From contig NC_014205.1 in the NCBI RefSeq assembly GCF_000092465.1, forward strand, positions 1,050,001 to 1,082,000: DNA of 32,000 nt, in the 5' to 3' direction. The notes under the pieces are model-generated. The model was not told the DNA's origin and ran no database searches. It saw only the letters and a list, made by a program, of their open reading frames with translations. This DNA is from Staphylothermus hellenicus DSM 12710. GTDB taxonomy: Archaea > Thermoproteota > Thermoprotei_A > Sulfolobales > Desulfurococcaceae. Positions 1-32,000 of the stretch are shown here, piece by piece. The position numbers and the translations under genes were made by a program. Numbering within the stretch: position 1 is the stretch's first letter; every line of letters begins with the position of its first letter.

Positions 1-66
1 GGCTTAAAAATACCGGTTTAGAAAATGTAATAGATTATTTATATGAGTATTTTAGAATGTTTTTAA

Positions 67-1791
67 TCAGCTCTTCTTAGTGATCCCTCTTGTTGCAATA
101 ATGTATAACAATACAACTATTACTAGAACACCTATACTTCCTATGGTTGCGTATAGCAGTGCTTGTTGTTCTCTCTGCTTATACTCGTTGATCTTAGCTT
201 CATAGCTACTGATTTGATCTGTTAGATTTATATTTTCTGCTTTGCATTTTCCTAGAGATTGATTAACATTGAATAATGTCTGGTTTAGCGAGTTCAACTG
301 TTTCTCTAGATTATTTATTTCATTATTTAAGCTCTGTATCTTTAGGTTGATAAAGGAGATCTCATTTATAGCATTAGATAATCCAACACTATATCCTCTA
401 ACTAGTGATGCAATAAATGAAGCTACATTAGCTGGTTGTAATGTAAATGTTGATAGTATTTTCCTCAATTCTTTACCATACACTATTAATTCTCCTTTGC
501 CCACACCATAATATTCTGGGTTATTAATTAATACCAGTTTTTTACCGCCGAAGGATATTGTTGTGAAAGATATGTTTCTACTAATTAGTTCTGATAAAAC
601 ACTGGTTTCATCTCTTTCGACAAAATAGAGTCCTGGCTCCACATATTTAAGTCCTTGAATCGATAGATCCTCTCCATGATCATTAAGTGTGAAAGGAGAA
701 TATATTATTGTAGTAATGTTTTCGTTAATCATATTTTTCGTGATATTTATTATTTCGGATAAACCATTATATGCTAGTTTCTCTAGTTTACTTAGTTGCT
801 CCCTATTAATATAGCCATGCATATATCCTGTCCATAAGTCATATATTAGAGGATACTCTACAAAATTTATTCTGGCCGATCTATATTTGTATGCTGTTGT
901 CAGCATTGACTCATAAAAGCTAATTGTTTCGTTGATAAGCCATTCTAGATCATCTTCTTCCATATACCTAATATATTTAAACGATATCCTCGGAACAACA
1001 GGTCTATTAAACTTCTCAAAGTATTCGGAGAACCATTGATCAGCTCTTCTTGTTCCAGGAGTGAAGAGTATAATATGTGTATTATTTATTTTTAGAACTC
1101 TAAACCTGAGATAATATATTCCAGGCTCAACCGATAATTTTTCATTGGTTATATTAAACTTTAATATTGGAGTAACATTTGTTTCTTTACTGAACTTTAT
1201 GCTATCCACATAGTTTTCAATAGATAAAACAAAGTACTGGGTTGATACTGATAATTTTATGGTTGTATTTAGTTGATCCCATTTAGTTGTCCCATTAATA
1301 GGTATGATGAATAGTGCTGGCTTTATTATTTTATTTGTCCCGTTAAAGTATGGATTCATTGTTCTATTATGAACTTGTGGATTTATCGAGGATAAGCCTA
1401 GAAACATTGTATCAAGTGTTCCCCATAAATTGGTTAATAATTGTTTAGGTACTAGCTTATATAGCTGAGTATAGGTGTTGTTTGGGAGTAGTGCTGTATT
1501 ATTATCTAGCACGATGGCTTTTGATAGATCCCATGAATTGTTCACTAGAACTATTTCATTATAGGACAACGTGTACGGTGGCATCGGGTTTATATATGCT
1601 TTAAAGGTGATATTCTCTAGGTACTTCAGCGGCGAAGTATTAACAGCTTTTTCAAGGGAGAATCCAGGCACGTATAGGAATAGAAATCTTAGATATGCTG
1701 GTTGCTGTGAATAAGTAACTGTTGTTATAGGTGTTACTAATTGAAGCAACAACATGGTTATTATTGCTAGTAGCATGTATTTCTTATTCAT
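67..1791 (-). CDS. Membrane-anchored extracellular protein of unknown function (signal peptide, large sequon-rich ectodomain, coiled-coil stalk, C-terminal TM anchor)
   Basis: 574 aa ORF. The N-terminus is hydrophobic and signal-like (MNKKYMLLAIITMLLLQLV). More than a dozen N-x-S/T sequons are present. The C-terminal segment has a heptad-like pattern (NLKIQSLNNEINNLEKQLNSLNQTL...), followed by a TM helix (LLYATIGSIGVLVIVVLLYIIA) and a basic tail. A GGTG Shine-Dalgarno-like motif lies about 8 nt upstream of the ATG. Confidence 0.7.
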   Translation of the reverse strand: MNKKYMLLAIITMLLLQLVTPITTVTYSQQPAYLRFLFLYVPGFSLEKAVNTSPLKYLENITFKAYINPMPPYTLSYNEIVLVNNSWDLSKAIVLDNNTALLPNNTYTQLYKLVPKQLLTNLWGTLDTMFLGLSSINPQVHNRTMNPYFNGTNKIIKPALFIIPINGTTKWDQLNTTIKLSVSTQYFVLSIENYVDSIKFSKETNVTPILKFNITNEKLSVEPGIYYLRFRVLKINNTHIILFTPGTRRADQWFSEYFEKFNRPVVPRISFKYIRYMEEDDLEWLINETISFYESMLTTAYKYRSARINFVEYPLIYDLWTGYMHGYINREQLSKLEKLAYNGLSEIINITKNMINENITTIIYSPFTLNDHGEDLSIQGLKYVEPGLYFVERDETSVLSELISRNISFTTISFGGKKLVLINNPEYYGVGKGELIVYGKELRKILSTFTLQPANVASFIASLVRGYSVGLSNAINEISFINLKIQSLNNEINNLEKQLNSLNQTLFNVNQSLGKCKAENINLTDQISSYEAKINEYKQREQQALLYATIGSIGVLVIVVLLYIIATRGITKKS

Positions 1792-1821
1792 AGTCTACAC
1801 CACATATTCATCCTTGATTAC

Positions 1822-2100
1822 TCATAGACAGTGAACTGCTCCCCGCTTATGTGGGGGAGCTTCTCCCGTTCCACCCGCCTTCACGGCTTAGGGTTTCATC
1901 TGGGAGTTCAGGGGGGTTCACAGCTCCCCCATCCCACGCCTCACATTAAGGCATGGGCTATATTGATTGCCGAGTTCAAATCTCTATACGGGAACATCCC
2001 AGAAAAGCTTTTAGTTTACTAGTGTATTTAAGATTTTCCCACCCACCTCCTCTTCTATATCCCCTCCCTCACGGGAAAGGTCTTACAAGCAACGAGAAGA
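1822..2100 (-). ncRNA. GC-rich structured RNA of unidentified class, either an independent ncRNA or a long structured leader of the downstream surface-protein gene
   Basis: This is a sharp GC-rich island in AT-rich DNA. Read on the minus strand it forms hairpin CCUUUCCC-GUGA-GGGAGGGG (plus coordinates 2061-2080; 8 bp with two G:U pairs and a GNRA-type loop). It also forms hairpin CCCAUGCCU-UAAUGUG-AGGCGUGGG (1933-1957; 9 bp with one G:U pair). The wobble pairs would be C:A mismatches on the plus strand, which assigns the strand. An AT-rich TATA-like box at ~2113-2135 lies upstream on the minus strand. The boundaries are approximate. Confidence 0.55.
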
Positions 2101-2192
2101 TAAAAATAGAGGGTTATATTTAATAATATTTATCCAGAAATTATGGAATTACTGAATTAAATAGACACTATATTTTTCGTGGTGAATGCCTA

Positions 2193-3083
2193 ATGAGGAT
2201 CCTTATAACAGGTCTTTTACCATATGATTCTGGAAAAACAGAGTTTACTTTAGGTTTAGGTGAGGCTTTAAAAGAATCTGGTTTCGATATAGGATATTTT
2301 AAACCATTAGCTGGGCATAATGGATGGTATCAATATGAGACTCTTATATATTCAAATAATACTGGGTTGCTTATAGGACATGATGCTTATATAGCTGCTG
2401 AAAAACTCGGCCTTATAAATTTATTACCCATTATTTCTCCACTGGATATTCTAACTTTTCCAATAGACCCGTTAGGCAAGGTTTATAGTAGCAGAAGCTA
2501 TATAGAACACATGTCATCAACAGCAAAAACAACTGTTTTAATGAGGTATACTCGAAGCCTTTTCCAAAACAATAAACTAGTAAATCAGCATTTATACGTA
2601 GTTTGTAAGGATACTGTTGAAAAACTTACCAATGATCTCCGAGAAACCCTTGAGAATCTAATTAATTCTCTAAAACAAGATAATACATTATTTATTGAAG
2701 CAAATACGTTATTTGTAGAAAAATTCCTTGAAAATCCACAAATATATAAAACAATCGATGAAAACCTTGTCTTCCTAGATAAGTTCAGTGTTTTACTAAT
2801 AGAAAGCTACAATGACGCTGCAGCGCCAACAATGGGTTCCCTGGATTCCGACTATGTATTCGTTGTTGCCCCTGGTAAAGCTCTACTTTATGAAGGAGAT
2901 AGATTTAAGAAGGCAGTATTGGTTTCTACTTATAGAGGCTATCCATGGGGTGTCAGGTTATCGACTGTTTTCGAAGTACTTGGAAAGCCTTTGAGAAAAT
3001 ATGATATTCCCTTGAAACTATACTCGGAAAAATATAGAGCTGTTTTCAATAATATCGCCGAGTTTATTACCGGGAGAATCTAA
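2193..3083 (+). CDS. P-loop NTPase of the dethiobiotin-synthase/CobQ-like fold (uncharacterised archaeal family)
   Basis: 296 aa. The N-terminus MRILITGLLPYDSGKTEFTLGLGEAL...GYFKPLAGHN resembles the DTBS-type pattern (xFxTGTDTxVGKT ... KPVxxG). It is the first gene of a co-directional 4-gene cluster. Confidence 0.6.
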   Translation: MRILITGLLPYDSGKTEFTLGLGEALKESGFDIGYFKPLAGHNGWYQYETLIYSNNTGLLIGHDAYIAAEKLGLINLLPIISPLDILTFPIDPLGKVYSSRSYIEHMSSTAKTTVLMRYTRSLFQNNKLVNQHLYVVCKDTVEKLTNDLRETLENLINSLKQDNTLFIEANTLFVEKFLENPQIYKTIDENLVFLDKFSVLLIESYNDAAAPTMGSLDSDYVFVVAPGKALLYEGDRFKKAVLVSTYRGYPWGVRLSTVFEVLGKPLRKYDIPLKLYSEKYRAVFNNIAEFITGRI

Positions 3084-3117
3084 AATAAATATAAAGACAG
3101 ATGTGGTGATTCACTAG

Positions 3118-4050
3118 TTGTTTAAAGAGCTTCTAAAACATGGTTATGCGAAGAGATCAACCGGTACAGAATATGCTTTTACAATTATTAATAGATTGCT
3201 CAATATTGTTGAAAGAGGTAGCCGTGAAGAATTTGTTGAATCCTATAAAAGCATTATTAATAGTTTAGAGAGTGAAAGACCTGCAAGCATGGCCTCATGG
3301 AATCTTCTAAGAGAAATAGGGAAATATTTTGTTGAGAACGGATTTGAGGGGTTAAAGGAAAAAATCTTAGAGCTTCGTGAGAAATATGATAAGGCTTGCT
3401 GGGATGCAGCAAATATTGCTGCTAAGAGAGTGGTTGATGGAGAAGTATTAATGACTATTAGTAATAGTTTATGTGTTAGGAGAATGTTCAAGATCCTTGT
3501 TGATGAAGGCATCAAGTATAGTGTGTATGTTCTAGAATCTAGGCCTGGCATGGAAGGGTTAGAGACAGCTTCTTATCTGGATGATCTCGGGGTTAAAACA
3601 TATTTAGTAGTTGATTCAGCAGCTCGTTTCTTCATGAAAAACGTTAATAGAGTCTTTATAGGAGCAGAAGCAATTGCTGTTAATGGGGCTCTAGTAGGAA
3701 AAATTGGTACAAGTATACTTTGCTTAACAGCTAATGAAGCACGTGTAAGAGTTTTTGCTGTTGCACCACTCTATAAGTTCAGCTATGAAACAATACATGG
3801 AGAATTAATTGAGCTTCCCGAAGGTGATTGGAGAAGTTTAATGAATGAAGAAGCCCGCAAAACTCTTCCAGAAAACTATAATGCGAGAGCACCAATATAC
3901 GATGTAACACCGCCCAATTATATAGATGCTATAGCGACCGAGCTCGGCTTGTTCGCTCCCCAAGCTGTACCCGTTATTCTTAGACAAGTCTACGGAGGCT
4001 TCCCGCCCCCGATACCTAGTATTGAAGAAATATTGGAGAAGATGAGGTGA
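3118..4050 (+). CDS. eIF-2B alpha/beta/delta family protein (aIF-2B subunit-like); lacks the isomerase Cys/Asp pair
   Basis: 310 aa with a TTG start. Family motifs are present: LESRPGMEG, VFIGAEAIAVNGALVGKIGTS and APLYKF. It has TISNS and GAE where the downstream paralogue has THCHS and GAD. Its stop overlaps the next gene's start by 4 nt. Confidence 0.8.
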   Translation: MFKELLKHGYAKRSTGTEYAFTIINRLLNIVERGSREEFVESYKSIINSLESERPASMASWNLLREIGKYFVENGFEGLKEKILELREKYDKACWDAANIAAKRVVDGEVLMTISNSLCVRRMFKILVDEGIKYSVYVLESRPGMEGLETASYLDDLGVKTYLVVDSAARFFMKNVNRVFIGAEAIAVNGALVGKIGTSILCLTANEARVRVFAVAPLYKFSYETIHGELIELPEGDWRSLMNEEARKTLPENYNARAPIYDVTPPNYIDAIATELGLFAPQAVPVILRQVYGGFPPPIPSIEEILEKMR

Positions 4051-5048
4051 AGAATATGGAGATACCGGCTAAGGTATTAGAAATAGCTGAAGGAATAAAA
4101 ACTATGAGAATACGTGGTGCGGGCAGAATTGCTAGAGCAGCTGCGGAAGCGTTAAAGATAGCGGCTGAAAACTATAAAGGCCCAAACGATCCTGGAGAGT
4201 TTCGAAAATACATGTCTAGAATAGCCAACCTAGTAATCTCAACTAGACCCACAGCTGTTAGTTTACCTAATGCCGTAATATATGTAATGTATAACTTAGG
4301 CAAAGCTTCAGGGAATGTTGAAGAGCTCAAAAGAATCGTTGTTAGTACCGCTGAAAAGTTTATTGAGGAAAGCTTGAATGCTGTTAAGAAAATAGGGATG
4401 ATCGGTGCTAGGAGGATTAAGGATAACGCTGTTGTTCTTACTCATTGTCATAGCACAGCCGCTGCATCAGTAATAATTACAGCTTATAAAATGGGGAAAA
4501 TTGTGAAAGTTTACAGTACAGAGACTAGGCCATTTTATCAGGGACGAATAACTTATAAACACTTATCCGAGCACGGTGTCCCGGTTACCCAGATCCCTGA
4601 CAGTGCTGTGAGATATATTATGAACGAGGTTGACCAAGTTGTTGTCGGCGCTGATACTATTGCTAGTAATGGAGCCGTTGTAAACAAGATTGGAACAAGC
4701 CAAGTAGCATTAGTAGCCCATGAAGCACGTGTAAGAGTTTTTGTAGCAGCCGAGACATACAAGTTCTCGCCAGCTACTCTTATAGGAGAACTTGTACCAA
4801 TCGAGTTTAGGCCTCCAACAGAGATAGTTCCGCAGGAATGGATAGATAAACATAGAAATGTAGAGGTATTGAATCCAGCCTTCGATGTTACTCCGCCAGA
4901 ATATATTGACGCAATAATTACTGAGCAAGGAGTTATTCCTCCACAATCAGCTATACTAGTACTACTTGAAAGATTCGGTTGGGCTTTGGAGAAGATTAAA
5001 CAGGGGGGATTAGGAAAGATATTATTTGAAGAAACATTGGAGGAGTAA
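4047..5048 (+). CDS. eIF-2B family protein, probable ribose-1,5-bisphosphate isomerase
   Basis: 333 aa. Motifs are RPTAVSL, LTHCHSTAAA (Cys134), TETRPFYQG, VVVGADTIASNGAVVNKIGTS (Asp203), AETYKF and FDVTPPEYI. The Cys/Asp positions match the catalytic pair I recall for the Thermococcus kodakarensis enzyme. Confidence 0.8.
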   Translation: MKNMEIPAKVLEIAEGIKTMRIRGAGRIARAAAEALKIAAENYKGPNDPGEFRKYMSRIANLVISTRPTAVSLPNAVIYVMYNLGKASGNVEELKRIVVSTAEKFIEESLNAVKKIGMIGARRIKDNAVVLTHCHSTAAASVIITAYKMGKIVKVYSTETRPFYQGRITYKHLSEHGVPVTQIPDSAVRYIMNEVDQVVVGADTIASNGAVVNKIGTSQVALVAHEARVRVFVAAETYKFSPATLIGELVPIEFRPPTEIVPQEWIDKHRNVEVLNPAFDVTPPEYIDAIITEQGVIPPQSAILVLLERFGWALEKIKQGGLGKILFEETLEE

Positions 5049-5052
5049 TTAG

Positions 5053-5391
5053 TTGAATCCACTGGAGAAAAAGAAAAATGAAATAATAAAATTAATAGAT
5101 GATAGCAGACAGGATGGGAGAAAAATAGCGTTCTACTCAGATCCTCTTGTTATAGAAATACTGGATAAGGTATATGAGCTGTGGGAGAAAAACAATAGAA
5201 AAGGCATACCATTAGATTATGCTTCCCCAGAACAAATTAATGTATTATATAATTTAGCACTAAAATATTCAAGAGTTTCAGATTCTGAAGCATGGGCATT
5301 ATATCTGAGAAGAACAGTATACGGCACTGAGAAGGAAAATGAATCCGAGAATAAGAAATCACGGCTTAGAAGCATTCTAAGATTCATATAA
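5053..5391 (+). CDS. Hypothetical protein, last gene of the eIF-2B-family cluster
   Basis: 112 aa ORF with a TTG start, 4 nt after the preceding stop. It looks helical and charged, and I recognise no family. Confidence 0.5.
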   Translation: MNPLEKKKNEIIKLIDDSRQDGRKIAFYSDPLVIEILDKVYELWEKNNRKGIPLDYASPEQINVLYNLALKYSRVSDSEAWALYLRRTVYGTEKENESENKKSRLRSILRFI

Positions 5392-5459
5392 TAACGTTGT
5401 TTTTAGTGGAACACTAAGGAAATTAATTATTAACCCTTAAACAATAATTATTCATACAT

Positions 5460-5536
5460 GCGCGCCGCCCCCAAGTTTGACGCCCCCGATCTTTGGGGGT
5501 ATTGGATGACCTGGGGGGACTTGTCCCCCGCATCCT
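5460..5536 (+). ncRNA. GC-rich double-hairpin element, either a small RNA or the 5' UTR structure of the DUF59 gene
   Basis: GC-rich island about 30 nt upstream of the ATG at 5565. Hairpin A is CCCCC(5483-5487)/GGGGG(5495-5499), with an alternative 5' partner CCCCCAAG (5468-5475). Hairpin B (5504-5535) is GGAUG...GGGGGA-CUUG-UCCCCC...CAUCC. AT-rich TATA-like sequence lies at ~5420-5455. Confidence 0.35.
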
Positions 5537-5564
5537 ATTTAGTTCTCGATAGTGGTGCTGAGAT

Positions 5565-5930
5565 ATGGATGAGAAAGAAAAAGAAGAGTTGAAAAAGAAT
5601 ATAATAGCTGTTCTTGAAACTGTAGCTGACCCTGAAATAGGGATTGATGTATATAATCTAGGTATGATTTATGGAATAGACGTTATAGATGAGAAACATG
5701 TTAAAATAAAAATGACCTTAACTACTCCTTTCTGTCCATTAGCAAACATTTTGCCAATGATGGTTGTTGATGAATTGAAGAGAAAACTAGGTATAGAAGC
5801 AGATGTTGAAATAGTGATGGAGCCGCCATGGACACCTTTGATGATGACTGAGAAGGGTAGGAGAATATTCAAGGAACGCTACGGATACGATATCGTTGAA
5901 GAATATAAGAAAGCACAACAAGCACAATAA
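5565..5930 (+). CDS. DUF59/MIP18-family Fe-S cluster assembly protein (SufT/PaaD-like)
   Basis: 121 aa. Motifs VADPEIGIDVYNLGMIY, KMTLTTPFCPL and EPPWTP are typical of the DUF59 family. GGTG lies upstream of the ATG. Confidence 0.85.
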   Translation: MDEKEKEELKKNIIAVLETVADPEIGIDVYNLGMIYGIDVIDEKHVKIKMTLTTPFCPLANILPMMVVDELKRKLGIEADVEIVMEPPWTPLMMTEKGRRIFKERYGYDIVEEYKKAQQAQ

Positions 5931-5992
5931 ATACTTCACTAACAATTCTCCTATTCTAGAAAAACACTTATGTTATCATATTATTTTATTTC

Positions 5993-7399
5993 ATGAATAG
6001 TAATGATAGGTGTGAAACATTGAGTTGGAGCATACTTAAACTTTTGCGGGAGAAACCTGAAGAGCTAAAGAAGCATGTTAAGAAAAGATTCATGGATCCA
6101 AGCATTGTTGATGAAGCATATAAAACAGATCTAGAGTGGAGAAGAACTCTAACATATATACAAGAGCTAAGGCATAAACATAATATTGCTAGTCGTGAAA
6201 TACCAAGGCTGAAAGGGCCGGATAAGGAGAAGAAAATAAAGGAGGCAAGGCAACTATTAAAAGAGCTTGAAAAAGTAGAGAAGAAATTGAAAGAATTAGA
6301 GGAGAAGAGGCTAAAACTATTATTTTCACTACCAAACATTGTTCATGAAACAGTTCCTATAGGTCCGGATGATACATATAATGTACCGATAAGATTTTGG
6401 GGTAAACCAAAAGTTTGGGAAGGCTTTACTGATCAATTCAAAGAGCAAACAGAAAAGTATGGTTTCAAAGTAGAATATGAAGTAATCGATTGGAAACCAG
6501 TAGGACACGCTGATATGTTAGAAAAAGTATTAATGCTTGGAGACACTTTTAAAGCTGGACAAGTTGCTGGAAGCAGGTTTTACTATTTATTCAATGACAT
6601 AGTATTCCTAGACATGGCATTATTAGCGTACGCGATCGATTATCTTACAAGCAAAGGCTACACATTAGTATTACCACCCTACATGCTGAGACATAAGGTG
6701 ATGATGGGAGTAATTGATATGGATACTTTCAAAGACGCCATATATAAGATAGAGGGGGAAGACTTATACTTGATTGCAACAGCAGAGCATCCATTAGCAG
6801 CGCTTCATGCATGGGAGGATATTCCCGAGGAAAAACTTCCTCTAAAATATGCTGGTATAAGTCCTTGTTTTAGAAAAGAAGCTGGCGCAGGTAATAGGGA
6901 TCTAAAAGGTATTTTCAGAGTGCATCAATTCCATAAAGTTGAACAATTCGTATATGCAAAGCCTGAGGATAGCTGGAATATCATGGAGGAACTGATAAGC
7001 AATGCTGAACACTTATTCCAAGGCTTAGGTATTCCATATAGAATAGTAAATATAGCTAGCGGAGATCTAGGCGCGCCTGCAGCAAAGAAATATGACTTAG
7101 AAGCTTGGATGCCTGCTCAGGGAAGGTACCGTGAAATGGTTAGTTGTAGCAATGTAACTGATTGGCAAGCATTTAGGCTTAGAATAAGGCTTATAAGGAG
7201 AAAAGGAATGGTTAAAGAATATCTCCATACACTTAATAGTACCGCGATAGCGAGTACCAGAACAATTACCGCAATACTTGAAAACTTCCAAGAACCAGAT
7301 GGAACAGTTATTGTTCCAAAAGTGTTGAGGAAGTATCTAGAAGTATTTAAATCTGCGCCAATAGATGCTATTCACCCTGTTAAGAAGGAAAAGAACTAA
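5993..7399 (+). CDS. serS: Seryl-tRNA synthetase
   Basis: 468 aa with an N-terminal coiled-coil arm. Class II motifs are present: [31 protein letters not shown] and [19 protein letters not shown]. The true start is probably TTG at 6020 (product [10 protein letters not shown]...), preceded by AGGTG at 6008-6012. Confidence 0.95.
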
Positions 7400-7516
7400 A
7401 CAATTCCGTAATTGCTTATATAATGATTCGTTTTTAAATAATCACTCCTAGTAATCCTACTGTATTATTCTTCTATGCGTATTATAAGGTATACTAGTTA
7501 ATTATTCTCAAAACGG

Positions 7517-7915
7517 GTGATATTGTTGAATAGTGATAAAGAAATACTGGATTTTGAAGTTTCAAAGGTTCAAGTAATGCTTTTACTCGATTTTGACGAT
7601 GAAAGCGAGAAAGCTTTACAGTTAGCTTGGAATATCGCCGAAGAATTACTTGATAAAGAAAATATTTGGGTAGAAGTCATACCTATTCACACATGGATCG
7701 GTGATCCCTTAGGTATCGAATATGCTGATTTACCCAAGATCATAATCAATGGTAAAACTATGTTTATAGGCAGAGCGCCAACAAAAAAAGAATTCATTGA
7801 AGCTATTCTGGATAGAGTCAATAAAGGCGCGTTTATCAAAGAAGAAGCATTTATTACTGCAGCTAGAATATGGGACCAAGGGTTTCTAGCCGCCGCCCTT
7901 GTTGATACATTCTAG
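7517..7915 (+). CDS. Thioredoxin-fold (Thioredoxin_3/glutaredoxin-like) protein with no cysteine
   Basis: 132 aa with a GTG start. LPKIIINGKTMFIGRAPTKKEFIEAIL resembles the C-terminal half of small redox-active disulfide proteins. The protein contains no Cys; DDES sits where CxxC would be expected. Confidence 0.55.
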   Translation: MILLNSDKEILDFEVSKVQVMLLLDFDDESEKALQLAWNIAEELLDKENIWVEVIPIHTWIGDPLGIEYADLPKIIINGKTMFIGRAPTKKEFIEAILDRVNKGAFIKEEAFITAARIWDQGFLAAALVDTF

Positions 7916-8133
7916 TAATAAACAAATCTTTATAAGGATGATTAAACAAAACATATAAATGCCGAGCAGTCCACCGCCCACAAGAAATCATTATACATGA
8001 TACCACCACCGCCCGGTAATATGGTATGTTTAATAATTTTGCCATAACCGTACATGGTCTCTAACAAAACGGTATCTTACACATTCAATGACATTTATGC
8101 TGACCAGAATAATCTGGTATAACAATTAATACA

Positions 8134-8203
8134 CCTAACCCATGGCCTCCAGGGTTTTTCCCGCGGAGGCCGGGTAAAGGCCTCCGGGAGGCTATGGGTT
8201 AGG
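8134..8203. repeat. Extended GC-rich palindromic hairpin at the 3' end of the pfkB-like gene
   Basis: The outer arms are cctaacccatggcctcc (8134-8150) and ggaggctatgggttagg (8187-8203), giving 17 bp with one G:U pair if read on the plus strand. The inner hairpin is ggaggcc(8165-8171)-gggtaaa-ggcctcc(8179-8185). It is flanked by a second, nested inverted-repeat set (see findings). Confidence 0.6.
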
Positions 8204-9052
8204 CGGTGGTGGTTTAAGGGCGGTGGGCTGCGATGAGGCATTTCTTATTTCTAACCATTTAGTTGTTTCCCTTAAAGCATGGTGCATTGATTCTATTTCG
8301 TCATTGGTTATCATGTATTCTTTCGTGAAAACGCTTAGAAAATAATCGCCTGCTCCTGTTCGGTCTTGAACTGGTTTTTGCCTAGATCCAATGATCATGT
8401 ATTTATCTCTGAAAATTAGAATAGGTGGGTTTTCACTATTTGTTATTATAAATAATGTATTCTTACTTATTTTGCTAAGTTTTTCTGCTATATGATTTAC
8501 ATCTTTCGCCTGTGTTATATGAATAGCTTCATCTAAACCCATATGAACAATATTTGATAAATTCATTGCATCTAAGGAATCACTTGTTCTCTTAGTTACG
8601 ATTATATTTTGTTTGTTAACTATACGTGAAAATCCTTGAATATCGGTTGCAACTATTTTTGAAACCATCCTTATTTGTCTGAGTAACGATGTTGAGATTT
8701 CTCCAAGAACAGGGTTTACTATAGAGACATCTGCCTTCTCATTTTTAATATACATATTAATTTGTGGAGCCCGATCAACTACTATGATTGTTCTCTTAGG
8801 CCCTTCATAAATTAGTTTAAATATATTTGTATTTGTAGAGAACTGTTCCTGTGCAATATATCTTAATAGTTTGTTACTATAATATATGATTGGAGATATA
8901 ACTGTGTATATTTTTACATTGTATTTACTATCGGTAATAAAAGGTATGGATGAATAGTATACTCCTCCACCCAGTCTTTTATCAAGTAATTTTCTCTGAA
9001 CCACTATTATATCATATGTGAAGTTACCGTATAATCTAATATTATACTTCAT
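8192..9052 (-). CDS. PfkB/ribokinase-family carbohydrate or nucleoside kinase
   Basis: 286 aa. The C-terminal signature DRTGAGDYFLSVF matches DTxGAGDxF of the pfkB family, and an N-terminal GGG motif (RLGGGVYYS) is present. The last ~13 codons run into the GC-rich palindrome. Confidence 0.75.
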   Translation of the reverse strand: MKYNIRLYGNFTYDIIVVQRKLLDKRLGGGVYYSSIPFITDSKYNVKIYTVISPIIYYSNKLLRYIAQEQFSTNTNIFKLIYEGPKRTIIVVDRAPQINMYIKNEKADVSIVNPVLGEISTSLLRQIRMVSKIVATDIQGFSRIVNKQNIIVTKRTSDSLDAMNLSNIVHMGLDEAIHITQAKDVNHIAEKLSKISKNTLFIITNSENPPILIFRDKYMIIGSRQKPVQDRTGAGDYFLSVFTKEYMITNDEIESMHHALRETTKWLEIRNASSQPTALKPPPPNP

Positions 9053-9354
9053 TTTATCAACTTCTTATACTTCTTCTCTGAAGAAGCTAAGTATTTCTTG
9101 TTTAATCCTCTAGCATGATACTCTCTTATATGAATAATTAGATCATATGGTGAGAAAAAGAAACTATTCTCTACAGGATAGTTCCTAGGACGTCTTTTTT
9201 CTAGATCTAAACAAGTAGATGCTGCATGAATACATATAGGACAAGCAATCATTCCAGTAATTTTATCTCTACACGTGTAAAGAATTATACCGTCTACTTC
9301 AACCCTATACTTCTCCCATTTAGGCTCCCAAGTATAAGCCATAACGAACACCAC
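9049..9354 (-). CDS. Small Cys/His-rich protein, putative zinc-binding
   Basis: 101 aa. It carries C28, CPIC (38-41) and C48, then HIREYH. Its stop overlaps the kinase start by 4 nt, which suggests translational coupling. Confidence 0.55.
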   Translation of the reverse strand: MVFVMAYTWEPKWEKYRVEVDGIILYTCRDKITGMIACPICIHAASTCLDLEKRRPRNYPVENSFFFSPYDLIIHIREYHARGLNKKYLASSEKKYKKLIK

Positions 9355-9468
9355 ATAAAAATCCGTCTCAACAATATTTTATATTTTTAATAAAAATAAT
9401 ATCAAAAACATATTATTAAACAGTTCAAGATAATTAAAAAATAATTAATCCATAGAAGTCAGGGTTAA

Positions 9469-9544
9469 ATGAATGGGTCGCCTCCGGCCTGGCCGCATCA
9501 TCGGCAAGTACGGCCTCTAACTTATGGGGGCAGGAGCCGTTCAT
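9469..9544 (+). ncRNA. Candidate small structured RNA (~76 nt) of unknown class
   Basis: GC-rich island. The closing stem is AUGAAUGG (9469-9476) / CCGUUCAU (9537-9544), 8 bp including a plus-strand-specific U:G pair. Inner stems are GGCC/GGCC and GCCG-CAUCAU-CGGC. An AT-rich TATA-like box lies at ~9431-9447 upstream, and a T-rich tract (ttgtttta) lies just downstream. Confidence 0.4.
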
Positions 9545-9647
9545 CCCCTTATAATAATTGTTTTATATTCCACTGATAAGTATTATCCTATTAGGCAAAG
9601 AAACTGCCTAGCGAAACTGTTAAATATTTTTGTCAAACGATCTAATT

Positions 9648-10012
9648 GGCAGGTGAATACAAAAGACCTGCTCGGATGCGGGTGTGTGAATAAAGACCTA
9701 AGGGGTAGGTGTTGAACTGTGAGAATCTCAAGATGAAGGGTTTTCCTCCCCCTCCAAACACCTTCTACGGGGTGGTGAAGTCAGTGATCCACTCTGGGAA
9801 GGTGTGGATGAGGAGGGGGAGTGGGGTTACCCGGATCGGGGGCGAGACCTATGAAATGCTCCCCAATGAAAGGGGAGACGAGGTTGGTGTGCCCCAAAGC
9901 CTACATAGGCCAATCAAAGCCTATGTAGGCTAAACCCCAGTGCCTGAATATATGATGAGCTTTCAGCGAACTGATCAGCCGGTTGATCCTTCTTCATCCT
10001 TTCCGGTCAGAA
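9648..10012 (+). ncRNA. rnpB: Probable RNase P RNA
   Basis: GC-rich island. Segment 9769-9808 (GGGGUGGUGAAGUCAGUGAUCCACUCUGGGAAGGUGUGG) resembles the conserved P4 5'-strand region GGGGAGGAAAGUCCGGGCUCCAUAGGGCAGGGUGCCAGG of bacterial M1 RNA. Segment 9969-9988 (AACUGAUCAGCCGGUUGAUC) resembles the 3' conserved ACAGAACCCGGCUUAUC. GGCUAAACCCCAGUGCC resembles GGUAAACUCCACC. A TATA-like ttaaatatttt sits at 9620-9630 and an oligo-T run at 10015-10020. The ends are approximate. Confidence 0.55.
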
Positions 10013-10022
10013 CTATTTTTCA

Positions 10023-10220
10023 TCACAGAACCCCGTGATGTGCTGTATCAACTAGTATTTTATATATCATTGTCGCCTTTTTTATTATCATGTTTATCTG
10101 GTAATCATGTTTATCCTTATAGACGAGCTTGAGAAATTCTTTACTATAATTTGTTAGTTCTTCTAGTTCCTTAACAATAGATTCTAAGTGCTTAACTCTA
10201 TCATGTTCCATTATGATCAA
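10023..10220 (-). CDS. Small hypothetical protein, last gene of the tldD-pmbA-MBL operon
   Basis: 65 aa ORF, 28 nt downstream of the MBL gene on the same strand. It looks helical and charged, and I recognise no family. Confidence 0.4.
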   Translation of the reverse strand: MIIMEHDRVKHLESIVKELEELTNYSKEFLKLVYKDKHDYQINMIIKKATMIYKILVDTAHHGVL

Positions 10221-10248
10221 TCCTTGATTATTCTATTCTTTCCAATAA

Positions 10249-10890
10249 CTATATTCTAGGTATAATCACGTTTTTCTCGTATTCTCCTAGTTTGAATGAT
10301 CTACTATTTAATCGGACTACATGGTATTTCTTAACGTATACGAGGAAATCATCAATGGGGAATAATGGTAGATTTAATCCTTTTATCCAGTAATGTATTG
10401 GTAAGACATTGTTGGGTTGAACTTCTGTAATTATATCCCATGCTTCATCAGGACCTATAGTATATGTGCCTCCTACCGGTATAATTAATAAGTCTAAGTT
10501 TCTAAGTTCACCGACTAACTCGCTGGATAGTTTATGTCCTAGATCTCCTAAGTGCGCTATCCTATATCCTTCAACTTCTACGATATAGATTGTATTGATG
10601 CCTCTTCTTCTGCCCTGGAACTTGTCATGATAGGTTTTTATCCCCTTTATCTTGATGTCATCTATATATGCTTCTCCATGAAATTCTTTGAATACTCTGC
10701 TATCTTCTTTCCTAACTATATCTACTGCGTTATGATCAAAATGATCATGAGTAACTAGTATTAGATCCCCTTTCACATTAGGTCTAGGTAAACCTATACT
10801 TACTCCATCATGTGGATCAAAAACTATTGTGTAACCATTGCTTCTCCTGAGGGAAACACATGCGTGTCCATGCCACTCGACTATAACCAT
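10249..10890 (-). CDS. Metallo-beta-lactamase-fold hydrolase (UPF0173-like)
   Basis: 213 aa. EWHGHACVSL at the N-terminus and LVTHDHFDHN (the HxHxDH motif) are typical of the small archaeal/bacterial UPF0173 MBL family. Confidence 0.85.
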   Translation of the reverse strand: MVIVEWHGHACVSLRRSNGYTIVFDPHDGVSIGLPRPNVKGDLILVTHDHFDHNAVDIVRKEDSRVFKEFHGEAYIDDIKIKGIKTYHDKFQGRRRGINTIYIVEVEGYRIAHLGDLGHKLSSELVGELRNLDLLIIPVGGTYTIGPDEAWDIITEVQPNNVLPIHYWIKGLNLPLFPIDDFLVYVKKYHVVRLNSRSFKLGEYEKNVIIPRI

Positions 10891-10897
10891 ATATAAT

Positions 10898-12250
10898 TCA
10901 CCTAGGTATGACTCTTATTTTTGAAAACCTTATTGGCGGTGTCCATACATGTATCCATTTCTCTGTTCTCTTACCAATCATATCTATCCTAAATAGTTCA
11001 TCATATATGTTCCCAGCAAGCATAACGTTTCTAACAGGTTTTAACACTCCATTATCAACAAGCCATGCAGGAGTAGCTACTACACTATACTCGCCTGTTT
11101 CCGGATTACTGCTATGAGCTCCTTGTAGACCTTTAACTAGTAATCCCTTCCTAGTTTCTTTGATTATTTCGTCAAAGCTTGCATCACCTTGCTTTACATA
11201 GATGTTTGTTGGATATATTCTTGGTATAGAATTATAGGATTGACGCATAGCGTTTCCAGTGCTTTCTCCACCATATCTTCTTGCCCAGTAATGATTGAAT
11301 AAGAATTGTTTCAGTATACCGTTTTCTATCAGTATTTTCTTCTTCATACTTACTCCTTCATGATCGAATAATGCTGTGAAGAGCCCTTGATTCAGTGTTC
11401 CATCATCAATTAATGTAAGGATCTCTGAGGCTATTTTTTCATTTTCTCTTCCCCTATAAGGACTCCTACCACGAACTACATTATCTCCTTTTAGAGCTTC
11501 GAATAATGTATAGTTGAATAGGCTCTCAATGGCTGAAGCATTCATTATAACAGGATAGTTTCCTGGCTCGATCTTGACTGGTTTTAAACATGATAGTGTT
11601 TCTTCAACTGCTCTCTTAGCTAAGTATTCGATACTTGGTATTGATGTTCTAGAGTGATCACCCGTTGTGACGATTGGTGTAGTATTACCAGCCTCAGAGG
11701 CTAGTGTTTCAAGGAATACTATGCTAGCTGTTAAATGCTGTATATTGGATAAACCATTAGTGTTCAGTATAGCAATGCTTGTCCTATTAACACTAATGCC
11801 TCCATAAACCATAGTTATTCTTTTATCTACTAATGTGTTCTCTAATAGTTGCTTTGTTTTCTCAATAATTGTGTCTTCATCTATTTCAGCTAGCTGCGGA
11901 GAGAATATGTTTTTAACTGTGCGGTATTCTTGTGGTGGAGGAAATCCTGGCCAGTCCTTGTCCTCATTTGAAGCCTTAGCTATTGCTACGGCTTTTTCGG
12001 CAAGTTTTCCTAGTTCTTGGGGGATAAGTTTGTTTGTTGATGCGAAGCCAAGTTTTTTACCAAGTGAGACACGCAGACTTATTCCTCCGTTCCTGCTTGT
12101 TGTTGTTTCTGTTATTTTATTGTTTTGTATTGTGGATTCTATTTCCTTTGTTTTAACAATATAGACTTCTGCTTCATCCGCTCCATACCTAATTGCTTCG
12201 CGAAGAGCTAGAATTCCCAAATCATATATGTTTATTTCTGAGCTAACCAT
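10898..12250 (-). CDS. pmbA: PmbA/TldE-family protein (partner of the TldD metalloprotease)
   Basis: 450 aa. It has TldD/PmbA family architecture but no HExxxH motif. Its start abuts and overlaps the tldD stop at 12250. Confidence 0.85.
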   Translation of the reverse strand: MVSSEINIYDLGILALREAIRYGADEAEVYIVKTKEIESTIQNNKITETTTSRNGGISLRVSLGKKLGFASTNKLIPQELGKLAEKAVAIAKASNEDKDWPGFPPPQEYRTVKNIFSPQLAEIDEDTIIEKTKQLLENTLVDKRITMVYGGISVNRTSIAILNTNGLSNIQHLTASIVFLETLASEAGNTTPIVTTGDHSRTSIPSIEYLAKRAVEETLSCLKPVKIEPGNYPVIMNASAIESLFNYTLFEALKGDNVVRGRSPYRGRENEKIASEILTLIDDGTLNQGLFTALFDHEGVSMKKKILIENGILKQFLFNHYWARRYGGESTGNAMRQSYNSIPRIYPTNIYVKQGDASFDEIIKETRKGLLVKGLQGAHSSNPETGEYSVVATPAWLVDNGVLKPVRNVMLAGNIYDELFRIDMIGKRTEKWIHVWTPPIRFSKIRVIPR

Positions 12251-13632
12251 TACTTAGCACCTCCAATTAAGATTTTATCAACTCTAATATGAGGCCCACC
12301 ATCTGAGACAAAAGCTGTTTGTCCCTTACCGCACCTACCATAAAAGTATTGAAAATCTTTACCTACCCCGCTCACATATTTTAGTGTATCAATAGTGTTC
12401 CCGCTTATGCTCATATTCCTAACAGGTCTTCCTATTTCTCCATTAACAATTTCATATGCTTCCTGAATCCCTACCTGAAATGTTCCATCTAAATTGGCTT
12501 GTCCGCCACGAAAACTTACGAGGTAATAACCATACTTAATATCTTCAAGTAGCTCTTCTAAAGACATATCTCGAGGCGCAATATATGTTGTTCTCATCCT
12601 AATCAGGGGAGGAACATTGTAGTCCTCGGCTCTAGCGTTACCGGTTGGTTTCATATTCAACATAGCAGAAAATTTCCGATCAACCATTAATTCTTTAAGC
12701 ACTCCATTTTCAACTATCTTAACAGGTCTTGTTTCAACACCTTCATCATCATATTTGAATGTGCCATAGGCATCTGGTATTGTTGGATCATCGACTATTG
12801 TAACTAGTTCGCTGACAATCTTTTTGCCTAACTTATCAGCCAATATACTGCCAGAAACTGTGAGGTCGGCTTCTGCTAAATGACCGAATGCTTCATGAGC
12901 GAAAACACCAACGACTTCGGGAGCTAGTATTGCCGGGTATAATCCTCCTTTTGGAGTAATAGCTTTTAATTGGTTAAGAACTCTTTTAACCAGTGTATCG
13001 GCTATTTCTTCCTGAGGATATTTATTGAAAATAACGTATCCCCTACGTGTGCCCAGCTCTGTTCTCGCAGAAGCGGCAACATCATTTTCTCTGCCTGTAA
13101 CCCATGAATAAAGCCATGTATAATTATAGTGTTGCTCAATAAAGCGATCCTCGCTTGACACATATATTGTTCTACCAGTAATGTCCTTGTATCTTGTAGT
13201 AATGGTTTTAATAGCTTCGCTTCTCGAAAATACTTCTCTGCTAAGCTTTAATAAATCATTTATTTTTTGTCCCGGAGAAATACTCCTAGGATCCTCTTCT
13301 AGTTTAGAATGAACAATATCATGTCTTCCAGGAAGCATTGTTAATTTAACATTTGTTTTACCCGATAAAAGCCTTGCAATTTTCAGTGCTGACTCAAGTG
13401 TTTTAAGCATGTTATCCCATGATAAATTATTTGTTGATGCAAAGCCTAATCCACCATTATATAATACACGAATACCTGCACCTGTAACAATTGTGCTAGA
13501 GGCTTCATCAACTATATAATCACGAATTGTGATCGAGTTTTCAATGTGATCTTCAATTCTTATATCGATAAAATCAGCGCCTTTCTCTAACCCAATATTT
13601 ATCAGTTTAGATAATTCATCCTCGGTTAACAT
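12250..13632 (-). CDS. tldD: TldD-family metalloprotease
   Basis: 460 aa. It carries the metal-binding motif AHEAFGHLAEAD (HExxxH), and the glycine-rich C-terminus is typical of TldD. Confidence 0.9.
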   Translation of the reverse strand: MLTEDELSKLINIGLEKGADFIDIRIEDHIENSITIRDYIVDEASSTIVTGAGIRVLYNGGLGFASTNNLSWDNMLKTLESALKIARLLSGKTNVKLTMLPGRHDIVHSKLEEDPRSISPGQKINDLLKLSREVFSRSEAIKTITTRYKDITGRTIYVSSEDRFIEQHYNYTWLYSWVTGRENDVAASARTELGTRRGYVIFNKYPQEEIADTLVKRVLNQLKAITPKGGLYPAILAPEVVGVFAHEAFGHLAEADLTVSGSILADKLGKKIVSELVTIVDDPTIPDAYGTFKYDDEGVETRPVKIVENGVLKELMVDRKFSAMLNMKPTGNARAEDYNVPPLIRMRTTYIAPRDMSLEELLEDIKYGYYLVSFRGGQANLDGTFQVGIQEAYEIVNGEIGRPVRNMSISGNTIDTLKYVSGVGKDFQYFYGRCGKGQTAFVSDGGPHIRVDKILIGGAK

Positions 13633-13741
13633 GTGATCACCTATAAATCAAATTATTTTTTAATCCAGATAATATGTTATCTTGGAAATAGATTATTAAT
13701 GCTATACTTATACCGAGAAATAAGCAACTAGGCGGTTTGAA

Positions 13742-15154
13742 ATGATTTTGTTTATAATGGGGCTAATTGGCTTATTGCTAATATCTATTCCTTCAACAGT
13801 TTTACTTCTTATATATGTTGTATTTTATCTTTATGGAACAAGATATAGGCTGCCTAGAATACAGGATACCATGTATAATGGTATAGTATCAATTATTATT
13901 CCTGTAAGGAATGAACCAATCGAGTTAATGCAAGAAGCCCTCAATGATATATATAGTTGGAATATAAGGGACAATATAGAAGTTATCATTATCTCCGATG
14001 ATCCCCCTGAAAGACTAGCTGATATAGAAAAACTTGTATATTCTTGGAGGCAACGTGGATTAAATGTCCATCTTATATGGCGATCTGAGCCGAAAGGATA
14101 TAAGGCTGGAGCATTAAATACTGCATTGCTTGCTTCCCGCGGCAAATACTTATACGTTGTAGACGTGGATAGTAGAGTATCCCCTAGCTTCATAGTTAAA
14201 GCCGCCAATATAATGATGAAAAATAAAAATGTTGCAGCTGTTGTTGCAAGATGGACTGGTAAAAATAGAGATACCAGGGTAGCTGAAGCAGTATTTGCTT
14301 CAATGAAGTTTATTGTTGATGCTCTCTATAAGGGTAGAAGCGCTCTAAATCTACCAGTATTCCCTGTTGGAACAGGAACATTGTTTAATGCAGAATTTAT
14401 ACGTAGAGAGCTGGGTGGATGGGATGAGGAGAGAATTCAAGATGACATGGAGATTGGCTGCAGAATAATGGCTAGAGGCAAGGAAATACTGTTTTTAGAC
14501 GATGAAAAAGTCTATGTTGAGGTTCCGAGGAGATTTAAGAGCTTAAGAGTTCAACAGGAGAGATGGGCTTATGGCTCAGCTGATACAGCTATTGCTAGGT
14601 TTAAAGATATATTAAAGGCTCCTCTTCCATGGTATGCTAAGCTTGAAGCTTTTAATTTCCTACTACAATACCTGCCAGCTTTCCTTATATTTCTAGGATT
14701 CCTCATAGTTGCACCGATAAGTTATTTTCTAAACTATGATTTTTTCAAGGAGCTATGGATACTAGGTGTTCCATGGCTTGTATCAGCTGTTCTCTACATT
14801 AGATACTATGCTAGAAGCCTGGGGGAGTGCGGATATAGCGTTTGGAGATCAATAGTTAACCTGGGAAGATCATCGGCTATAACGGCTCTACTAACTCCCA
14901 CGATAAGCTATGCTTTAATAAAGGCTTTTCTAAGAATTAAAATGAGTTTTAAGAGAACCCCCAAGGGCATACATGAGCATATAACTAATAGTTATCGTGT
15001 ACCAGTAGAAATCATTATAGGCGTATTAATTCTATTAACAGGGATAATACTAGTAATATATGGAATAGTTTATACTGGTCTTTGGTGTTTATTCTATAGT
15101 GCTGGGTACCTCTACGGAATTTACAGGTGGGGTAAAGATCTCCTATTTAAGTGA
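13742..15154 (+). CDS. Integral-membrane family 2 glycosyltransferase, processive beta-glycan-synthase type
   Basis: 470 aa. N-terminal TM helices are followed by a GT2 core: IIIPVRNEP, ISDDPP, VVDVDS, QDDMEIG and QQERWAYGS (the Q-x-x-R-W motif). Four to five C-terminal TM helices follow. Confidence 0.85.
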   Translation: MILFIMGLIGLLLISIPSTVLLLIYVVFYLYGTRYRLPRIQDTMYNGIVSIIIPVRNEPIELMQEALNDIYSWNIRDNIEVIIISDDPPERLADIEKLVYSWRQRGLNVHLIWRSEPKGYKAGALNTALLASRGKYLYVVDVDSRVSPSFIVKAANIMMKNKNVAAVVARWTGKNRDTRVAEAVFASMKFIVDALYKGRSALNLPVFPVGTGTLFNAEFIRRELGGWDEERIQDDMEIGCRIMARGKEILFLDDEKVYVEVPRRFKSLRVQQERWAYGSADTAIARFKDILKAPLPWYAKLEAFNFLLQYLPAFLIFLGFLIVAPISYFLNYDFFKELWILGVPWLVSAVLYIRYYARSLGECGYSVWRSIVNLGRSSAITALLTPTISYALIKAFLRIKMSFKRTPKGIHEHITNSYRVPVEIIIGVLILLTGIILVIYGIVYTGLWCLFYSAGYLYGIYRWGKDLLFK

Positions 15155-15181
15155 GTTATTTATATCAATGGTGAAAATGTA

Positions 15182-17827
15182 TTGCCAATAGAGTTTGCTA
15201 AGCACAAGTATAGTGATAGAAAAATATTATCTATGCTTAGACCATATGTTGCTGAATGGTTTAGTAAAACATATAAGAAATTTACACCACCTCAGAGAAT
15301 GGCTATACCATTTATTAAAAATGGATACAACGTACTTATATCAAGCCCTACAGGTACTGGTAAAACATTAGCTGTTTTTCTAGGAATACTCGATAATCTT
15401 TATGCAGAAGCTGAAAAAGAGGGAAAGCTTCCGGAAGGTGTTTATGTAGTCTATGTGAGTCCTCTGAGAGCTTTAAACAATGATATGCGTAGAAACTTAT
15501 TAAAACCTATACATGGGATCAGGGAAGCCGCAAAGAAACACGGCATCGATCTCCCAGAGATAAAAGTGGGTGTTAGAACAAGTGATACAAGCCCGTATGA
15601 GAAGCAGAAAATGATAAAGGATCCCCCACATATATTGATCACGACACCTGAAAGCTTAGCAATTGCACTAAATGCTCCAAGGTTTCGGGAACGGTTGAAA
15701 AATACTAGAATAATAATCATAGATGAAATACACGAGCTAGCAAATAGTAAGAGAGGAAGTCATCTAAGCCTAAGTATTGAAAGATTAGAAAACCTAGCTG
15801 GGAAACCGCTTCAAAGAATAGGGTTAAGTGCAACAATAGCTCCTCTAGTAGAGGTGGCTAAGTTTCTAGCTGGTTATAGAGATGATGGCGAACCTAGGGA
15901 TTGCTTAATTGTTGATGCAAGATTTTCGAAGCCAATAGATATTAAAGTTATTGCTCCCGTCAAGGATCTAGTACATGCTTCTGCAGAGGAAATAAATAAT
16001 GCAATATATTCTACACTTGTAAAGCTCATTAGAAAGCATAGGACAACACTGGTCTTCACAAACACACGTAGTGCTACAGAAAGGGTTGTATATAAACTTA
16101 GAAAGATCATGGAGAAAGAAAGAATAGTTGACATAGACGAGATAGAAGCCCATCATAGTAGTTTGAGTAGAGATGTACGGCTTGGAATTGAAGAAAAACT
16201 TAAGCAGGGAAAGCTTCGCGTAATAGTAAGCTCTACAAGCCTAGAATTAGGAATAGATATAGGATATATAGACCTAGTAGTACTGCTAAGTAGTCCAAAA
16301 AGTGTTTCAAGACTTCTACAAAGAATTGGGAGAGCAGGTCATCATATTAGACAAGTAAGTAAGGGAAGAGTAATAGTTATTGATAGAGATGATCTAGTTG
16401 AATGCGCTGTTCTGGTAAAAGCTGCTTATCAACACAAAATTGATAGGGTACGCATACCTAAGAATCCACTAGACGTCCTCGCACAACACATTGTAGGTTT
16501 ATCTCTTGAAAAGAAATGGGATATTAGAGAAGCCTATAAATTGATTAAGAGAAGCTATTCTTTTCATACCTTATCATGGAATGATTACATTAATGTTCTA
16601 AAATATCTCTCAGGCATGTATGGAGACTATTTTGAACACGCCAAAGTCTACGCTAAGATCTGGTTTGACGAAAACGAGGGAGTCTTTGGTAGAAAAAGAA
16701 CTGCAAGAATGATCTATTATCAAAACATCGGCACTATACCGGATGAGAGCAAGGCACATGTATTCACAATTGATGGAAAATATGTTGGAGACCTAGAAGA
16801 AGCGTTTGTAGAATATTTGATTCCAGGAGATCTATTTGTCCTGGGTGGACGCGTATATGAATACATTAGGAGTATAGGGTTTAAAGTATATGTTAAACCA
16901 GCTGATGGGGCAAGACCAACTGTTCCAAGCTGGTTCAGTGAAATGCTTCCATTAGCTTATGATTCAGCACTAGAAGTAGGGAAATTTAGAAGACTTGTAG
17001 CTGAGAAAATCATGAATCTTCCACGAAGCCAAGTGATTGATTGGTTAAGAAAAGAGTATAGATTGCAGAAATATGCAGCTGAGTCAATATATGGTTATAT
17101 TAAGGAACAATTATTGTTTACAGGAGGAATAATTCCTAGTGATAAGCTCATAATGATCGAGATCTTCGACGAGCCTAGGAGAAGAAACATTATAGTGCAC
17201 AGCTTATTCGGCAGAAGAGTTAACGCTGCATTATCTAGAGCTTACGCATATATAATAAGTAATGAACTAGGCGTGAACGTGAAGATAACAGTGACAGATA
17301 ATGGTTTCATGCTTGCATTTCCAGTTAGGAAAAACATTGACTGGATTCAAGCCTTTAAGAAACTAACACCTGAAAATATCGAGGATATTTTAAAGAAAGT
17401 TCTTAGAAGAACAGAAATGCTTAAAAGAAGATTTAGACACTGCGCAGTAAGATCATTCATGATTCTCCGAAGATATAGAGATAGAAAGAGAAGTGTTCAT
17501 AGACTACAAATAAATGCTGAGGAATTATTAAGAGCCATAGAGGATCTGCCTGACTTCCCCGTTTTAAAGGAAACATATAGAGAGATATTAGAGGATTACA
17601 TGCATATAGAAGCTGCTAAGGAAGTATTAGATAATGTTAGGAAAGGCAATATAAAAATAACCGTGATAGGACCTAACAACGTACCGAGCCCGTTCTCGCA
17701 TAGTATAGTTGTTCATGGATATAGTGATGTCGTATTAATGGAGGATATGAGAAAATTGTTGAGGCTTCTCCATGAAAGAGTTATAGAGTATCTTAAGACG
17801 AGAAAAACCAGTTTAGCAAATGAATAA
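15182..17827 (+). CDS. lhr: Lhr-type (large helicase-related) superfamily 2 ATP-dependent helicase
   Basis: 881 aa with a TTG start. Helicase motifs are SPTGTGKTLA, DEIHEL, SATI, HHSSLS, LELGIDIG and QRIGRAGH. The long C-terminal region is of the DEAD/H-associated type. Confidence 0.9.
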   Translation: MPIEFAKHKYSDRKILSMLRPYVAEWFSKTYKKFTPPQRMAIPFIKNGYNVLISSPTGTGKTLAVFLGILDNLYAEAEKEGKLPEGVYVVYVSPLRALNNDMRRNLLKPIHGIREAAKKHGIDLPEIKVGVRTSDTSPYEKQKMIKDPPHILITTPESLAIALNAPRFRERLKNTRIIIIDEIHELANSKRGSHLSLSIERLENLAGKPLQRIGLSATIAPLVEVAKFLAGYRDDGEPRDCLIVDARFSKPIDIKVIAPVKDLVHASAEEINNAIYSTLVKLIRKHRTTLVFTNTRSATERVVYKLRKIMEKERIVDIDEIEAHHSSLSRDVRLGIEEKLKQGKLRVIVSSTSLELGIDIGYIDLVVLLSSPKSVSRLLQRIGRAGHHIRQVSKGRVIVIDRDDLVECAVLVKAAYQHKIDRVRIPKNPLDVLAQHIVGLSLEKKWDIREAYKLIKRSYSFHTLSWNDYINVLKYLSGMYGDYFEHAKVYAKIWFDENEGVFGRKRTARMIYYQNIGTIPDESKAHVFTIDGKYVGDLEEAFVEYLIPGDLFVLGGRVYEYIRSIGFKVYVKPADGARPTVPSWFSEMLPLAYDSALEVGKFRRLVAEKIMNLPRSQVIDWLRKEYRLQKYAAESIYGYIKEQLLFTGGIIPSDKLIMIEIFDEPRRRNIIVHSLFGRRVNAALSRAYAYIISNELGVNVKITVTDNGFMLAFPVRKNIDWIQAFKKLTPENIEDILKKVLRRTEMLKRRFRHCAVRSFMILRRYRDRKRSVHRLQINAEELLRAIEDLPDFPVLKETYREILEDYMHIEAAKEVLDNVRKGNIKITVIGPNNVPSPFSHSIVVHGYSDVVLMEDMRKLLRLLHERVIEYLKTRKTSLANE

Positions 17828-17832
17828 TTTGG

Positions 17833-18588
17833 TTATTTCTGGTTTTCACTGGTATTATCATTTTCTTTTCTCTTGTTTATCGATAATATTCTTGATAGAA
17901 TCTTATCTGGTATGTTGAATACTTCTTTAGCAATTATCGCTATATAATCGTCTCCGGGTGTTGTTTTGAGGAAACCAAGTCTTAAAGCAGTTGCTCTTTT
18001 ATAAGCTTCTTTGAATATTTTATTTCTTATTTCCCCTCTATAGATCCCCTCTGCAACTTTGTATGCTATATGGAATCTTACAAAGCTCCTAACAGTTCTT
18101 TTCTCCTCTGGTATGGCTTCAACTGTTTTCTTTAATATTTTAGCGAATACTTCCTCATCTGAAAAACCCAGTAAGAGCTTTGTGAAAGCTGTTCTAAGCA
18201 TTCTTGCTACTGTATTACTATCAATAACTCCTGCTGGGCTTGTTTTCTTCAATATCGCTCTGGCTTCACTATACTGTTCAGCCAATATTTTATCTATGGC
18301 TTCCTCGTATTCCTTTTCTAAATAAAAGATTTTATCGAATAACTCAGGATATTCATTACTTATTCCTAAACCATATTTACCTATAACATATAGGCTAGCC
18401 ATTTCCTTATCATATATATCTGGAGGAGTGGCTTTGCCTTTTAATGGTTTAATTTTCTTTTTCTCATAGGTTTTCCTTAATAGGTCAACCACATCTTTTC
18501 GTGTTAATTCATTTTGTTTTCTAATTATCTCGCCTAATAAGTTAACAAGAATTTGTATTCTTCTCCTATATGGATTCCTCTCGTTCAC
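17833..18588 (-). CDS. Hypothetical all-helical protein, possibly a conserved archaeal DUF
   Basis: 251 aa with a GTG start that overlaps the upstream 96-aa ORF by 23 nt. It is convergent with lhr, with only 5 nt between the stops. I recognise no catalytic motif with confidence. Confidence 0.6.
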   Translation of the reverse strand: MNERNPYRRRIQILVNLLGEIIRKQNELTRKDVVDLLRKTYEKKKIKPLKGKATPPDIYDKEMASLYVIGKYGLGISNEYPELFDKIFYLEKEYEEAIDKILAEQYSEARAILKKTSPAGVIDSNTVARMLRTAFTKLLLGFSDEEVFAKILKKTVEAIPEEKRTVRSFVRFHIAYKVAEGIYRGEIRNKIFKEAYKRATALRLGFLKTTPGDDYIAIIAKEVFNIPDKILSRILSINKRKENDNTSENQK

Positions 18589-18856
18589 GCTGTTTCAACC
18601 TCATTTCCTTGTTATATTCTCTTATAAGCATTCTTCGAATAGATATTTCCAGCCCACGTAGATTCCCAGCATAAACTCTTGCTTTAACTTTGTCTTTATA
18701 CACTATTATTTTAACACGGTTTTTATCAACAATCATATTTATTTTAAATTTTGACTTATATTCCTTAATCCTATAGATATATGTTTCCCCATATTTTCGT
18801 CTAAGTTCTTTCAATAATCTCTCTAATATGTTTATTAATCTTGGCAAAGATAGCAT
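18566..18856 (-). CDS. Hypothetical small basic protein
   Basis: 96 aa, Lys/Arg-rich, and overlapping the downstream 251-aa gene. I recognise no family. Confidence 0.45.
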   Translation of the reverse strand: MLSLPRLINILERLLKELRRKYGETYIYRIKEYKSKFKINMIVDKNRVKIIVYKDKVKARVYAGNLRGLEISIRRMLIREYNKEMRLKQREREESI

Positions 18857-18861
18857 AGTAT

Positions 18862-19128
18862 ATGCCTCCCAAATGTTTTAAGCTCATACTAATTTATGGG
18901 TTTGAACAATATCTGCCAGCAGAGATTCTAGATACTATATGTAAAAACCATATTGTTATATGTGTCGATAAATACTATGTAAATAATAAATTCTGTGACA
19001 TTATAACAGATGATCTTATCTCGAGTATAAGGGATGATGTTGAAATAATTGCTATTACCGAGGAAGCATATAATTTGTTACTTGAGAAAAACCAGTATGT
19101 ACGAAAGACTACTTCGCTGAAACCATAG
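18862..19128 (+). CDS. Hypothetical small protein
   Basis: 88 aa ORF with an alpha/beta-like composition. It is the only long ORF over this interval. Its start lies 5 nt from the divergent 96-aa ORF start, so one of the two starts is probably wrong. Confidence 0.4.
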   Translation: MPPKCFKLILIYGFEQYLPAEILDTICKNHIVICVDKYYVNNKFCDIITDDLISSIRDDVEIIAITEEAYNLLLEKNQYVRKTTSLKP

Positions 19129-19155
19129 ATATGCAGAGTAATTATATGTGAAGAT

Positions 19156-19545
19156 TTATTCTTTCCTCCAGGGATAGGTGAGCTTTATTACACCGGTATT
19201 TTTAGAGGCCTCTATCAACCATCCGGCAAGAATTTTCGCCAACCTCCTACAAGTATCTTCTTCGCTTAGTTCTACAGAGTAAGCTTCTCTATATGCTTCT
19301 TTAGCAACATCGCATCTAATCCTATTTAGAAAATAATTGGTTAACTGCTCGAGGATAACTGCTAAATTTATTTTTTGTTGAATCTCAACTTGTTCCTTCA
19401 AATATGTGAAGTCACGGGGTGCTAGTAAGGCATCTTCTACCGGTATTCCCTTCTTCCTCAATATTTTCCAGTACTTTATTAGAGGAGAATAATCGCCTAC
19501 TATTGATTTATCAGCGAAAAATGGAAGCTCCTCGTCACTACTCAA
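19156..19545 (-). CDS. Hypothetical protein
   Basis: 129 aa. Its start overlaps the upstream HTH gene's stop by 8 nt. I recognise no family. Confidence 0.55.
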   Translation of the reverse strand: MSSDEELPFFADKSIVGDYSPLIKYWKILRKKGIPVEDALLAPRDFTYLKEQVEIQQKINLAVILEQLTNYFLNRIRCDVAKEAYREAYSVELSEEDTCRRLAKILAGWLIEASKNTGVIKLTYPWRKE

Positions 19546-19891
19546 TTTCCCTTATAACCTCTCCCAGCTTTCTCAATAAATATTCTCGATATTCACTCTT
19601 ATCTATACTTTCAACTAGTCTTCTCAAAGCCTCTACTAAATCATCAATAATTATTTTTATCAGCTTCTCTTCCTCATATGGTGCCATGATCTCCAGTGCT
19701 TTTTCAACCGTTTTATCGCTTGGATGAGTTTTTCTATAAATATACTTTCTAATAGCCGTAGTTGATACACCTAACTCCTCAGCTAATTGTCTAATGCTTC
19801 TAGTCGACAACATTAAATCAATAATTCTAAACCTAGCATCCTTACTTAGCCAGTGAATAGGAAGATTAATCTTCTCCACTTTCTCAGCCAA
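19538..19891 (-). CDS. Helix-turn-helix DNA-binding protein, putative transcriptional regulator
   Basis: 117 aa. The HTH-like segment is SIRQLAEELGVSTTAIRKYIYRK, followed by a helical C-terminal domain. The start lies 55 nt beyond the trailer end of the CRISPR array on the same strand. Confidence 0.65.
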   Translation of the reverse strand: MAEKVEKINLPIHWLSKDARFRIIDLMLSTRSIRQLAEELGVSTTAIRKYIYRKTHPSDKTVEKALEIMAPYEEEKLIKIIIDDLVEALRRLVESIDKSEYREYLLRKLGEVIREIE

Positions 19892-19946
19892 GACTCATAC
19901 CCTTCTAAAATGATATACCTTACCATATTTAAATCAACAACCATAT

Positions 19947-20366
19947 CCTTCCAATTCTATCTATGTTGCTACTTTGATAAGAATTGACAGCAAACTATAT
20001 ACGGTTCCGCAACCTTCAATTCTTTATATGTTGTTACCATAAATATGAGAAATACTGGGTTGAGCCATTTAAAGCCGTCCTTCACTTCTTTTTGTGTTAT
20101 TACGTTATCGCACATAATCATGGCTTTAAAATTATAACTAGGCCTTCAATTCTTTCTCTGTTATTACAAAGTTTGGGAGATAGAAAAGGTGCTATGGGAA
20201 TATTTAGTCCTTCAATTCTTTTCTAGGTTGTTACTGAGGAAAATAGTAGTATATGGGGTGAATAGGTAAAATGGGCCTTCAATTCTTTATATGTTGTTAC
20301 ATAAGAATAATAGAGTATAGTTATGGTATTGGTATTAGTATCCTTCAATTCTTTATATGTTGTTAC
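19947..20366 (-). CRISPR. Orphan CRISPR mini-array with 7 repeats and 6 spacers
   Basis: Plus-strand repeat starts are 19947, 20013, 20079, 20143, 20209, 20276 and 20342, a period of 64-67 nt. The consensus is ccttcaattctttatatgttgttac (25 nt), and it is exact at 20013, 20276 and 20342. Spacers are 39-41 nt and unrelated to one another. The reverse complement, GTAACAACATATAAAGAATTGAAGG, ends in the ATTGAAGG handle-like motif, so the crRNA strand is minus. Confidence 0.85.
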
Positions 20367-20550
20367 TTTGGTTCGAATAAAATTGCTACGTTTTTATTTT
20401 TTGTTCGAACCAGATATATATGTTTTTCTATATTTTGATTCATAGTTGTTCGTGTTCGACCAGTTTTCTATAGGGTTTAGGTTGTTTTTATGGTTGGTGT
20501 TGTTTGAATATTGGGTTGTGTGTTTAAGCATATATAGGTAGTATTTTATT
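20367..20550 (-). promoter_or_regulatory. Putative CRISPR leader
   Basis: This AT-rich non-coding stretch directly abuts the intact repeat end of the array. It contains the direct repeats gttcgaaccag (20402-20412) and gttcgaccag (20453-20462), a third gttcgaa at 20371-20377, and TATA-like AT boxes 25-55 nt from the first repeat. Confidence 0.5.
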
Positions 20551-20551
20551 A

Positions 20552-21463
20552 TTGATAACAAGTATCTTTGTAGGTGTTGTTATCGTGGTGATTAGGCAGA
20601 TTGTTTATAATGGGGAGTATTTTGTTGTGGAGAGAGATATTTTGCCGGTGAGGATGGGGGAGTTATTGGTTAAGCCTTTGAGTGTTTATATTGGCTTGTT
20701 GGAAAACTTGTATGTAAGATATGTTTATCCATCAAAGTATCCTGTTGTTCCTGGTTCTTTCGGTATTGTTAGAGTGTTGGAGGAGCCGTATTCTAATAAG
20801 GGGTATTCGGGTAAGATAGCTGTTGTTAATCCATTTACGTCTAATGGTATTTTAGGATTGGATTTCAACGGTATTTTAGGTTCTTACGCGGCTATTCGTG
20901 AAGAAAATATCTATAGGCTCGTCAATAACGATGATCCATATTTGTCTCTTACCCCCTTAATAGAGCATGGAGTGTATTTGGGAAAGCATTGTTATGGGAA
21001 GACTTTGATTATAGGCTGCAATATTTTAACATATATTGTAGCAAAGTTTTTCGACATGAATAAAAAGCATGATTATGCTCTATTATGCTATAATAATAGA
21101 AGAGCTTTGAGGAGAACTCGTGGCAGGATACATGTTAACCTGGGAGAACTTGACCCATACTATGATTCCATTGTAATACTGGATCCCAGGTTTGGATTGG
21201 TTCATAGAGTTTTAACACATATACGTTCCAACAACATAATTGTCTCAATGTATAGTTTCATTAATCTCCTCCCCCTTAAGCATGATGGAACCTGCAATGT
21301 ATTATATACTAGTAAGACATTTAGAGGAGCGCCCAATATGGTTGAAAAAATGATTTCCTTGTTAAAAAAGAATATTAGAATTATAAGAATAAATGATATC
21401 TCTAAGACTATAGGTTTGCTTCCTCCACGGGGACTTGGAGCTATTGTTAGTTTTCGTTTTTGA
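20552..21463 (+). CDS. Medium-chain dehydrogenase/reductase (zinc-ADH/threonine dehydrogenase)-like protein with degenerate zinc and NAD motifs
   Basis: 303 aa. GELLVKPLSVYIG...PVVPGSFGIVRVLE parallels the GroES-like domain of MDR enzymes (GEVLVKV.A.GICGTD...P...GHE..G.V.E), but Cys is replaced by Leu and GHE by GSF. GKTLIIGCNILT sits in place of the GxGxxG Rossmann motif. The likely true start is GTG at 20585 or 20588, after AGGTG at 20572-20576. Confidence 0.6.
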   Translation: MITSIFVGVVIVVIRQIVYNGEYFVVERDILPVRMGELLVKPLSVYIGLLENLYVRYVYPSKYPVVPGSFGIVRVLEEPYSNKGYSGKIAVVNPFTSNGILGLDFNGILGSYAAIREENIYRLVNNDDPYLSLTPLIEHGVYLGKHCYGKTLIIGCNILTYIVAKFFDMNKKHDYALLCYNNRRALRRTRGRIHVNLGELDPYYDSIVILDPRFGLVHRVLTHIRSNNIIVSMYSFINLLPLKHDGTCNVLYTSKTFRGAPNMVEKMISLLKKNIRIIRINDISKTIGLLPPRGLGAIVSFRF

Positions 21464-22667
21464 TTAGTTCGGCTATTCTTCTAATCCCCTCCTCTATTAT
21501 TTCGGGGGGTGGGTAACTGAAGCTTAAACGCATACTATTAGCGCCGGTGCCGTCAGTGTGGAAGCTTTGTCCTGGAACATATGCTACCTTATACTTGTCT
21601 ATAGCTTTTCTCAGTAGTTTCCCTGTATCGAATCCTTCTTTATTTACGTATACGAATACAAAGAATCCTCCAACCGGCTCTGTATGCCATACGTTTTCGG
21701 GGAAATAATCCTTTATGGCCTTAATCATTGCGTCGCGTTTTTTCTTATAGAATGGGGATAATTCGTGTGCATGCCGAGTCACCAGCCCTGTCCTAATAGC
21801 TTCAGCTACTATGTACTGGTTTAGTGTGGGACTATGTAGATCCATGTATTGTTTAACTAGTTCTAGTTTTCTCGTCAATTTTTCCGGGGAGGCGATCCAG
21901 CCTATTCGTAGTCCTGGTGCAAGTATTTTGCTTACTGTACTCATATATAATACTCGGTCTTCACTATCATATGCCTTGATGGGTGAAACATCTACTGTTT
22001 CATCATATACAAAGTAACTATATGGATCATCCTCTACTACAAGTAAATCATATTTATTAGCTATTTCTATTAAGTGCTTCTTCCTATCAGGCGGCATAGT
22101 GGTTCCAGCGGGATTTTGTGAAACAGGTATTGTATATATGAATTTTATTTTCTCGCCTTCACTAACTAGTTTTTTAACTGTCTCCTCCAGCAAATCAGTT
22201 CTCATACCTTGTTTATCTATTTTTATGCCTACTAGACGAGCACCCCTGTTCTTGAAAGCTCCTAGAGCTGCAAGGTATGATGGGTTTTCAGTAATCACTA
22301 TGTCTCCCGGATCTAAAAGCGTTCTAGCAACTAGGTCTAGAGCTTGCTGACTACCTGTTGTAACAATGATATTCTCAGCATCAACACTAATACCTCTGCT
22401 TTCTAAGAGGAAGTGTGAAAGCATTTCTCTTACTTCCAATATTCCCTTTGTTTCACTATATTGAAGTGCTTGATCACCGTATTCTATAATCATTCTCCTA
22501 GCGATTTCTGCTAGTTCGTCCCGTGGAAATGTTCTAGGGTCGGGTATGCCGCCGGCTAAGCTTATAACGTCTTTTCTCTTCCTAATAATTGCCAGGATCT
22601 CCCTGATCTCTGATGCTTTAATATTTTTAGCTGTAGAACTGAAGAACCTATCGTAAGCAGGCAACAT
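21447..22667 (-). CDS. PLP-dependent class I/II aminotransferase (2-aminoadipate/aromatic aminotransferase-like)
   Basis: SxSK lysine motif (STVSKILAPGLRIGW), NPSYLAALGAF, QNPAGTTM and MRLSFSY are present. The ORF stays open up to 22772, but family N-termini begin near MLPAYDRFFSSTAKNIKASEIREIL, so the start is placed at 22667. Confidence 0.85.
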   Translation of the reverse strand: MLPAYDRFFSSTAKNIKASEIREILAIIRKRKDVISLAGGIPDPRTFPRDELAEIARRMIIEYGDQALQYSETKGILEVREMLSHFLLESRGISVDAENIIVTTGSQQALDLVARTLLDPGDIVITENPSYLAALGAFKNRGARLVGIKIDKQGMRTDLLEETVKKLVSEGEKIKFIYTIPVSQNPAGTTMPPDRKKHLIEIANKYDLLVVEDDPYSYFVYDETVDVSPIKAYDSEDRVLYMSTVSKILAPGLRIGWIASPEKLTRKLELVKQYMDLHSPTLNQYIVAEAIRTGLVTRHAHELSPFYKKKRDAMIKAIKDYFPENVWHTEPVGGFFVFVYVNKEGFDTGKLLRKAIDKYKVAYVPGQSFHTDGTGANSMRLSFSYPPPEIIEEGIRRIAELIKNEN

Positions 22668-24300
22668 GTGTTCACCAATTAATAATATAACTGGGGACGA
22701 GTCTAAAAGACTATCGATGGGAAACGGTGAGATAGTATTGGAATATAATATTGTTAGGAAAAAGATCAGCAAGAAACTGGTTAGGATAGCACTCGTTTAT
22801 CCCAGCACATATGAATCCATGCTTTCCAGCATAGTTACCCATCTAATTTATTATATGTTGAACGAATTATACGATGAAGTTTATGTTGAGAGATTTTATT
22901 TGAAAAAACTATTTGGAAGAGGGGAAGAACCGAGAAGTGTGGAGACAAACAGCCCGTTGAAGGATTTTGACCTAATAATAACGAGTATTCATTATGAACC
23001 AAACATTTCTGGATTATTACGGATTCTATATTCTTCTGGGCTGGAAATTTATCGGAATAAAAGACGGATTCCAATTATTGCTGGAGGGCCAGGTGTAATA
23101 GCTAATCCTCATCCATATGAAGATTTTATTGATGCCTTTATTATAGGTGAAGCCGAGGATACATTACCCGGAATAATAGGGGATTTCATAACCTATAAGG
23201 ATAATAAAAATGGTTTCCTAGAAAAGATATCATCATATAAATATGTTTATGTCTCAGACTATACGAACAGGCCGGTACGTAGGGAATGGACAAAAAATCT
23301 TGACGCAGCCTATTATCCTATAAGACAAATACAAAATACGGAGATCGAGCCAGTATATGGACATGGTTTTTTATTAGAGGTTAGCAGAGGATGCAGGTTT
23401 TGGTGCAGATTCTGTATGGAGTCTAGATTGTTTAAACCATATAGGAGGAGAAGTAATAATAAATTGTTCAAGCTAATAAATAAAGGATTATCAGTTAATC
23501 TTCTAGATCGCGTTATTATTTACTCACTACTCTTCCCCGGAGGAAAAGAAGATACTAAGTTATTAGAATACCTTGTTTCAAAAGGAATTAAGGGTTCACT
23601 GCCTTCTCTAAGGGTTGAATATATTAATGATTACTTCCTAGAACTAGTAAAGGATCTTGGACAGAAAAATCTAACTATAGCTCCTGAATCATTCAATACA
23701 TTTGTTCAAAGAATTTTTGGAAAATATTTCGATCTCAACATAGTTAATGAATCAATAGATAAAATAATAAGTAAAGGTTTTAACTTGAAACTCTACATTA
23801 TTTTCGGATTAAAAAATGAGTCTTTAGATGATAATAAAGTAAATATAGATGCTCTAAGAAAAATAGCTAAGAAGATTAATGAGAAGAATTTGAAGCTAAC
23901 TATTACGCTTAATCCTTTGGTTCCCAAACCTAAAACTGTTTTTCAATGGTTTGGAATGATCGATCTTGGAAAAGCAAAAAATATTATTCGATATTATCGC
24001 GGAGAACTTAAAGGATTAGTTAATACTAGACCATTATATGTTAATTGGGCATGGATACAAGGTAGTATTGCATTGGCTGATAAAAGTATTTCCAAGGTAT
24101 TAGCTGAGTGGAGTCTTGGCGGAGGCGATCTTGGTAGTTGGAGGAGGGCTCTGAGAAATAATAGTTATAGTACATCATATTTATTCAACGGTTATAGGTA
24201 TGATGAACCTCTACCTTGGGATGACATTGTTCTAGATAAGTATGTTGAGAAAACACTTGAAAGCGAATACTATGCTTTGGCTAGGCTTTTAAATGTTTAG
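22666..24300 (+). CDS. Radical SAM protein with an N-terminal B12-binding-like domain
   Basis: 544 aa. The CxxxCxxC cluster motif lies in EVSRGCRFWCRFCMES. The N-terminal flavodoxin-like domain includes RIALVYPSTYESM...IIAGGPGVIANP. The true start may be ATG at 22717 (MGNGEIV...). Confidence 0.85.
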   Translation: MCSPINNITGDESKRLSMGNGEIVLEYNIVRKKISKKLVRIALVYPSTYESMLSSIVTHLIYYMLNELYDEVYVERFYLKKLFGRGEEPRSVETNSPLKDFDLIITSIHYEPNISGLLRILYSSGLEIYRNKRRIPIIAGGPGVIANPHPYEDFIDAFIIGEAEDTLPGIIGDFITYKDNKNGFLEKISSYKYVYVSDYTNRPVRREWTKNLDAAYYPIRQIQNTEIEPVYGHGFLLEVSRGCRFWCRFCMESRLFKPYRRRSNNKLFKLINKGLSVNLLDRVIIYSLLFPGGKEDTKLLEYLVSKGIKGSLPSLRVEYINDYFLELVKDLGQKNLTIAPESFNTFVQRIFGKYFDLNIVNESIDKIISKGFNLKLYIIFGLKNESLDDNKVNIDALRKIAKKINEKNLKLTITLNPLVPKPKTVFQWFGMIDLGKAKNIIRYYRGELKGLVNTRPLYVNWAWIQGSIALADKSISKVLAEWSLGGGDLGSWRRALRNNSYSTSYLFNGYRYDEPLPWDDIVLDKYVEKTLESEYYALARLLNV

Positions 24301-25391
24301 ATGGATGCCTTAGCTATGCTAGCTATTAATCCTATATATGCAACTAGTACTAGTGCTGATGCTATTTCTGATAAATATTTTGATTTTAGAGATTCTAGTC
24401 TGAGAATTCCTATTACTTCTTTATTCATAATGGATAATTCATTGATGTTAATAGTTAGAGGAAATATTATTCTTGAGTTAATAGATACGGTTATTTTTCT
24501 AAATTTAGTGTATGCATTGTATTGTCGAATATCTGATCTAAGCGCATATTCTGGTTTAATACCTATGGATGAATAAAATGATGTTAGAACACCAAGTATT
24601 ATGGGTTGTAATGAGTTATCTATTGGTTTTAAATCTTCTAATGCATTATATGCTTCGAGGAATAGATTAGGCTCAATATTGTAGTCTCCAAGTTTTCCTT
24701 TATGAATATCAGTATTTATACTGGTATCAAATACTAGGTATGGAGTAATAACTGGTATTCGAGACCCTATAGTTTTCACCAATAAATTATTGAGGTCTTT
24801 TGCCTCAACCCATTTTGTCAGGGTTTTACAGACTCCATTTTCTCCGATCATAACAGTGTTTATTATATGTCCCGCACCTCTACCGAAACATAATATCTTT
24901 AGTTTTCCGGATTCATTAATAGTTTGTATTTCTGATTCCACTATTCTACATAGATCAATCGGTCTTCTTCTAGGTGAAATAGTGAATAATCTTAACCAGC
25001 ACCTATTTATTTTTACGCGTATACGTGTATCTCCAATAATTTTAGCTCCCAGATCCACTGCTTCCATTAATGCTGGATAAATCGATGCGAGAGGAATATA
25101 TTTCTCATCCCTTACATAGTATCCTTCTATTTTTAACGGGCCTATTACCGTTACGGGTACTTGGATTGCTCCTATGGATTTATACGATATTTTTCCCTCT
25201 GTTTCTACAAAGTCTAGTATGGATGAACCGGTTGCTGAAAGTGATATGTTGAGTTTTTCTTCGAGGATTTTTCTTCTTAGAAGTGCGGCTATATTTTGGT
25301 TTTCTACTAGCCCATCTATTTCTTCTAAGGGTTTTTTAGATGATTTAAGTTTTAATAAAAAATCCTTTATAATAGATCTACGTTTCCCCAA
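24297..25391 (-). CDS. HMG-CoA reductase (class I) homologue lacking the canonical catalytic motifs
   Basis: 364 aa. NIAALLRRKILEEKLNISL..SILDF, IGAIQVPVTVIGPLKIEG and the C-terminal LSEIASALVLVAYIGLIASIA parallel conserved HMGR blocks. It has PLASIYPALMEA instead of P(L/M)ATTEGxLxAS, FGRGAGHIIN instead of TGDAMGxNM, and ININELS instead of GTVGGGT. Its start overlaps the DUF35 stop by 14 nt. Confidence 0.7.
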   Translation of the reverse strand: MGKRRSIIKDFLLKLKSSKKPLEEIDGLVENQNIAALLRRKILEEKLNISLSATGSSILDFVETEGKISYKSIGAIQVPVTVIGPLKIEGYYVRDEKYIPLASIYPALMEAVDLGAKIIGDTRIRVKINRCWLRLFTISPRRRPIDLCRIVESEIQTINESGKLKILCFGRGAGHIINTVMIGENGVCKTLTKWVEAKDLNNLLVKTIGSRIPVITPYLVFDTSINTDIHKGKLGDYNIEPNLFLEAYNALEDLKPIDNSLQPIILGVLTSFYSSIGIKPEYALRSDIRQYNAYTKFRKITVSINSRIIFPLTININELSIMNKEVIGILRLESLKSKYLSEIASALVLVAYIGLIASIAKASI

Positions 25392-25800
25392 CTGTTTTTA
25401 TCACCGGTCTATAAGCTATAGCGTAATGGATTAGACCAGCTTCCCGGTCCTGATTTATTCTTCTTAGAACGGGTTCTAATAAAATTCCCTCCTTAAGTTC
25501 TTCGGGCAATACATCAGTTATTGGTGCAAGAATTTTGACGTGTGTTTTAACTGTTTCAACTATACCAATTATTCTCGGCCTCTTATCTTCGAATCCAGCA
25601 GGTGCAGTAAATATTGTTGTCCATGTAATCAGTTTTGCTTTTTCTTTATCCAAGTATATTTCCTCGAGATCTTTTGAGCCACAATATCTGCAGACGCTTG
25701 ATGGAGGATAATTTATTCTTCCACATTTTCTGCATTTAACAGCTTTTAATCTATAATGAGATATTCTTTCACGCCAAAACCTAGGTATTGAGAACTGCAT
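25378..25800 (-). CDS. DUF35 family protein (zinc ribbon plus OB fold), the scaffold subunit of the archaeal thiolase/HMG-CoA synthase complex
   Basis: 140 aa. The rubredoxin-like CRKCGRINYPPSSVCRYCGS segment is followed by an OB-fold-like region. It lies immediately downstream of the HMGCS gene. Confidence 0.85.
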   Translation of the reverse strand: MQFSIPRFWRERISHYRLKAVKCRKCGRINYPPSSVCRYCGSKDLEEIYLDKEKAKLITWTTIFTAPAGFEDKRPRIIGIVETVKTHVKILAPITDVLPEELKEGILLEPVLRRINQDREAGLIHYAIAYRPVIKTVGET

Positions 25801-25817
25801 AGTTAATCAATCCTCCA

Positions 25818-26876
25818 TTATATTCTCTTTATTAGTCCCCTATATTTTGCATATAATGCATAGTCAATATAATGTTTCCTAGCTAAGTAGTCATCGACTC
25901 GTGGTGCTTTATCTTGTTTCTCAAGTATTTTATCAGTAACAATAATACTGTAAGCATCGCTTCCCGCACCACTTCCAAACGGTGCCAACAATATTCTTTG
26001 CCCAGGTTTAGCGTTGTCGAGAACTCTGGATAAACCTATTAAGGCCGATGAGTTGTAGCTGTTACCAATATATGGTGTAACTAGTCCTGGAAGTATTTTC
26101 TCTTTTGGAAAACCTAGTCTTCTCCCCACAGTTAATGGGAATTTGCCGTTGGGTTGATGAAATATTGCATAGTCGAAATCACCTGGTTTAAGCCCTGTTT
26201 TCTCGAATAATCCCTTTACAGCGTTTATTATGTGGTTAAAATATGCTGGTTCACCCGTGAATCCTTCGCCGTGAAGTGGGTAGGGAACATGTGCTCTACG
26301 CCAAAAATCAGGTGTATCGGTTACATAGGTATAGCTTGCCTCAAAAACCGCTGCAGCTTGGTTTGCAGGCCCTGTTATAAGGGCTGTTGCTGCAGATGAT
26401 GCTGTATATTCAAGTATATCTCCTGGATTAGCTTGTGCAGTATCAGAACCGATTACCAAGGCATATTTAACCATACCAGATGCTACTGCAGCAATACTTA
26501 TTCTTAACGCTTCACTTGCTGCTCTACAAGCAAACTCTAGGTCTGAAGCCATAGTATCAGGTGTGATCCCAAATGCTTCAGCAATAATTGTTGCTGAAGG
26601 CTTGACAGCGTAGGGTTTTGATTCTGTTCCGAACCATACAGCACCTATTTCCCCAGGATCGATCCCTGCCCTGGCCAAGGCATTTCTAGTGGCTTCCCAT
26701 GCAAGAGTTACTGCGTCTTCATCGCTTCCAGCCACAGATTTTTCTTCAACCATTAATCCACGAGGAGTTTCCGGTGCAAAACCCCATATTCTCGTTATTT
26801 CCTCTAGCTTAAGTCTCCACCGAGGAATATATGATCCCCAACCAATTATTCCTGCTTTCTTCTCAGGAATTTCCAT
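25818..26876 (-). CDS. Archaeal-type hydroxymethylglutaryl-CoA synthase
   Basis: 352 aa of the thiolase-like condensing-enzyme fold. Motifs are [11 protein letters not shown], the active-site Cys context [19 protein letters not shown] and [10 protein letters not shown]. The size and the DUF35 neighbour match archaeal HMGCS rather than thiolase. Confidence 0.8.
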
Positions 26877-27011
26877 ATCTCACACCATAGAACCATAAAT
26901 GAGCGGTTGTTTTTGATTGTTTACTAATAATGATTATGAAGGCTGAGAAATTAAGGATTATCCCAAATACTATAAAAATTTTATCATATATTGTATGGTT
27001 GATTATTTATG

Positions 27012-28763
27012 TTACCTTGTCCTCAACCTAGGCTCTACAATTCTCTCCAACGCCATACCGATCATTACAAATGTTAGCGCTGTTACTGCAATCATTAATC
27101 CTGGTGGAAGCACCCACCACCAAGCGTTTGCTAGTACTGCACCACCAAGATTGGCTTCATAGAGTATTTTACCCCACGTTACTATATCTGGGTCTCCAAG
27201 ACCAAGGAAGCTTAGACCAGCCTCTGTTAGAATCGCTCCTGGCACGCTTAGAGCCATTGATGCAAATGCGTATGGGAGTAGTTGTGGGAACACATATTTG
27301 AACAATATCCTTAAATTAGAGGCTCCGAGTGCTCTAGCAGCCTCTATATATGGTTCCTCTCTGATTTGTAGAACCATTGAACGCACCGTAAACTGTAGAC
27401 CTACCCATCCGAACGCTATTAATAATACTATGAGTATCCATATACTTCTGCTTACGAAATATGATAATAGGATCAATAATGGTAGGACAGGTAATGAATA
27501 TACTACTTGCGCTACTCTCTGCATTGCAACATCAGTAAAGCCTCCACTATATCCTGAAGTCATACCATATATAACGCCTATCATAACTGCTCCAAATGCT
27601 GTTAGTAAACCTATCAGTAAAGCCCATCTAACACCATAAGTTAAAGCAGACCATAGATCTCTTGCCTTATTGTCGGTTCCTAGAAGCCCGTAAGCACCCA
27701 TTATTCTTGCCTTTACAGGAGTTATTGATATGTTAACTTTACCTACATCATTAGGCTTTATTCTTAGGAGGAATAGAAACTCTGCCTTATATGTTCCTTT
27801 TAATACACCTGGCTCTCCACTAATGATCTCAGGTGTTGCCTTGGAAAACGTTATTTTCATAAAATCAACTAGCTGCCCAGGAACAAGGTTTACACCTGCC
27901 TTACTTGTTATCGGTTTTAAGACTTGTATTATTCCCAATCCTTGTTGATAGTTTCTCGCTGCGCTTGCATATTCTGTTAAGATGAAGAACCAGTCGGTAT
28001 CGTTCTTTATGAATGCTCTTGTTTCATTTCCTACTTTAATATATGTATATGGGATCTTTAATAGATCTAGGATCTCTTTCTTTCCGAGCTCAGCGTATTG
28101 GTTTATATCATATGGATTAGTTGGATAGTTATAGCCTGGTATTAATGATATCGTGATATTATCTGGTCTCTTAATATATACTCCGACTCCTTGTTTTAGA
28201 TCATTATATAATATGTGTCCAAAGTTTAGTCTTAATCTAAACAATACATCTTTCGGTGGTTTACCGGAGTTCAAGTCAAAGATATATGTTAGATTCGCAT
28301 ATATTACTTCGCCAATCTGGCCTTGCTGAACATGTTTTTGCCATAATGCTTGAAGTATTTGTTGCAGCTGGCTCCATGTTAGATTAACATTGTATTTTTC
28401 TCTGAACTGTTTTATTATTTGCTGTGTTTTCCCTGTTTCATTCATATACTTAACATATCCATCAAACGTCATCAAATTATATTTCTTGATTGTGATCTTG
28501 ATGTTATTATCTGGTATATCATGAGTCACCGGATAAGGCTTTGGATCTAAAGCATTAGCCCATACTGGAGGGGCTAGTTTAGGTAGCATTCTTTCTTGCC
28601 AATACTCATTATCATACCAGTGCTCTACATCTGCTGGATTAGCAATAACCGGGAATAATACTACTAATCCTATGAGGATAACTAATAATACTAATCCAGC
28701 TATACCGATTTTTTGTCTTCTAATCTCAAACCAAAATTCTCTAATAGATTCTGAGAGCGGCAT
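27012..28763 (-). CDS. ABC transporter permease, OppC/DppC type, with a very large extracytoplasmic insertion after TM1
   Basis: 583 aa. TM1 spans roughly aa 19-41. A soluble segment of about 330 aa follows, then a typical OppC core (TM bundle, EPYIEAARALGAS EAA-loop motif). Confidence 0.85.
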   Translation of the reverse strand: MPLSESIREFWFEIRRQKIGIAGLVLLVILIGLVVLFPVIANPADVEHWYDNEYWQERMLPKLAPPVWANALDPKPYPVTHDIPDNNIKITIKKYNLMTFDGYVKYMNETGKTQQIIKQFREKYNVNLTWSQLQQILQALWQKHVQQGQIGEVIYANLTYIFDLNSGKPPKDVLFRLRLNFGHILYNDLKQGVGVYIKRPDNITISLIPGYNYPTNPYDINQYAELGKKEILDLLKIPYTYIKVGNETRAFIKNDTDWFFILTEYASAARNYQQGLGIIQVLKPITSKAGVNLVPGQLVDFMKITFSKATPEIISGEPGVLKGTYKAEFLFLLRIKPNDVGKVNISITPVKARIMGAYGLLGTDNKARDLWSALTYGVRWALLIGLLTAFGAVMIGVIYGMTSGYSGGFTDVAMQRVAQVVYSLPVLPLLILLSYFVSRSIWILIVLLIAFGWVGLQFTVRSMVLQIREEPYIEAARALGASNLRILFKYVFPQLLPYAFASMALSVPGAILTEAGLSFLGLGDPDIVTWGKILYEANLGGAVLANAWWWVLPPGLMIAVTALTFVMIGMALERIVEPRLRTR

Positions 28764-28775
28764 ATTTTACCACCT

Positions 28776-29882
28776 TTATCCTTGTCTCCTACCTACTCTT
28801 ACACGTGGATCTAGAAGCATATAGATGAAGTCCAGAGTAAATATAACTACGATGAAGAGGAATGTTGTTATCCATGTATTCGCCATAACTACTCCTGAAT
28901 CACCGTTTTGTATTGCTATCCAGAAAGTTAAACCCATTCCAGGCCATTGAAACACTGTTTCCGTAATTATAGCGCCACCAAGCGATCCTACAAGGGATAA
29001 TGCTGTCATGGTAGCTATAGGCGGGCTCGCTGCTCTTAAAACATGCTTGTATAAAACAAGCCTTTCAGGTAATCCCTTGGCTCTAGCAACCATTACAAAG
29101 TCTTCTCTAAGAGTCCCTAATACTATGTTTCTTACAATGTATGCTCCGCCACCAAATGTGACGAGGACAATTGTGATTAGTGGTAGAGTCATATAGTATA
29201 GCCATGTCCGTATATAGTCGAAGACATAGAATGGTGAGCTTGGATTAAGCTTTGCTAACGCAGTATATACTTCTTTAGCAGCATATGGGAACCATCCTAG
29301 ATAATATGAGAAAATAAGCAACATTATTATTCCTACCCACCACATTGGTAGACTAGTAGATAGCAATGCTATACCTGTTATTGTCCTATCCAAGACGCTT
29401 CCAGCACGCTTAGCTGATTGTAAGCCTAGATAAATAGCTATCGCTAATTCTATTATGGTAGCCGTAGTGAATAGTATTGCTGTAGCTTTTAATGCGTTGA
29501 AAACCACTTCTGCAGCATTAGTACCTCCACCTGGATACGCTACTCCCTGCCTAATAGGGAAAGCTGTAAAATTAAATATGATAGCATTCCATGCATACAT
29601 TAGTATTCTCTCATGTAAAGGCTTTGTTAATCCTAGGCTTTTCCATATAGTCTTATTTAGAAGCTTTAGTTTTTGTTGTATCACTTGCTTCGACGCGCCT
29701 GTTCTCGCCATTTGTTCCTCTAATTGCCTAGCCCTCAAATTATACGTCTCTTTAGCTAAACCCTTGAGATAAGTATCTGCTTGGATCACAAATATCGTTG
29801 ACATAATTATGGCAACTATGACTAGAACAACTACGATATTTATAACGGTAGTAACTACTACGCGCCCAATACCAGCTGCCAT
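28776..29882 (-). CDS. ABC transporter permease, OppB/DppB type
   Basis: 368 aa with multiple TM helices and the EAA-loop-like motif DFVMVARAKGLPE. A strong AGGAGG lies upstream of the ATG. Confidence 0.85.
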   Translation of the reverse strand: MAAGIGRVVVTTVINIVVVLVIVAIIMSTIFVIQADTYLKGLAKETYNLRARQLEEQMARTGASKQVIQQKLKLLNKTIWKSLGLTKPLHERILMYAWNAIIFNFTAFPIRQGVAYPGGGTNAAEVVFNALKATAILFTTATIIELAIAIYLGLQSAKRAGSVLDRTITGIALLSTSLPMWWVGIIMLLIFSYYLGWFPYAAKEVYTALAKLNPSSPFYVFDYIRTWLYYMTLPLITIVLVTFGGGAYIVRNIVLGTLREDFVMVARAKGLPERLVLYKHVLRAASPPIATMTALSLVGSLGGAIITETVFQWPGMGLTFWIAIQNGDSGVVMANTWITTFLFIVVIFTLDFIYMLLDPRVRVGRRQG

Positions 29883-30042
29883 TATTCACACTCCTCCTAA
29901 TCCCCTTGTAGATTAATACCGATATAACTTATAAATTTAAGGTTAACAAGTCAAAGGTATTTCAATCATAAACACATATGAAATAATTCTAGGCATCTAA
30001 AAAAGATATTGATTATAAATTATCTTTTACCTAAAATAATCT

Positions 30043-31743
30043 TTATCTCCTTCTTGCGTAGTAGTACCATACTCCTATTATTATGATTATGATTATTGTT
30101 ATTATTACTCCCCACGTTGTCGCACTTATACCTCCACCTGCAGCTACCGGTGTTGTAGTTGTTGTAGTAGTTGGTGGAACAGTTGTTGTCGTTGTAGTAG
30201 TCGTTGTGCTTGTTGTTGTTGGGGATGTTATGGTTGGTGAAGGTAGTGATGAAGTAGTTGTAGTCGTGGCCGTTGTTGTGGTAGTAGTTTTAGTCGTAGT
30301 AGGTGTAGTGGTGGTAGTAGTCGTAGTTGATGGTGGAGTGGTCATTGTAGTAGTTGAGGTGGTAGTTGTTGCTGTGGTTGTTGTGGTTGGTGGCAAGGTC
30401 GTAGTTGTTGTAGTTGTAGTTGGTGGTACTGTTGTTGTGGTTGTAGTTGTAGTAGTCGTGGTCGTAGTAGTTGGTGGAACAGTTGTAGTAGTAGTGGTCG
30501 TGGTAGTAGTCGTAGTCGTGGTAGGTGATGGAGTAGTAGTGGTGGTTGGTGGAACAGTTGTAGTAGTTGTCGTGGTCGTGGTAGTGGTGGTAGTTGTAGT
30601 TGGAGGCGGAGTAGTCGTTGTAGTTGTAGATGGTGGAGAGGTTGTAGTGGTTGTGGTTGTCGTGGCCGTTGTTGTTGTAGTTGTTGTAGTAGTTGGTGGA
30701 ACAGTTGTTGTCGTTGTAGTAGTCGTTGTGCTTGTTGTTGTTGGGGATGTTGTTGTCGTGGTGGTCGTAGTGGTTGTGGTAGTGGTAGTGGTTGGTGTTG
30801 GTGTTATTAGTTCTCCGGTTGATAGTTTTATGCCGCTGACTGTGGCCATTGAGTTGGCGGCTGCATCATAGCTTGACAGCATGTTGTATTGGTCTTGCGC
30901 TGTTGGTGCCAGAAGATCAATTATCATCGGCTGCACACCAGCATTAATCGCTTCAGGATCCCCGCCGCCGAACTCCCACTCACTTGGGTCTCCAGCTTTT
31001 ATGCTTCTCACCTTGTAGGGTGCGTATCCATCGTATCCTGCTAGTGCTACAACGAATACCCAATCCTTAATATTGCCTACATCCGCGAGCAAGGACTTGC
31101 TTACATTGGCCACTATAGTGTTATTGTCTGATGGATCAAGATAGACATCTATTGTGTTGTTGAGTGTTTCAACTGCTAGTAGTTTCCCTGTTGCATCATA
31201 TAGTGCTGATAATTGTCCCTTTGGTACTGGGGCAGTATCCCAGCCTGGCACCATTAATAATACATAGTTCCATCCATGCCAGATCTCAACGTTTAAGCCA
31301 ATGGTAGAGGTGTTCTTCGGTAATGTATCATCTGTTGTCAACATATAGATCTGTATGTGTTGTAGACAGAACCCATTAGGGCCATTCCACGGATTATCAC
31401 CAAGATTCTTAACAGTAACCTTGAAGTAAACATTATCGGAATCCTCATATACTCCAAACTTTAACATGTCAAAGACTCCGGGCTGGAACACTTCGTTGGT
31501 TGGATATGTTATGTTTCCATAACCATTATCGTCACCCTCAGGATCAGCTAGTTCTCCTACAAGTGTAAGCCCTGGAGCAACAGGCCTAGCGTTAAAGGAA
31601 AACCATGTTATCATATCTGCAACAAGTTTCTTCATGGTATTCTGGGTATTAGCTGTTGTGTTTTTGATTCCGATTGTTGAGGGGGTTAGTATGGATAATA
31701 CTAGTATGGCCAATAGTATGAGTGATACATATTTATAATTCAT
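30043..31743 (-). CDS. Surface-anchored protein with signal peptide, glucodextranase-C-like globular domain, ~250 aa Thr/Pro-rich stalk and C-terminal TM anchor
   Basis: 566 aa. The signal-like N-terminus is followed by GELADPEGDDNGYGNITYPTNEVFQPGVFDMLKFGVYEDSDNVYFKV..NPWNGPNGFCLQHIQIY, which resembles the D-x-GDD-G-G-Y-YPT...NPW pattern of the Glucodextran_C-type module. Poly-Thr tracts punctuated by VPP/SPP come next, then IITIIIIIIIGVWYYYARRR. Confidence 0.8.
   Translation of the reverse strand: MNYKYVSLILLAILVLSILTPSTIGIKNTTANTQNTMKKLVADMITWFSFNARPVAPGLTLVGELADPEGDDNGYGNITYPTNEVFQPGVFDMLKFGVYEDSDNVYFKVTVKNLGDNPWNGPNGFCLQHIQIYMLTTDDTLPKNTSTIGLNVEIWHGWNYVLLMVPGWDTAPVPKGQLSALYDATGKLLAVETLNNTIDVYLDPSDNNTIVANVSKSLLADVGNIKDWVFVVALAGYDGYAPYKVRSIKAGDPSEWEFGGGDPEAINAGVQPMIIDLLAPTAQDQYNMLSSYDAAANSMATVSGIKLSTGELITPTPTTTTTTTTTTTTTTTSPTTTSTTTTTTTTTVPPTTTTTTTTTATTTTTTTTSPPSTTTTTTPPPTTTTTTTTTTTTTTTVPPTTTTTPSPTTTTTTTTTTTTTTVPPTTTTTTTTTTTTTTVPPTTTTTTTTLPPTTTTTATTTTSTTTMTTPPSTTTTTTTTPTTTKTTTTTTATTTTTSSLPSPTITSPTTTSTTTTTTTTTVPPTTTTTTTPVAAGGGISATTWGVIITIIIIIIIGVWYYYARRR
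30130..30800. repeat. Low-complexity ACN-codon (poly-Thr) coding repeat containing an exact 79-bp direct duplication
   Basis: Segments 30151-30229 and 30673-30751 are identical over 79 nt. The offset is 522 nt, which is in frame. The surrounding sequence consists of degenerate (gtt/gta/gtc/gtg)n units with ggtgg(a/t)ac punctuation. Confidence 0.85.
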
Positions 31744-32000
31744 ATTAGCTTCACCCTACACCATAACATATTAATCGATAAATAATATAGCACCAAGTTA
31801 TTTATTAATTCATTGGTTTGACTACGAGATACAATCAATGTATCCTATAGGCTATTTAAGGGAATGGTTTAATTTTAACAAACGCATATATTTTAATTGA
31901 AGTAAGATAAGATTAATAGTGCATCTAAGAGGTAAATATGATTTCCTAATGTATACAAACATGTAATCTATTACAACAAATACTAGGCAGCTCACTAATC

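Follow-up and report, generated by a model that had tools for sequence, protein, structure and literature searches.

A probable IS200/IS605-type miniature element with a predicted TnpB omega-RNA scaffold upstream of an envelope-protein gene in Staphylothermus hellenicus

The stretch of DNA considered here in full length (the window) comprises 32,000 nucleotides, positions 1,050,001 to 1,082,000 of the single 1,580,347-bp contig (36.8% GC) that is the genome of the archaeon Staphylothermus hellenicus DSM 12710. Close to its start, a minus-strand gene (67-1791), whose product is a sequon-rich, membrane-anchored envelope protein lacking any significant match in Pfam, and a gene on the plus strand (2193-3083) flank a segment with a GC content of 0.525 at 1801-2000 and 0.475 at 1901-2100. 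An earlier note, made from the sequence alone, had singled out 1822-2100 as a GC island encoding a folded minus-strand RNA, and compared with 0.28-0.35 in the flanks and 0.368 genome-wide the island is evident. The plus-strand ORF across it (1831-2022, 63 amino acids) is antisense to the element described below, and its start is the reverse complement of the terminal CAC of that element. Relative to shuffles, the z-score for single-sequence folding is modest, -2.5 for the minus strand and -2.1 for the plus strand, and the support for the proposed folded RNA is comparative rather than from single-sequence folding.

When 1800-2130 is used as a BLAST query against the host genome, three further copies are found, 85-86% identical, making four in total with a copy length of 236-270 bp (n=4). 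The designation of the locus as a single-copy RNA of unidentified class consequently gives way to that of a dispersed, insertion-polymorphic and gene-less derivative of a TnpB insertion sequence (IS) present in four copies. In the genome of a sister species, G001, the sequences on either side of the window copy abut each other (ctatttttat^tgtctatgag, the caret being the point of insertion here and the junction below), and the insertion is one of 269 bp. This corrects the element boundaries from 1822-2100 to 1831-2099, with 2099 as its left end and 1831 as its right; on the minus strand, from 2099 down to 1831, the element reads CTTCTCGTTGC...GGGGAGCAGTTCAC. The other three sites are likewise empty in G001, precisely so in 4 of 4, and neither BLAST nor R1, a covariance model of the 175-nt element core, finds any copy of the element in that genome. 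Each of the four empty sites has TTTAT directly 5′ of the insertion point; this putative target or transposon-adjacent motif (TAM) is, for the window copy, at 2100-2104 on the minus strand, immediately 5′ of the left end. Compared with their empty counterparts, the four sites have neither a target-site duplication nor a dinucleotide common to both junctions. The junctions of the window copy are TTTAT^CT...AC^TG versus TTTAT^TG for the empty site, and the same holds for the copy termed cp1104k; in neither case is a dinucleotide shared between the two junctions. Terminal inverted repeats are absent, the ends as read from the sequence, CTTCTCGTT... and ...GCAGTTCAC, not being inverted repeats of each other.

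The copies are about 14% divergent overall and therefore not recent. Their divergence is unevenly distributed, with identity between the copies in the host genome being 91% in the scaffold, 81% in the tnpB remnant, 73% in the promoter and spacer and 51% at the left end, which points to selection in the past on the part made up of the RNA and the right end. Two incidental features of the copies can be recorded here. All four are on the same strand (chance 1 in 8), and one of them now reads TTTAA/TTAAT at the target motif.

Related sequences occur elsewhere in the order. A copy from another of its families (G034) and one from a MAG have the same landmarks, namely a TTAAAT box, GGGATGTTCCC, TTAATG, GATGGGGGAGC and a terminal ...CTCAC or TTCAC. 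Pattern scanning of genome contigs yielded one further copy only, that in the MAG, where the adjacent stretch is N-masked. Searching with R1 was far more productive, giving matches in 17 of 151 genomes of the order. They are often multicopy: G085 has 19, many of which are at the ends of contigs, and other genomes have 9, 8, 7 and 6. There is no R1 match in the 18 other genomes of the host's own family nor in the sister species. At six loci distributed over four genomes (L033, L044, L034, L048, L031 and L035) the match covers the last ~100 nt of a same-strand ORF, of 384-389 amino acids where complete, and extends ~60 nt beyond its stop codon. The L033 case is illustrative, with the R1 match at 1501-1661, the ORF stop at 1599 and the IS end at 1661. 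Both of the ORFs scanned, those of L033 and L034, are TnpB: they score 89-91 bits with PF07282 (Cas12f1-like_TNB) and 27-30 bits with PF01385 (OrfB_IS605), the latter just under the 30.5-bit cut-off, and RuvC motifs are visible in their sequences. Copies of the ~1.26-kb IS within a genome diverge from each other exactly at the R1 3′ end (...GTAGTTTAC^ or ...GGGGTAGTTTAC^), and the R1 matches have the position and extent of a putative TnpB omega RNA (reRNA).

The left end of the full-length IS consists of a linker of ~17-19 nt, the hairpin GACCCCGTCC-GTAA-GGGCGGGG, the box TATAAAT, about 22 nt, and the tnpB start GGGACGTTCCC. That start is TTG GGA CGT TCC CTG (LGRSL...), and its TTG is ~29 nt downstream of TATAAAT. 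The order of parts, i.e. hairpin, TATA box and tnpB start, is common to the full-length left end and the window element. As to differences, the full-length relatives in G102, G147, G094 and G082 end in TTTAC, and TTCAT is the likely motif upstream of their left ends. A Y1 TnpA is present in G102, G147 and G085; the match in G094 is stop-interrupted only.

The element at 1831-2099 is an internal-deletion derivative of such an IS. It retains the left end, the promoter of tnpB, roughly 4 codons from the beginning of that gene and roughly 15 from its end, and the right end with the putative scaffold. All features that follow are on the minus strand. A 19-nt linker separates the left end from a subterminal hairpin at 2061-2080, which is CCUUUCCC-GUGA-GGGAGGGG as RNA and CCTTTCCC-GTGA-GGGAGGGG as DNA; two of the four copies are without its 3′ arm and the adjacent ~28-35 nt. 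Next is TTAAATA (2025-2031), an archaeal TATA-like box derived from the tnpB promoter and kept in all copies, in G034 and in the MAG copy. It is expected to act as a promoter, with a predicted start near 2002-2000. A spacer of ~24 nt then leads to GGGATGTTCCC (1990-2000), the remnant of the first tnpB codons, which is invariant in all the MITE copies and is followed by the internal deletion junction at about 1989-1986. The remnant of the last tnpB codons, RDLNSAINIAHALM and stop (1941-1985), includes the RuvC-III Asp motif and is now noncoding. In a tblastn comparison with the TnpB of L033, RDLNAAINVARALTRGTGRGYVNTP aligns with RDLNSAINIAHALM-stop-GVGWGSCEPP, with 14 of 25 positions identical and an in-frame stop. 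Compared as DNA with the 3′ ends of tnpB in L031, L034 and L044, the element shows 72-82% identity. Apart from an 18-codon remnant, which is interrupted in another copy, there is no sense ORF inside the element. Subterminal hairpins are present at both ends (2080-2061 on the left, 1860-1838 on the right), that on the right, GCUCCC...GGGAGC at 1838-1860, being 7 nt inside the right end and also the last scaffold stem. The element ends after TTCAC (1831-1835), its transposon-encoded right-end motif, and all four copies end ...GCAGTTCAC^.

Comparative evidence for the fold comes from an alignment, A3, of 33 family members. In the seven R1 helices 89.9% of its cells are paired, versus 40-52% after sliding of the 3′ partners by 1-3 columns, though as A3 was fitted to R1 its pairing counts are somewhat inflated. 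Double-sided changes occur in 32 of the 38 R1 pairs, and the covariation score is 0.457 versus 0.07-0.12 for the slid controls; none of 500 shuffles reached the observed values. The right-end hairpin, checked by hand, exhibits clear compensatory flips among G000, G034 and the MAG copy. Helix 1 of R1 pairs 2001-1997 with 1993-1989. Helix 2, part of the putative omega-RNA scaffold, has 10 bp (1957-1948 with 1942-1933) closed by a loop of AAUGU, and is 94.6% paired with double-sided changes at 7 of its 10 pairs. In helix 3 of that scaffold, GGGGG at 1930-1926 pairs with CCCCU at 1914-1910 (89.1% paired, 4 of 5 with double-sided changes). Helices 4-6 form a compound scaffold stem at 1863-1906, in which 1906-1902 with 1867-1863 enclose 1894-1885 with 1879-1873, i.e. 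CUCCC/GGGAG around ACCC..GCC-GUGAA-GGC..GGGU; they are 84-95% paired, with double-sided changes in 10 of 12 pairs (n=33). Helix 7, GCUCCC/GGGAGC (1860-1855 with 1843-1838), is 92.3% paired and has double-sided changes at 6 of 6 pairs. The folded part is a putative TnpB omega-RNA (reRNA) scaffold with conserved, covarying structure.

This bears directly on what the earlier note had proposed. The existence of a minus-strand folded domain with covariation among relatives is well supported (89.9% versus 40-52% slid). The minus-strand hairpins are also present, together with the G:U pairs whose plus-strand counterparts would be C:A: U2077:G2064 and U2078:G2063 in the hairpin at 2080-2061, and U1953:G1937 and U1948:G1942 in that at 1957-1933. 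The suggestion that two mutually exclusive hairpins share GCUCCCCC stands in part. Both can form in the window copy, but it is only GCUCCC/GGGAGC that is kept in relatives. The alternative, GGGAG at 1867-1863 with CUCCC at 1859-1855, is 46.7% paired in the 33 sequences, which is within the 33-61% of the slid controls, and a hairpin switch finds no support there.

A GC-rich segment in an AT-rich genome, with a minus-strand fold that covaries and with no terminator before the gene directly downstream, could be regarded as an independent cellular structured RNA, whether of housekeeping or regulatory type (SRP, RNase P or multi-hairpin H/ACA) or a riboregulatory leader dedicated to the envelope-protein gene. 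That is extremely improbable, and the evidence already contradicts it. The site is precisely empty in G001 even though the same gene is present there, the four copies are dispersed in unrelated contexts, and the spread is patchy (0 of 18 genomes of the host's own family, 17 of 151 in the order). The alternative switch hairpin is not conserved, and the ACA after the stem varies among copies. An H/ACA hairpin, GGGGGAGC...GCUCCCCC-ACA, was considered and rejected, the 3′ pocket strand being only 2 nt and the ACA not kept in the other copies. No Rfam family matches the element in covariance-model searches: there is no match at gathering scores in the entire window, and at permissive E values up to 10 only noise, with E of 2 or more, in 1700-2250. 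The genes for the SRP RNA (1510496-1510790, 126 bits) and the RNase P RNA (1443580-1443921, 162 bits) are both elsewhere in the host genome, outside the window, and the earlier reading that the segment is neither of these was correct. A false lead is thereby removed, since the element does not represent a novel class of RNA in archaea.

An exact insertion 3′ of a pentanucleotide with no duplication, subterminal hairpins and a TTCAC end are together the signature of the IS200/IS605 family, whose members move as single strands by the action of a Y1 TnpA. On this basis 1831-2099 (minus strand, 269 bp) is, with high probability, a whole non-autonomous miniature element (MITE or PATE) from an IS200/IS605-family, TnpB-only (IS1341-type) IS of the Sulfolobales type. 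Among the R1-type full-length copies examined none adjoins a tnpA, and so it is the anatomy of the ends and the target motif that carry the assignment to IS605 as opposed to IS607.

The main rival is an IS607-type MITE, mobilized not by a Y1 TnpA but by the serine-recombinase TnpA proteins of the host genome. There are indeed three resolvase-type tnpA genes beside tnpB genes in that genome and no Y1 TnpA, and the S. marinus genome paper places the TnpB elements and ~260-nt MITEs of that species in IS607 (PMC2678158). There is also a local precedent. The GC-rich insert just before the window belongs to a separate TnpB-derived MITE family of 18 copies (BLAST gives about 18 further genome matches) that matches the 3′ ends and the left end of resident TnpA(serine)+TnpB elements, from which it derives. 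R1 has no match to this neighboring insert. For serine recombination, however, the two junctions and the empty site must all have the same crossover dinucleotide. They have none in common here, the junctions being AT^CT and AC^TG and the empty site AT^TG. The strict 5-nt 5′ motif (4 of 4), the subterminal hairpins and the TTCAC end all resemble IS605 elements of S. islandicus, and R1 matches the 3′ end of no resident tnpB. An IS607 origin is accordingly very unlikely.

With the IS200/IS605 assignment, a route to the present element can be sketched. Internal deletion took out nearly all of tnpB, so that the left end, with its hairpin, tnpB TATA box and ~4 initial codons, became joined to ~15 final codons and the right end. 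Insertion 3′ of TTTAT would have been by single-strand ‘peel-and-paste’, presumably with Y1 TnpA supplied in trans. The folded part corresponds to the omega RNA that overlaps the 3′ end of tnpB in full-length elements; its scaffold ends at TTCAC, and the RNA is predicted to read into the flank as guide. For the window element, an RNA starting ~25-29 nt downstream of its TATA box (near 2002-2000) would contain the scaffold and would run on into 1830-~1811 as a guide matching the empty site next to TTTAT. The predicted guide segment is UGUCUAUGAGUAAUCAAGGA (1811-1830, minus strand), which is also in the 5′ UTR of the downstream gene and is placed by reference to PMC10055086 and PMC11043419. A guide that matches the empty site beside the TAM is the ‘homing’ logic of TnpB (PMC10055086). 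For the window element its promoter, transcript and guide are all predictions from sequence features.

In S. hellenicus itself, the partners expected for such an element are missing. No Y1 TnpA (PF01797) is detected in the host genome, a point that bears on present mobility and not on origin, and there is neither a full-length partner of the element nor a cognate TnpB, the nearest resident TnpBs (genome positions 1162977-1164185 and 148952-150202) being 34-38% identical to the cognate type. With filters off, the 3′ ends of the seven resident tnpB loci that are above the Pfam cut-off score no higher than 8 bits with R1. Kinship to resident tnpB 3′ ends was also sought by local alignment at eight candidate loci (one below the Pfam cut-off) and was no better than with shuffles. 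A likeness to the C-terminus of one resident TnpB, noticed by eye, was dropped. Lacking both Y1 TnpA and a cognate TnpB in their genome, the four copies are therefore probably orphans, and stranded orphans is their most likely present state.

The position of the window copy relative to the envelope-protein gene merits separate consideration. At the G001 empty site, the insertion point has TTAAATA 17 nt upstream and the ATG 39 nt downstream, which puts the insertion at about the predicted transcription start of gene 67-1791. The same box at 2117-2123 (minus strand) in S. hellenicus is likely the native TATA box of that gene. With the element between this box and the ATG, the mRNA of the gene probably runs through it. 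Transcription from the native box (2123-2117) would need to traverse the element in full, and transcripts from the element's own TATA box would carry ~170 nt of scaffold as leader; either way the mRNA probably has the scaffold in its 5′ leader. There is no T-run between 1830 and the ATG at 1791, in agreement with the earlier remark that no terminator intervenes. A long structured leader, offered there as an alternative, may thus be physically real as a by-product of insertion, but a leader dedicated to the gene is contradicted by the empty site in G001.

Use of such a copy by the host is compatible with transposon origin. The window copy could have been domesticated as promoter and leader of gene 67-1791, or its omega RNA could be used by a distant resident TnpB. 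The location between the native TATA box, 17 nt away, and the ATG, 39 nt away, an internal TATA box that points at the gene with no terminator after it, and the far better retention of the scaffold between copies (91% versus 51-81%) are in keeping with this. Yet the other three copies are in different contexts, downstream of or convergent with genes, no resident TnpB has a similar RNA, and conservation of the scaffold may also stem from selection that formerly favored transposition or homing in the donor lineage. Domestication is, on balance, unlikely. The broader notion that the orphan elements are not inert, either by a resident TnpB (34-38% identical) loading guides from them in trans or by co-option of a copy as promoter and leader, must also be considered quite unlikely. 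Were it true, a transposon guide-RNA scaffold would control, or be processed from, a host mRNA. In any event the window copy is a natural element with a putative omega RNA at the predicted start site of a cell-envelope gene, in a host without the transposase or the cognate nuclease, and provides a small but clean setting in which to ask if orphan guide RNAs are transcribed or put to new use.

Among characterized systems, the closest parallels are with IS605 elements of S. islandicus REY15A (SisTnpB1/TnpB7 and their reRNA). These insert at TTTAA as TAM, have TTCAC at the right end and have the guide directly after UUCAC (PMC11043419), TTTAA also being the TAM given for SisTnpB1 (10.1101/2023.03.06.531077). 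Common to both are a T-rich pentanucleotide (TTTAA there, TTTAT here), a TTCAC end with the guide (here predicted) right after it, as likened from the published description, and a scaffold that overlaps the tnpB 3′ end, in hyperthermophilic hosts of the same GTDB order. Unlike the S. islandicus elements, that in the window is without tnpB, retaining only 4+15 remnant codons.

PATEs, or MITEs derived from IS200/IS605, are known, e.g. in Haloquadratum walsbyi and Geobacillus stearothermophilus (PMC3119063; PMC10055086), and often encode omega RNAs (PMC10055086). The resemblance extends to being short, gene-less and multicopy, to ends in common with IS1341-type tnpB elements, and to having subterminal hairpins instead of terminal inverted repeats with no target duplication. 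As with PATEs, the omega RNA would need TnpB in trans (PMC10055086). The differences from published PATEs are in sequence family and host lineage, and in a host genome without cognate TnpB or Y1 TnpA.

In archaea, the sotRNAs or omega RNAs of IS1341-type tnpB genes are described as sense structured RNAs at the tnpB 3′ end (PMC4615843), and circular omega-RNA isoforms occur (PMC12558985). In contrast to archaeal sotRNAs, the RNA gene here is apart from tnpB and is predicted to be driven directly by what was once the promoter of tnpB. The ~260-nt MITEs of Staphylothermus marinus have inverted repeats on both sides and resemble upstream regions of elements assigned to IS607 (PMC2678158). They are from a sister species, are similar in size and, like the present element, are related to the ends of TnpB-only elements (PMC2678158), but they are a different family, with no copy of the present element found in G001 by R1 and BLAST.

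Omega-RNA-bearing PATEs, sense RNAs at archaeal tnpB 3′ ends and the S. marinus MITEs were thus known already; new is this family, a known kind of element newly recognized in S. hellenicus. It is absent from Rfam and goes without mention in the S. hellenicus genome paper (PMC3236042). What is gained is an unannotated family of putative omega RNAs that occurs in several of the order's families and for which there is a working covariance model, with TTTAT defined as TAM and TTCAC as end motif.

The relevance extends to other GC-rich segments nearby. A segment at 9648-10012, put forward in the earlier note as an RNase P candidate, turns out to be another fragment of tnpB 3′-end or omega-RNA type, 92% identical to a resident tnpB 3′ end. 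All three GC-rich ‘mystery RNA’ islands checked near the element are TnpB right-end or omega-RNA sequences or gene-less derivatives of them, which is offered as a general rule for this AT-rich hyperthermophile.

About 520-750 nt before the start of the window lies a GC-rich insert (1049251-1049485 of the contig; about 351-585 of the examined locus L053), for which a genome search yields about 18 further matches. It is a MITE of a second family, distinct from that of the 269-bp element. The tnpB 3′ ends that it matches include the last ~175-185 nt of resident genes (270162-270336, 1319557-1319739 and 1541983-1542116), and another, short match (1317758-1317783) lies upstream of a serine-recombinase tnpA. 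Together, the matches to tnpB ends and to the stretch before this tnpA show a resident IS607-type element to be its source. Two unrelated TnpB-derived MITEs bracket the envelope-gene module.

Seven ORFs of tnpB type occur in the genome, and some of them are truncated or interrupted; it also has three tnpA genes for serine recombinases, but no Y1 tnpA. Two of the tnpB genes (207115-208464 and 1189845-1191032) have in common the C-terminus ...PQSLHRQIKAY(A/V)G*, after which the sequence reads ACCCC.

The plus-strand stretch at window 9662-9938, preferred in the earlier note as an RNase P candidate, is not RNase P RNA, the latter being at genome 1443580-1443921. Instead it has 92% identity to the 3′-terminal ~215 nt of a resident tnpB together with its right end (genome 208253-208469), with weaker copies of the fragment at 943188, 1364600, 1190987 and 4493. 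It is another solo tnpB 3′-end/omega-RNA-type fragment. Two other GC-rich structured stretches, window 7971-8226 and 5460-5536, are each single-copy in the genome by BLAST, and so membership of the MITE families found here is ruled out.

IS200/IS605 insertion has a lagging-strand bias. All four copies of the element (984100-984339, 1051831-1052099, 1104085-1104359 and 1367362-1367611) are on the minus strand of the chromosome (chance 1 in 8), which is compatible with such bias, though four copies are too few to interpret. In the further family copy from a MAG (locus L022, contig CAYXCK010000012.1), a masked N run of ~100 nt (1384-1482) is directly upstream, and since the tcaaagcaaggtgcgtc motif flanks it on both sides, a tandem or duplicated arrangement of the left end, hidden by the masking, is suggested.

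Follow-up and report, generated by a model that had tools for sequence, protein, structure and literature searches.

Pseudoenzymes are catalytically dead homologues of enzymes that are kept as allosteric, scaffolding, or regulatory partners. To our knowledge, no pseudoenzyme of HMG-CoA reductase (HMGR) has previously been described, and none was found in the literature searched. The closest described relatives of the gene studied here are the archaeal class I HMGRs (EC 1.1.1.34), such as the Methanothermococcus thermolithotrophicus enzyme (6hr7/6hr8). A second point of reference is the archaeal channeling complex of thiolase, HMG-CoA synthase (HMGCS), and DUF35 protein, for which the account in PMC12960953, citing Vogeli et al. 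2018, names three components, HMGR not among them.

The window analyzed here is a stretch of 32,000 nt from Staphylothermus hellenicus DSM 12710, in which a gene for an HMGR-like protein follows the genes for HMGCS and DUF35. Like a pseudoenzyme gene, it encodes a clear enzyme homologue, has lost its catalytic residues, is under purifying selection, and lies beside its source pathway. We think it likely that the operon's own class I HMGR turned into a pseudoenzyme in the Staphylothermus lineage and was retained for a noncatalytic role.

Layout of the operon

The features are listed below by position in the window, with strand and basis.

25818..26876, minus strand: archaeal-type HMG-CoA synthase, which heads the unit (NCBIfam NF003274, TIGR00748)
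25812..25816, minus strand: GGAGG Shine-Dalgarno-like motif upstream of the DUF35 ATG at 25800 (sequence reading)
25378..25800, minus strand: DUF35 protein with a zinc ribbon and an OB fold (Pfam zf-ChsH2, OB_ChsH2_C)
25400..25405, minus strand: GGTGAT Shine-Dalgarno-like motif within the end of the DUF35 gene, 9 nt 5' of the HMGR-like TTG (sequence reading)
25378..25391, minus strand: 14-nt overlap of the DUF35 3' end with the HMGR-like 5' end (ORF coordinates, sequence)
24297..25391, minus strand: ortholog of class I HMGR with a degenerate catalytic site, 364 aa from a TTG start (profiles, hhalign, AF2/Foldseek)
25032..25391, minus strand: N-terminal module, aa 1 to 120, with N-domain helices, IGAxQxP...GP dimer-interface strands, and PLA block (profiles, alignments)
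24702..25031, minus strand: former NADPH-binding (S) domain region, aa 121 to 230 (hhalign)
24297..24701, minus strand: rewritten C-terminal part of the L domain, aa 231 to 364 plus stop (family alignment, hhalign)
22666..24300, plus strand: B12-binding radical SAM gene, convergent, context only (ORF list, profiles, synteny)

The HMGCS gene, whose stop codon occupies 25818 to 25820, scores 566 bits on NF003274 (cutoff, 244) and 512 bits on TIGR00748, and its product shares 94% identity with the ortholog in S. marinus F1. The DUF35 protein matches zf-ChsH2 (E, 2.7e-12) and OB_ChsH2_C (E, 9.6e-10) and is of the small-subunit type known from the archaeal thiolase/HMGCS/DUF35 complex. The layout of the open reading frames agrees with the preliminary description, in which HMGCS, DUF35, and the HMGR-like gene looked like one transcription unit, and the 14-nt overlap reported there lies at 25378 to 25391. 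We infer from this overlap of the DUF35 stop and the HMGR-like start that the two genes may be translationally coupled, with coexpression of HMGCS. At its other end, the HMGR-like gene shares 4 nt of its stop with the 3' end of the radical SAM gene, a syntenic marker for the HMGR slot throughout the Desulfurococcaceae.

The locus resembles the three-component complex in that HMGCS and DUF35 are the two genes immediately upstream of the HMGR-like gene and are translationally linked, but thiolase lies outside this operon in the Desulfurococcaceae. Neither a thiolase nor a second HMGR was found in the window, in line with the earlier remark that no thiolase gene is adjacent, or in the ~20-kb neighborhoods of the relatives. 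The gene order of distant relatives is HMGCS-thiolase-DUF35-HMGR, and the missing thiolase is a family-wide rearrangement. We hypothesize that the HMGR-like protein could be a partner of the HMGCS/DUF35 complex.

Fold and active site of the HMGR-like protein

Residues 1 to 120 are the sole segment that sequence profiles still detect as HMGR. Pfam PF00368 matches at 35.5 bits (gathering score, 27; E, 7.5e-9; aa 39 to 120 only) and TIGR00533 at 51.6 bits (E, 6.8e-14; aa 17 to 120), which is below the equivalog cutoff of 441.8; on the latter profile, the canonical neighbor P0021 scores 468 bits and the eroding gene L034 scores 422 bits. Alignment by hhalign of the Staphylothermus-type family with 20 canonical class I HMGRs runs end to end (Q5-361/T9-404) at 99.7% probability (E, 5.8e-27; 348 columns), and the family profile matches PDB 6hr7 (E, 1e-12). 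The AF2 model (pLDDT, 81) matches the archaeal HMGR 6hr8 in Foldseek over about 410 columns (E, 1.2e-14). These comparisons extend along the full length of the protein the original view that the 364-aa open reading frame is HMGR-like, and the protein is predicted to keep the three-domain HMGR fold. No similarity to other Pfam or NCBIfam families was found. The class II profile TIGR00532, on which true class II enzymes at related loci score 417 to 497 bits, gave no match at E ≤ 1.

What the protein shares with archaeal class I HMGRs (6hr7/6hr8, L013, and L015) is thus end-to-end homology and the predicted fold, together with the slot after DUF35, the stop/start overlap, about 120 N-terminal residues with IGAxQxP...GPL, and the C-terminal helix. 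In the S-domain region, beta-alpha-beta secondary structure is still present in the model. The protein differs in being about 50 aa shorter, in scoring only 52 bits against the equivalog cutoff of 442, and in lacking the catalytic, cofactor, and substrate positions.

Those positions are named here in human numbering, with roles taken from PMC7503714. In both hhalign and hmmalign, catalytic Glu559 of P(L/M)ATTEG is replaced by Tyr105, which is invariant in the family; PLASIYPALMEA stands where canonical HMGR has PLATTEGALVAS, with Tyr105 at Glu559. The 12-residue cis-loop that bears catalytic Lys691 (SGNxCxDKKPS) is deleted after about aa 201 (a gap in hhalign), and hmmalign to the canonical profile places zero residues in it. 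Asp767 (ATGQD) has become an invariant Lys279, in an aligned motif that reads SIGIKPEY. His866 is absent, as the C terminus falls at the column of P0021 residue ~404, before His408 (hhalign), an end point ahead of the His-bearing flap that is common to all family members in the alignment. Of the NADPH motifs, hhalign pairs DAMGMN (FRTGDAMGMN) with AGHIIN (FGRGAGHIIN; aa 173 to 178) and GTVGGGT with TININEL. The Glu of ENxIG is replaced by Tyr70, which like Tyr105 lies in the N-terminal module. The CoA contacts Asn567 and Arg568 correspond to Asp113 and Leu114, the Ser565 contact is likewise gone, and the HMG contacts Lys735 and Asn755 are lost. The preliminary description had found every catalytic block that it could place by eye to be replaced and the protein to end before the flap; its motif substitutions were reproduced in the alignments one by one, and the cis-loop deletion, Lys279, Tyr70, and the Asp113/Leu114 exchanges are additions to it. 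With all four catalytic residues lost, together with the cis-loop, both NADPH motifs, the residues that contact CoA and HMG, and the flap, the protein as aligned and modeled cannot be expected to reduce HMG-CoA by the known mechanism.

It is therefore very improbable, in our judgment, that this protein is the organism's sole functional HMGR, working with radically different catalytic residues. The TIGR00533 score is far below its cutoff, and relatives whose slot, in the same synteny, holds a 254-aa remnant or is empty must make mevalonate via a gene elsewhere. Some observations do favor a sole reductase: the gene is under purifying selection, the intact HMGCS means that HMG-CoA must be consumed, and the JGI annotation names one family member HMGR, a label by which the protein could be wrongly taken for the organism's reductase. 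Class I and class II query searches also gave no Staphylothermus, Desulfurococcus, or Thermogladius HMGR among the best 120 matches listed, although with that scope the searches have low power. In the free-living Desulfurococcus mucosus and Thermogladius, HMGCS is present but the slot lacks a catalytic HMGR, so another HMGR must exist in the family, and the actual reductase is probably encoded elsewhere in the genome. It could belong to class II, like the enzymes of Tiamatella and Thermofilum, or be a further class I HMGR.

The same slot in relatives

The nearest relatives (L009, L013, and L015) carry a canonical class I HMGR in the identical slot after DUF35. For this reason, the HMGR-like gene is best described on synteny as the positional ortholog of the operon's class I HMGR, diverged in place, and not as a paralogue in the operon, as first proposed. 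Canonical HMGRs directly follow DUF35 in the Desulfurococcaceae metagenome-assembled genomes (MAGs) L013 and L015 and follow thiolase-DUF35 in Acidilobaceae, Pyrodictiaceae, Caldisphaera, and Hestiella, all scoring 657 to 754 bits on the canonical profile. They overlap DUF35 by 1 nt in L015, L029, and L042 and by 17 to 20 nt in L013, L034, and L024. Linkage to HMGCS and DUF35 with a stop/start overlap occurs at every locus of the Staphylothermus-type family, and likewise for canonical HMGR across the Desulfurococcales. The overlap is thus real but not special to the dead copy and, being shared with canonical HMGRs, is ancestral.

Within this one conserved neighborhood, the slot after DUF35 ranges from canonical to empty. 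It is eroding in L034 (D767E, His absent), strongly eroded in P0014 (250 bits), and degenerate in the Staphylothermus-type family (52 bits); it holds a 254-aa remnant in D. mucosus (P0028) and elsewhere a 274-aa remnant (P0038), and in Thermogladius the HMGR gene is wholly lost. The HMGCS tree that orders these lineages has bootstrap values of 27 to 32% at key nodes.

Separate inactivations of this gene seem to have occurred in other lineages of Thermoprotei, judging from the HMGCS phylogeny (a weakly supported tree) and from the canonical neighbors of each lineage. Their degenerate HMGRs resemble the Staphylothermus type in occupying the slot after HMGCS/(thiolase)/DUF35, in keeping the N-terminal module while the catalytic motifs are gone, and in having intact reading frames that are conserved inside each lineage. 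They differ in the C-terminal two-thirds, which show no sequence relation between lineages. P0027 and P0025, from Acidilobaceae MAGs, are 357 to 359 aa long, P0015 has 361 aa, and P0018 has 354 aa; the gene order is HMGCS-thiolase-DUF35-dead HMGR for P0027 and HMGCS-dead HMGR for P0018. The Staphylothermus-type family retains all three domains, whereas short forms lack the S domain. In Tiamatella, a class II HMGR adjoins a truncated class I remnant, and in L036, L039, and L091 a class II HMGR (TIGR00532, 497 bits) lies beside a conserved shortened class I remnant; remnants of the Tiamatella type are 226 to 238 aa long.

Selection on the gene and its possible role

The family alignment comprises 14 intact sequences of 359 to 368 aa that share 47 to 90% identity, with 77 invariant columns over the whole protein. 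In comparison with S. marinus, where dS is unsaturated, the HMGR-like gene has a dN/dS of 0.110 at a dS of 0.41, and the values for HMGCS and the radical SAM gene are 0.07 and 0.09 at a dS of about 0.4. Because of this ratio and the 14 intact homologues, the gene is not a pseudogene; it is kept by purifying selection. That it is a functionless relic, decaying slowly on its way to deletion and so far undisrupted, is extremely unlikely. The slot series of canonical, eroded, shortened, and absent genes does resemble progressive loss, and the protein has evolved at about four times the rate of HMGCS (dN, 0.42 to 0.50 versus 0.10). However, its dN/dS is like those of the neighboring functional genes, its length has stayed constant down to 47% identity, the start overlap and Shine-Dalgarno-like motif are preserved, and its amino acid divergence equals that of the neighboring radical SAM enzyme.

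An intact gene under purifying selection whose product has lost its catalytic positions probably serves a noncatalytic role. The preliminary description had suggested a scaffold or a regulatory subunit, which the protein could be, and also a highly diverged enzyme that carries out other chemistry, which it may be. In its broader form, this last idea holds that the HMGR fold was neofunctionalized into a new ligand site or enzyme (for a CoA thioester, mevalonate, or HMG), making the protein a sensor or regulator or giving it different chemistry and not leaving it a passive scaffold. We consider this rather unlikely, although several features speak for it. The most conserved, family-specific block, YNAxEDLKPIDNSLxPxxLGxxxSxYxxxGxKPEYxLRS (within aa 231 to 364), sits at the HMG/Asp767 helix. 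Former active-site positions hold invariant polar residues (Tyr70, Tyr105, Lys279, Glu281, Tyr282, Arg285, Asn323, and Glu325), where decay should have left random residues; these could form a retooled ligand site and not serve a purely structural role. Further, the dN/dS is low, and the protein keeps three domains in 364 aa where other lineages manage with 254 aa. Against neofunctionalization, the protein lacks the glycine-rich motifs for NADPH as well as the CoA contacts and matches no other Pfam or NCBIfam family, and the much smaller remnants or empty slots of relatives argue against an important new enzymatic step.

The reading that we favor places a noncatalytic role mainly in the conserved N-terminal module, as inactivated copies have been kept recurrently. 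The ancestral Desulfurococcales mevalonate operon would have been HMGCS-(thiolase)-DUF35-HMGR. Its HMGR would have become a pseudoenzyme in the Staphylothermus lineage, with the whole fold and the ~120-aa N-terminal module almost unchanged, still coexpressed with HMGCS and DUF35 via the inherited stop/start overlap. The noncatalytic role would already have been present in the ancestral enzyme, and the dead copy retained for it. Most likely this role would reside in the N-terminal, dimer-interface module, for example, in assembling with the early mevalonate enzymes or regulating them. It would be useful but dispensable, since some relatives shrank the gene to 254 to 274 aa or, in Thermogladius, deleted it.

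More tentatively, and with considerable doubt, we suggest that the class I HMGR of Thermoprotei may in general have a second, noncatalytic job, with its N-terminal module acting as a stoichiometric, cotranslated fourth member of the metabolon of thiolase, HMGCS, and DUF35 or as a regulator of it. If so, this would explain the repeated occurrence of dead proteins or N-terminal remnants in the same operon slot, with catalysis passing to another HMGR, such as a horizontally acquired class II enzyme. No DUF35-HMGR fusion occurred among the extended HMGR matches checked, which were PilZ fusions or carried unrecognized extensions. The 226- to 274-aa remnants of other lineages retain this same N-terminal module.

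The HMGR-like protein and its operon

Three closely packed minus-strand genes in the window encode HMG-CoA synthase (HMGCS), a DUF35 protein and the 364-aa ORF resembling HMG-CoA reductase (HMGR).

Genes of the HMGCS operon and its 3' neighbor
25818-26876, minus strand: HMGCS (NF003274, 566 bits)
25378-25800, minus strand: DUF35 protein (zinc ribbon and OB fold)
24297-25391, minus strand: HMGR-like ORF, 364 aa, TTG start
22666-24300, convergent to the HMGR-like ORF: B12-binding radical SAM gene (TIGR03960-like)

DUF35 begins 17 nt past the HMGCS stop, with GGAGG ahead of it, and the TTG of the HMGR-like ORF, preceded by GGTGAT, lies 14 nt within DUF35. This 14-nt overlap and the lack of an adjacent thiolase gene, both claimed in the preliminary description, are borne out: a local thiolase profile gave zero matches among window ORFs of at least 80 aa, and profile scoring of ORFs found neither thiolase nor class II HMGR in the window or in loci L001-L008 of its relatives. 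HMGCS is preceded upstream by an oligopeptide ABC permease. At the other end, the HMGR-like ORF and the B12-type radical SAM gene meet tail to tail, the two sharing 4 nt (24297-24300); the radical SAM and aminotransferase pair is syntenic with the HMGCS operon throughout Desulfurococcaceae. The Lhr-type helicase of the window (15182-17827) has 877-881 aa here and in S. marinus, and 1020-1026 aa in two related MAGs (L004:17025-20087, L005:16842-19922), where it carries an intein (PF14890).

The 364-aa protein resembles HMGR from end to end, but ordinary profiles recognize just the first third. PF00368 matches aa 39-120 (E 7.5e-9), and the class I equivalog profile TIGR00533 matches aa 17-120 with 51.6 bits, compared to a cutoff of 441.8. 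The family is small, with 13 homologues of 359-368 aa (47-90% identity) and, in a set of 1.84 billion representatives, just two clusters at 50% identity; its nearest member is S. marinus F1 "hypothetical protein Smar_1337." The family profile matches the archaeal HMGR 6hr7 over positions 10-128 (E 1e-12). Similarity to the HMGR family is significant, as profile-profile alignment with 20 canonical Thermoprotei class I HMGRs runs end to end over 348 columns (99.7% probability, E 5.8e-27), and the AF2 model (pLDDT 81, pTM 0.75) matches HMGR structures over ~410 columns, with 6hr8 as the top match (E 1.2e-14, TM 0.56), then human, plant, and class II enzymes.

Based on family-profile/6hr7, canonical-profile, and profile-profile alignments, the catalytic elements of HMGR have all been lost (residue roles from PMC7503714).

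HMGR catalytic and contact positions (human numbering) and their state in the window protein
Glu559 (PLATTEG): Tyr105
ENxIG Glu: Tyr70
CoA contacts Ser565 / Asn567 / Arg568: Ala111 / Asp113 / Leu114
DAMGMN: AGHIIN
cis-loop SGNxCxDKKPS with Lys691: 12-residue deletion
HMG contacts Lys735 / Asn755: Asn249 / Leu266
Asp767 (ATGQD): Lys279 (SIGIKPEY)
GTVGGGT: TININEL
His866 flap: absent, the chain stopping short of it

The motif placements made earlier by eye all prove right in the profile and profile-profile alignments; the cis-loop deletion and the Asp-to-Lys change go beyond them. The replacements are invariant across the family alignment. Every family member is intact, and the 77 invariant columns include an extended block, specific to the family, within the "dead" C-terminal portion. 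The dN/dS of the window gene versus S. marinus is 0.110 (unsaturated, dS ~0.41), and in the same comparison it is 0.067 for HMGCS, 0.086 for the radical SAM gene, and 0.209 for DUF35. Within the clade, the amino acid divergence of the protein equals that of the adjoining radical SAM enzyme, ~4x that of HMGCS. A pseudogene is ruled out by the dN/dS and the intact ORFs, and it is unlikely that the gene, its catalytic residues replaced, persists under this constraint as a relic.

States of the position after DUF35

With HMGCS from the window as the query, a scan limited to a single genome per species yielded 80 named loci, the ORFs of which were scored against canonical-HMGR, 364-aa family, class II HMGR, and thiolase profiles. 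The order HMGCS-thiolase-DUF35-canonical HMGR occurs in Acidilobaceae, Pyrodictiaceae, Caldisphaera, Hestiella, Thermodiscus, and others (thiolase confirmed). In Desulfurococcaceae, the thiolase is no longer part of the operon; the order HMGCS-DUF35-[slot]-radical SAM(-)-aminotransferase-...-DUF2192-Lhr-GT2 is identical to that of the window, the slot being the position directly after DUF35. Within this single syntenic block, the slot is canonical, eroding, strongly eroded, 364-aa family, remnant, or empty.

Contents of the slot in the window and related loci (L) or proteins (P)
L013, L015: fully canonical HMGR, all motifs, 659-682 bits (canonical-HMGR profile)
L009: canonical HMGR as far as the sequence runs, cut at the contig end
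L034: eroding HMGR with GDTIGPN, GQE for GQD, and no His; 422 bits, slightly below cutoff
P0014, 397 aa: strongly eroded HMGR with ATIKG and DHG; 250 bits
Window, L001-L008, L030: 364-aa family
P0028 (D. mucosus DSM 2162, CP002363), P0038: 254-aa and 274-aa remnants, no recorded Pfam hit
Thermogladius complete genomes and several MAGs: empty, DUF35 abutting the radical SAM gene

The dN of the eroding HMGR in L034 is ~2x that of its neighbors. The preliminary description had proposed a paralogue within the HMGCS/DUF35 operon. However, the slot synteny is shared with canonical HMGRs, and overlap of the HMGR start with the DUF35 stop occurs with these too; therefore, the window gene is a positional ortholog of the HMGR in this operon that has diverged where it stands, and its coupling to DUF35 is inherited. 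This positional orthology rules out an inserted paralogue.

The short remnants form small conserved families (P0026/P0028/P0030 and P0038/P0044). In D. mucosus, which is cultivated, the 254-aa HMGR-derived ORF (L093:8001-8765) has slot and synteny as in the window, and a related lineage has the 274-aa version (L094:8001-8825). At L027:12626-14001, a canonical in-operon HMGR is split by a frameshift into overlapping ORFs of 310 and 195 aa; this is either a pseudogene of recent origin or an error in the MAG assembly.

Recurrence and class II HMGRs in other lineages

According to the HMGCS tree, further dead HMGR derivatives occupy the same operon position in lineages apart from the 364-aa family. 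One (P0027, 357 aa) follows HMGCS-thiolase-DUF35 in an Acidilobaceae MAG, relatives of which have canonical enzymes; another (P0018, 354 aa) is immediately 3' of HMGCS. The neighbor-joining topology is suggestive: the canonical clade has 88% bootstrap support, and the degenerate clade and the node joining the two have 27-32%. We do not rely on exact sister relationships, and the count of independent inactivations is approximate because the topology is weakly supported.

Tiamatella-type genomes have a conserved class I remnant of 226-238 aa after DUF35, consisting only of the N-terminal module and a short new tail. A bona fide class II HMGR gene (TIGR00532, 497 bits) lies opposite this remnant in convergent orientation. 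This juxtaposition fits replacement. The tail is conserved as NPTIxDIxxIxxGxExP, and the class II gene, of the "degradative" type, converges on an HMGCS-thiolase-DUF35 operon (L036:12606-14558, L039:12615-14633, L091:3001-4923). Among the matches listed for the Tiamatella class II query, such enzymes are widespread in Thermoprotei. Chloroflexota/Anaerolineae MAGs (L067-L080) have an archaeal-type HMGCS 55-58% identical to that of the window, with class II HMGR directly upstream and thiolase and DUF35 downstream, which suggests inter-domain transfer of the entire archaeal-type module.

Source of catalysis and role of the retained protein

D. mucosus and Thermogladius share the window synteny and have HMGCS, with no possible catalytic HMGR in the slot; an HMGR outside the operon must therefore exist in Desulfurococcaceae. 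By parsimony, we infer that the true reductase of Staphylothermus is encoded elsewhere in its genome. Searches for a second HMGR bear on the reading in which the 364-aa protein is the sole one: neither the best 120 matches to the canonical class I enzyme of Acidilobus (at least 63% identity) nor the best 120 to the class II enzyme of Tiamatella (at least 72% identity) include any from Staphylothermus, Desulfurococcus, or Thermogladius, and class II proteins P0352 and P0340 are not in assemblies carrying the 364-aa family. Given the lost catalytic elements and the slots of D. mucosus and Thermogladius, a sole HMGR is unlikely.

Judged by its sequence, the window protein is a class I HMGR ortholog predicted to be dead; it is conserved, and its gene keeps an inherited translational linkage to HMGCS and DUF35. 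Catalysis would be supplied by an HMGR elsewhere, and retention of the dead copy probably reflects a non-catalytic role centered on its N-terminal and dimer-interface module. Common to all derivatives are the N-terminal ~110-120 aa, with helices, an LSxxxSxIxDF segment, IGAxQxP...GP, and PLA. The main rival is a re-tooled ligand site; the invariant replacements at catalytic and ligand positions and the family-specific C-terminal block speak for it, and the much smaller remnants or empty slots of relatives against an important new enzymatic step. The N-terminal module includes aa 51-77, an invariant segment that has the lowest confidence in the AF2 monomer model (pLDDT < 50 over SLSATGSSILDF / IGAIQxP), compatible with a part that might be ordered only within an assembly. 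A possible partnership with the archaeal thiolase/HMGCS/DUF35 complex, as described in PMC12960953, is attractive because co-translation with DUF35 is conserved. It is unsupported by fusions: extended HMGR matches include no DUF35-HMGR fusions, being PilZ-HMGR fusions or similar. The role of the slot protein is dispensable in some lineages.

We conclude that this is probably a pseudoenzyme derived from HMGR, with an unusually clear evolutionary context and a practical consequence for annotation. Our literature search found no description of HMGR pseudoenzymes, of the 364-aa family, or of HMGR class distribution in Desulfurococcaceae. NCBI annotates the protein as "hypothetical," JGI calls one member HMGR, and Pfam-based pipelines label the window protein HMG-CoA reductase. 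When pathways are reconstructed for Staphylothermus, Desulfurococcus, and MAGs related to them, the committed step in making archaeal lipids may thus be assigned to a dead protein and the real reductase missed. Nearly all stages in the fate of an essential enzyme gene are on display in one conserved neighborhood, from canonical and eroding forms through a dead but conserved protein to truncation and deletion; with the apparently separate repeats in other Thermoprotei, this neighborhood provides a natural series for pseudoenzyme origins. That the N-terminal module is retained repeatedly suggests an unrecognized non-catalytic function of archaeal HMGR, which may be tied to the HMGCS/DUF35 channeling complex and is directly testable thanks to thermostable proteins.

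Among the extended matches, P0107, P0130, and P0083 join a full canonical HMGR domain to an N-terminal PilZ (c-di-GMP receptor) domain, a hint that c-di-GMP may control mevalonate synthesis in some organisms. In P0031 (399 aa), the N-terminal ~130 aa of canonical HMGR are joined to the C-terminal part of TruD, either as a real fusion or through chimeric assembly.
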